Of a stretch of DNA of 44,361 bases, positions 1 to 44,361 are shown piece after piece (positions within the stretch are counted from its first letter, which is position 1; the number at the start of each line of letters is the position of its first letter). The position numbers were made by a program, and so were the translations under genes. The notes beneath the pieces were generated by a model. The model ran no database searches. It saw nothing but the letters and a program-made list of their open reading frames with translations, and had not been told where the DNA came from. Source of the stretch: Clostridia bacterium (GTDB lineage: Bacteria > Bacillota > Clostridia > TANB77 > CAG-465); NCBI GenBank assembly GCA_017478805.1, contig JAFVCY010000061.1, positions 1 to 44,361 of the forward strand, written 5' to 3'.

Positions 1-198
1 AAAACTCAAGCTCTAAACTTTGTTAGCAGTCCTAATTTTATAGTCTACAACATTGATGACTTAAAAGAAGGCTATGCTATGGAGTGTAGGAAGAAAAACT
101 TACCTATTTTGGGTTACACTGCAAGAACTGAAGAGCAGCTTAAGAAAGCAAAAGAGCTTTGTGATGGAATTATTTTTGAAGAAATAGCAGTTACGTAG
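1..198 (+). CDS. 3' end of an upstream CDS (partial); C-terminus weakly resembles the glycerophosphodiester phosphodiesterase family
   Basis: Frame 1 is open from nt 1 to TAG 196-198 (..NLPILGYTARTEEQLKKAKELCDGIIFEEIAVT*) and a terminator follows. The family guess rests only on the C-terminal YT...DGII pattern. Confidence 0.4.
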   Translation, partial: KTQALNFVSSPNFIVYNIDDLKEGYAMECRKKNLPILGYTARTEEQLKKAKELCDGIIFEEIAVT

Positions 199-233
199 AA
201 AAAAGACATGGATTTATTCTCCATGTTTTTTCT
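199..233 (+). terminator. Rho-independent terminator of the upstream gene
   Basis: A-run, stem ACATGGA 206-212 / TCCATGT 220-226, then a T-run from 226. Confidence 0.7.
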
Positions 234-261
234 TTACATTTAATATCTCATATGATATAAT
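233..261 (+). promoter_or_regulatory. Sigma-A type promoter for the gene at 329
   Basis: TTTACA (233-238), 17-nt spacer, extended -10 TGaTATAAT (253-261). Confidence 0.65.
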
Positions 262-328
262 CTCACTGAAATATATAGAAATTTAAGACTAATTTAATAA
301 TTATTCTTTATTTAAAGGAGGCATTAAT

Positions 329-1820
329 ATGTCATTTGATAGAACTATTCTTTTAAAAGAGCTTATTCCGGTTAGCTATAGTTTTACAGGATATGAAGCT
401 GAAAACATTGAAAATACAGGTAAAAATGAACTTTTTGGCAATTATACAATTGATATAAAAGGGCATAATGCAAGTGTTTGGTATCATGGAAATTCAATAT
501 CTATTTATTTTCCTGAAAATTACAAAAATGGACGCTTTTTACCACCAGATTTTAATAGCTTTGCAATTAATATAGATCAGCTTGCATATGAACTTAATAA
601 ATCTTTAAAAGAAGGTAGTGCTTATGTTTCGTTTTTGGTTTTTAGTAAATACAAAAGAGAAAAAGAATTTGAATTATTTACAATTACATTTGATTATGTA
701 GAGGCTAAAAAAGCATTTTTCTACTATTTTGGATTAATCTATAACGATGATGAAACGTTCAAAATAGCTTCATTAGAAAAGGAAGATATACCTTTTATGT
801 TTGATTACGAGGAAGATTTTAGCTTTGATAGATTTTCTCTTTTAAGGGAGCTTGTTCCAATAAAATACTATTTTTCAGGTTATTCAGAATATGATACAAA
901 TTTTCAAGATTACAAAAAGAATCCACTATTTCATACTCATAAAATTGTGGTAAGAGCTCATAATATCCACTTTTTTTTATAAATGCTGTGAAAACGAAGA
1001 GTCTGTAACTGTACATTTTGGCAAAATAGAATACTCATTTACCACTTTTTCAGATTTAGTGATAGAAATGGAGGACTTCTTGCAAAAATTTGCTAAAGCC
1101 TTAGAAAAATATTCATCTTCTATTGATATAAAGTTTAAGGTAAACACAAAGATGTCTTCAAATTTCGAAACTTGTGATTACTTTGCAATTTCATTTGATT
1201 ATGAAGATGTAAAAAAAGCCCTTTTGTACTACTTCGGACTAATCTATAACGATGACAATACAGTAGTACCTGCAGATAGGAAGTTTATTAATGAAAAATA
1301 TGGATTAGACTATAAAAAAGTTTTACCAAAGTGTGAAAAAAGTCAGCCATATGTTAATGATAGTATTTCAGATGAAAAAATCGATACTGAAAAAACGGAG
1401 AAAATTTCAGCTGAAGATGAAAAGGATGACTATTTAGATGACCTAAAGTCACTTATTCCTTTTATTCTAGCTGGAAATGATGCACAAAAAAGAAGTCTTA
1501 TGCAACTTTTGGCATTCAAATCAGTAAGTAAAAAAACAGATATTGCAAGGATGATACTTCTTTCACAAATGATAGATGTTCAAAATAACAAAACTACTTT
1601 AGATTACGAAGGCCAGGCATCTTCTATAGATATTTCTTATGCAGATGGAATGCTTTGCACAAAATGTAATATTTTCTACCCTATAGGTACTGAATTTTGC
1701 TCAAAATGTGGAAATAGTACCATTAAGTCAGTGCAGTTTTGCAAAAAATGTGGCTACAAAGCTAGTTTAGGCGATGTTTTCTGTAGAAAATGTGGAACAA
1801 GCCTTACTACCTTAAGTTAA
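329..1820 (+). CDS. Tandem-N-domain, multi-zinc-ribbon protein; reading frame interrupted at a T8 tract (ORFs 329..982 + 1059..1820)
   Basis: ORF 329..982 (RBS AAAGGAGG) carries one full ~140-aa domain and the start of a second copy. The second copy continues without stops in the +1 frame from 954 into ORF 1059..1820 (..RAHNIHFF|YKCCENEESVTVHFGKIEYSF..). That ORF ends in four CxxC pairs (two zinc ribbons). Removing one T of 971-978 gives a single 496-aa protein. Confidence 0.6.
971..978 (+). repeat. T8 homopolymer at the frame break of the 329..1820 gene
   Basis: Read directly: CAC TTTTTTTT ATAAATGC. Confidence 0.9.
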
Positions 1821-1897
1821 TATTCTTTTAATTAAGTTATAACTACTTACAAAAACATGAATTCTATTATGATTTTCATGCTTTTGTTTCATTTTTA

Positions 1898-1926
1898 TTT
1901 ACTTTTTATGTAATGTGTGGTATAAT
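1898..1926 (+). promoter_or_regulatory. Sigma-A type promoter for the gene at 1991
   Basis: TTTACT (1898-1903), 17-nt spacer, extended -10 TGgTATAAT (1918-1926). It overlaps the ATG at 1913 of the ORF track. Confidence 0.55.
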
Positions 1927-1990
1927 AACCATGCAAAAAATTAATCATGATGATGTAATTACTACATCAAGTAAAAAAGGAGGTATTAAT

Positions 1991-3520
1991 ATGCCATTTG
2001 ACAAGAAAAATCTTTTAAGGAAGTTAATTCCCAAAAGCTACAGTTTTGATGGCTATGATGCAGTAGCTATAGAAGATGGAATAAGAGCTCCTCTTTTTTC
2101 TGATCACAGTATAGTAATGAACAATTTTACAGTAGACTTTTTGTACTATCCAGCAAAAGAGTTAGTAATTATAAAGTTTGAGGATAAAGCTATTGGAAGA
2201 CACTTTCAATCTTTTGATAATTACCAACTTAGTATAGATAATTTAGCTAAAATGCTTAAAGAAGCTATTCAAAATGGTGCCGATTTCATATCTTTTCCAG
2301 TTACTGCAAAATGGAATTTTGGGCAAGAGGTAGAAGATGAATATGCAGCTATATCTTTTAACCCATCGGAAGCTAAAGAAGCTCTTGCTTCTTACTTTGG
2401 TATAACTAATCAATCAGGAGGAAAGAAAACTATGAAAAAGAAAAATTCGCTTTTCGGTCTTAATCTTAAGTTCGGTCTGGTGAAAGACTCAAACATCGCA
2501 TCTACCATTATGGGTATTGCAGTAAAAAACGCAGAAACTGGTAACTGGTACATCTACGATAAGGCTGCAGGTACTCGGAAGAACATGGCAAACATAAAGC
2601 TTGGAAGTCTCCCTATCTATATGCTCCCTGTAAAGAAAGAGCAGCTTGCAACAGGTAAACTCATTATGTATAATAATGAATACTGCTTTGTTTACGATGT
2701 TGATCCCTCGAAAAATACCATAAAGATTATGAATGCGGCCGACGGCAATATTCGTGAGGTTATTCCTGAAGACAGCATAATTCCTGGAATGAGCTTCTTT
2801 ACAGAGCTTGTTGCTATGGATATGACTTCCCTTGCAAATCTTGGTGGTCCTAATCAGGGCATTTCGGGAAATATTATGGCAGCTATTTGCCTTATGCAGT
2901 GGTCTAAAGCAGATAATGACGATGAAAGTGAGTTTTCACTTGACGACATCGACGACAGCTCTTTCAATGGTCTCGGCGCGGCACTTCCCCTGCTTATGGC
3001 TGGAAACGGCAACTTAAGTAACAATCTGCTCCCTATCATGATGATGAGCTCTGGAGACGGACAGATGGATACAATGCAGCTTCTGCTGCTTTCGCAGATG
3101 ATGAGTGGCTCTGATCCGAATCTTGCAAATCCTTTCCAGAACATATTCCCTGCTTCAGCTGGCAGTGAATCAAATTCTGCAGGTGGCGACGTTAGATGTG
3201 AAAAATGCAATTCTCTCTATGACGCTGATACCGCTTACTGCCCGAAATGTGGCTCAAAAACAATACCTGCAGGAAGCTTTTGCAGAAGGTGCGGAAACAA
3301 ACTTATAGCAGGCGACCTCTTCTGCAGAAAATGTGGAACAAAAGTTGCAGAAGATAATGTTTGCCCAAGCTGTGGAAAAAAACTTGAGCCGGGCGATGCT
3401 TTTTGCCCTGGATGTGGAACTAACCTAAAAGTCCAGGCTATACCCGTTACTAGCCAGGCAAGTAATGAGAATATAGTAGCAGATACAATATCTGTAGCTG
3501 AAAGTTCTGATGATAAATAA
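1991..3520 (+). CDS. Paralogous N-domain protein with a G/C-richer central region and three C-terminal zinc ribbons
   Basis: Start moved to ATG 1991: GGAGG lies 7 nt upstream and the leader AAAGGAGGnATTAATATG matches the gene at 329. The N-terminus is homologous to both copies in 329..1820 (FDKKNLLRKLIPKSYSFDGY; ISFNPSEAKEALASYFG). Six CxxC pairs sit at the C-terminus. Confidence 0.75.
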   Translation: MPFDKKNLLRKLIPKSYSFDGYDAVAIEDGIRAPLFSDHSIVMNNFTVDFLYYPAKELVIIKFEDKAIGRHFQSFDNYQLSIDNLAKMLKEAIQNGADFISFPVTAKWNFGQEVEDEYAAISFNPSEAKEALASYFGITNQSGGKKTMKKKNSLFGLNLKFGLVKDSNIASTIMGIAVKNAETGNWYIYDKAAGTRKNMANIKLGSLPIYMLPVKKEQLATGKLIMYNNEYCFVYDVDPSKNTIKIMNAADGNIREVIPEDSIIPGMSFFTELVAMDMTSLANLGGPNQGISGNIMAAICLMQWSKADNDDESEFSLDDIDDSSFNGLGAALPLLMAGNGNLSNNLLPIMMMSSGDGQMDTMQLLLLSQMMSGSDPNLANPFQNIFPASAGSESNSAGGDVRCEKCNSLYDADTAYCPKCGSKTIPAGSFCRRCGNKLIAGDLFCRKCGTKVAEDNVCPSCGKKLEPGDAFCPGCGTNLKVQAIPVTSQASNENIVADTISVAESSDDK

Positions 3521-3828
3521 TGGGAATAAACTATTCAAAAAGACTTCCTATATCTACTCAGAAGGTTAAGAAGTGCGAAAGTTGTAAAAAAGTTTTTTCA
3601 GAAGATGCAAACTTTTGCAGTGCTTGTGGAAAGAAACTTATGACTGAAAAATTATCAGTTTACGCAAATATTGGAAAAAATGGTATATCTTCTTTTAGTT
3701 ACAAGCTTCCAAATGGAACTACAATAAATTCCAAAGGAAATATAACTTTAAAGCTTGCAAAGGGAATATCATATACTACAAATTCTAAACCTAAAAAGAA
3801 AAATACGAAGTCTAATGACAAAAATTAA
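3520..3828 (+). CDS. Small zinc-ribbon protein with DUF4236-like flanks
   Basis: ATG overlaps the upstream TAA (ATAATGG), implying translational coupling. It has CESC..CSAC plus MGINYSKRL.. and ..GISSFSYKLPNGTTINSKGNITLKLAKGISYTT, which resemble the DUF4236 repeat pattern (from memory). Confidence 0.55.
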   Translation: MGINYSKRLPISTQKVKKCESCKKVFSEDANFCSACGKKLMTEKLSVYANIGKNGISSFSYKLPNGTTINSKGNITLKLAKGISYTTNSKPKKKNTKSNDKN

Positions 3829-3840
3829 AATTTCAAAAGC

Positions 3841-3874
3841 CACGACTTATGCTATGCATAAGCCGTGACTTTTT
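3841..3874. terminator. Bidirectional terminator between the convergent units
   Basis: Stem CACGACTTATGC 3841-3852 / GCATAAGCCGTG 3856-3867 (one mismatch). T-run follows on the plus strand and a T-rich tail on the minus strand. It overlaps the last codons of 3852..5093. Confidence 0.7.
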
Positions 3875-5093
3875 CCTTATACTCATTAAATTCGTTTCTT
3901 GTAAGACCGTATGTGTAGTAGAGTGAGTTAAAGCTTGGAAGCTCTCTTTTTAGTATTTCACATGCTCTTTTTATGAAATCACAAGAATACACCTCGTTTT
4001 TCACACTTTTGTAATAATAAAGCATTGTAGCAGGAAGCTGGTCAAGACAGGTAAATACTACATTTACTTTTAACTCCTCTGATGCATGTTCTAAATCTTT
4101 TGATATGGATTTAAGTAACATGTCAAAATCTAGATATGAAAACCTTAAACTCCCCTGAAATTCATTAAATACATTAGTCCTATCTTCTACTCCACTATAC
4201 GGAATACTTTTAAGTTCATTTTTTAATTTTCCTGCTCCATGTCTTGTAAAGTAGCACCTACTTACATAATATACATCAACTTTTTCAGTATAATTAATAT
4301 CTTCTAAAATTTCTAGTGCATTTTTTATTCCCGTACTTGAAGATGTAACATTTGGAAATCCTTCTTCGTTATCTTTATCAAGCATTAGTCCCTGACTTCC
4401 TTCAAATACCACACTGTCAAATGCTGATATAATGCTATTTTCTTCTATTTCTATAGTTTTTAAAAATTCATTAGAGTAAAACATAAACATATCTATGTTT
4501 TCTTCATCGGTAATCAGAGCTTGATATTTTTCAGGTAAGTCCTTTAACGTTAGATTATACTCTTCTTTTAGTCTTTTTTGAACATATTCTTCTTGTATAA
4601 TTTTAAGTTTCTTTTTAAGGTTAGTTCTAAATATAAGGTCAGAAACTGTTATTTGATAGCTTAATTTTTTACTTCTTTCTACAGTTTCATTTATTCCAAA
4701 TCCACAACTTCCATGACGTGACATTCCCCTTAAGGTTTCAACAGCTTGATTTATATATACATCCCAAAAAGTAGTAACTAAAGCATGAGGATTAACTATT
4801 ACTTTTGGATTTAATCCAAAACTTTCTTCAAGCTTTTTTCTTTCAAGAACATATTCAGGTAGATTTATTATATAATATCTACTTAAGTATGTCTTAGCAC
4901 CTAAAAATGTACCACTTCCAAAGCTTCTAAATGCATGTCTATTACCATTTGGAGTAACTACAGTATGTGATGCCTGTGCTCCACCAGAAAACCGTACATT
5001 TAAAGTATTATTTTCTTGCGACAAAATATCAGTTATATGCCCTTTTCCTTCATCTCCCCACATACTCCCTATAATTATGCTGCATTTATTCAT
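3852..5093 (-). CDS. Divergent adenylosuccinate synthetase (PurA) family enzyme, substrate probably not the canonical IMP + aspartate
   Basis: PurA motifs occur in the canonical order: SMWGDEGKGH (P-loop GDEGKG), GGAQASHT (cf. GGHNAGHT), FEGSQG (cf. FEGAQG), VTSS, TRHGAG. RBS AAGGAGAG. The Arg-rich GxTTGRRRR loop and the (S/T)KLD guanine motif are altered. Confidence 0.8.
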   Translation of the reverse strand: MNKCSIIIGSMWGDEGKGHITDILSQENNTLNVRFSGGAQASHTVVTPNGNRHAFRSFGSGTFLGAKTYLSRYYIINLPEYVLERKKLEESFGLNPKVIVNPHALVTTFWDVYINQAVETLRGMSRHGSCGFGINETVERSKKLSYQITVSDLIFRTNLKKKLKIIQEEYVQKRLKEEYNLTLKDLPEKYQALITDEENIDMFMFYSNEFLKTIEIEENSIISAFDSVVFEGSQGLMLDKDNEEGFPNVTSSSTGIKNALEILEDINYTEKVDVYYVSRCYFTRHGAGKLKNELKSIPYSGVEDRTNVFNEFQGSLRFSYLDFDMLLKSISKDLEHASEELKVNVVFTCLDQLPATMLYYYKSVKNEVYSCDFIKRACEILKRELPSFNSLYYTYGLTRNEFNEYKEKVTAYA

Positions 5094-5113
5094 TTTGCTC
5101 TCCTTTTCCTTTT

Positions 5114-5139
5114 AAGTAAAAAGGGAGAGTTTTTCTCCC
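5114..5139 (-). terminator. Intra-operon hairpin plus U5 (partial terminator/attenuator) between the vWA and PurA-like genes
   Basis: Minus strand: GGGAGA / TCTCCC stem (5123-5128 with 5134-5139), 5-nt loop, then TTTTT (complement of 5118-5122). Confidence 0.45.
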
Positions 5140-5163
5140 CCTTCATTACTTAAAAAATGGTTA

Positions 5164-6117
5164 TTAAAATACATCAATTTGAGCGTTCTGCTCTATACTT
5201 ACCGCATTTTCCTTAACTATTTCTTCATGCGTTTCTAAAGCGTGAGATACCACATCTCTTGCATATACATCTTCAATTCCGTTTATTACATCTGCTTTAG
5301 GAACACCCTCATACATTTTAAGAACTGATGTTACAAGTTCAGGAAGGAATTCATGGTGAGTTAAATCAAGTGCATGAGAGCCCATAAGCTGTTTCCAGTC
5401 ATTTACAACTCCACTCGAATACCCATTACCTTGTAATATTACATGATAGCAGTAAAACTTTTCTTCTGCCATTTCAAGAAGATCAAGATTTGTGTACTGA
5501 CTTGGCTCGCCACTTAAATCTAAATTTTCTCCAAAAACCTTTTTTAAGCTTCTGCTTGTTATGTATGGTGTTGGATACTCATCTCCAAATGTGAAAAGGA
5601 ATCCCTTTTCTCCTCTTTTATCATAGCAGTCCATCTTTATGCATTTAGCTGCAAAATACCAAGGAAGGATGTAGCTTTCATAATTATTGTAGCCTCCTCT
5701 TTTTTCAAGCCATATTTTTTGAAGCTGGTCGAGCATTCTTAAATCAGCTTCAAACTGCGTTACTTGAAGTGGCGCTTCGTCAAATTCTACATCACCTACC
5801 CCCATAAACATTATATGAGGATTATATGAAACAGCGCTATATGTAGAAGTTATGAGCCGAGGGAACTGCTTGGTTATAAGGTCAAGTAAAAAGAACCCCA
5901 TTGAACCTGTTACATCTTCTGCAAAAATTATTCCTCTTGAATGCGGAGAATCAGGAGAGTCGCAAGCTTCTCTTGGAAGCTTAATCTTTGCCGGATTAAA
6001 CTCATCCTGCATATTTGTCTCCTTAAAAACCTGTGAAGCATTTGTTACGCTGCTCCACTCTTTTCTTTGTGCGTAGTAAGAACGGATTTCTTTTGCACCT
6101 ACTGATCTACCACCCAT
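5164..6117 (-). CDS. von Willebrand factor A (vWA) domain protein
   Basis: IIFAEDVTGSMG (hydrophobic strand plus MIDAS-like DxTGS) and a later FLFTFGDE strand. RBS AGGAGG lies 9 nt before ATG 6117. Confidence 0.7.
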   Translation of the reverse strand: MGGRSVGAKEIRSYYAQRKEWSSVTNASQVFKETNMQDEFNPAKIKLPREACDSPDSPHSRGIIFAEDVTGSMGFFLLDLITKQFPRLITSTYSAVSYNPHIMFMGVGDVEFDEAPLQVTQFEADLRMLDQLQKIWLEKRGGYNNYESYILPWYFAAKCIKMDCYDKRGEKGFLFTFGDEYPTPYITSRSLKKVFGENLDLSGEPSQYTNLDLLEMAEEKFYCYHVILQGNGYSSGVVNDWKQLMGSHALDLTHHEFLPELVTSVLKMYEGVPKADVINGIEDVYARDVVSHALETHEEIVKENAVSIEQNAQIDVF

Positions 6118-6141
6118 AATACTTTTCCTCCTAAATAAAAT

Positions 6142-7197
6142 TTAATTTATGGAAATGCCCATTTCGGCAAATCTCCTCTTTCCAAAGCTTTCTATTACAA
6201 CGTCTTCCCAAGTTTTAAATTCTTCGTAAGCATTTATCTTGATGCTACTTTCAGTAATCCATTTTTTCATTGCCTCCGGAATTTGAAATGCCTTGCTAGA
6301 GTCAAAGTTCAAAAGATTTCTTGCTACCTGCTTTATTGCAAGCAGATCTAAAACATACGAAGAATATCCTGTATTTTTTATTTGCTTTGGAAGTATGCTG
6401 TATATTTCAGCTGGAACTCCAGAAATCTTTTCGCCATAATTGGTAGAGAAAAACCATCCTCCATACACACCTACTATTCTTAAATCACTTACATTAAATT
6501 TGGCTCCTTCTTCTACAAATTTTCCAGGTGCAAAAAAGAGATTATCTACAGTAAGTGCATTATGAGAAATTTTTAAGATTTCTAGATAACACTCAAAATA
6601 GTAAAGTTTAGTAAGAATAGAAGCGACATACTCTGGCTTAATGTATCCACTAAAGTAATTTAATACCTCTCTTAAAGGATAAATCTGGCTTCCGTTTGGA
6701 AGAAGTGACTCTATGACAAAACCTTCCTCTCCCCTAAAATTATTTGAAAGTTTTGGAAACATGTACTGAACATTTTCCCACATACTACGATTTAACTTTG
6801 GAATAAATTTTGTCTTTGAAACGTAATTGTTATAATACTTTTCAAATTCTGGTTTTATAACAAAAATTACACTTTCTTTTGTTACATACATTGTTCCAAT
6901 TTTTATATCATATGAGTAGTCATATTCAAAAATAATCTTTGAGCCATCGTCTTTTATTAAAATCATATTAGAAGAAGTATGATAAGTAACCTCTCCACTT
7001 TCTATCATTTCTACTGCTTTTCTATATAATACTGTTACTTTTTGATTAAGAATAAAGTTCTTTACAGTTGCATATTCTTTTGGTCTAAACCGTTTTAAAT
7101 ATTCATTTTTTTCTTTTTCAATTACGTTTAGGTCTTGTGTGTAAATTTCAAACGGAGAAACTGCACTCATTATTTTTTCTTCGGATTCACATTTCAT
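6142..7197 (-). CDS. Hypothetical protein: N-terminal ~60-aa module shared with 7377..7889, C-terminal region with degenerate protein-kinase-like motif spacing
   Basis: Start moved to ATG 7197 (RBS AAAGGGG 7 nt upstream). Motif spacing resembles beta3-K / hinge / HRD..N / DFG / APE: VIFVIKPEF .. FVIESLLPNG .. ISHNALTVDNLFF .. VGVYGGWFF .. GVPAEIY. The catalytic Asp and DFG are not conserved. The kinase-like fold is an inference. Confidence 0.55.
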   Translation of the reverse strand: MKCESEEKIMSAVSPFEIYTQDLNVIEKEKNEYLKRFRPKEYATVKNFILNQKVTVLYRKAVEMIESGEVTYHTSSNMILIKDDGSKIIFEYDYSYDIKIGTMYVTKESVIFVIKPEFEKYYNNYVSKTKFIPKLNRSMWENVQYMFPKLSNNFRGEEGFVIESLLPNGSQIYPLREVLNYFSGYIKPEYVASILTKLYYFECYLEILKISHNALTVDNLFFAPGKFVEEGAKFNVSDLRIVGVYGGWFFSTNYGEKISGVPAEIYSILPKQIKNTGYSSYVLDLLAIKQVARNLLNFDSSKAFQIPEAMKKWITESSIKINAYEEFKTWEDVVIESFGKRRFAEMGISIN

Positions 7198-7260
7198 GAA
7201 AATTCCCCTTTCTTCATGCAAAATTGTTATTTTGCATTTTTTACCCTTATTACAGCTAGT

Positions 7261-7289
7261 ATTTTACCACACCGCAATTAATATGTCAA
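7261..7289 (-). promoter_or_regulatory. Sigma-A type promoter of the 3-gene operon 7197->3852
   Basis: Minus strand TTGACA (7289-7284), 17-nt spacer, TGgTAAAAT (-10 hexamer at 7266-7261). Confidence 0.7.
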
Positions 7290-7330
7290 CTAAATAATAA
7301 TATTTACCATATATTTTAGTATTTAGCAAA

Positions 7331-7354
7331 TAAAAAGCAGAAGAAAATTCTTCT
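7331..7354 (-). terminator. Short terminator after the 7377..7889 gene
   Basis: Palindrome AGAAGAAAATTCTTCT 7339-7354, followed on the minus strand by GC TTTTT. Confidence 0.45.
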
Positions 7355-7376
7355 ACTTTTTATAATTTACACTTTT

Positions 7377-7889
7377 TTAATGGTACATAAACATTTTATT
7401 CATTTTCATCATTTTTTTGTATCTTGCAATATTCTTTTTGCTTATATTTTTTAATTTACGCTCCATAAAAATCGCTCTAGACTTAAGAAGCTGTTTATAA
7501 ATCTCGCTACTTGAAGAGTAACCTCTATCATATTGGTAATTACCGTTTATTTCTTCTTGAGGTTCATATTCTTCACAGCCAAAGCTTATATTTTCCTCAG
7601 TCATTTTAAGTGCTTCATCTTCGACATTTTCTGCACACTGCTCAATATTTTCACTTTCTAAATCTTCATCTTGAGCCGAAACTTTTCCTTCTTTTAACAT
7701 TTCTAATGCCAAATTATACAAAATAGTTATCTTCATTGATATTACTAAATTTCTTACTCTTTCATAAGGTTTAGGAGCATATTCACTCAAAAAAATACTT
7801 AATTCTTGTTTCATTTTCTCCATATCCGGAGTGAATATTATAAAAGGATCACCCATTTCTATAGCAGATATTACTTTGCTTATTTCCAT
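7377..7889 (-). CDS. Small protein: paralog of the N-terminal module of 6142..7197, acidic linker, basic C-terminal tail
   Basis: 21 identities over a 57-residue ungapped hand alignment with 6142..7197 (DPFIIFTPDM..APKPYERVRN..KITILY..ALEMLKEGKV). It has its own promoter and terminator. Confidence 0.55.
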   Translation of the reverse strand: MEISKVISAIEMGDPFIIFTPDMEKMKQELSIFLSEYAPKPYERVRNLVISMKITILYNLALEMLKEGKVSAQDEDLESENIEQCAENVEDEALKMTEENISFGCEEYEPQEEINGNYQYDRGYSSSSEIYKQLLKSRAIFMERKLKNISKKNIARYKKMMKMNKMFMYH

Positions 7890-7947
7890 ACTACTACCCC
7901 ATTTCCAAATAAAATTATTATATTGGCTTTACAGTCAAATTTTCACA

Positions 7948-7976
7948 ATTATATCATAGTAAATATGTAAATTCAA
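7948..7976 (-). promoter_or_regulatory. Sigma-A type promoter for 7377..7889
   Basis: Minus strand TTGAAT (7976-7971), 17-nt spacer, TGaTATAAT (-10 hexamer at 7953-7948). Confidence 0.6.
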
Positions 7977-8157
7977 GAAAAGAAGCAAAAGAAATACTAT
8001 ACTTTCATACTAAAATAGTTTAACAATACTTTATGCAAAAATATAATCAAATTAATGTATCATTTTTACTCCTAGATATATTTGGATTTTAAATTTTCAC
8101 AAAAAAATAAATTATAAAAAATATCATTTAGTATATCTATAACTTATTTTTTACTTG

Positions 8158-9360
8158 CTATTCTTCTGCTTCATCTAATTCTTGCAAATCATAAAAATCC
8201 TCTGATGCAGGAAGCTGTTCAACATCTTTTAGTTTTCTTTCAATTGTTCTTGTTTTTCTTGATGCTAAATCCATAGTATTACTTATTTCTTGAAGTTTTT
8301 TATTTGTCTTATCTAACAAATCTCCGAATTTTCCAAATTCAGACTTTACTGTTCCAAGTAACTGCCATACTTCACTACTTCTCTTTTCAATTGCAAGTGT
8401 TCTAAATCCCATTTGCAAACTATTTAATAATGCAACAAATGTAGTTGGTCCTGATACCACTACTCTATACTTTTGGCTTAATGTCTCACATAAATCTGTA
8501 TTTTTTACTATCTCACAGTACAAGCTTTCAGTTGGAAGAAACATTACTGCAAAATCAGTTGTATATGGAGTCTCAATATATTTTTCGTATATATCTTTTG
8601 CAAAAGATTTAACAGAGCGTTCTAATGACTTCCTTGCTTCTTCTACTTCTTCTGCTCTTCCTTTTTCACTTGCATCTACTAACCTTGTATAATCTTCTAT
8701 AGGGAATTTTGAATCTATTGGAAGAAGTACAGTTTCATTTTCATTTTTTCCCGGAAGTTTTATAGCATATTCAACAAAGTCATTTGATTTTGGTTTAGTT
8801 TTTACAGAACACAAATATTGCTCTTTTGTTAAAAACTGCTCTAATATATTTCCAAGCTGGATTTCACCCCAAAAACCTCTAGATTTTACATTTGTAAATA
8901 CTTTCTTTAAATCTCCTACTCCCTGAGCTAAGTTCTGCATTTCTCCGAGCCCTTTATACACAGACTCTAATCTTTCATTTACCAGCTTAAATGACTCGCC
9001 AAGTCTTTTTTCTAAAGTTGAGTGAAGCTTTTCATCAACTGTTATTCTCATTTTTTCTAATTTTTCGTTATTGTCTTTTTGCATAAGTAACATTCTTTCA
9101 TCTACTGTTTTACGTATATTTTCTAGTTTAGTTTCATTTATGTTTGTAAGATTTGCAATTGACATTTGCTGAAGATTTGCATTTTCAACTAATTTTGAAC
9201 CAATATTTTTAGATATTTCTTCCCTTGTTTCCCTAAACATTGAAGACATTTCTTGTCTCATTTCTCTGCTTAATTTTGAATTATTTCTTTTTAAATTCAT
9301 TATTATTAATACTATAACAAGTAGAATTAATATTATTAATAATATTTGTGTTAAATCCAT
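8158..9360 (-). CDS. rmuC: DNA recombination protein RmuC
   Basis: N-terminal TM helix, long coiled-coil region, and a C-terminal RmuC nuclease-like block (..LLPIDSKFP..DFAVMFLPTESLY..VVVSGPTTF..). Confidence 0.85.
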   Translation of the reverse strand: MDLTQILLIILILLVIVLIIMNLKRNNSKLSREMRQEMSSMFRETREEISKNIGSKLVENANLQQMSIANLTNINETKLENIRKTVDERMLLMQKDNNEKLEKMRITVDEKLHSTLEKRLGESFKLVNERLESVYKGLGEMQNLAQGVGDLKKVFTNVKSRGFWGEIQLGNILEQFLTKEQYLCSVKTKPKSNDFVEYAIKLPGKNENETVLLPIDSKFPIEDYTRLVDASEKGRAEEVEEARKSLERSVKSFAKDIYEKYIETPYTTDFAVMFLPTESLYCEIVKNTDLCETLSQKYRVVVSGPTTFVALLNSLQMGFRTLAIEKRSSEVWQLLGTVKSEFGKFGDLLDKTNKKLQEISNTMDLASRKTRTIERKLKDVEQLPASEDFYDLQELDEAEE

Positions 9361-9390
9361 ATAACATACCTCTTTCTTTTTTACAAATAT

Positions 9391-9419
9391 ATTATATCAA
9401 ACTTATGTTTAAATGTCAA
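9391..9419 (-). promoter_or_regulatory. Consensus sigma-A promoter for rmuC
   Basis: Minus strand TTGACA (9419-9414), 17-nt spacer, TATAAT (9396-9391). Confidence 0.7.
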
Positions 9420-9520
9420 CAATAAAATTTAATAAAGTATAATATTAATAATGATTTAATTTTAGCACTTAATGTGTATCAAGTATAGTAAATAATCTTT
9501 CAAATATATTTTTATTCCAA

Positions 9521-9549
9521 ATTTTTAAATTTCTAGATTTTTAAATTTC
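9521..9549. repeat. 13-nt direct repeat ATTTTTAAATTTC x2, 3-nt spacer
   Basis: 9521-9533 and 9537-9549 are identical. Each copy contains the TTTAAA/AAATTT palindromes. Confidence 0.8.
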
Positions 9550-9619
9550 AAATTTTTTATATTTATTATTTTTCTTTATACTACTTGACATTTAATAATA
9601 ATTATTGTTAAATAATAGT

Positions 9620-9757
9620 GCATTAAAGTTATACCTTAACATTAGTGTACCATGGTAAAATATAGCTTTTTACCTCCTTTCTTTGAAATTACGGAAAGGC
9701 CTATAAAGTATTATTAAAGTTATCGAGAAGTTAGTTCCAGCTGACTTCTCTTTTTTT
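9620..9757 (+). ncRNA. Candidate small RNA / orphan transcription unit (promoter to strong terminator, no ORF)
   Basis: TTGACA 9585-9590 with a weak -10, plus an extended -10 TGgTAAAAT at 9653-9661. Hairpins at 9654-9674 and 9676-9699, terminator at 9725-9757. It contains ACCTCCTTTCT (9672-9682). No RBS-preceded ORF. The 5' end is not defined. Confidence 0.3.
9725..9757 (+). terminator. Strong rho-independent terminator
   Basis: 10-bp stem GAGAAGTTAG 9725-9734 / CTGACTTCTC 9741-9750 (one G-U pair), 6-nt loop, T7 at 9751-9757. Confidence 0.8.
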
Positions 9758-9854
9758 AAAATTTTTTCCAAAAAACTTCTTTGAGTACTTGTAAATTTTT
9801 TTATTTCATTATATCATTAATATATATAATTATGGTTATACGGAGGAAAAATAT

Positions 9855-11552
9855 ATGGAAGGTACATATAATAAATATTTATTAAAACTTGCAAAAAAGT
9901 GCACACTTTCTGAGGAATTTATAGATATTATAGATAAATTTTTTAATAAACTAATTGATTTTGGATATATCTCTAGAAGAGCTAAAATTAACCTTTCAAA
10001 AAAGCTTTTAAACAACTTAGATACAGTGATTGTGTCAAATAACCAGTCAATAGATTTTAAGACAGGATATTATGATGCAAACAAGAAAGAGTTATATTTG
10101 AAAGATATTTCAAATCTCCAGTCAGTATACTTAAGGCTTCTTTATGTTGTAACTACTAAAGAGTTATCTGACGGGACATATTCTACAGGGTATTCAAAAT
10201 CTTTCCAATCTAAAACATCATTTGGAATAGAACACAAAAATTTTGGAATTAATAGAGCTGTTATGTCAAATCTAGTTTGTAGATTACTCTATACACTGCC
10301 TACTACTCTTTCTATTGTTCCAACATACAGGACTTATGAAAATAACTTTTTAGGCTACAAAATTAATTCTGACAATGATATATATTTCTTAGAGGGAAAA
10401 GTTCTAAGACAAATATGCTACGTTTTAGGAATTAGTGAAGAAAAGCTATACTCAAACCTATTTTCACTTAATCCAACTAGAGAAATATCAAAAATATTCG
10501 ACAAAATAGATGATGGCGATATTCTATTTTACTTAGATAGAATAAGTAGAGCGTATTCAAACTACAATAAACTTTGCTATTACAATAATTTAATATCTGA
10601 TAATTATATAGAAATAAAAAAGACTGCAAGTACTCCAGAAGCTACTTTTGCAATTGCAAAAAAACGTGAGATTGAACTTTCACTAAAAAAAGTTATGCAA
10701 AAAATGTTCCCTGAGCTTGATGATGATAATGAAAATCCACTTCTTAATCTTGAAGGAAGCTTAGCAGAAAAAATTTCAGATTTAGAAGAACTTATACTTG
10801 AGTATTTATCTAAAGTTCAAGAAGTGCTCGCAAACGAGCTAGTTAAACAAAAAAATAAATTCTCACCACTTGGATATGTTACTAAGCTAAAAGTTTTTGA
10901 GGATATGTTAGTACTTAAAAATGACATTATAACAAAAGAAATACACGATACGATAACTCATAGTCTTATCTTTGCTAATGAGTATAGCTGTACAAATTTA
11001 ATAGAAAAGATTAAATATTCTTTAGCACTTTTTGGCCTTTCAAGTACGAACAATTTGAAAATTTTTGATGATACTAAGTTTTATAAACTAAAAGGAATTA
11101 ATGAAAGCTTGTCTACTTCTGCAATTTGTATTAGAAATGGTGACTTTCTAGAGATTGCTAATATTTCAAAGCTTGATAAGGAAACAAGTGATATAATGGA
11201 TAATGTTGAGTTATTAAAATTGAGCTCTATTGCACATATGTTAAATACTAGTACTTCTTCTGAAATACTTGAAACAATTATTACGAATATAAGGGATTAT
11301 GATGAAGCATATAAAAAATTAGATGTAAGTAACCTTTATCTTGCAAAAGATGAATATCATACATATATAATAGTAAATAATATACCAAATCCGGTAATAT
11401 TTACAGTTGATAAAGATGCTTTGGTAAATATAGTAAACTTTTCTGAGCAGTATATTATTCTTGGTGAAACTACTTCACTTCCTACAGTGTATAAAGAGAG
11501 AAAATTATTTAATTTTATTAGAAATCTTCCTTTATTCCAAAAAAGTAATTAG
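9855..11552 (+). CDS. Hypothetical protein, 565 aa, no domain recognised
   Basis: Long ORF with RBS GGAGG 8 nt before the ATG. Possible own promoter (TTGTAA 9789-9794 / TATCAT 9812-9817). Terminator downstream. Confidence 0.75.
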   Translation: MEGTYNKYLLKLAKKCTLSEEFIDIIDKFFNKLIDFGYISRRAKINLSKKLLNNLDTVIVSNNQSIDFKTGYYDANKKELYLKDISNLQSVYLRLLYVVTTKELSDGTYSTGYSKSFQSKTSFGIEHKNFGINRAVMSNLVCRLLYTLPTTLSIVPTYRTYENNFLGYKINSDNDIYFLEGKVLRQICYVLGISEEKLYSNLFSLNPTREISKIFDKIDDGDILFYLDRISRAYSNYNKLCYYNNLISDNYIEIKKTASTPEATFAIAKKREIELSLKKVMQKMFPELDDDNENPLLNLEGSLAEKISDLEELILEYLSKVQEVLANELVKQKNKFSPLGYVTKLKVFEDMLVLKNDIITKEIHDTITHSLIFANEYSCTNLIEKIKYSLALFGLSSTNNLKIFDDTKFYKLKGINESLSTSAICIRNGDFLEIANISKLDKETSDIMDNVELLKLSSIAHMLNTSTSSEILETIITNIRDYDEAYKKLDVSNLYLAKDEYHTYIIVNNIPNPVIFTVDKDALVNIVNFSEQYIILGETTSLPTVYKERKLFNFIRNLPLFQKSN

Positions 11553-11567
11553 AAAAAATATAAATAT

Positions 11568-11603
11568 AGGTAGGTAATTAAATTTTACCTACCTTTGCTG
11601 TTT
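11568..11603. terminator. Terminator between convergent genes
   Basis: 10-bp stem AGGTAGGTAA 11568-11577 / TTACCTACCT 11585-11594, with a T-rich tail. Confidence 0.7.
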
Positions 11604-11612
11604 ATATGTATA

Positions 11613-11828
11613 CTACTCTCTAGACATATCGTCATCATCAATCTTGCCAAAGAAACTGAATGCCCAAAGGCCTGCTATACCTGCTAAAATGTATATAATT
11701 CTTACTATTACATCGCTTATTGAACCAAATAGCATTGATATTAGATTAACATTGAATAAACCTATAGCACCCCAGTTTACAGCAGCAATAATTAAAACAG
11801 CTAAGAAAATACTATTTACAACTTTCAT
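11613..11828 (-). CDS. DUF378 family small membrane protein
   Basis: 71 aa, two TM helices, AVNWGAIGLF.. and ..IIYILAGIAGLW signature. RBS GGAGG. Confidence 0.85.
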   Translation of the reverse strand: MKVVNSIFLAVLIIAAVNWGAIGLFNVNLISMLFGSISDVIVRIIYILAGIAGLWAFSFFGKIDDDDMSRE

Positions 11829-11905
11829 TTTGAAAACCTCCTAATAATATTCCTTAAGTATATTATTAGAAGGTTTAATAAATTTATACATCTATTATTT
11901 ATTAT

Positions 11906-12712
11906 TTATTTTTTATTATTTTTAAATTGCTCATAAAGCAGAATTGAAGCTGCTACAGCTACATTTAAAGATTCAACTTCATCATTAATTTTAATTTTTA
12001 TTATTTTATCAGATTTTTTTAAAATTTCAGCATCTACACCATTTGCTTCATTACCAAGTACTATAGCACACTTTTTATCAAAACTTTTGCTTTCTAAATA
12101 ACTACTTTCTTTTAAAGAAGTAGCAAGTATTAAATAATCATTTTCTTTTAAAAATTTAAACATTTCATCTATATTATCTACATATACAATACTTGTTTTT
12201 AAAATACTAAGCATAGTCGACCTTACAACTTTCTGGCTATACACATCAGTTGTTCCTTTTGTGCAAATTATATTACTTACTCCAAAAGCATTTGCAGTTC
12301 GTATAATTGTACCTAAATTTCCACTATCTTGAACTTTATCAAGTATTAGTATATTTTTTGAAACGTCTATATCATTAAGAGAAATATCTTTTATTTTAAC
12401 CACGCAAAGAATACCTTGCGTAGTTACTGTTTCTACTACTTTTTCAAATATATTATTCTCTATTTCTATAACTTCAATACCACTTTTTTTTACTTTTTCT
12501 AAAACTTCTCTATATCCATTTACTTTTTTTAATAAATTTAAAGAATAAGCGATAAACTCAATGTTTATCGCCTTTTCTTTATAGATATCTAGAAGTTCTG
12601 AAACCACTTTTACACCTTCTATATAAAAAGCGTTATATTTTTGTCTAAACTTTTTTTCATTTAAACTTTTAATATATTTTACCTTTTCATTAGATAAGCT
12701 TGTTATTTCCAT
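11906..12712 (-). CDS. TrmH/SpoU family RNA 2'-O-methyltransferase
   Basis: SpoU motifs DSGNLGTIIRTANAFG, VLGNEANGV, ESLNVAVAASILLYE. Confidence 0.85.
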   Translation of the reverse strand: MEITSLSNEKVKYIKSLNEKKFRQKYNAFYIEGVKVVSELLDIYKEKAINIEFIAYSLNLLKKVNGYREVLEKVKKSGIEVIEIENNIFEKVVETVTTQGILCVVKIKDISLNDIDVSKNILILDKVQDSGNLGTIIRTANAFGVSNIICTKGTTDVYSQKVVRSTMLSILKTSIVYVDNIDEMFKFLKENDYLILATSLKESSYLESKSFDKKCAIVLGNEANGVDAEILKKSDKIIKIKINDEVESLNVAVAASILLYEQFKNNKK

Positions 12713-12726
12713 CTTATACTCCTATA

Positions 12727-13935
12727 TTACTGCTCTACATTTTCTGTTTCTGATGTATTATCTTGCACTTCTGCATTTGTATTTTCAGTACTTTCTGTAT
12801 CATTAGCACTTGTACTTTCAGTTTCTTCTACATCATCTAAGCTTATAACGCCGTCATCTTCTGATACTTGTTCAGTAGAAGTTACTGCTTCTAAGTCAGA
12901 TGAAATAGGATTTCCAGTAACTTTTGCTATTACCTCTTTCATTACTTCTGTTTGTATTTCTACGTGTTCTTCATCAGTAACTTTGGATAAATCGTCAGAT
13001 ACCATTTCTTCTCTTACTGATAACTGATGTACTTTACCATTTTCGTTATATTCTTCAAGTTTAATAATATGGTATCCAAACTGAGTTTCTACAAGTTCAG
13101 AAGTTACTGCTCCAACATCAAGAGTTATAGCTGCATTAGAATAGTCACTATCTGTTGTACCATCCATATATACTTTATACTCTCCACCTTTTTCTGCTGT
13201 TCCTTTATCTTCAGAGTACTCTTTTGCTAAACTTGAGAAGTCTTCTCCAGCTAGAGCTCTTTCTAGCACTGCTTGTGCCTGCTCTTTTTTAGCTGCTTTT
13301 TCTTCATCAGAAAGTGCATTTCCTTCTGAATCTGAAGCCTTAAATAATATGTGTTTTGTTACATATTCTCTCATATCAGTATCTTCGCCATAGTTTTCTT
13401 TTATGTAGCTTTCAACTTCGTCATCTGGAAGCTGCTCTGCTAAGTACTCTCTATAGTCATCCATTATAAAGTCATTGTAGTAAAATTCTTTCATCCTTGT
13501 TGGATTTATTCCAGCATCGATAAATATTTGAAGCTCTTCTTCATCACTAAATATTCCATCTACGTATTCTTTATCTTCAGCTGAAATTGTTATTCCTGCT
13601 GCTTTAGCTCTTGAAACCAATATCATATCTGAAGCTGCTTTTTGTGCAATTATTTCACCTAAAGCATCTGCATCATCATTTGTGTATCCATACACATATT
13701 GAAGCATTGGTGCAAATGTCCTGTAATATATTTCAAAATCATCAACATTTACTACTCCAGTATCAAATTTTACAACTGCCTTTAAGTTTTTGTTATACAA
13801 AAAGTAACCAAATATAGCAAGGGCAATTAAAACAACTAGCGCTATAATAATACCAATTACTAGTCCCTCCTTAGACTTTGACTGTTTTTCAAATTTTTTT
13901 AGTTCTTTTGCTTCTACATTTTCATTTTCGTTCAT
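12727..13935 (-). CDS. PrsA-like parvulin-type peptidyl-prolyl isomerase, membrane anchored, acidic C-terminal tail
   Basis: Start moved to ATG 13935 (RBS GGGGAGAG). N-terminal TM helix. PPIC block VTKHILFK..EDFSSLAKEYSED..GGEY..FGYHIIKLE. Confidence 0.8.
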   Translation of the reverse strand: MNENENVEAKELKKFEKQSKSKEGLVIGIIIALVVLIALAIFGYFLYNKNLKAVVKFDTGVVNVDDFEIYYRTFAPMLQYVYGYTNDDADALGEIIAQKAASDMILVSRAKAAGITISAEDKEYVDGIFSDEEELQIFIDAGINPTRMKEFYYNDFIMDDYREYLAEQLPDDEVESYIKENYGEDTDMREYVTKHILFKASDSEGNALSDEEKAAKKEQAQAVLERALAGEDFSSLAKEYSEDKGTAEKGGEYKVYMDGTTDSDYSNAAITLDVGAVTSELVETQFGYHIIKLEEYNENGKVHQLSVREEMVSDDLSKVTDEEHVEIQTEVMKEVIAKVTGNPISSDLEAVTSTEQVSEDDGVISLDDVEETESTSANDTESTENTNAEVQDNTSETENVEQ

Positions 13936-14115
13936 TAAAAACTCTCCCCTCTCTAAAATATGTAATAACAAATTACATTTAGTAGTATATCATTGTAAAA
14001 AACAAATGTCAATAAATTACATTTTTTATCTTAATATTTCACAAATTCCTCACAAAATTTGTTACAAAACTGTAATTTTTGATTTATTTTTATTAAATAT
14101 TTTTATAAATTTTGG

Positions 14116-17100
14116 TTATTTATTATTTTTATTTATCATTTTTTGTAGTTCTTTTAGGTAAAATTCAGCAGATAATAACACATCTTTTGAGCTTAAGTTA
14201 TATATCAAATCCTGCTCTAATTTATCTGATGATATTATAATGCTTGCATTTTTTCTTGATATTTTCTTTATTCCAAGCTCTCTACATATATTTCTTATCT
14301 CAACTATCTTTATTAAGTTTTCCACTTCTTTTGGAACAGTACCATATCTATCTAGCATTTCTTCTATCAAAGCTACACTTTCCTTTTTGTTTTCTATTTC
14401 TGAAATCTTATGATACATTGAGATTTTTTGCACCATATCAGATATATACGTATCAGGTATATATGCAGATACGCCAAGATCTATTTTTACTTCTCTATTT
14501 TTTATCATTTCTTGCTCTTTTAAGTCATCTATATTTTTACCATTTTGCGCTCTTGATACTGCTTTTTCAAGCATTGAAATGTACATTTCATAACCAATTG
14601 CAACCATATGTCCATGCTGAGCCCTTCCGAAGTATATTTCCAGCACCTCTTATTTCTAAGTCACGCATCGCTATTTTAAAGCCACTACCAAATTCTGTGA
14701 AGTCTTTTATAGCTTTTAGTCTTTTTTCAGAAGTCTCACTTAAAACTCTATCTTTTTTGTATGTTATATATGCATATGCAAGTCTGCTTGACCTACCTAC
14801 TCTTCCTCTTATTTGATAAAGTGCAGCAAGTCCTAGTTTTTCTGCATCTTCAACAATTAATGTGTTTGCATTTGGAATATCTATTCCAGATTCTAGTATT
14901 GTTGTACAAACAATTATATCTATTTCATGGTTTACAAATGCCATCATTATATCTTCTATATCTTTTGGGTCCATTTGCCCATGTGCAAACGCAACTTTTG
15001 CCGATGGTGGCGCAAGCATTTTAACCTTTTCTGCCACTTTTTCAATATTTTCTACTCTGTTGTTTATATAAAAGACCTGACCATCACGAGAAAGCTCTCT
15101 TTCTATTGCTACTTTTATTATGTTTTCATCATACTCCATTACATATGTATGTACTGGCATCCTCTCAAGTGGTGGAGTAGTAAGCGTGCTCATTGTTCTT
15201 ACTCCTATCATTGACATATTAAGTGTTCTAGGTATAGGTGTTGCTGTCATTGAGAGTACATCTACATTTTGCTTTAGCTCTTTTATTGTTTCTTTTGCTT
15301 TAACTCCAAATCTATGCTCCTCATCAATTATTAATAGTCCCAAATCTCTAAATTTAACATCACTAGACAAAAGTCTATGTGTTCCAATTACAATATCTAT
15401 GCTTCCTTCTGCTAAACCTTTTATTATTTTCTTCTGCTCACTTTGAGATTTAAATCTAGATAACATTTCAACTTTTATTCCAAATTTTTCCATCCTATTT
15501 TTAAATGTGGTAAATTGCTGAAGTGAAAGTACTGTTGTAGGCACTAAGTATGCTACCTGCTTTGAGTCCATTACCGCTTTAAAAGCTGCCCTTATTGCAA
15601 CTTCAGTTTTTCCGTAACCTACATCACCACAAAGAAGTCTATCCATAGGCTTTTCATCTTGCATGTCTTTTTTTACATCAAGCACTGCATATTCTTGGTC
15701 TTCAGTTAGTTCATACGGAAAGTCATCTTCAAATTCTTTTTGCCAAGGAGTGTCTTCTGAGAACTTGAAGCCTTTTGCTTTATCTCTTAATGCATAAAGC
15801 TCTACTAAATCTTTTGCCACCTCATCTACATTTGCTCTTGCTTTTGAGATTGCCTTGTTCCACTCTTTTGAGCCAAGTGTATTTAATTTTGGTGTTGCTT
15901 CCTCATCGCACATGTATTTCTTTATACTATCTAGCTGTGAGATAGGTACAAATATTACCGCTGCATCTGCATACTCAATTTTCATATAATCAGATGTTAC
16001 ATTTTCTACATCTACTGTCTGCACACCTTTGTACATACCTATTCCATGTGATTCATGAACAACATAGTCTCCTATTTTCAAATCCTCAAACGAGTTTATA
16101 ATCTGCCCAAATGTATTTGACTTGTTATTTCTTCTTGTCTTGTTATATACCCCGCTAACTTCTTCTGCTATAACTGTTAAATTAAATTCTTTTATATCAT
16201 ACCCTGATGATAGAATGCCTTGCGTTATATATACTTTTCCTTCTTCTAGAGTTTCAGAAAATAGATTATCTATTTTTTTTGCGTATATTTTGCTATCTAA
16301 AAGCATATTCTTTATCTGCTCTACTCTAACTAGCGTAGGGAATACTAAAAGTACAATGTTTTCTTCTTTGTTTTTTATATCTCCCATTAACATCTCTACA
16401 GAGTTTTTATAGAAATTCATCTCCTTGCACTCAAAAGTTACTTTTTCTCTATTTGAATGCATAGCTGCATCTAGACATATCTTTTCAAAATATACATTTG
16501 TCTTATCTGAAAGCACACTTTCTATATTATTAAATGTATATAACTTTGAGGCATATTTGGGAATAATATACTCCTTTTCTACAAGCATTTTTAATGTTTC
16601 TTCATTTTCGTATAACAAACTACCTGCTTTTTCTATACATCTAGATGGTTCATCTATATATATAACAAAATTTTCTAGATTTTCTAAAAAGCAAACTGCA
16701 CCTTCATTTATTACTTCGAAGTATTTATCCATTACTTTATTTAGTTCATAGTTTTCTACCAATTCTAAATCTTCTGATATATTCTTTTTTAACAGTTTTG
16801 AGTTTTTATCATTTTTTAGCTCAGTATTTAACAAATCTATTAATTTATTTCTTTTCTTTTCTGAGACATTAAATTCTGAGATATTTGAAAGATTAATACT
16901 TTCTATATTCTCTATACTTCTTTGACTTACCGCATCAAATGTTCTAATTGATTCTACTGTATCAAATGCAAGCTGGATTCTAACCGGCACTTCATCATCT
17001 ATTCCAAATATATCTATTATCTCTCCTCTATGTGAGAACTGGCCTTTTCCTTCTACAAAGCTTGCTCTTTCATAACCTAGATTTGAGAGTGAATCTAGCA

Positions 17101-17554
17101 GCTCGTCTATGTTTATTTTTTTATCTTTGCAAATTTCAATACTTTTTGCCTTATAACTATCTAAACTTAAGCATTTTTGCATTATTGCATCTATTGTTGT
17201 AACTAAAATTATTTTCTTTTTTGATATTATTCTTTCTATAGCGTACATCCTAGCATTTTGAACTTCTTTACTTTCTGCCTCTACGTTATAGTATGTAAGT
17301 TGCCTTGCTGGAAAGTATACTATTTCTATATCTGAAACAAATTTTAAGTCTGCTATTGTTTTTCTTGCTTGCATAGCATTTGGACATACTATGCAAGCTG
17401 ATTTATCTGAATTTAAACTTAAAGAATATACCATATGTGCACTTATTGTGCTTTCTAGCCCAAATACTGATATTTCTTCTTTTTCTTCTTTTAGTTTTTC
17501 TAAAAGAAATGTGTACTTCTCACTTTTTCCAAAGTTTTTTACTAAATTATTCAT
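14116..17554 (-). CDS. mfd: Transcription-repair coupling factor Mfd, frame interrupted at an in-frame CGG (ORFs 14588..17554 + 14116..14646)
   Basis: GDVGYGKTEVA, IDEEHRFG, SMTATPIPRTL, RGRVGRS. The two ORFs differ by one nt at CGG 14629-14627. Skipping the C gives ..RGAGNIL|GRAQHGHMVAIGYEMY.., the conserved Mfd motif. Confidence 0.9.
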
Positions 17555-17560
17555 TGTTTA

Positions 17561-19541
17561 TTAATACCCCATATCCCTAAATTTATATACTTTATCGCAT
17601 ATGTATCTACTTAATTTTTTCATAAACTCTTCTGGCATAATCTCACCTTGTGCTACCATATTTAGTCCTTTTTCCCAGCTTGCTGTAAGCGTTGGATTTA
17701 AAAGGTCTGGCATAGAGCTTCTTACAATATCATATATACGTTCTCCTTTTTCAGTTGGAGTAAGTATCTGCGTTTTTTGATTTGCCTGTATATACCCTAT
17801 TTTTTTTAGTTTTTCTATTATTCCTGCTCTTGTTGCAGCTGTTCCTATTCCGCATGATTTTATTTCTTCTCTTAATCTTTCATCTTCTATAAGCTTACCT
17901 GCATTTTCCATAGCAAGTATCATAAGTCCTGAATTATATCTACTTGGTGGAGACGTCTCTGCTGTCTTTATAATTATGTCATCTAAAGCTATTTTTTCAC
18001 CTTTTTTTAGTCCTTTTAAAGCATCTAAGCTATTTTCAGTTTCTTTTTCCTCTTCTTCTTTTTTCTTTGTTTTTTCTTCTATTTCATCTACTTCTTCTGC
18101 TTTTACATTTTTTTCCTTCTTTAATCTATCCTTCTCCTTATTTACAATTTCAAGGTAGCCTAAGTCTGTACATAGTTTACCAGATGTTGTAAATATTTCG
18201 TTTTCAACATTTATAGTTACTTTCATTTTGTCATATGTTGCAGGATTAAAAAATATACTTAAAAACCTTATGCATATCATTACATATACATTCTTTTCAA
18301 GTGCAGATAGTTTCTCAAAGTTTTCAAATCCTTGTCCTGTTGGAATAATTGCATAGTGGTCCGTTATTTTTTTATCATTTACATATTTTGATTTCAGTAT
18401 ATTTGTGCTATATTTTTCTTTTATCATTTTATCTATTGCAAAAGAAACCACTTCATCTTTTTTCCATTTAGCGAGTCCATTTAAGTTTTTGCTTATCTCT
18501 TTTGCTGCAGCTGTTGATAGTACTCTTGCATCTGTTCTTGGGTAGGTTGTAAGTTTTTTTTCATACAAACTTTGAGCTATTTGAAGTGTATCATCAGGAC
18601 TTATTTTATACCTCTTTGTACACTCATTTTGAAGCTCTGCTAAATTGAAAAGAAGTGGTGCATTTTCTTTTTCCTTTTTCTTTTGAATATCTGAAATTAC
18701 TGCTTTTTCTTTGTTTTCTAATATGTAATCTTTTGCCTCTTTGGCATATTCTTCTTTTTTAAATCCTGTTTCGTTATATAACTTTGGCGATTCGAAATAT
18801 TTTGAGCCTTCCTCTACTTTGTAGTCTGCAAGCATTCCTCCAAAGTTTCCTTGAATTTTAAAATAATTTACCTTTTTAAAGTTCTTTATTTCTCTTTCTC
18901 TTGAAACTACCATTCCAAGTACACATGTCATTACTCTACCTATTGAAATTACTGCTTTTTCTTCACCTATTTTACTAGCTAAAGCCTTTCCATATACAAC
19001 TGATAATAGTCTTGAAAAGTTTATTCCTATTAAATAATCCTCTTTTGCTCTTAAATACGCACTTGAAGCCAAAGCATCATATGAAGATAAAGGCTTTGCA
19101 TCCCTTATGCCATTTAAGATAGCCTCTTCTGTTTGAGAGTCTATCCAAATTCTTCTTTTATCTTCACATTTTACTTCAGCCATACTGTCTACTAATCTAT
19201 ATATATATTCTCCTTCTCTTCCGGAGTCGGTACTTACATATATTGTTTCTACATCTTCTCTGTTTAATAGTTTTGATACTATATCATACTGACTTTTTAC
19301 ATTTTCAATTACTTCATATTTATATTCTTTAGGTATAAAAGGAAGAGAATACAGGTTCCAGTACTTCAATTTTTCATTATATTTTTCAGGGTAGCTCATA
19401 GTTACTAGATGACCGCACGCACCAAGTTATTATATAATTTTCTGATTCTAGGTAACCATTATATGATTTTGCATTTTCTTTTAATACTTTTACAAATTCT
19501 TTGGCTACACTTGGCTTTTCAGCTATTATTACTTTTTTTAT
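17561..19541 (-). CDS. topB: DNA topoisomerase III, frame interrupted at an in-frame CGG (ORFs 17561..19399 + 19386..19601)
   Basis: KKVIIAEKPSVAKEF (Toprim), ITWCV|GHLVTMSYPEK across CGG 19415-19413, TTYPRTDARVL active-site region, GIGTAATRAGIIEKL. The probable start is ATA 19541 after RBS GGGAGAG, because ATG 19601 lies inside the promoter. Confidence 0.85.
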
Positions 19542-19572
19542 AACTATCACTCTCCCTTTTCGAATATCTATT

Positions 19573-19601
19573 ATTATACTACAGCCATCTATTTTTTTCA
19601 A
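19573..19601 (-). promoter_or_regulatory. Sigma-A promoter of the topB-mfd-prsA-like-trmH-like operon
   Basis: Minus strand TTGAAA (19601-19596), 17-nt spacer, TATAAT (19578-19573). Confidence 0.65.
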
Positions 19602-19736
19602 GAAAGAAAAATAAACATACTCATCTACTTACAAAAATACAACTTTTTTTAATATTATTTAATGATTACGAATACATATAATTTTATATTTTTTTGACCT
19701 TTTTAATTATATAAGCAATATGGTCATATCTTAATA

Positions 19737-20216
19737 TTATTCTTTCACATTTTCTTCTTTATTTTTTGATAAACCTTTATACAATTTCATTATAGCTATA
19801 ATTACTACTACACCACAAATTATACCAGTTAAGTCTACAAATACATCTGCCATTTTTCCACTTCTGCCTACGATAAAACACTGGTGAATTTCATCAAAAA
19901 CAGCATATAACACATTTATTAATATACTAAGTATAACTTTAAATTTTCCTTCTAATTTAGTCGTAATAAATGTTAAATAAAGTAGCAGGCCGCATAAGAA
20001 ATATAGTGAAAAATGTGCTAGTTTTCTGATTATTACCTCAAATATAGATTCCGTTTTCATGTTACTTACAATTCCTAGTGCATATAGTATTTTTCTAACT
20101 AGCCCTCCACTTAAATTAGAAGAATCTTCTCCGTTTTGAGAAGAAAAGTAAAATATTAATGCATATATGCTTATCAAAAGTATAATAAAAACTATTCTTA
20201 AAATTTTCTTGTTCAT
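19737..20216 (-). CDS. VanZ-like family membrane protein
   Basis: 4-5 TM helices, RKLAHFSLYF.. and DEIHQCFIVGRSGKMADVFVD.. VanZ signature. Confidence 0.8.
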   Translation of the reverse strand: MNKKILRIVFIILLISIYALIFYFSSQNGEDSSNLSGGLVRKILYALGIVSNMKTESIFEVIIRKLAHFSLYFLCGLLLYLTFITTKLEGKFKVILSILINVLYAVFDEIHQCFIVGRSGKMADVFVDLTGIICGVVVIIAIMKLYKGLSKNKEENVKE

Positions 20217-20239
20217 ACAATCCCCATAACTATACCAAT

Positions 20240-20770
20240 TTATATATTTTCCTCTTTTTTAGCTTTTTTGTATCCTATACAATACATTAATTGATATGTT
20301 GAATAAAAAGCAATAGCAGCCATAGCTCCAGCAGTATCTATTACAACATCTAAAATTTGTCCTGTTCTTCCAGGCACAAATGTCTGATGGTATTCATCTC
20401 CTGTTGCAAAACAAACTGCAAGTGAAAGTGCTAAAATAACAGATAAATAATATCTTTTATGTTCAAATAATATATTTAATATAATCATCATGAAAAATGC
20501 TAGTACAAAATATACAGTTGCATGCACTACCTTTCTAAGTGGTGCATTAAGAAGGGTAGATACTTTGTCTAGTTTACTTTCAGTAGGGTGAGAATTTGTT
20601 ATTCCATATTCATTTGTTACATCTAAAGTATCTTCAATTAATGCACCTATAATCCCAGTACTTTTTCCATTAGAACTATTTGAACTTAAATTTGACATTT
20701 TATATATAAATATCATCCAAATTATAGCAATAAATGCCATAATACTTATTAATATAATCTTCTTTTTCAT
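20240..20770 (-). CDS. VanZ-like family membrane protein (tandem paralog)
   Basis: Start moved to ATG 20770 (RBS GGGAGG). RKVVHATVYF.. and DEYHQTFVPGRTGQILDVVID. Confidence 0.8.
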   Translation of the reverse strand: MKKKIILISIMAFIAIIWMIFIYKMSNLSSNSSNGKSTGIIGALIEDTLDVTNEYGITNSHPTESKLDKVSTLLNAPLRKVVHATVYFVLAFFMMIILNILFEHKRYYLSVILALSLAVCFATGDEYHQTFVPGRTGQILDVVIDTAGAMAAIAFYSTYQLMYCIGYKKAKKEENI

Positions 20771-21109
20771 ATATCCTCCCACTTTAATGTTAAACTATAT
20801 ATTTTTAAGTGTAGGTAACCTACTAAGTATAAATATTGTTATATGTGTCATTATAATTTACATTATAAACACTATACATAATACATACTAATTGTTTTAT
20901 ATTCTCTAATTATTTTTAATTAATCAATAAGAAATATCTAAATATTCATTTTTAATATAAACAATAGTGTTATATTCTTTACACTTTCAGTATGTCCACT
21001 AACATTCATCTTTCACATAACAAGCATTTTTCAAAATTTTCATCATATGTCTTTTTATAAATGCTTGTACTATATTTATCTAAATCTCTATTAACATTTT
21101 CTATATTAC

Positions 21110-21123
21110 AAAAAAAAAAAAAA
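21110..21123. repeat. A14 (T14 on the minus strand) homopolymer
   Basis: Read directly. It lies inside a short RBS-preceded minus-strand ORF starting at 21157. Confidence 0.9.
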
Positions 21124-21228
21124 TTCCACCAATCTCAAAATTAACATTCTTAATCATTTTAATTACCTTCTAAATATCTTTTATACATTTCATCCATTGA
21201 GGAAATATATTCTTTATCTTGCTTAATT

Positions 21229-21525
21229 CTAAATAATTCTAAATTTCTCATATTCATTTTCTGTTTTTTCAACTGCTTGTTTATGAGATATTTTTCCTGA
21301 ATCAGTCAATATTTTCTTTTCTCTAAATTTTAATAATATATCAGTTGTATCAATCCAATCTAGCATAGTCATCACTTTTTCTTCTTCTGCCATATCTTCA
21401 GCATAGTCCAAAAATAAATTAGTTAAATTGTTTAGTTTTTTTAGTTCACTTTCATTTAAATAATTTTTAGCAATACCTACATCATATTTATAAATAAGAC
21501 CATCAGGTGAGTTTTTCCAGCTTGT
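21229..21525 (-). pseudogene. C-terminal remnant of a RhuM-family (virulence-associated) gene
   Basis: Open frame TSWKNSPDGLIYKYDVGIAKNYLNESELKKLNNL..MLDWIDTTDILLKFREKKILTDSGKISHKQAVEKTENEYEKF matches the RhuM C-terminal pattern (from memory). There is no N-terminal two-thirds; the in-frame TAG is at 21528-21526. Confidence 0.6.
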
Positions 21526-21557
21526 CTATTCACAATTACACGATTAAAACTAAACAT

Positions 21558-22406
21558 TTATATTTCTAATTCCATGCCATCATAAGCAATATGATATCCA
21601 TTTTTCATTGCTCTTTCTTCTAAGATTTCATGATATTCACAACCATCATGTGAAATATGAGTTCCATAAATCAATGTATTATCATCTATACAGCCAATAT
21701 TTCTTAATTTTTTTATTTGTTCAATAAATAAAGATTCATTTAAATGTGAATATGAATACTCAACATTTCCAAAAGTATGGTCCATAATTATTAAATCAAG
21801 TTTAATACCTCTTAATTCTTCAAATGCAGTTTCAGTTAAAGCAGGGGTATCTGTCGCATAAAATATATTTTTTCCTTTACTAGACACTACATATAGTAAT
21901 GAACCATGTTTTATATCATGATTTGTTTCTATAGCTTTTACTTCATATATTCCAAATTTTACTTTTTCACCTGCATTTATAATATTACTATGTATATTTA
22001 ATTTTTTAGAACCTTCATCTGATATTAAATCGGCATTTTCAAATCCTTTAACTCTATCACTCATTATTTGAAGACAAGATTTATGGGCATATATTTCAAG
22101 TGTATCATGACCTATCATATTCATATATGGAATTCTTGTACATAACAAACCAGGATCATAATGATCTGTGTGGATATGAGTTTGTAATAAATATTTAATT
22201 TTACTCATGTCCTTATCATACATTGTCATCGCAGTTTGACTGTCTGGACCTAAATCTATTATTAAATCATCATTTATAAGTATAGAAGCTCTTTTTCTTA
22301 TACTTTTTCCTTTATGAATTCTAGCTGAATTACAATTATCACAACGACAAAATGCAAGTGGATAACCTATAGCTCCTGTACCAAGCATTGTTATTTTCAT
22401 ATTCAT
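21558..22406 (-). CDS. MBL-fold metallo-hydrolase, PhnP-like
   Basis: ITMLGTGAIGYP..CRCDNCNSAR (Cys cluster as in PhnP), THIHTDHY (HxHxDH), later H and D ligands. Confidence 0.8.
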   Translation of the reverse strand: MNMKITMLGTGAIGYPLAFCRCDNCNSARIHKGKSIRKRASILINDDLIIDLGPDSQTAMTMYDKDMSKIKYLLQTHIHTDHYDPGLLCTRIPYMNMIGHDTLEIYAHKSCLQIMSDRVKGFENADLISDEGSKKLNIHSNIINAGEKVKFGIYEVKAIETNHDIKHGSLLYVVSSKGKNIFYATDTPALTETAFEELRGIKLDLIIMDHTFGNVEYSYSHLNESLFIEQIKKLRNIGCIDDNTLIYGTHISHDGCEYHEILEERAMKNGYHIAYDGMELEI

Positions 22407-22429
22407 TCACCTTTCACATATTTTTTAAA

Positions 22430-23449
22430 TTACTTTATAATTTTCCAATGGCTATTTTTATTGGTTCCTATTCTTTTTATTATATTTTTTTCTTTTAAAC
22501 TTGCTATAATTCTATCAACAGAACTTTTAGATAATTTTGTTTTGTAAATTAGTTCTTTTTTGGTAATATTTTCATTTTCTAAAGCTTTTAATAATATTTT
22601 TTTTACTTCTTCTATATATTTGTTATTATCTATATACATTTCAATTAATTTATACAAATCAACATCATGACTTGATAAATGTCTACTTTCTAATTCTTCA
22701 CCTATATACTCAAGTATTTTAAAAACTATATCATTTTCTTTATCTATATTTTTATATAATATTTGTTTAATAATATCTATAGAGGTATTAGATATATCTT
22801 CTGTAACTCCTAAATGATCATCACTTTCTATTTCAGGTATAGCTTCTAAAATAACTGTTATTAACTGTTATTAACTCAAATGCACTAAAATAATCATTAT
22901 GATCTACCATATTTTGTGCTTCATCTATAATTTATTGCATATCAGAGTTAAAATCTATAGAATTTTCATATTCTATATATCCATCATCATTTTCAAACTT
23001 ACTTATAATGCTATATACTTTACTATAGTATTCTGATTTATTTAACTTAGGAAAATATTTGCTAAATTCTACCCTAAATTTATCATATATTTCAGAATCA
23101 TTAATTAGTATCTTAACTACACCTTTTTTTAACTCTTCTATATCTATTTTATTTATAACATCGGCTAAACTATTACGCTCCAAATCTGCTATATTTTCGT
23201 TATAATAATATAGCAGACTTGCTATGTGCTCACATTTTTTAGTTTTGTTATAACTAGAACAGTTACAAGTGCTATCAAAAAATAATCCATTATCCACTTT
23301 AATATTTACATGATATTTATAGTTTCCATACACATCTGCTGAAACGCAATTTTGATAAATATTTATTCCATTAACACATTTTTTACTATAGTACTCATAT
23401 CCTTTTTTAACATCTCCGCATCATATTCATTTTCAAAATCTATTTTCAT
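22430..23449 (-). pseudogene. SWIM zinc-finger / C-terminal wHTH gene with at least three lesions
   Basis: ATG 23449 (RBS AAAGGGGAAAGG). Lesions: frameshift at the A6 run (T6 at 23403-23408), where one extra A gives ..EMLKKGYEYYSKKCVNG..; SWIM motif CNC..CEH; in-frame TAA at 22934-22932; a 10-bp tandem duplication at 22853-22872 shifts the frame. Removing the duplication joins to ORF 22430..22657 (wHTH). Confidence 0.7.
22853..22872 (-). repeat. 10-bp tandem duplication AACTGTTATT x2 (plus partial third AACT)
   Basis: 22853-22862 equals 22863-22872, followed by AACT at 22873-22876. Confidence 0.9.
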
Positions 23450-23641
23450 TATACCTTTCCCCTTTGCACATATATATTTTTAAAGTAATATACACATTAT
23501 AACAATAAATCAATTACAATATTTATTTACTCTTTCATTTTCATGAACTACAAATATATTTTATCAATACCAAATTTCATTAATATATCGTTTATTTCTT
23601 TTTTCAAATAATCTATCCATATTCAATTTACACAATTTAAT

Positions 23642-24673
23642 TTAAACAATGTACTTTTTTAGTATAGGAACCTTATTAAGTATAAATGATATTAAAAGTG
23701 ACGTTCCAAAAACTATAGTACATACTACTGGCACAGAAAAAATTGGATTAAAATTAGATACATTGAACATGAAAATCTTTCCAAATTTTTCAATTATTAA
23801 TACATGAACTAAATAAATTCCAAAAGTACACTTAGAAATATTTTGAATAGCCTTATTTTCTACAAAATTATACTTAAAGAATACGAATATAGCAATTGCT
23901 TCTAGTAAAACATTTACTGTACAATTATCATAGTATTTTTGTATCCAAACTGAATAAATATTACTAGAAAATATCGTAAGACCAATTGTAAGCAATAAAC
24001 CTATAATTCCTAAAAAATATATAATTCTTCTAGCTTTTTTTGATAGCTCAATTTTACTTAAATAATACCCAAGTACAAAGTATCCAGTATATCCAAATTT
24101 TAGTCCCATATTATTTATCCAATTAGTTTTAAATAAATCAACTATCTTACTTACTTCCGCACTTTGCATATCAGACATCAAATTTAAAATTTGTGGCACA
24201 ATAAAAGTTATAATAAGTGTTAGTAATAAAAAATACTTCATTATTTTCTCATCGCTTACTACTTTCTTTAAAACAGGAACTAACATATATAGTCCTATAA
24301 TAAGTGGAAGAAACCACATATGGTAATGTCCACTTATCATTTTCACTATAATAGTTTTTATATCTAAATTTTCTTCAAATAGCACTGCATATATAATTGC
24401 CCAAACCAAGAATGCTGTAACAATTCTAAAAATATTCTTTGTATATAATTTTTTGATATTACTTTCTTTTGATAAGAACAAAGCTCCACTAATCATTACA
24501 AATACTGGCACAGTCCATCTAGACATACTATTATAAATGTTTAACACGTTCCAATTAAATGTATTAATGTCATATTTTAATAAATTATTTGCAGATACGT
24601 GTAGTACAATAACAAAAAATATAGCTACTATCCTCATTATATCAATATACTCGATTCTAACTTTATCTTTCAT
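23642..24673 (-). CDS. Acyltransferase family 3 (membrane O-acyltransferase)
   Basis: About 10 TM helices. N-terminal IEYIDIMRIVAIFFVIVLH signature of Acyl_transf_3. Confidence 0.8.
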   Translation of the reverse strand: MKDKVRIEYIDIMRIVAIFFVIVLHVSANNLLKYDINTFNWNVLNIYNSMSRWTVPVFVMISGALFLSKESNIKKLYTKNIFRIVTAFLVWAIIYAVLFEENLDIKTIIVKMISGHYHMWFLPLIIGLYMLVPVLKKVVSDEKIMKYFLLLTLIITFIVPQILNLMSDMQSAEVSKIVDLFKTNWINNMGLKFGYTGYFVLGYYLSKIELSKKARRIIYFLGIIGLLLTIGLTIFSSNIYSVWIQKYYDNCTVNVLLEAIAIFVFFKYNFVENKAIQNISKCTFGIYLVHVLIIEKFGKIFMFNVSNFNPIFSVPVVCTIVFGTSLLISFILNKVPILKKYIV

Positions 24674-24689
24674 TTTCTCTCCTAATTAC

Positions 24690-25781
24690 TTATATATATT
24701 TCTTTATAACAGGTATCTTTTTGAGAATTGCTATAACAATCACACCTATAATAAATTCTGCTACCACCCAAGCAATTGAAGCAGGTATTCTATGAATATA
24801 TTTCCATAAAGCAAAATACACTACTACTGACTCTTGTCTAAATATTTTTTCAAATAAATATAGCCCAAAAGTTGTAGAACCAACAAATGCTATGATATTT
24901 GTAAGTCTTTCACTCATCTTCCTATCCATTACAAGCATCTTTATCCCATAGAATAACGTAATAGTTGGTATAAAGCTCAAATTATTAAAGAAAGTTTGAC
25001 TTGTATCTTCTTCCCAAGTATTCAATAAATTACACTTATAATTTGTCATTAAACAAGATATAATTATTGATATACAACTTGCAATTATCATGATTATTAA
25101 TTTTTTTCTATTAAAATATTTTCTATCAAGTTTGTTATCTATGAAGTATCCTATCATTGGATAAAATAAATAACTAGTTGTTATGAAGAAATAAAAGTTT
25201 CCATTATGCGCAGCCTTTCCTTGAAATATAAGGAAATCTATAATAGGTAAAATATTAATAATTGCAAATAATATTATCATATATAAATATTCTTTTTGCG
25301 ACATTTCTTTAACAAATTTTCTAATTATTGGTAGCATTAATAAATATGCTAAATATGTATATAAATACCAGTAAGACTCAACTACTTGTCCTGTATAAAT
25401 TTTATTTATAAAGTGCATTATAGAAAAACTTCCTGATGTATCAACTCTAAAATGCAAATATACATACAATATAATTGAGGATATTAGTATTACAATAAAA
25501 TATTTAATAAATCGTTTTTTAATAACTTTTTTTAAACTTTCCTCTTTACCTAAAAGAAGTGCTCCTGAACACATAAAGAAAATAGGAACTGCAACTTTAC
25601 ACATAATACTTATTGCCATATCTAGAAAGTAGAAATTTGAGTCTCTTGCATCTAAAAAGTGAGAAAAACCTACTCTACCCGTATGATTATAGAAAACAAA
25701 TAAAATAGCAATAATTTTTAATATATCAATATATATTTTTCTATTTTCAAGTTTTACTTTGACATTATTTTTATCTTTCAT
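24690..25781 (-). CDS. Acyltransferase family 3 (membrane O-acyltransferase)
   Basis: Polytopic. IYIDILKIIAILFVFYNH signature. Confidence 0.8.
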   Translation of the reverse strand: MKDKNNVKVKLENRKIYIDILKIIAILFVFYNHTGRVGFSHFLDARDSNFYFLDMAISIMCKVAVPIFFMCSGALLLGKEESLKKVIKKRFIKYFIVILISSIILYVYLHFRVDTSGSFSIMHFINKIYTGQVVESYWYLYTYLAYLLMLPIIRKFVKEMSQKEYLYMIILFAIINILPIIDFLIFQGKAAHNGNFYFFITTSYLFYPMIGYFIDNKLDRKYFNRKKLIIMIIASCISIIISCLMTNYKCNLLNTWEEDTSQTFFNNLSFIPTITLFYGIKMLVMDRKMSERLTNIIAFVGSTTFGLYLFEKIFRQESVVVYFALWKYIHRIPASIAWVVAEFIIGVIVIAILKKIPVIKKYI

Positions 25782-25796
25782 TTTCTCTCCAATTTT

Positions 25797-26966
25797 CTAA
25801 TCTCTACTAAATAAATCTCTAGTATATACTTTTTCTTTTACATCCTCAAGTATACTTTCGACTCTGTTGGCAATTATAAGTGATGATTTTTCTTTAAATG
25901 CATTTAAGTCTTTTACTACTTCAAATCCATCATAACTTTCATCTTTTAACGCTGGTTCATAAATTATAACTTTAACATTATTTGCACGTAAATTTCTTAT
26001 TATATCTTGAATAGCACTTGATCTAAAATTATCTGAACCAGCTTTCATTGTTAATCTATAAATACCAACAATTTCTGGACTTCTTTTTATTATTTCATCC
26101 GTTATAAAATCCTTACGTGTCTTGTTTGCAGTAACTATTGCTTCTATCAAATTCTGTGGAACATCTCTATAATTTGCAAGAAGCTGCTTTGTATCTTTTG
26201 GAAGACAATATCCACCATAGCCAAAAGATGGATTATTATAATCTTTTCCAATTCTAGGGTCTAAACAAACACCATCAATTATATCTTTAGTATTTAGTCC
26301 TTTTGTAATTGAATATGTATCAAGTTCATTAAAATATGCAACACGAAGTGCTAGGTAAGTATTAGCAAATAACTTTACGGCTTCTGCCTCTGTAGTATTC
26401 ATATAAAGTACATCTACGTTTTCTTTTTCTGCACTATCAATTAGTAATTTAGCAAAAGCTTGTCCTTTTTCTGATTTATCTCCTACAATTATCCTAGACG
26501 GATAAAGATTATCATATAAAGCTTTTCCTTCTCTTAAAAACTCAGGTGAAAAGAAAATATTATCTATTACATATTTTTCTTTTACACTTTCAACATATCC
26601 AACAGGAATTGTTGATTTCACAACCATTGTAATATTTTTATTCTTCATTGAAATTACTTTTTCAATTATATCTTCAACGCTTGATGTATCAAAGAAATTC
26701 TTTTCAGGGTCATAATTTGTTGGTGTACTTATTATAACAAAATCTGCTCCTTCAAAAGCATCTTTGTAATCTAAAGTAGCCCTTAAATTAAGCTTTTTCT
26801 CTTTAAAGTATTTTTCGATATATTCATCTCTTATTGGAGATATTCTACTGTTAATCATATCAACTTTTTCTTTTACTATATCTAAAGCTACTACCTCATT
26901 TTTTACACTTAAAAGTGTAGCTAGTGATAATCCTACATACCCAGTTCCTGCTATTGCTATTTTCAT
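25797..26966 (-). CDS. ugd: UDP-glucose 6-dehydrogenase
   Basis: Start moved to ATG 26966 (RBS AAAGGA). [12 protein letters not shown] Rossmann motif and [11 protein letters not shown] catalytic Cys motif. Confidence 0.85.
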
Positions 26967-26996
26967 AACACTCATCCTTTCTACATAACACGTTAT

Positions 26997-28142
26997 TTAA
27001 AACTCCTTGAGTTTTTGTTCTAATCCCTTAATTAATGCTTCACTATGCGCTTCACACCTAATAGAATTTAACAAATTAAGATACGTACTTTCTTTATATT
27101 TCCTTTTAGGAAACCTTTTAAAGATTCTCCAATAAAGCCCCTCTAATTTACTGTGATAAGAGATACTTTCCAAATAATTATCAATTAAAGAAGCACAAAA
27201 CTTATCATAACTTGACTCTACAAAGCCATCATCTTTTAGACTATTAGACCTTTCTTCAAAATTTTTTAGTATACTATCATCAGTAGACATTTTAAAAGTA
27301 TTTTCAAATCTTTCAATTGGAATATAACTCATACTATATTCCTCTTTATTTGCATTTATTTCAACTAATAATCCTGTATTCCAATATTCATTATCATTAT
27401 TTACATCATTAAATATAAAATTACCTTGTCCAAAAAGTATAGTACCACCGCTGTATTTCTCTTCACATCCTATAGAGTGACTATGCTGACATAGCACAAT
27501 ATCAGCTCCAAAATCTATAAAAGTTTCACATCTTTTCTTTAATTTAGGTGATGGGTATCTATACTTTTCTTTTCCGCCATGATAAATAACGATAAGATAG
27601 TCACAGTTACTTTTTGACTCTTGTAATTCACGATATGTTTTAAATTCATTATATGGATTTGCACCTTTACAATTAATTGTAGCTACGCTAAACTCGTTTT
27701 CACATAAATTATATATTCCAATCGTTACTCCATCTTTTTCTATATAAAATGTATCTGATTTTTGGTTAATATCCTCAATAATACCAATATACTTAATATT
27801 ATTTTGTGAAAGTAAATGCTCTACAGTTTCTAATCCTTCTTGCAAATAATCTAAAATATGATTATTTGCTAAACAAACTAAATCAGGTTTTAAACTTTTT
27901 ATTCCATTTATGCATTTTTCACTTGCAATAAGATTTGGGCCAGCTTTAACTTGCTTAATATAATTATTATTACCTAAAGGACATTCTAGATTAAATACTC
28001 TGTAATCTGCTTTATTCCACAACTCTTTAAATTTTAAATCCAATTTATTAATGAAGTCCTCACTTTCAAAAAGCTCTCTATTATTTTCTGTTGGAACAAC
28101 ATCTCCACCTATTATGATTTTCAATAAAATCATTCCTTTCAA
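26997..28142 (-). CDS. CapA-family (poly-gamma-glutamate synthesis / metallophosphatase-like) protein
   Basis: IIGGDVVP, CLANNHILDY, VIYHGGKE, LCQHSHSIG motifs in CapA order. The start codon is uncertain. Confidence 0.7.
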   Translation of the reverse strand: MKGMILLKIIIGGDVVPTENNRELFESEDFINKLDLKFKELWNKADYRVFNLECPLGNNNYIKQVKAGPNLIASEKCINGIKSLKPDLVCLANNHILDYLQEGLETVEHLLSQNNIKYIGIIEDINQKSDTFYIEKDGVTIGIYNLCENEFSVATINCKGANPYNEFKTYRELQESKSNCDYLIVIYHGGKEKYRYPSPKLKKRCETFIDFGADIVLCQHSHSIGCEEKYSGGTILFGQGNFIFNDVNNDNEYWNTGLLVEINANKEEYSMSYIPIERFENTFKMSTDDSILKNFEERSNSLKDDGFVESSYDKFCASLIDNYLESISYHSKLEGLYWRIFKRFPKRKYKESTYLNLLNSIRCEAHSEALIKGLEQKLKEF

Positions 28143-28151
28143 TACTACATT

Positions 28152-29042
28152 TTAATATTTAGATAAATCTAATTTTTCTCCAAGCTCCATTAATGTCTTT
28201 TCATTATAATAGTCAATTAAACCACATGCCGGTGTAAAAGTATACTCCCCAAAATAAATTTTTCCATTTAAATCATATAAATCTACTCTAGCAAACGGAA
28301 TATCAACCTTTCCATCTTTTATGCAAAGCTCTTCTGCAATTCTTACCATATTTTCAAAATTTTTAGGCTTTTCTATATCTTTTTGAGACTTGTATTTAGG
28401 TAGTGTATCATCTATTTTTTTCCACTCTAAATCAAAATCATCTAATCTCAAACTCTTATCTCTTTCAGAACACAAGAGCATTCTATCACATTTTCCATTA
28501 AACACATAAAACTTGTAATCTAGCGGATTTTTTCCAGTATTATCATCTAAATATTCTTCTGCCATAATTACTGGTTTTATATACTTATAATGATATTCAA
28601 AAGTGTGTTTAGCAAAACACTGCTTTAAACTACTATTTAAAACTTTCTTTGCATTTTCAAAGTCAAATTTTTCCTTATCTGTACATACAAATACGTTACC
28701 TGAACCATGATTACACTTTAGTACAAATTTTTTAGGTAGCTCTGATAAATCAATATCATTTGCATTATTATATATTTTTAGAGTTTTAGCAACATTTAAG
28801 CCCTCTATCCTTAAATTTTCAACATATTCTTTTACTAGATACTTATCTGCAAGTCTTCCCTCTTTTATGCCGTATTTATTTACTATCAGATATTGAAGCT
28901 TTTCGTTGAAGTTTTTTGGATTTTCTAAATCTAATTTTTTTCCAAAACTTTTTTTATATAAATAACTATGTGTAACCTTCTTTGGCAAACACCACAATAT
29001 CTCGTTATGCAAGTTATATCTTAATACTCCTAAAAAACTCAT
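28152..29042 (-). CDS. TupA-like ATP-grasp (amidoligase) protein
   Basis: FNEKLQYLIVNKYG..LADKYLVKEYV..LKCNHGSG..DYKFYVFNGK..ARVDLY..GKIYFGEYTFTPACG pattern of ATPgrasp_TupA (from memory). Confidence 0.75.
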   Translation of the reverse strand: MSFLGVLRYNLHNEILWCLPKKVTHSYLYKKSFGKKLDLENPKNFNEKLQYLIVNKYGIKEGRLADKYLVKEYVENLRIEGLNVAKTLKIYNNANDIDLSELPKKFVLKCNHGSGNVFVCTDKEKFDFENAKKVLNSSLKQCFAKHTFEYHYKYIKPVIMAEEYLDDNTGKNPLDYKFYVFNGKCDRMLLCSERDKSLRLDDFDLEWKKIDDTLPKYKSQKDIEKPKNFENMVRIAEELCIKDGKVDIPFARVDLYDLNGKIYFGEYTFTPACGLIDYYNEKTLMELGEKLDLSKY

Positions 29043-29058
29043 ATATATAATCCACTCC

Positions 29059-30579
29059 TTATTTTCTCTTTACAATTTTCTTTGCAAATTCCACTGATTC
29101 TTTAAATAAATAGTATTTTCTATATACTAAATAGTAAAAAACATTTGGCACTATAATACATAAAATACCTATAATTATAAAATCAACATACATATTTATA
29201 TTAATAAATCCTGTAACAAAATACATTATAACACATATTGCAAGTGTTACTCCAAAATATAACAAATGTTTCATAAAATACTCTTTATAACCAATATCCT
29301 TAAAATAGTGTTTAAATACAATAGTAGAGCCATATCCAAAATTAATTAATAAAAGTGAAATTAATGTCCCAAGTATTATTCCATTTACTCCAAATAATTT
29401 TCCTAAAATTACGTTTAACACTATATTTAGTAATGTTTCTGCAAGTGCTCTATATTTTCCTTCCCACCAAAGTCCTGCTCCTTGATTATATGCAGAAAGT
29501 ATATCACCCATCTTTAATGAGTAAAAGTATAAACAAAATAGAATTACTGTTATATAACTAAACATATAACTTTCACCAAGCCAAATTTTCATAAACGGTT
29601 GATATAGGCATACTAGACATACTGTACACCATCCACTTATCCACATATATATAAAATTGAACTTATTCATGTCATCATAGTTCTTCTTTATATTTTCAGT
29701 TGCAACACTATTTCCAATGCTAGACACCATTGATGTTGTTATAACTGAAAGAAGTGCAATTACTGCAGATAGTATCATATAATAATTATTATACATTGCA
29801 ACAATATTTAATCCTAAAAAAGCTGATATAAAAATACTATCTAAAGAGTTTCTCGTAGTTTGACATACCTTTTGAATCATTAACCCATATACTCTCTTTT
29901 TGATATTATTCTTTGCGCCCGCATCTAACGAACCACTACAATAATACTCGGGGTACATTTTTTTAGCATAATATGCACCAATTAAATTATTCACTATTGT
30001 AATTAATGGCATTATAACTATATATGCATAATAATTTTTGAAATTCATTATAACAATGGCTTGATATATAAACTGAATTACATATAATGCAGTATTTATA
30101 TTACTGATAATGTCATTTCTTTGATTTGCCTCAAATAATGTTGTTTTATAAGCAAATAGAAAATAAGTTAAAACCGTATTTAACAGATAAATTCCAAATA
30201 ATATATATATATTAATATTTTCTGGTACATCTCCACTTATAAATAAGTTTATAAAAGGCAAAAGTGCTAGTCCTATTATTAAAACTACAATTCCTATTAT
30301 TCTATATATTTTTTTATATAAATTGATAGTAGCTCTAACTGTTTCGGTATCTTTTTCTGCTAGTGGCTTATACAGTGAAAATGTTATTGCAGACCCCACT
30401 CCTAATTCTGCTAAATTAAGCACTTGCAAAATAGAAGTGAACAGACTATTTAATCCTGCAAATTCAGAACCCATACATTTTATTATTATAGTCCTCATTA
30501 CAAATGGTAATATCATTAATACTAGTTTATTTATTAAGCCCCATTTCATGTTTCTAATCGTATTTTTAGTTCTACTCAT
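29059..30579 (-). CDS. Wzx-type polysaccharide flippase (MOP superfamily)
   Basis: 506 aa, about 14 TM helices. N-terminus IRNMKWGLINKLVLMILPFVMRTIIIKCMGSEFAGLNSLFTSIL is typical of polysaccharide biosynthesis (Wzx) proteins. Confidence 0.8.
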   Translation of the reverse strand: MSRTKNTIRNMKWGLINKLVLMILPFVMRTIIIKCMGSEFAGLNSLFTSILQVLNLAELGVGSAITFSLYKPLAEKDTETVRATINLYKKIYRIIGIVVLIIGLALLPFINLFISGDVPENINIYILFGIYLLNTVLTYFLFAYKTTLFEANQRNDIISNINTALYVIQFIYQAIVIMNFKNYYAYIVIMPLITIVNNLIGAYYAKKMYPEYYCSGSLDAGAKNNIKKRVYGLMIQKVCQTTRNSLDSIFISAFLGLNIVAMYNNYYMILSAVIALLSVITTSMVSSIGNSVATENIKKNYDDMNKFNFIYMWISGWCTVCLVCLYQPFMKIWLGESYMFSYITVILFCLYFYSLKMGDILSAYNQGAGLWWEGKYRALAETLLNIVLNVILGKLFGVNGIILGTLISLLLINFGYGSTIVFKHYFKDIGYKEYFMKHLLYFGVTLAICVIMYFVTGFININMYVDFIIIGILCIIVPNVFYYLVYRKYYLFKESVEFAKKIVKRK

Positions 30580-31505
30580 TTTTATCCTTTCTTTTAAATT
30601 TATTCAAATTTTTCTTAATTTTTTTCTTTAAAATAATATACCTTATATAATTAGTTCTTTTAGAAAAAGGATGAATTTTAGTAATAATACTATAGTTTTT
30701 TCTATAATTCTCTATATCTCCTAATTCAAAATAGTATAATATCAATATACAAGCATAATTATACTCAATTTCATCTTGCTCATAGCTACTTAATTTATCA
30801 TAATTTTTTCTACATAGCTCTAGTAATGATGATTCTCCATCAATTCTTTTTTTTGCACCTTTTGAACTAATTCTTGGAATGTCTTCTTCATGGTAAAGTG
30901 ATAAGTATTCTGGCACTCTATCTATTTCGTAACCGCCTGCATAATAATTTTACTATTACAGTTGAATCTTGCTTACATGGTACATTTGAAAAACATCCAA
31001 CACTTTCTAAATAATCTTTTTTGCAAAGCCACTGTGATGTTGCAGCTATACACATTTTCATACCTTCAAATATGCAGTTACCTGTTAAATCATAATGGTA
31101 TCTTTTAGTTATTTTTCCATCTTTTATTCCATAGCAATAACAATATACAAGTGCAGTTTTTTCAGAGCTATTTTTTAGAAGTTCTAACTGTTTTTCAACT
31201 TTATTTTCCAAATATTCATCATCATCATCTAAAAATGCTACATAATTACTCTCACATCTTCTTATTCCTTCATTTCTAGACAAAGCTCCTCCAAGATTTT
31301 TTTCATTTTTAAAGTAAAAAAGTCTGCTATCATTAAACTCTTTAACAATTTCTTTTACTTTTTCGGTAAGCTTTAAGTCAACATTATCGTCTATTATAAT
31401 AATTTTTAAGTTTGAATAAGTCTGATTTACTACACTATTAATTGCTCTTTTTAGTTCTTGTGTTCTACCATAAGTTGTTATAACTACATTTACTAAATCA
31501 TCCAT
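30572..31505 (-). CDS. Family 2 glycosyltransferase, frame interrupted at an in-frame CGG (ORFs 30918..31505 + 30572..30916)
   Basis: VVITTYGR..VNQTY..IIIIDDN..FLDDDDE GT2 motifs. Skipping the C of CGG 30935-30933 gives ..VKLLCR|GYEIDRVPEYLSLYHEE.. and a 310-aa protein. Confidence 0.8.
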
Positions 31506-32424
31506 TTTTTCTCCTTTTTTTATATATTAAATTTGTAACTTTTCTTTTTATATATCCAGCCGGGCAAATTATAATTAATAGATATATAAAATGTATAAAA
31601 TTAATATCTAAATCACATAATATATTTTTTATACTTAAACCCATCTTTTTAGCTGTTTTTAAGTAATCCTTTAGATATAAGTATTTTTGTGAAATAGGTT
31701 TTAATTTTATGCACTCTCTTATGTATATTGAATACCCTCTATAATTATTTTTATGTCCTATATAATCATTAGCTCCAGTTTTACTTAATCCCTCTTCTAA
31801 ATACTCACATACATATATTGGCTCATTATACCATCTAATTTTATAGCCATCAGCAGCAATCCTCATGTAGCAGTAATCTTCAGTAATAAAATATTCATTA
31901 TCAAATTCTGGAAATTTATATTTCTTTATTACATCAGTCTTATACACTTCTGCTTTATCCCCTAGTAGTCCATACTTTTCACGTTCAAAATCTGATGCAT
32001 CAATATAACCTGATACTAAAGTTTCACCACCACATACTTGTCCATCTATATGTACTTTCAAGCCACTTACTGCTGCAATACTATCTAATTCATCGATTTC
32101 TTCTGCCCATTTTTCTATAAGCAAAATAGAGTTATCTACTAGATAATCATCACTATCAACAGTAAAAAAGTACCTTCCTTTTGCTAAATCAAAAGCTTTA
32201 TTTAGTGCTCTATGTTTTCCACCGTGATTTTGCTTAAAGTATCTAATCTCAATATTATTTTCCTTCTGCCACTTTTTAACTATAGCTTCTGTACCATCTT
32301 TTGAATCATCATCAACTATTAACCACTCAAAATTTTTAGATGTCTGCCTCAAAAGTGATTTGTATAATCTTTCTAATAACTTTTCCCTGTTATATGTCGG
32401 TGTAAAAACTGTAATAAGTTTCAT
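31498..32424 (-). CDS. Family 2 glycosyltransferase
   Basis: ITVFTPTYNRE..LLRQT..WLIVDDDSKDGT..FTVDSDD motifs. Confidence 0.85.
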   Translation of the reverse strand: MKLITVFTPTYNREKLLERLYKSLLRQTSKNFEWLIVDDDSKDGTEAIVKKWQKENNIEIRYFKQNHGGKHRALNKAFDLAKGRYFFTVDSDDYLVDNSILLIEKWAEEIDELDSIAAVSGLKVHIDGQVCGGETLVSGYIDASDFEREKYGLLGDKAEVYKTDVIKKYKFPEFDNEYFITEDYCYMRIAADGYKIRWYNEPIYVCEYLEEGLSKTGANDYIGHKNNYRGYSIYIRECIKLKPISQKYLYLKDYLKTAKKMGLSIKNILCDLDINFIHFIYLLIIICPAGYIKRKVTNLIYKKRRKNG

Positions 32425-32425
32425 T

Positions 32426-33217
32426 CTATTTTTTTCCTTTCTTATTTTCTAAAAGAGATGGAACATACCAAATTAGCTTTGATATTCTATGAGCTATCTT
32501 TAAATTATTTTTACCACTATACATTTTGTTCAATAAATTAAATAAGTTTTGCTCTGTTTTATGCATTCTTAATTCAATTTTTGATTTCCAAGATGCACTA
32601 TAATGATGAATTGAATATGTTTTATCAGTAATGTCTATCTTACCAGTTTCATAATCCATAGGACAAAAATACTCTTTTGAAAAAATAGCATTATTATTTA
32701 TAACTTGATTTGTATTATTCATTAAAAAACCATTTTTTTCAAATACCCTTGAAGTGATAATTGGGCAAGCTATACTACTTAAATTTTTTTCATCAAATTC
32801 TACGCTTTTATATTCTTCTAAATTTTGTCTTAACAAATCATTATTCTTAATTGCTCCAAATCCTAGTCCATCATTTAAAAACTCTCTACTTTCAAATCCC
32901 ATGAATAAATCATATTTTAAAAGATCATCGATATTCCTTACTACTTCTACATCTGTATCAAAGTATATACCACCATTATTATATATTATATCCAGTCTTG
33001 CAACATCAGTTACAAAAGCCCATTTTTGGGCTCTATATGCTTCTTCTACAAATTTATATTTCTTTATGTCAAAATTACTTTCATTCCACTCTACAATTTC
33101 ATAATCTTTGCAGATTTTTTTCCAACTATCTATACACTCTATAACTTTCTGTGGCTTTTCATTTCCACCAAACCAACAATAATTTATTACCTTACGTATT
33201 TTCTTCTCCTCACACAT
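32426..33217 (-). CDS. GT32-type glycosyltransferase (sugar-binding region with DXD motif)
   Basis: INYCWFGG.., WAFVTDVARLDIIYNNGGIYFDTDVEV. Confidence 0.75.
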   Translation of the reverse strand: MCEEKKIRKVINYCWFGGNEKPQKVIECIDSWKKICKDYEIVEWNESNFDIKKYKFVEEAYRAQKWAFVTDVARLDIIYNNGGIYFDTDVEVVRNIDDLLKYDLFMGFESREFLNDGLGFGAIKNNDLLRQNLEEYKSVEFDEKNLSSIACPIITSRVFEKNGFLMNNTNQVINNNAIFSKEYFCPMDYETGKIDITDKTYSIHHYSASWKSKIELRMHKTEQNLFNLLNKMYSGKNNLKIAHRISKLIWYVPSLLENKKGKK

Positions 33218-34308
33218 ACCTTTTCACCACTTGTTTTAAATATATAACTTGAAAAATATAGCATTGAAACGTTCATAAAAACATACGTTGCTACATTTTC
33301 AGTGTACATATATACACACATTACTACTAGCATGATAAGTAATGGATATTTTTTCTTTTTTTCAGCTAAAATCATAGAAACAACTAATGGAATTACCACA
33401 AGTAAGTAATAAAAAATACCATTATATATGAGCATTCTAGTATAACCTATATCTAAAATTGCATGTACCCATTCCGTATTTAAATCAAAGGATACATCAC
33501 TTCCAAATAGATTTATTCCATATTTTTGAAAATAGTAATTAGCTTGAGAAAATCTACCTGTAAAAAATGAATCTAGTTTTACCATTACACCATTATTACT
33601 ATCGTATATTATAGGTAGCACTGTAAATGCTATAATTCCAGCTATTATTATATACGGGAATATTTCCCTTATTTTTATTTTTTCAAATATCTTATATTTA
33701 TATATTACTACTGCAAGTAAAAGAGCCATATATACCATAATCCCCGTTACACTTTTACTATATAGATATATGGCAATTGCACCAAAAAAGCTCCATATAA
33801 TATGCATAGGCTTTATTTTGTCAAACCATAAAAATACTAAATGCAATAATAGTAAATTATAGTATTCTGAAAACATATTTGGATGTCCAAGTCCCAAACT
33901 TATTCTTGTTCCTTTGTCCTCTCCTATAAAAACACCTTTTGTAAAGCCAAAGGCAAATAAAATTATAAAAACTACCACGCATGAAAGCATCGTAAAAAAG
34001 CTAATTTCAACAATGTCTTTAAATTTAACATTTTTCATAGCACAAATTGCAAGAGCAAACCACATTACTCTCGAATCACCATTTACTGCAGTGGAATAAG
34101 CGCATATACCTAATACTACTGACATAATTAATATTTCTTTAACACTATACCTTGTTGTTATAATCTTAATACCAAAAAGTGCTATACAAAAATATGAAAT
34201 ATACTGTAATTCAAGTGGCTCAACAGATGAATTAGCAAAGCATATTAATATTTCCATTAATATAAAAGCCGCATAAAATATATAAATATTAGATAATTTC
34301 AATTTCAC
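33187..34308 (-). CDS. Putative Wzy polymerase / O-antigen-ligase-like membrane protein
   Basis: 373 aa and polytopic, with a loop containing GLGHPNMFSEYY. It sits among the GTs of a Wzx-containing locus. Confidence 0.6.
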   Translation of the reverse strand: MKLKLSNIYIFYAAFILMEILICFANSSVEPLELQYISYFCIALFGIKIITTRYSVKEILIMSVVLGICAYSTAVNGDSRVMWFALAICAMKNVKFKDIVEISFFTMLSCVVVFIILFAFGFTKGVFIGEDKGTRISLGLGHPNMFSEYYNLLLLHLVFLWFDKIKPMHIIWSFFGAIAIYLYSKSVTGIMVYMALLLAVVIYKYKIFEKIKIREIFPYIIIAGIIAFTVLPIIYDSNNGVMVKLDSFFTGRFSQANYYFQKYGINLFGSDVSFDLNTEWVHAILDIGYTRMLIYNGIFYYLLVVIPLVVSMILAEKKKKYPLLIMLVVMCVYMYTENVATYVFMNVSMLYFSSYIFKTSGEKVCVRRRKYVR

Positions 34309-34326
34309 TTATTTCACCTCACTTAC

Positions 34327-35262
34327 TCACAAGTTCACATATATTTTTCTAAAGCAAACGAAAAATAATGTTTTAACAAATTCTTTTATATTTAGTGTAT
34401 TCCTCAATAGAAAGTGGAAATCTATTCCATCTGGCAATATGCTACTTACTTTAAACCTTCTACAAGTAGTTATAACGTATTTTGAAAGCACTCCATTTAA
34501 TTTTTTAGTTAGCTCTTTATCCTTTATCTTTTCTATATCTATTTTCCACTGTTTATAAATTTCAAATGAATCTTCTATATTTTTCGAAAAGTCTTTTTTC
34601 TTATTATTAATTGAATTTTCTCTTATTACATATTGATAGAACTCATATTTCATACAATTTATTTTTTTGGCAGAAAGAAATAGCTTCAGTAATATTTCCA
34701 TATCCTCATGTAATATTCCCTTTTTAAAATATAAATTATTGCTAGTAAGAAAACTTTTTTTGTATAAATTATAGCAAATAGGTGCATAAAATTCGTTATT
34801 ATTAATAGAGGCTATAATGTACTCTTTATTCGTATATATAACATCTTCTTTGAGTGCATTATGTTTTTGATGCTCTTCTTTTCTTTCATAAATTAGTTTA
34901 GCTTCCCCAACTATTATATCAACATTATATGTTATATGAAATGCAAACTTTTCACAAGTATCTAAAAGTATATAATCATCTGAATCAACAAATAGTATGT
35001 AATCACCTGTAGAATTATTAATTCCAGTATTTCTAGCATCTGAAAGTCCACCATTTTCTTTATGTATAACTTTTATTCTATTATCTTTTGCCATATATTT
35101 ATCACAAATCATAGGACAATTATCTTTAGAGCCATCATCAACTAATATTATTTCAATATCTTTATATGTCTGATTTATCAATGACTCTATACATCTTTCT
35201 AATTCTTTTTCAACATTATATATTGGAACGACAATACTAATTTTCATTTTTTCTTTCTCCAA
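34327..35262 (-). CDS. Family 2 glycosyltransferase
   Basis: ISIVVPIYNVEKELERCIESLINQTYKDIEIILVDDGSKDN..FVDSDD. Confidence 0.85.
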   Translation of the reverse strand: MEKEKMKISIVVPIYNVEKELERCIESLINQTYKDIEIILVDDGSKDNCPMICDKYMAKDNRIKVIHKENGGLSDARNTGINNSTGDYILFVDSDDYILLDTCEKFAFHITYNVDIIVGEAKLIYERKEEHQKHNALKEDVIYTNKEYIIASINNNEFYAPICYNLYKKSFLTSNNLYFKKGILHEDMEILLKLFLSAKKINCMKYEFYQYVIRENSINNKKKDFSKNIEDSFEIYKQWKIDIEKIKDKELTKKLNGVLSKYVITTCRRFKVSSILPDGIDFHFLLRNTLNIKEFVKTLFFVCFRKIYVNL

Positions 35263-35932
35263 TTACTTTAGCTGGTACACCAGCAATTATAGAGTTTTTA
35301 CTAAATTTTTTAGTTACAACTGCATTTGCTGCAACCACGCATCCATCTTCGATTTCTGCACCGTCTAGAAATACAGCTCCTGCACCTATCCAGCAATTAT
35401 TTCCAACTTTTATTCCTTTATGTGACACACCTTGATTTTTTATTAACTCATTTAAATTATTATAATTATGATTTTCAGAGTGAAATCTTACACACTGTCC
35501 AGCAATTACGTCATTTCCTATCTCAATTCCTCCTGCTGCACCCAAATAACAATTTCCTCCAAAACTAGTTGAGTTTCCAATTATTATCCCTTTACCTATA
35601 TTTCTTATAGTGCCAGTACATTCTATTATGCAATTTTCACCTATTACTGCGCCACTGCCTATCTTTACACCTTCAGTAGAAAGTGCATCTATTTTTACAT
35701 TATTATGGATCTTAACCTTATCACCAATTTCGATATTTTTCTTAACCAAAATCCTTACTTTAGAGCCAATAAAACACTTTGATGAAATGTTTTTATAACC
35801 TACTCCTAAAAACATTCCCCTTAATTTCATAAAAAAATATTTTATGCACAGTCCAAATATGTAAGACTTTGGAACAGCACTATCTATTTCAAAATTTTCT
35901 TTTCCAGCAATTTTCAAAATAAATTTTATCAT
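35237..35932 (-). CDS. Hexapeptide-repeat (LbH) acetyltransferase
   Basis: Start moved to ATG 35932 (RBS AAGGAAAA, 4 nt after the upstream stop). It has runs of [LIV]Gxxxx hexapeptides (IGENCIIECTG..IIGNSTSFGGNCYLG..IEIGNDVIAG). Confidence 0.8.
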   Translation of the reverse strand: MIKFILKIAGKENFEIDSAVPKSYIFGLCIKYFFMKLRGMFLGVGYKNISSKCFIGSKVRILVKKNIEIGDKVKIHNNVKIDALSTEGVKIGSGAVIGENCIIECTGTIRNIGKGIIIGNSTSFGGNCYLGAAGGIEIGNDVIAGQCVRFHSENHNYNNLNELIKNQGVSHKGIKVGNNCWIGAGAVFLDGAEIEDGCVVAANAVVTKKFSKNSIIAGVPAKVIGERKNEN

Positions 35933-35936
35933 AACA

Positions 35937-37292
35937 TCATTTTCCTTTATATAAATTCTCCATTTCTTTAGTAAACTCCTCAAACGTCTTTATTTTTATA
36001 TCATTTATCACGTTTTTATGAAGCTCTAATAATTTTTCTTTATCTAGTGATTTTATCACTTCTTTTAATTCTTCTACAGAGTTTGCTTTAATAACTATTC
36101 CGCCATCAGATACAATTTCTTTTGCACCAACGTTTTCTGATACGATTACAGGTACGCCATAACTTAATGATTCTAAAACAGTATATCCAAACGTTTCATA
36201 GCAAACACTAGGCACTAAAACTATATCTGAGTTTTTCATTATTTGTGGCAATTCTTCATAGCTGTACCCTTCTTTTATAATTTTCATGTATGAAGAAGGG
36301 TTATTTATTTCTGCATACATGTTTAAGATAAAATTATGTTTTCCTTCACTTATCAATTCATCTAGTGCAGTCTTAATAATTCCAAATCCCTTGTAATTTT
36401 TTAATGGTCCTAAATATGTAAGCTTTAACTGCCCACTATATTTCCAATTAATACTTTTTCTATTATCAATTATATCTTTATGCGACAAAGTTACAACTTT
36501 ACTTTCTTTTGGTGTAAAATATTTAGAATATACTTCTTTCGTAAGCTGTGAGTTATAGTGAATAATATCTATATTTTCAAGCATATTAATATAATATTTT
36601 CTAAGCTTTATGTACTCTTTGCCAGCTTTTTCTTCAGCATTATCACTTATTCTACTTTCTTCTTGGTTATCACATATAAAAAAGTTACTCCTATGCTTCT
36701 TTCTTAATAATTTTACAATCCTAGTATTTTTTAATTTTTTATACATATGACTTTGAAGGATTTTTATTTCATTAAAAGATAGTGCATTTTCATTACACTT
36801 AACGCAATACTTACAGTCATTATCATAAGCACATGCCATATTATTTCTAAATAATGTGACCTTTGGGCATATTCCAAAATAATCATGAGTTGTATATACT
36901 GTCCTTATTTTTAATTCTTTTGCAGATTCTATAAATTCGCTGTGAAGTCCCATAAGTGTATGTATATGTATTACATCTGGGCAGATTTTTTCTAAAAATG
37001 ACATATATATATCCTTATTGCATTTTTTCATAAATAAAGAAATATTCCTTACTCCTTCATCAAGAGGAACAGGAAGGGGATTTACTATCTCATAACTTAA
37101 AATGTCATCTTTTCTTTTTTCTTTATCTATTTCTATTTTTGTCTTTGAATTTATAACATTTATTTTTCCTGGCCAAATTGCTATAACTTCATGACCGTAC
37201 ACTTTTTGTGATAGCATTAAATCATATGCAAACTTAGTCATTCCACCTGTTCTATAAGGTGGAAATCCCAAAAAATAATGTAATATTTTCAT
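35937..37292 (-). CDS. GT-B fold glycosyltransferase (family 4/1 like)
   Basis: MKILHYFLGFPPYRTGGMTKFAYDL N-terminus and C-terminal ..VPSVCYETFGYTVLESLSYGVPVIVS (E-x7-E region). Confidence 0.75.
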   Translation of the reverse strand: MKILHYFLGFPPYRTGGMTKFAYDLMLSQKVYGHEVIAIWPGKINVINSKTKIEIDKEKRKDDILSYEIVNPLPVPLDEGVRNISLFMKKCNKDIYMSFLEKICPDVIHIHTLMGLHSEFIESAKELKIRTVYTTHDYFGICPKVTLFRNNMACAYDNDCKYCVKCNENALSFNEIKILQSHMYKKLKNTRIVKLLRKKHRSNFFICDNQEESRISDNAEEKAGKEYIKLRKYYINMLENIDIIHYNSQLTKEVYSKYFTPKESKVVTLSHKDIIDNRKSINWKYSGQLKLTYLGPLKNYKGFGIIKTALDELISEGKHNFILNMYAEINNPSSYMKIIKEGYSYEELPQIMKNSDIVLVPSVCYETFGYTVLESLSYGVPVIVSENVGAKEIVSDGGIVIKANSVEELKEVIKSLDKEKLLELHKNVINDIKIKTFEEFTKEMENLYKGK

Positions 37293-37293
37293 T

Positions 37294-38475
37294 TTAATCC
37301 CTCAAAAAAATTTCTTCATACAACTCTATAATATATTCCCATGAGTATGCTTTATTTATTCTTTCTTTAGCTTTAATAGACATATTCTCTATATCTTTTT
37401 CCTGCATATTATCACATTTATCAATTAGTCTAGCTAAATTTCCGTCTTCTTTGTTAAAGTAAACTGCTCCACTTTCGCCTACTTCTTTATTAAATCCTAC
37501 ATCCAAAAGTATATTAAGTTTGGTAGAACCTAAAGCTTCTAATAACGATGGGTTTGTCCCCCCAACTTCGTGACCATGTAGATAACCATAAGCATCTTCT
37601 CTTATTTTCTTCAGAAGCTTGCTATCATACACAGTGCCTACAAAGTCTATCCTTTCATCTTTTTCAAAATTTAGCTCACTTTGAAGCTCATTATAAAATT
37701 TATTTTTTTCTACATTTGTAATTATTACAAGTTTCTTTTTAGTATTTGATTTAATAAACTCAGCTATCATAGTTTTATAATTGTTCTCTGGTACAAACCT
37801 TCCTACAATTAAATAAAACTCATTTTTCCTAACATTATTCTCTTTATACCAATTTTGCAATTTTTCATCATTATCATCTAAATTACTAGGTGACGTTTCA
37901 GAACCATAAGCTACAAAAGTAGTTTTTGGATTATAAGTCTTATAATCTTCTTTTATATATTTCTCAATATTTTTAGAATCACATATTAATAAATCAGCAT
38001 GTTTAACCATTAATTTTTCAGATATTTTCCAATACTTCTTAATCATGAAATTCCATTTTGCTCTTTTCCACTCATGCCCATCTGGATTAACATAAAGGCA
38101 CGCTCCTAGTTTTACTAACTGTTTTTTATAATGATTAATAAATGGTCCTATCCTACAAGCAAGTATATATACTACTGCATTTTTTATATTATTTGATTTT
38201 ATATAATTAATGCTCATTTTTAAAGCTTTTAAATCATAATATACAGCTTTAGCAGGTCCAATGTTTGGAACGTTTACATTAAAACATCTTGAACCGTTAT
38301 GTTCAAATTCTTCAGTATTTTTTGACATACATGCTACATGATATTTTATGTTTGTAGCTTTTTTTCTTAATGTAAGATTTTCAACAAAAGTTTCAAAGCC
38401 ACCATATTTTGCAGGTATTCCTTTACTTCCTATTATAAATACATGCTTAATATCAGTATTCAAGCTTTCATTCAT
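37294..38475 (-). CDS. DUF1972-containing family 1 glycosyltransferase (WchF-like rhamnosyltransferase type)
   Basis: FIIGSKGIPAKYGGFETFVENLT signature at the N-terminus and ..HGHEVGGTNPSLLEALG at the C-terminus. Confidence 0.8.
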   Translation of the reverse strand: MNESLNTDIKHVFIIGSKGIPAKYGGFETFVENLTLRKKATNIKYHVACMSKNTEEFEHNGSRCFNVNVPNIGPAKAVYYDLKALKMSINYIKSNNIKNAVVYILACRIGPFINHYKKQLVKLGACLYVNPDGHEWKRAKWNFMIKKYWKISEKLMVKHADLLICDSKNIEKYIKEDYKTYNPKTTFVAYGSETSPSNLDDNDEKLQNWYKENNVRKNEFYLIVGRFVPENNYKTMIAEFIKSNTKKKLVIITNVEKNKFYNELQSELNFEKDERIDFVGTVYDSKLLKKIREDAYGYLHGHEVGGTNPSLLEALGSTKLNILLDVGFNKEVGESGAVYFNKEDGNLARLIDKCDNMQEKDIENMSIKAKERINKAYSWEYIIELYEEIFLRD

Positions 38476-38476
38476 C

Positions 38477-44361: not shown

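What the first reader, a model, noticed from the sequence alone, without database searches (positions are those of the whole stretch)
3852..7289. Candidate undescribed three-gene system: kinase-like protein, vWA protein and divergent PurA-family enzyme
One consensus promoter (7289-7261) drives three closely spaced genes with strong RBSs. The gaps are 24 nt and 70 nt.

The first two genes recall the vWA plus Ser/Thr-kinase pairing of TerY-P triads, such as B. subtilis spoIIE-yabS-yabT as described by the Aravind group. There are two differences. The kinase-like protein lacks the catalytic Asp and DFG (ISHNALTVDN, VYGGWFF). The slot of the PP2C phosphatase is taken by an adenylosuccinate-synthetase-family enzyme with a remodelled substrate loop.

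I know of no described system that couples a PurA-like nucleotide ligase to a vWA/pseudokinase pair. One plausible reading is a sensor/adaptor module controlling synthesis or modification of a nucleotide-derived molecule. That reading is inference only.
Basis: inference. Interest (0 to 1): 0.8.

Follow-up and report, generated by a model that had tools for sequence, protein, structure and literature searches.

The report
Conserved vWA, PurA-like ligase, pseudokinase operon
The three genes are a real operon, found unchanged in many bacterial phyla, on megaplasmids and in large phages, and usually sitting next to an ADP-ribose-sensing NAD regulator; I found no paper describing it, so its enzyme may carry out unknown nucleotide chemistry linked to NAD/ADP-ribose metabolism.

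Summary
Three minus-strand genes follow one strong promoter:
- A (7197-6142): protein-kinase fold.
- B (6117-5164): vWA fold with an intact MIDAS metal site.
- C (5093-3852): adenylosuccinate-synthetase family.

- A-B-C keep the same order in about 80 species representatives from at least 8 phyla. They also occur on Rhodococcus and Agrobacterium megaplasmids and in cluster-C mycobacteriophages.
- C is not a canonical purA. It scores 110-118 bits against cut-offs near 400. The GTP and phosphotransfer residues are invariant, but every L-aspartate-binding residue is replaced.

New findings:
- B plus C is the core; A is missing in some loci.
- Outside this lineage A carries a J-domain with the HPD motif (46 of 51). 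In the window that motif has decayed.
- 33 of 61 distant loci have an NrtR regulator (ADP-ribose sensor) adjacent. Some also have NAMPT-like, Prs-like, PARG or NADAR genes nearby.
- In the window's gut-Clostridia clade NrtR is absent nearby. Two zinc-ribbon genes (1913-3520, 3520-3828) travel with the trio instead.

I found no description in the literature. It may be the "nrtX-nrtY" pair of unknown function listed in 2008, but I could not verify this.

Best reading: a GTP-dependent nucleotide ligase that uses an amine other than aspartate, helped by a vWA/co-chaperone pair, acting in NAD/ADP-ribose stress. The chemistry is inferred, not shown.

The parts
7261..7289 (-). Sigma-70-type promoter TTGACA-17-TAAAAT with an upstream TG (extended -10)
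   Evidence: Best promoter match in 3.4-8.2 kb, 11 of 12. Sequence read directly. A promoter at an equivalent position is visible in related loci.
7216..7237 (-). Inverted repeat ATGCAAAAT-AACA-ATTTTGCAT between the -10 box and the RBS of A. It is either an operator or a 5'-UTR hairpin.
   Evidence: Read. An inverted repeat sits at the same position in related MAG loci with different arm sequences. 3 of 7 predicted pairs show changes on both sides. Function untested.
6142..7197 (-). Gene A: 351 aa. N-terminal degenerate J-like helical domain (HPD replaced by RPK) followed by a pseudokinase domain.
   Evidence: Kinase fold. A family-wide profile hits J-domains and Ser/Thr kinases in the PDB. 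HPD is present in 0 of 20 close-clade and 46 of 51 distant-clade sequences. The HRD aspartate and DFG are lost.
5164..6117 (-). Gene B: 317 aa vWA protein with an intact MIDAS site (D68-x-T70-G71-S72 ... G178-D179-E180), an invariant Met-Gly N-terminus and an RE(S/A)CDS motif.
   Evidence: vWA fold. Residue conservation over 84 sequences including phages. Family size: 1,585 clusters at 50% identity, all stand-alone proteins of about 300 aa. PHROG family phrog_2971, unknown function.
5120..5141 (-). Terminator-like hairpin plus T-run in the B-C spacer
   Evidence: Function untested; it could attenuate read-through into C.
3852..5093 (-). Gene C: 413 aa adenylosuccinate-synthetase-family enzyme. 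GTP and phosphotransfer residues are conserved; the L-aspartate site is replaced.
   Evidence: PF00709 at E 2.8e-41. Far below the purA and PurZ equivalog cut-offs. 27% identity to E. coli PurA. Residue-by-residue comparison over 79 family members.
3520..3828 (+). Gene E: 102 aa small zinc-ribbon protein, translationally coupled to D and convergent with C
   Evidence: Pfam zinc-ribbon hits. A homologue is adjacent to the trio in 24 of 25 close-clade loci.
1913..3520 (+). Gene D: likely true start at 1991, about 509 aa. It has an N-terminal domain of unknown fold, a conserved middle domain, a Met-rich low-complexity stretch and 3-4 zinc ribbons.
   Evidence: Adjacent to the trio in all 25 close-clade loci and absent from distant loci. 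Alignment A4. Pfam DZR / Zn_Ribbon hits.
7377..7889 (-). 170-aa ORF whose N-terminus is a paralogue of the J-like N-terminus of A
   Evidence: 36% identity over 67 aa, E 1.5e-10. No counterpart in the other loci read. Membership in the system is uncertain.
329..1820 (+). Two partial paralogues of D (329-982 and 1059-1820)
   Evidence: BLASTP against D at E 1e-20 to 1e-24. Zinc ribbons in the second ORF.

Best explanation
A-B-C is one functional module.

Core and enzyme:
- The conserved core is the vWA protein B plus the PurA-family enzyme C.
- C keeps everything needed to bind GTP and transfer its gamma-phosphate to an oxygen of a nucleotide-like substrate.
- C has lost all residues that hold L-aspartate, and part of the IMP 5'-phosphate site.
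- It therefore most likely activates a purine-type nucleotide with GTP and joins it to a different, less polar amine. This step is inferred.

Accessory proteins:
- B, with an intact Mg-binding MIDAS site, and A, a pseudokinase scaffold, are non-catalytic partners.
- In most lineages A carries a functional J-domain that would recruit Hsp70/DnaK. I propose that A and B present, assemble or activate C or its target. This would make them an Hsp70-coupled analogue of MoxR-vWA activases. This is inferred.

Regulation and context:
- In most lineages the operon sits beside NrtR, the ADP-ribose-responsive repressor of NAD genes.
- In some it sits inside NAD-salvage / ADP-ribose-removal operons.
- Large phages carry it beside NAD/ADP-ribose genes.
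- The module therefore most likely acts when NAD is being cleaved or ADP-ribosylation is occurring, restoring or repairing a nucleotide pool or adduct. The context is shown; the role is inferred.

This window's lineage: in the gut-Clostridia clade the J-domain motif has decayed, NrtR is not adjacent, and two zinc-ribbon proteins (D, E) co-travel. They probably replace the lost input.
For: Co-inheritance:
- A-B-C have the same order and strand in the loci read from 80 GTDB species representatives plus 6 metagenome contigs. Flanking genes differ between loci.
- The same trio lies on Rhodococcus and Agrobacterium megaplasmids and in Nocardia and Saccharothrix chromosomes.
- Phages: 218 records hold a B homologue. 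In Mycobacterium phage Dandelion the order is kinase, B, a small gene, PurA, and the broad A profile hits that kinase at E 2.8e-20.

Enzyme C (79 sequences):
- Invariant: GDEGKG, His41, Gln224, Thr239, Asp333.
- Asp-site residues changed: Arg303 deleted, Arg305 to Leu, Thr300 to Phe/Tyr/Trp, Thr301 to Gln, Arg131 to hydrophobic.
- Family-specific invariant changes: Asn38 to Gln, Thr129 to Cys, Val273 to His.

Proteins A and B:
- B has many invariant polar residues and an invariant Met-Gly start.
- A contains a J-domain plus a kinase fold without catalytic residues.

NAD / ADP-ribose context:
- NrtR (NUDIX + NrtR_WHD) is adjacent in 33 of 61 distant loci.
- Divergent NrtR-like genes lie downstream in Actinobacteria.
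- A 21-bp palindrome, TTATTTG-N7-CAAATAA, lies upstream of the operon and is 28-fold enriched there.
- Clostridium operons read NrtR, Prs-like, isochorismatase, NAMPT-like, PARG, A, B, C.
- A NADAR gene lies upstream in Vibrio phage Va1, and PRTase and Nudix genes in the Rhizobium phage.
- NrtR is released from DNA by ADP-ribose (PMC2330246).
Against: - No biochemical data exist; the substrate, the amine and the product are all unknown.
- The window's own clade has no NrtR or NAD gene within 8 kb. The NAD link is transferred from homologues only 37-44% identical.
- 28 of 61 distant loci also lack an adjacent NrtR.
- NAD-salvage enzymes are adjacent in only 5 loci.
- The palindrome enrichment rests largely on related Competibacteraceae genomes, and the published GT-N7-AC core was not found.
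- The Hsp70-adaptor role for A and B is by analogy only, and the J-domain motif is lost in the window.
- No complex model could be computed.
Confidence: 0.5

Rival explanations
1. It is an anti-phage defence (abortive-infection) system of the TerY-P type. The vWA/pseudokinase pair senses infection, and the PurA-like enzyme is a toxic effector that drains GTP or IMP or makes a poisonous nucleotide.
For: - Patchy distribution over many phyla and on megaplasmids.
- The vWA + kinase-like pairing recalls the TerY-P triad, a validated defence system (my own knowledge of Gao et al. 2020).
- NrtR/WYL-regulated conflict systems with vWA chaperones have been predicted (PMC9503650).
- An SNase-like gene lies downstream in one locus.
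Against: - No PADLOC model matches A, B or C.
- Flanks are housekeeping or metabolic genes, not defence islands.
- The trio is carried by 218 phage records, mostly lytic cluster-C mycobacteriophages, next to NAD-restoring or ADP-ribose-removing genes. This fits a restorative role better than a suicidal one.
- There is no PP2C and no active kinase.
Confidence: 0.15
2. C directly rebuilds NAD, making the module a further phage/bacterial NAD-reconstitution route. For example, C might phosphorylate ADP-ribose with GTP and then displace the phosphate with nicotinamide, or amidate NaMN or NaAD. B and A would be helpers.
For: - NrtR adjacency.
- Co-operonic Prs-like, NAMPT-like, PncA-like, PncB and PARG genes.
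- Phage copies lie next to NAD or ADP-ribose genes.
- The aspartate pocket has become aromatic and hydrophobic, which would suit a pyridine ring.
- Known NARP1-3 pathways show that phages do rebuild NAD (bioRxiv 10.1101/2024.02.11.579819; PMC13464706).
Against: - The residues that activate the 6-oxo group of a purine (Asp13, His41, Gln224) are all retained. This argues for a purine-lactam substrate rather than a ribose hydroxyl or a carboxylate.
- Nothing explains the need for a vWA protein with an invariant N-terminus.
- NAD genes are adjacent in only a few loci.
Confidence: 0.12
3. C is simply a second, divergent adenylosuccinate synthetase for purine metabolism, and its neighbours are unrelated hypothetical genes.
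For: - PF00709 match.
- Public records annotate homologues as 'adenylosuccinate synthetase'.
- No other purA lies in the 44-kb window.
Against: - Scores are 110-118 bits against equivalog cut-offs of 395-402.
- All aspartate-binding residues are replaced family-wide.
- Plasmid and phage copies exist alongside host purine pathways.
- Strict adjacency with B in every locus read.
Confidence: 0.04

Closest known systems
TerY-P triad (TerY-like vWA + PP2C phosphatase + Ser/Thr kinase; e.g. B. subtilis spoIIE-yabS-yabT)
   Same: A vWA protein with a MIDAS site is encoded next to a protein-kinase-fold protein in a three-gene operon with patchy distribution.
   Different: - No PP2C gene.
- The kinase fold has lost the HRD aspartate, the DFG motif and the beta-3 lysine.
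- No PADLOC TerY-P model matches.
- The kinase-like gene is dispensable in some loci, whereas the PurA-like gene never is.
- A carries a J-domain.
Adenylosuccinate synthetase PurA, and phage PurZ (2-aminoadenine pathway)
   Same: Same fold and family (PF00709). The P-loop GDEGKG, catalytic Asp13 and His41, Gln224 and the guanine-specifying Asp333 are all conserved.
   Different: - All L-aspartate ligands are replaced.
- The IMP-phosphate ligands Asn38, Thr129 and Arg143 are changed.
- The family has its own invariant His (at Val273) and Cys (at Thr129 and Lys331).
- Scores are far below the PurA and PurZ cut-offs.
- It is always paired with a vWA protein.
MoxR-vWA activase pairs (NorQ/NorD, CbbQ/CbbO, CobS/CobT, RavA/ViaA)
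   Same: A vWA/MIDAS adaptor is encoded next to a client enzyme and a factor that supplies chaperone ATPase activity. NorD is among the structural hits of B.
   Different: There is no AAA+ gene. The proposed ATPase is host Hsp70, recruited through the J-domain of A. This is analogy only, and the J-domain motif is lost in the window.
NrtR regulon, including 'nrtX-nrtY' genes of unknown function (Rodionov et al. 2008, PMC2330246), and NrtR/WYL-regulated ADP-ribose conflict systems with vWA chaperones (Iyer et al. 2022, PMC9503650)
   Same: - An NrtR-family regulator is adjacent in 33 of 61 distant loci.
- The divergon NrtR<>B-C has the same architecture as nrtR<#>nrtX-nrtY.
- PARG, NADAR and NAD-salvage genes are nearby in some loci.
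   Different: - Neither paper mentions a PurA-family enzyme or a J-domain pseudokinase.
- I could not verify that nrtX/nrtY are B/C.
- The 2022 systems are built around an ADP-ribosylglycohydrolase, which is absent here.
- The window's clade has no NrtR nearby.
Phage NAD-reconstitution pathways NARP1 (Adps+Namat), NARP2 (Nampt+Nmnat), NARP3 (PnuC+NadR)
   Same: Carried by large phages and by bacteria. In some loci the trio is co-located with Prs-like and NAMPT-like genes.
   Different: None of A, B or C belongs to those protein families. No NAD-forming activity has been shown.

Membership tests
Adenylosuccinate synthetase (PurA, EC 6.3.4.4) | Family-level sequence match (Pfam PF00709) | tested here: met
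   E 2.8e-41, 142 bits, residues 6-306. PDB AdSS chains match at E 5e-19.
Adenylosuccinate synthetase (PurA, EC 6.3.4.4) | Reaches the curated equivalog score (TIGR00184 / NF002223) | tested here: not met
   109.4 and 117.7 bits against cut-offs of 395.6 and 402.
Adenylosuccinate synthetase (PurA, EC 6.3.4.4) | GTP P-loop and catalytic Asp13 / His41; guanine-specific Asp333 | tested here: met
   Invariant in 79 of 79 family members, except Asp333 in 77 of 79. Its numbering agrees with the literature positions, and its match to C (27% identity, residues 5-282) agrees with the PDB hit range.
Adenylosuccinate synthetase (PurA, EC 6.3.4.4) | L-aspartate-binding residues (Arg303, Arg305, Thr300, Thr301, Arg131) | tested here: not met
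   Arg303 is deleted. Arg305 becomes Leu, Thr300 becomes Phe/Tyr/Trp, Thr301 becomes Gln and Arg131 becomes Val/Leu/Met.
Adenylosuccinate synthetase (PurA, EC 6.3.4.4) | Makes adenylosuccinate from IMP, GTP and L-aspartate | not testable with these tools
   Needs an enzyme assay or complementation of a purA mutant.
PurZ (succino-amino-deoxyadenylate synthase) | Reaches the NF038379 cut-off | tested here: not met
   44.7 bits against a cut-off of 300.
TerY-P triad | TerY-family vWA protein | tested here: not met
   The fold is vWA, but no PADLOC TerY-P model and no Pfam VWA model matches B.
TerY-P triad | Active Ser/Thr kinase (HRD Asp, DFG Asp, VAIK Lys) | tested here: not met
   HRD Asp is Ala/Gly, DFG is GGW, and no conserved beta-3 Lys exists across the family.
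TerY-P triad | PP2C phosphatase gene in the operon | tested here: not met
   No such ORF or Pfam hit in the window region or in related loci.
MoxR-vWA chaperone pair | Adjacent MoxR-type AAA+ ATPase gene | tested here: not met
   Neighbour clustering finds no conserved AAA+ gene. One Agrobacterium plasmid has an AAA gene downstream, but it is not conserved.
J-domain (DnaJ) co-chaperone | J-domain helices with the His-Pro-Asp motif | tested here: not met
   The window has RFRPKEY, and 0 of 20 close-clade sequences keep HPD. In distant homologues 46 of 51 keep it. Support there: Pfam DnaJ at E 1.5e-5, just below the cut-off, and the family profile hits PDB J-domains at E 3e-5.
Eukaryotic-like protein kinase superfamily | Bilobal kinase fold | tested here: met
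   Foldseek probability 1.0, E about 1e-5, TM 0.4-0.55 to VRK1/3, CK1, EGFR and DCLK1. The profile also hits STK33 and Aurora.
NrtR regulon (ADP-ribose-responsive NAD genes) | NrtR gene adjacent to the operon | tested here: not met
   None in the window or within 8 kb in 25 close-clade loci. Present in 33 of 61 distant loci, in Agrobacterium, and as divergent copies in Actinobacteria.
NrtR regulon (ADP-ribose-responsive NAD genes) | NrtR operator (21-bp palindrome) upstream | tested here: inconclusive
   TTATTTG-N7-CAAATAA is 28-fold enriched upstream in proteobacterial loci, but those genomes are related. The published GT-N7-AC core is absent. The window has a different inverted repeat.
NARP1 / NARP2 / NARP3 NAD reconstitution | Contains Adps+Namat, Nampt+Nmnat or PnuC+NadR | tested here: not met
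   A, B and C belong to none of these families. Prs-like and NAMPT-like genes are only neighbours, in 3-4 Clostridium loci.

The most novel reading that the evidence does not exclude
B and C form a previously unrecognised ADP-ribose-inducible nucleotide-ligase pathway, used by both bacteria and large phages in the NAD/ADP-ribosylation arms race.

In its boldest form, the PurA-like enzyme uses GTP to activate a 6-oxopurine nucleotide. It then couples that nucleotide to the invariant N-terminal glycine of the vWA protein rather than to free aspartate. The product would be a protein-nucleotide conjugate linked through N6 of the purine. The J-domain pseudokinase would bring in Hsp70.
Probability: 0.1. 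Interest if true: 0.9.

Novelty: categorically new. Interest (0 to 1): 0.72.

Why it matters
- The protein family is large: 1,585 clusters at 50% identity for the vWA partner alone. It occurs in cultivable organisms (Nocardia, Rhodococcus, Agrobacterium vitis, Clostridium carboxidivorans, Hungatella) and in about 200 sequenced mycobacteriophages. Every member is still annotated 'hypothetical' or mis-annotated 'adenylosuccinate synthetase'.
- The enzyme keeps a complete GTP-dependent activation machinery but has a new amine pocket, so a new reaction is likely.
- Its genomic company is the ADP-ribose sensor NrtR, NAD-salvage genes, and the PARG and NADAR ADP-ribose removers. That places it in NAD-centred phage-host conflict, an area of active current work. 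It could be a missing step in NAD or ADP-ribose recycling, or a new counter-defence.
- It would also be the first case of a vWA adaptor working with a J-domain/Hsp70 rather than with a MoxR ATPase.
- Practically, thousands of database entries named purA are probably wrong.

Tried and rejected
- **Direct family searches for A and B.** Pfam, NCBIfam, PADLOC and PDB-sequence searches gave no significant hits. Folds had to come from AlphaFold2 plus Foldseek.
- **Defence-island hypothesis.** The flanks are housekeeping or metabolic genes and there are no PADLOC hits.
- **First neighbour clustering.** I initially dismissed cluster 5 as antisense shadow ORFs. It turned out to be NrtR.
- **Homology between window protein D and the Met-rich phage proteins upstream of B.** BLASTP found nothing. 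hhalign gave 32% probability, restricted to the Met-rich stretch. Not supported.
- **Canonical NrtR operator core GT-N7-AC.** Not found upstream of the operon.
- **Identity of nrtX-nrtY (2008) with B-C.** No supplement is held and the text does not describe the genes. An actinobacterial B query returned only close Nocardia and Rhodococcus relatives. Unresolved.
- **Literature.** Nine searches found no description of the trio; one further query was rejected as malformed. NARP3 turned out to be PnuC+NadR.
- **Canonical purA elsewhere in this organism.** This could not be checked. Only the 44-kb contig is available, and it contains none.
- **RNA hairpin versus DNA operator for the inverted repeat upstream of A.** Covariation cannot separate the two, because a palindromic operator also changes symmetrically.

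Full report
**1. What is in the window**

The window is low-GC DNA (about 27%) from an ordinary chromosome. Neighbouring genes include RmuC, a TrmH-like methyltransferase, a PrsA-like PPIase, Mfd, a topoisomerase, and a polysaccharide cluster.

On the minus strand lie three ORFs. A is at 7221/7197-6142, B at 6117-5164 and C at 5093-3852. The gaps are 24 and 70 nt, and each gene has a good Shine-Dalgarno sequence.

The TTGACA-17-TAAAAT promoter, with TG upstream, lies at 7289-7261. It is the best match in the region, although promoter-like hits as a class are not above chance there.

A starts at ATG 7197, giving 351 aa as in database entry P0121. The upstream TTG lies inside an inverted repeat at 7237-7216.

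**2. What the three proteins are**

A and B have no significant Pfam, NCBIfam, PADLOC or PDB-sequence match. Their folds came from AlphaFold2 models built on alignments of homologues.
- A: pLDDT 83, protein-kinase fold. Foldseek probability 1.0 to VRK1/3, CK1, EGFR and DCLK1.
- B: pLDDT 80.6, vWA / integrin I-domain fold. Hits also include TFIIH Ssl1, ArnB and NorD.
- C: PF00709 at E 2.8e-41, but only 110-118 bits against purA equivalog cut-offs near 400, and 45 against 300 for PurZ.

- In 'SHNALTVDN' the HRD aspartate is Ala/Gly.
- 'GGW' occupies the DFG position. The mycobacteriophage homologue still has 'IDW' there.
- Across the whole family almost no catalytic-site residue of A is conserved.

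A is therefore a pseudokinase.

**3. Do the genes belong together?**

B has 1,688 relatives at 90% clustering. An exhaustive profile search finds 1,585 clusters at 50% identity, all stand-alone proteins of about 300 aa.

A scan of one genome per species found 348 species with a B relative. I read the best 80 loci plus six metagenome contigs.
- C lies directly downstream of B in every locus with enough sequence.
- A lies directly upstream in 77 of 86.
- Order and strand are always the same, while flanking genes differ.

Two clades are apparent.
- **Close clade.** B is 52-65% identical. Members are uncultured gut and rumen Clostridia, and the window belongs here.
- **Distant clade.** B is 37-44% identical. 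It spans Clostridium, Lachnospiraceae, Alpha-, Gamma- and Deltaproteobacteria, Nitrospirae, Acidobacteria and Melainabacteria.

The trio is also abundant in Actinobacteria, for example Nocardia, Rhodococcus and Saccharothrix. It lies on Rhodococcus and Agrobacterium vitis megaplasmids.

B homologues occur in 218 phage records.
- About 200 are cluster-C mycobacteriophages. In phage Dandelion the order is gp267 'kinase', gp268 (B), gp269, gp270 (PurA). A family-wide A profile hits gp267 at E 2.8e-20.
- The rest are Vibrio phages of 190-195 kb and Rhizobium phages of about 207 kb. These have B+C but no detectable A.

**4. Is C just purA?**

No. I aligned 79 family members with E. coli PurA. Its numbering fits the literature positions, and its match to C (27% identity, residues 5-282) agrees with the PDB hit range.

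| Site | Result in the C family |
|---|---|
| P-loop GDEGKG (Asp13, Lys16), His41, Thr42, Gln224, Thr239, Gly274 | invariant |
| Asp333 (guanine-specific) | kept in 77 of 79 |
| Arg303 (L-Asp ligand) | deleted |
| Arg305 (L-Asp ligand) | Leu |
| Thr300 (L-Asp ligand) | Phe/Tyr/Trp |
| Thr301 (L-Asp ligand) | Gln |
| Arg131 (L-Asp ligand) | Val/Leu/Met |
| Asn38, Thr129, Val273, Lys331 | family-specific invariant changes to Gln, Cys, His, Cys |
| Arg143 (5'-phosphate contact from the dimer partner) | not conserved |

So the enzyme is under strong selection. It can bind GTP and transfer phosphate, but it cannot bind aspartate as PurA does. Plasmid and phage copies also sit alongside host purine pathways.

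The window itself holds no other purA. The rest of the genome is not available.

**5. New points about A and B**

*A carries a J-domain in most lineages.* In the distant clade its N-terminal 70 residues form a J-domain with the canonical HPD motif, present in 46 of 51 sequences.
- Pfam DnaJ matches at E 1.5e-5.
- The family profile hits PDB J-domains at E 3e-5 and kinases at E 7e-5.
- Four Lachnospiraceae variants carry a zinc ribbon instead of the J-domain.
- In the window's clade the helices remain but HPD is gone in all 20 sequences; the window has RFRPKEY.

*B is unusually conserved for an adaptor*.
- The MIDAS motif is intact: D-x-T-G-S, then T, then G-D-E.
- It has the motifs RE(S/A)CDS, D-x-APLQ-x-TQFE-x-D and GG-x-N-x-x-ESY.
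- It has a Met-Gly start in 83 of 84 sequences, phages included.

**6. Extra members in this lineage**

All 25 close-clade loci, and the window, also carry D. D is about 510-550 aa, with an unknown N-terminal domain, a conserved middle domain, a Met-rich stretch and 3-4 zinc ribbons. In the window it lies at 1913-3520, with a likely start at 1991.

Twenty-four of the 25 loci carry E, a zinc-ribbon protein of about 90-100 aa (window 3520-3828). D and E usually converge on C. Distant loci lack both.

The window also has two partial D paralogues (329-1820) and a partial paralogue of the N-terminus of A (7889-7377).

Pairing of a vWA protein with a zinc-ribbon protein has a precedent in archaeal ArnA/ArnB. 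The matches here are weak.

**7. Genomic company: NAD and ADP-ribose**

I first misread one recurrent neighbour cluster as shadow ORFs. It is an NrtR-family regulator with NUDIX and NrtR winged-helix domains. It lies immediately upstream of A, or of B where A is missing, in 33 of 61 distant loci. Agrobacterium has the same divergon, and Actinobacteria have a divergent NrtR-like gene downstream of C.

Other NAD and ADP-ribose genes appear in the neighbourhood:
- In several Clostridium species the gene order is NrtR, Prs-like, isochorismatase (PncA-like), NAMPT-like, microbial PARG, A, B, C.
- One locus reads NrtR, A, B, C, PncB.
- Vibrio phage Va1 has a NADAR gene just upstream.
- The Rhizobium phage has PRTase and Nudix genes upstream.

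A 21-bp palindrome, TTATTTG-N7-CAAATAA, lies 30-110 nt upstream of the operon in proteobacterial loci. It is 28-fold enriched there, but those genomes are related, and the published GT-N7-AC core is absent.

NrtR is known to leave DNA when it binds ADP-ribose, the product of NAD cleavage (PMC2330246). The same paper lists 'nrtR<#>nrtX-nrtY' divergons of unknown function in Proteus, Hahella, Frankia, Kineococcus and Streptomyces. That is the architecture seen here for NrtR<>B-C in Competibacteraceae. I could not verify that they are the same genes.

The window's own clade has no NrtR or NAD gene within 8 kb. Instead it has a conserved inverted repeat between the -10 box and the RBS. Its arms differ between species while staying complementary.

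**8. How it most likely works**

Shown:
- The genes are co-inherited.
- The folds are as stated.
- C has an intact GTP/phosphotransfer site and has lost its aspartate site.
- B has an intact MIDAS site.
- A is catalytically dead, with a J-domain in most lineages.
- NrtR and NAD/ADP-ribose genes are frequent neighbours.
- Phages carry the module.

Inferred:
- C activates a purine-type nucleotide with GTP and joins it to a non-aspartate, less polar amine.
- B and A are Mg-dependent adaptor and Hsp70-recruiting partners. This is comparable to MoxR-vWA activases, or to the vWA 'peptide-binding chaperones' predicted in NrtR/WYL-regulated ADP-ribose systems (PMC9503650).
- The module is switched on when ADP-ribose accumulates, and it restores or repairs a nucleotide pool or adduct. 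That would benefit a stressed cell and also a phage facing NAD-depleting immunity.
- In the window's lineage the J-domain and NrtR inputs are replaced, probably by D and E and an unknown regulator.

I put about 0.5 on this composite. The 'functional unit' part deserves about 0.95. The NAD/ADP-ribose link deserves about 0.6 for the family and about 0.4 for this clade. Any specific chemistry deserves about 0.1-0.15.

**9. Rivals**

- A TerY-P-like defence system: about 0.15.
- Direct NAD reconstitution by C: about 0.12.
- A plain second purA: about 0.04.

Evidence for and against each is given in the rival entries.

**10. Comparison with what is known, and novelty**

The module fails the defining tests for PurA and PurZ equivalogs, TerY-P, MoxR-vWA and NARP1-3. 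It shares folds or context with each.

Nine full-text searches found no description. Database names are 'hypothetical protein', 'VWA domain-containing protein' or 'adenylosuccinate synthetase'.

I rate it categorically new as a system, with two caveats. The B-C pair may have been listed without function as nrtX-nrtY in 2008. Subscription-only literature was not searchable.

**11. Verdict**

This is a real and widespread operon for which I found no published description. The TerY-P analogy is superficial. The informative context is J-domain/Hsp70 and NrtR/NAD/ADP-ribose, with copies in phages. Interest 0.72.

Noticed in passing
window 7377-7889 (- strand): A 170-aa ORF directly upstream of the operon. 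Its first 67 residues are 36% identical to the degenerate J-like N-terminus of A, followed by an acidic stretch. It has its own terminator-like hairpin. No counterpart was seen in the other loci read.
   Followed up: partly
window 329-982 and 1059-1820 (+ strand): Two partial paralogues of the zinc-ribbon protein D. The first holds two copies of its N-terminal domain; the second holds a fragment plus zinc ribbons. This is a local expansion of the D family next to the module.
   Followed up: partly
window 7216-7237 (- strand); same position in L001-L025: Inverted repeat ATGCAAAAT-AACA-ATTTTGCAT between the -10 box and the RBS of A. Related MAGs have an inverted repeat at the same place with different but still complementary arms (e.g. 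GTAGAAT...ATTCTAC, GTGAAAT...ATTTCAC). It could be an operator or a 5'-UTR hairpin.
   Followed up: partly
window 5120-5141 (- strand): Terminator-like hairpin GGGAGAG-AAAAA-CTCTCCC followed by T5 in the 70-nt spacer between B and C. It might attenuate expression of the enzyme relative to A and B.
   Followed up: no
L087 (Vibrio phage Va1) 4222-4935 and L088 (Rhizobium phage RHph_Y65) 3690-4481: A protein of about 240-260 aa with a strongly Met-rich tail sits directly upstream of the B-like gene in both phage groups. The two are 39% identical, and the ORF is unannotated in Va1. It superficially resembles the Met-rich part of window protein D, but profile comparison does not support homology.
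   Followed up: partly
L053, L077, L081 (Clostridium spp.): The NrtR-linked Prs-like + NAMPT-like gene pair upstream of A-B-C looks like a bacterial copy of the phage NARP1 pair (Adps + Namat). The classic NrtR-regulated 'prs-nadV' operons of 2008 may be the same thing.
   Followed up: no
L058, L059, L074, L083 (Hungatella, Butyrivibrio, Lachnospiraceae): In these A homologues the J-domain is replaced by an N-terminal CxxC...CxxC zinc ribbon. This echoes the separate zinc-ribbon proteins D and E of the window's clade.
   Followed up: partly
window 2401-3600: The 3' half of gene D has 41-42% GC against about 27% for the window. The B region is also raised, at 34-37%.
   Followed up: no
window 9855-11552 (+ strand): A 565-aa ORF with no significant Pfam hit lies between RmuC and a small membrane protein, flanked by very AT-rich DNA (about 20% GC at 9.0-9.6 kb).
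   Followed up: no
window about 20,000-44,361: A long same-strand cluster of polysaccharide/capsule genes. It includes a UDP-glucose dehydrogenase, a PGA_cap protein, a flippase, GT4 glycosyltransferases and two acyltransferase-3 genes, and ends with a CotH-kinase-like protein carrying Fn3-associated domains.
   Followed up: no
BFVD entry A0A3G3M5V4 (Mycobacterium phage Sauce): The best viral structural match of B is a 595-aa protein (TM 0.76 over the query). This suggests that some cluster-C phages carry a longer B variant, with an insertion or fusion.
   Followed up: no

Follow-up and report, generated by a model that had tools for sequence, protein, structure and literature searches.

A vWA-coupled clade of PurA-like proteins distinct from adenylosuccinate synthetase and PurZ: candidate ligases with changed substrates

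Judged by its sequence, the product of the open reading frame at positions 3852 to 5093 is a non-canonical member of the PurA family, a relative of adenylosuccinate synthetase (PurA; EC 6.3.4.4; PF00709, TIGR00184). It falls in what the profiles and the phylogeny delimit as a very large clade of the adenylosuccinate synthetase superfamily, distinct from both PurA and PurZ, with members in bacteria, on plasmids and in large phages. The reading that we favor, at a probability of about 0.5, is that the proteins of this clade are neither housekeeping PurA nor PurZ but ligases with changed substrates, which are paired with a vWA-fold protein and have a role linked to NAD and ADP-ribose. The features that bear on this reading, in the stretch of 44,361 nucleotides that was analyzed (the window), are as follows.

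329..982, plus strand: possible third paralog, weak, of the Met-rich (MR) protein; 217 aa, no Pfam match
1059..1820, plus strand: zinc-ribbon paralog; 253 aa, DZR and Zn_Ribbon_1 matches, module membership uncertain
1913..3520, plus strand: Met-rich (MR) protein with double zinc ribbons; 535 aa, likely true start Met27 at position 1991
3520..3828, plus strand: small zinc-ribbon protein; 102 aa, its gene running convergently to the PurA-like gene, weak Zn_ribbon_3 and DZR matches
3852..5093, minus strand: predicted PurA-like ligase of the vWA-coupled PurA-like clade (PHROG 1211); 413 aa, ATG start with a Shine-Dalgarno sequence upstream
5164..6117, minus strand: vWA-fold partner protein; 317 aa, MIDAS D68-x-T70-G-S72...T176...D179, N-terminal Met-Gly on a flexible tail
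6142..7197, minus strand: protein-kinase-fold protein, predicted pseudokinase; 351 aa from the ATG at 7197, the open reading frame reaching a TTG at 7221
7261..7289, minus strand: promoter-like site TTGACA-17-TAAAAT (with TG) preceding the operon of three genes; consensus match only
7377..7889, minus strand: open reading frame with weak similarity to the kinase-fold protein (a fragment or a duplicate); 170 aa, no Pfam match

The ATG of the PurA-like open reading frame is preceded by the Shine-Dalgarno sequence AAAGGAGAG. Its product matched Pfam PF00709 with 142 bits (gathering score, 27), the match running from aa 6 to 306 and covering only positions 1 to 288 of the 416 in the profile; compared with PurA, the C-terminal domain is shorter by about 40 residues. 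All of the NCBIfam purA equivalogs gave scores of 56 to 118 bits, against cut-offs of 368 to 700 (for example, 109 bits versus 395 for TIGR00184 and 118 bits versus 402 for NF002223), and the NCBIfam PurZ model, NF038379, gave 44.7 bits against a cut-off of 300. The best profile match was PHROG_1211 (185 bits), and the family profile (A4 HMM) scored the window protein at 556 bits. Family members were separated by HMM score (at least 189 bits, with the exception of the truncated member L039 at 173 bits) from canonical PurAs (128 to 175 bits). Relatives are named "adenylosuccinate synthetase" by PGAP (plasmid copies) and "2-aminooxy adenylosuccinate synthetase" in RefSeq phage entries and PHROG.

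Residues were mapped with MAFFT alignments of 113 non-identical family sequences and 50 canonical PurAs, with E. coli PurA as the numbering, and invariant residues were listed from an alignment of 42 diverse family members. The motifs quoted in the preliminary description of this gene (GDEGKG, SHT, FEGSQG, VTSS, TCLD and others) were all present; the protein contains WGDEGKG (aa 12 to 18), GGAQASHT, FEGSQG, VTSS, HGSCGFGINETV, FNEFQGSLRFSYLD and FTCLD. Consistent with that description of a PurA-family paralog keeping the phosphotransfer core, the N-terminal architecture and GDEGKG P-loop of the superfamily are shared with PurA, and D13, K16, H41, Q224 and T239 are retained. In window-protein numbering the core residues are D14, K17, H43 and Q234, which are 97 to 100% conserved across the family.

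The substrate site is another matter. In PurA the 5'-phosphate of IMP is bound by Asn38, Thr129, Thr239 and, from the other subunit, Arg143, and L-aspartate is bound by Thr301, Arg303 and Arg305. Three of the four 5'-phosphate ligands are replaced in the window protein, which has Q40, C130 and T250 at the positions of Asn38, Thr129 and Thr239, and the position of the aspartate ligand Thr301 is Q313. The full set of substitutions is N38 to Q, T128/T129 to S/C, R131 to F, V273 to H, T300/T301 to F/Q and K331 to C, and there is no equivalent of K140, R143, R147 or R303, with R143 and R303 each pairing with a serine or a gap. The alignment of the aspartate loop to PurA is ambiguous by one position between alignments; the R305 column is R317 or L316 depending on the alignment, and no more than one Arg is left of the RRRR stretch. 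The proposed loss of the aspartate-recognition motif was borne out, and the substrate residues of PurA were, on proper alignment, not all conserved, many having been replaced. The canonical PurAs hold the canonical residues at 98 to 100%, and T129, R143, T301, R303 and R305 at 100%.

In place of the PurA residues the family has a signature of its own, consisting of Gln40, Ser129-Cys130, His285, aromatic312-Gln313 and Arg317 together with Asp14, His43 and Gln234. The window protein has all of these residues, which vary little or not at all among the 42 diverse members and are 89 to 99% conserved in the 113 sequences. Because the pattern is common to the 113 family sequences while the 50 canonical PurAs keep their own residues, it is not the product of chance or decay. 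On these alignments, other residues, conserved to the same degree, have taken over the aspartate site and most of the IMP 5'-phosphate site.

A loss of guanine recognition had also been proposed, which proved to be an overstatement. The guanine motif of the window protein is TCLD, in which the Asp (D333 of E. coli, D351 here) is kept and only K331 is changed, to Cys. This Asp is invariant in the 42-sequence alignment and is D in 71% and N in 27% of the wider family, with C or H at the Lys position; the position of S414 is T in the window protein and S in 73% of the family. Conclusions on the guanine site rest on one motif because the C-terminal third of the protein aligns poorly to PurA. The retained specificity Asp suggests that GTP use is probably retained as well. 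The more general idea that the nucleotide and/or amine substrate differs from that of PurA was supported by the separate residue set, the separate clade and the scores below the PurA and PurZ cut-offs, with the correction that guanine recognition is not clearly lost.

Phylogeny placed the window protein apart from PurA and PurZ. In a neighbor-joining tree, a distance method, that included 22 sampled canonical bacterial PurAs plus that of E. coli, one archaeal PurA and PurZ, the family was monophyletic and separate from the others (bootstrap, 80/100), and the window protein was inside the family clade, in a Clostridial subclade with a bootstrap of 99/100. The largest distances in the matrix were those to PurZ. 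The family comprises at least ∼2,600 clusters at 50% identity (2,677 cluster representatives at E ≤ 1e-30). The PurA-like gene and the vWA gene lie next to each other in genomes of Vibrio phages (Va1 among them), of Rhizobium phages and of about 200 Mycobacterium phages, and Allorhizobium ampelinum (formerly Agrobacterium vitis) S4 has a copy on plasmid pAtS4e, in the arrangement NUDIX<>kinase-like-vWA-PurA-like, with the locus tags AVI_RS27885 to AVI_RS27895 for the last three genes; in a mycobacteriophage the corresponding genes are gp256 to gp259. The clade corresponds to the "PurA-like" proteins of cluster C mycobacteriophages. No functional study of the vWA-coupled PurA-like clade was found in the literature searched.

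The window locus is chromosomal, as shown by its flanking genes (RmuC, SpoU methylase, PPIase, Mfd, topoisomerase and a polysaccharide cluster). A prophage or plasmid context for the window was considered and ruled out by these genes and by the absence of tRNAs from the window. The earlier statement that there is no phage context is therefore correct for the window, with its polysaccharide and DNA-repair genes, but is misleading for the family, because the Clostridial clade is nested among phage sequences, its closest outgroups being phage genes, and because the pair occurs in phage genomes.

The vWA gene is immediately upstream of the PurA-like gene on the same strand, with a 70-nt gap, and starts with the Shine-Dalgarno sequence AGGAGG followed by ATG GGT GGT. 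A Pfam search of the vWA partner gave no match, and a sequence-only search of its profile against the PDB gave no significant match; the fold was recognized only after structure prediction, when the top Foldseek PDB matches of the AF2 model (pLDDT 86) were all vWA or integrin I domains. The protein matches PHROG_2971 (E-value, 1e-30). Of 110 loci, which represent many phyla and phages, 106 had a MIDAS-containing vWA gene no more than 4 kb from the PurA-like gene; none of the 49 canonical purA loci examined had such a neighbor. The N-terminal residues M1-G2 of the vWA partner were found in 98% of 85 sequences. Neither the vWA coupling nor the link to NAD/ADP-ribose genes described below figured in the preliminary description.

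Upstream of the pair there is usually a pseudokinase-fold protein and/or a Met-rich protein. In at least 36 loci the vWA gene is preceded by a kinase-fold gene. The AF2 model of the window's kinase-fold protein (pLDDT 84) had only protein kinases as top Foldseek PDB matches, including the pseudokinase VRK3, and its catalytic loop, HN(A/G)xTxDN, lacks the HRD Asp; the DFG-like Asp is not retained in the pAtS4e homolog. A J-domain at the N terminus of the kinase-fold protein, suspected by eye, was rejected, as the protein lacks an HPD motif and is modeled there as helices only. The promoter-like site, an 11/12 consensus match, is just upstream of the kinase-fold gene.

The window contains a full five-gene Clostridial cassette coding for the MR, small zinc-ribbon, kinase-fold, vWA and PurA-like proteins, which recurs in Clostridia in differing chromosomal neighborhoods. 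The MR protein has DZR and Zn_Ribbon_1 matches at aa 428 to 505 and an F3 HMM score of 169 bits over aa 27 to 370, and it has orthologs of 522 to 524 aa in loci L004 to L007. The MR family includes phage proteins of ∼205 aa encoded directly upstream of the vWA gene; BLASTP of the window Met-rich protein against that of the Vibrio phage was not significant, and the relation to the phage proteins is by profiles only (hhalign, 88%), with moderate confidence. The start of the small zinc-ribbon gene overlaps the stop of the MR gene, and an ortholog of ∼90 aa is in the same position in loci L004 to L008, conserved in the Clostridial cassette. Membership of the five proteins in a known defense system was considered and rejected, as PADLOC returned nothing meaningful apart from a weak, unrelated match for the kinase-fold protein.

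Genes related to NAD and ADP-ribose were found at about a quarter of the loci; the link is an association at the level of the family. The ADP-ribose-sensing regulator NrtR was encoded divergently in 11 of 30 bacterial loci, and genes for NAMPT, Macro and Prs-like proteins were present in 12, 8 and 6, respectively, of 80 viral loci, many of which are from a single metagenome (3300045988) and possibly related. None of these four genes was present at the 49 canonical purA loci used for comparison. A Flavobacterium operon has the arrangement NrtR-Prs-like-x-vWA-PurA-like-NADAR-x-Macro-Macro-DUF4291 ... ARH-NAMPT. There is no NrtR or NAD gene near the window cassette.

An NrtR-regulated operon of unknown function, nrtX-nrtY, with the layout nrtR<#>nrtX-nrtY and with copies in Proteus mirabilis and Streptomyces coelicolor, was described previously (Rodionov 2008; PMC2330246). 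The vWA and PurA-like pair is probably nrtX-nrtY, as inferred from the shared layout (NrtR<>vWA-PurA-like) and overlapping taxa (Streptomyces, other actinobacteria and proteobacteria) and not from locus tags.

Two other kinds of systems invite comparison. In phages, NAD+ is reconstituted by NARP1 (Adps and Namat) and NARP2 (Nampt and Nmnat). The module studied here is likewise found in phage genome regions with Prs-like and NAMPT-like genes, in contexts of the NrtR type, and a role after NAD+ breakdown is plausible, but the PurA-like enzyme has no sequence relationship to these pathways, and neither the NARP1 nor the RyDEP paper refers to it; the Aravind-lab survey of NAD-ADPr systems mentions vWA chaperones and no PurA-like enzyme. 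The TerY-P triad (vWA, Ser/Thr kinase and PP2C phosphatase) was reportedly put forward as a defense candidate by Gao et al. in 2020. At the level of architecture the cassette is similar, with an intact-MIDAS vWA protein beside a kinase-fold protein and often double zinc-ribbon proteins, but it lacks a phosphatase, its kinase-fold protein lacks the catalytic Asp, and its third enzyme is a PurA-like ligase. The PADLOC TerY-P models did not match the vWA and PurA-like proteins.

If the PurA-like protein is the ligase that we favor, it probably links a nucleotide to a partner that is not aspartate, and the two-step chemistry of PurA, O-phosphorylation followed by displacement by an amine, is probably retained. 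A nucleoside triphosphate, the donor probably being GTP, would phosphorylate the carbonyl oxygen of a 6-oxopurine-type acceptor, with roles assigned from the retained residues: Asp13 would act as the base, His41 and Lys16 on the gamma-phosphate, and Gln224 in contact with the purine base. A nitrogen nucleophile would then displace the phosphate. The pocket for free L-aspartate (T301, R303, R305) appears to have been rebuilt as an aromatic residue, a Gln and one Arg, and the phosphate side has apparently been altered by the changes of N38 to Q and T129 to C, the loss of R143 and the change of V273 to an invariant His. On this view the enzyme would be expected to take neither aspartate as its amine nor a nucleotide with the phosphate-side half of IMP.

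The PurA-like enzyme and the vWA protein, with its intact MIDAS, may work as an obligate pair in which the vWA protein is an adaptor, an activator or a substrate, usually joined by the presumed pseudokinase-fold scaffold and/or the Met-rich protein, within one cassette of five genes in Clostridia. In bacteria the module is frequently next to a divergent NrtR, its presumed repressor, and in phages it accompanies NAD+ salvage and ADP-ribose-processing genes, a context that points to a putative role when NAD+ is consumed and ADP-ribose is released. The setting would be homeostasis or phage-host conflict rather than de novo purine synthesis. A specific version of this proposal, which we consider speculative and a long shot, is that the invariant N-terminal Gly of the vWA partner supplies the substituting amine, with its alpha-amino group, and that the enzyme would in this way link a protein N terminus covalently to a purine nucleotide through N6. 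Removal of Met would expose this Gly on a flexible vWA tail of 45 to 60 residues, and the adduct, "N-terminal purinylation," would add 330 Da. If true, this would be a protein-nucleotide conjugation chemistry new so far, in conflicts linked to ADP-ribose and NAD.

It is quite unlikely that the protein is a divergent but functional adenylosuccinate synthetase, whether as the purA of the organism or as a phage auxiliary gene that boosts AMP synthesis. The PF00709 score above gathering, the retained D13, K16, H41, Q224 and T239, the name used by PGAP and most phage annotations, and the fact that the 44-kb window shows no second purA all fit such an enzyme. They have to be set against equivalog scores far below the cut-offs, the replacement of T301, T129, R143 and R303 (R305 being alignment-dependent), which are all 100% conserved in the 50 canonical enzymes, the separate clade and the vWA pairing, which sets the gene apart from canonical purA and away from purine genes. 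Furthermore, copies are on a conjugative plasmid and in phages whose hosts are expected to have a chromosomal purA. A PurZ-type enzyme, which would convert dGMP to 2-aminoadenylosuccinate for Z-base DNA, is extremely improbable, even though the PHROG_1211 description and RefSeq phage annotations name such an activity. The resemblance is that of two phage-associated PurA-family paralogs with altered substrate sites, and the parallel with PurZ drawn in the preliminary description survives as an analogy of re-tooled paralogs and not beyond that. PurZ is ∼340 aa long and archaeal-like, still uses aspartate, and travels with datZ, mazZ or dpoZ, whereas the vWA-coupled family lacks the aspartate ligands and is accompanied by vWA, pseudokinase and Met-rich genes. 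Asp13, kept here, is replaced in PurZ (by Ser in the same column of the phiVC8 enzyme). No datZ-, mazZ- or dpoZ-type genes were among the annotated neighbors in the window and phage loci; beside the window gene there is no HD dATPase, MazG or PolA, the neighbors being vWA, kinase-fold, zinc-ribbon and RmuC genes. Also against it are the low score with the PurZ model, the position of PurZ as the farthest sequence in the distance matrix, and a 2026 phylogeny that places such sequences outside the PurZ group (PMC12884076).

Two further explanations were considered. The protein could be a non-catalytic or purely hydrolytic GTP switch that, with its vWA adaptor, remodels or chaperones a target such as an ADP-ribosylated protein, in the way that MoxR-type ATPases work with their vWA partners. 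vWA proteins typically partner with P-loop NTPases, and for NrtR-regulated ADP-ribosylglycohydrolase systems it has been proposed that they are chaperones that bind peptides with the help of Mg2+ (PMC9503650); the partner set of pseudokinase scaffold, Met-rich tails and zinc ribbons resembles a protein-protein machine, and the PurA substrate-site residues are largely gone. However, residues needed only for acceptor-base chemistry (the Asp13 base, Gln224 and His41) are 97 to 100% conserved, and the replaced positions (Q40, C130, H285, Q313, R317) are near-invariant, which favors a new specific site for a small ligand over the loss of a site; we regard a switch as unlikely. Very unlikely is re-ligation of NAD+ by one enzyme, a PurA-style analogue of NARP1 in which GTP would phosphorylate the anomeric hydroxyl of ADP-ribose and nicotinamide would displace the phosphate. 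Such a reaction would suit the nearby genes for NrtR, NAMPT or Prs-like, ADP-ribose-releasing Macro, ARH and NADAR proteins, the aromatic residue and Gln in the former aspartate pocket could hold nicotinamide, and the rebuilt 5'-phosphate site fits a larger, ADP-containing substrate. The retained Asp13 and Gln224, however, point to a lactam-type purine acceptor and not to a sugar hydroxyl; the activity would be redundant, since the module co-occurs with Prs-like and NAMPT-like genes; the vWA partner would be left without an explanation; and the NARP papers searched contain no experimental hint of it.

Thousands of bacterial, plasmid and large-phage genes, including those of ∼200 mycobacteriophages, are automatically annotated as adenylosuccinate synthetase or PurZ, and the evidence says that they are neither. 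Solving the reaction would correct a widespread misannotation, would probably give a function to nrtX-nrtY, long-standing members of the NrtR regulon, and might uncover a new nucleotide product, or a new link between protein and nucleotide, in the NAD+ arms race between phages and bacteria. Accessible family members are those of A. ampelinum (A. vitis) S4 pAtS4e, Streptomyces and relatives of mycobacteriophage Bxz1.

Several smaller observations concern the surroundings of the cassette and of related or similarly named genes. The zinc-ribbon paralog at 1059..1820 clusters with the MR family by BLAST, yet it had no F3 HMM match, and the product of 329..982 matched the F3 HMM (E-value, 1.8e-6) over its N-terminal 41 residues only. 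The product of 7377..7889 matched the A3 HMM with an E-value of 1.4e-10. In a survey of Legionella ARTs, genes described as adenylosuccinate synthetase adjoin a DarT-like family. At loci with an adjacent NrtR gene, palindromes are present upstream of the vWA gene, e.g., TTTGTTATTTGCAAATAACAAA in the Methylobacterium locus L017.

The protein encoded by the PurA-like gene matched PF00709 (Adenylsucc_synt; Pfam) with 142 bits, and only over residues 6 to 306, corresponding to profile positions 1 to 288 of 416. It fell far short of all curated NCBIfam adenylosuccinate-synthase equivalogs (56 to 118 bits versus cut-offs of 368 to 700) and of the NCBIfam PurZ model (44.7 bits versus 300). The nearest solved structures were ordinary PurA (~70 bits), with none from the protein's own group, and the top library match was PHROG_1211 (185 bits). 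The gene lies in a five-gene cassette:

1913-3520, plus strand: Met-rich and zinc-ribbon protein, 535 aa
3520-3828, plus strand: small zinc-ribbon protein, convergent with the PurA-like gene
3852-5093, minus strand: PurA-like protein, 413 aa, ATG start, AAAGGAGAG ahead of the start
5164-6117, minus strand: vWA protein, 317 aa, between the kinase-fold and PurA-like genes
6142-7197, minus strand: kinase-fold protein, 351 aa, first gene of the operon

HMMER, run over all 1.84 billion cluster representatives, returned 2,677 at E ≤ 1e-30, and because canonical PurA reached only ~70 bits with the same query, these are family members and not housekeeping enzymes. When an HMM built from 42 diverse family members was run on loci from GTDB genomes, the scores among the matches listed parted cleanly (≥189 bits for the family, 128 to 175 bits for canonical PurA), with a truncated family ORF (L039; 173 bits) as an exception. 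The preliminary description had proposed a paralog with a different substrate. In a neighbor-joining tree of 86 sequences, the family stood apart from canonical PurA and PurZ in 80/100 bootstraps; within it, the Clostridial orthologs grouped with the window protein in a subclade (99/100) nested within phage sequences. By curated scores, ligand residues, and phylogeny, the window protein falls outside both PurA and PurZ; it is a genuine member of a clade that has no name of its own. A 2026 analysis of PF00709 homologs in phages took in non-PurA, non-PurZ sequences only as the outgroup (PMC12884076). A second, very divergent PF00709-like ORF was seen in an Anaerolineae MAG contig (L027, 6134-7399), 3 kb downstream of a complete kinase-vWA-PurA-like module; its 101 bits to the family HMM lie under both the family and canonical ranges.

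The PHROG_1211 label, "2-aminooxy adenylosuccinate synthetase" (PurZ), is repeated in RefSeq phage records, on genes of cluster C mycobacteriophages, Rhizobium phages, and Vibrio phages (e.g., L003, NC_023733.1, 5989-7317). The genes so named retain Asp13, lie outside any PurZ context, and fall in the vWA-coupled clade, so the name has probably been misapplied systematically.

Alignment with E. coli PurA and phiVC8 PurZ bore out the motif list of the preliminary description; the PurA substrate residues are not all conserved. D13, K16, H41, Q224, and T239 (E. coli numbering) were kept, as was D333 (D351 in the window protein). N38 was replaced by Q40, T128 and T129 by S129 and C130, R131 by Phe, V273 by H285, T300 and T301 by F312 and Q313, and K331 by C349; R143 and R303 were lost, and the C-terminal domain was ~40 residues shorter than in E. 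coli PurA. The loss of guanine recognition had been stated too strongly: Lys is indeed replaced, by Cys/His, but the specificity Asp is kept in the window protein, and the position is Asp in 71% and Asn in 27% of the family. In a larger alignment, T128, T129, K140, R143, R147, V273, T301, R303, and R305 were 98 to 100% kept in 50 canonical PurAs, whereas 113 non-identical family relatives had Ser (97%), Cys (89%), H285 (99%), and Q313 (97%) in the same columns and no Arg in the R303 and R305 columns. These replacements are thus a second active-site signature, itself conserved, rather than decay. The Asp-loop alignment is uncertain by one position, the sole invariant Arg (R317) pairing with R305 in the smaller alignment or with the next Arg in the larger, and under either alignment at most one of the four arginines of PurA survives in the family. 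As aligned, PurA's residues for phosphotransfer and base handling are strongly conserved, and the aspartate pocket and three of the four 5'-phosphate ligands have been exchanged for other conserved residues.

Among the matches listed, 119 family loci (36 bacterial or plasmid and 83 viral) were compared. Of the 110 with enough upstream DNA, 106 had a vWA-like gene no more than 4 kb away. The next gene upstream encoded either a kinase-fold protein, in at least 36 loci, or one rich in Met, in 40; the two occurred together only in the Clostridial cassette. The vWA/PurA-like pair was adjacent in Vibrio phage Va1 relatives, ~200-kb Rhizobium phages, and cluster C mycobacteriophages, the last with a "Ser/Thr kinase" gene ahead of the pair. 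In the phage collection, 218 records had a vWA-like gene and 236 a PurA-family gene, and within each of the Mycobacterium, Rhizobium, and Vibrio phages the two genes had near-equal counts. The module is also plasmid borne, as on conjugative pAtS4e of Allorhizobium ampelinum (formerly Agrobacterium vitis) S4, in the order NUDIX<>hypothetical (kinase fold, hhalign 99.8%)-hypothetical (vWA)-"adenylosuccinate synthetase." Directly downstream on pAtS4e (L171, 7479-13131) is an AAA ATPase-DUF5682-DUF4132 set, a putative further multigene system, with a T6SS VgrG gene nearby. In large human-gut phage contigs (L123-L135 and L144-L170; IMG/VR sample 3300045988), the Met-rich-vWA-PurA-like trio neighbors YpsA/SLOG, Thg1-like, metallophosphoesterase, radical-SAM/SPASM, LemA, and SPFH genes, and some contigs add NAMPT, Macro, and Prs-like genes.

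The 317-aa vWA protein had no match in a Pfam search; the top PDB matches of its AlphaFold model (pLDDT 86) were all vWA or integrin I domains, and its MIDAS is complete (D68-x-T-G-S72...T176...D179). The PurA-like gene is functionally coupled to this MIDAS-bearing protein. Of 85 diverse vWA partner sequences, 98% start with Met-Gly; this N terminus lies on a tail that is poorly ordered and leads into the domain core. The 351-aa protein was modeled as a protein-kinase fold (pLDDT 84) and is a predicted pseudokinase: the HRD aspartate is missing (catalytic loop, HN(A/G)xTxDN), as is the DFG-like Asp in wider relatives. Just upstream of the operon, a 170-aa ORF (7377-7889, minus strand) with a weak match to the kinase-fold HMM (E value, 1.4e-10) may be what is left of this gene or a duplicated piece of it. 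A ~200-aa region of the 535-aa protein, with Met/Gly-rich tails at its end (…LLPIMMMSSG…), recurs in small phage proteins whose genes lie immediately upstream of the vWA gene (families F3 and F8, neither with a Pfam or PHROG match).

The same five genes, with ~351-aa, ~317-aa, and PurA-like proteins encoded on one strand and convergent ~90-aa and ~522-aa zinc-ribbon proteins, recur in the identical arrangement in Clostridial metagenome contigs with unlike surroundings (ruvAB/murG, HAD/Ham1, LytR). G+C is 0.33 to 0.38 at 2001-6000 versus 0.24 to 0.32 elsewhere in the window; this and the varied neighborhoods are compatible with horizontal acquisition. The kinase-fold gene has a strong promoter-like site (TTGACA-17-TAAAAT) ahead of it, and a good Shine-Dalgarno sequence precedes each minus-strand cassette gene.

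Clustering of the module's neighbors and annotation of recurrent families pointed consistently to NAD+ and ADP-ribose. NrtR, a Nudix plus winged-helix protein, is an ADP-ribose sensor, and NrtR-type regulators adjoined the module in 11 of 30 bacterial loci among the matches listed, mostly divergent from the vWA gene. Perfect or near-perfect palindromes between NrtR and vWA or kinase-fold genes (L013, 7949-7969; L014, 4037-4055; L017, 8967-8988; L018, 3699-3721), or just upstream of a co-directional NrtR gene in Streptomyces (L033, L037, and L040, ~6880-6960), are candidate NrtR operators (e.g., TTTGTTATTTGCAAATAACAAA and TAATTGCATATCGCAATTA). In Flavobacterium ginsengiterrae the order is NrtR-Prs-like-x-vWA-PurA-like-NADAR-x-Macro-Macro-DUF4291, with ADP-ribosylglycohydrolase-NAMPT a little further downstream. 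Viral loci, many of them from one metagenome (3300045988) and perhaps related, had NAMPT (12/80), Macro (8/80), Prs-like (6/80), and NADAR (2/80) genes. Loci of the same length around 49 canonical purA genes contained none of these families, and neither NrtR nor any NAD gene is present in the cassette of the window itself. For Streptomyces, Kineococcus, Frankia, Proteus, and Hahella, Rodionov et al. (2008, PMC2330246) listed nrtX-nrtY, an operon under NrtR control whose function is unknown (layout nrtR<#>nrtX-nrtY); since layout and taxa agree, we infer that it is probably the vWA/PurA-like pair. In a 2025 survey, 60% of the neighborhoods of a DarT-like ADP-ribosyltransferase family had adenylosuccinate-synthetase genes (PMC12522546), which may be a related case. 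No description of the conserved module or its ADP-ribose/NAD association was found in the literature searched; clade members were already in databases, with misleading names.

We give a probability of roughly 0.5 to the following reading as a whole. The enzyme would still O-phosphorylate a lactam-type (6-oxopurine-like) acceptor, probably from GTP, a first half-reaction like that of PurA; the activated acceptor, unlike IMP on its phosphate side, would then be joined to a nitrogen nucleophile other than free L-aspartate, in a system at work when NAD+ is consumed and ADP-ribose appears. That the nucleophile is the invariant N-terminal glycine of the vWA partner, yielding a protein-N6-AMP conjugate, is a speculative and unlikely refinement.

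The vWA coupling would also suit a noncatalytic GTP switch with a vWA adaptor, which seems unlikely beside the strong conservation of residues for chemistry on the acceptor base (Asp13, Gln224, and His41). An ordinary adenylosuccinate synthetase shares those residues, and is quite improbable with the aspartate pocket exchanged and every curated NCBIfam cut-off missed. The NAD+ gene neighbors could suggest religation of NAD+ from ADP-ribose and nicotinamide by this one enzyme, a very improbable scheme. PurZ has the database name in its favor and the kept Asp13 and the 44.7-bit score against it, and is scarcely conceivable.

Elsewhere in the window, a 565-aa ORF (9855-11552, plus strand) between rmuC and a SpoU methylase gene had no Pfam or PHROG match. 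An Mfd/TRCF-like ORF (14588-17554, minus strand, 988 aa) followed by an overlapping 176-aa ORF (14116-14646) may reflect a frameshift or split in mfd, or else an error in the assembly. At 21558-44267 (minus strand), a long polysaccharide-biosynthesis cluster with all genes in one direction comprises acyltransferase_3, UDP-glucose dehydrogenase, Polysacc_synt flippase, GT2 and GT4 glycosyltransferase, and DUF1972 genes, and a CotH-kinase protein with Fn3_assoc and CHB_HEX domains (41225-42862); this cluster shows the window to be chromosomal and not prophage.
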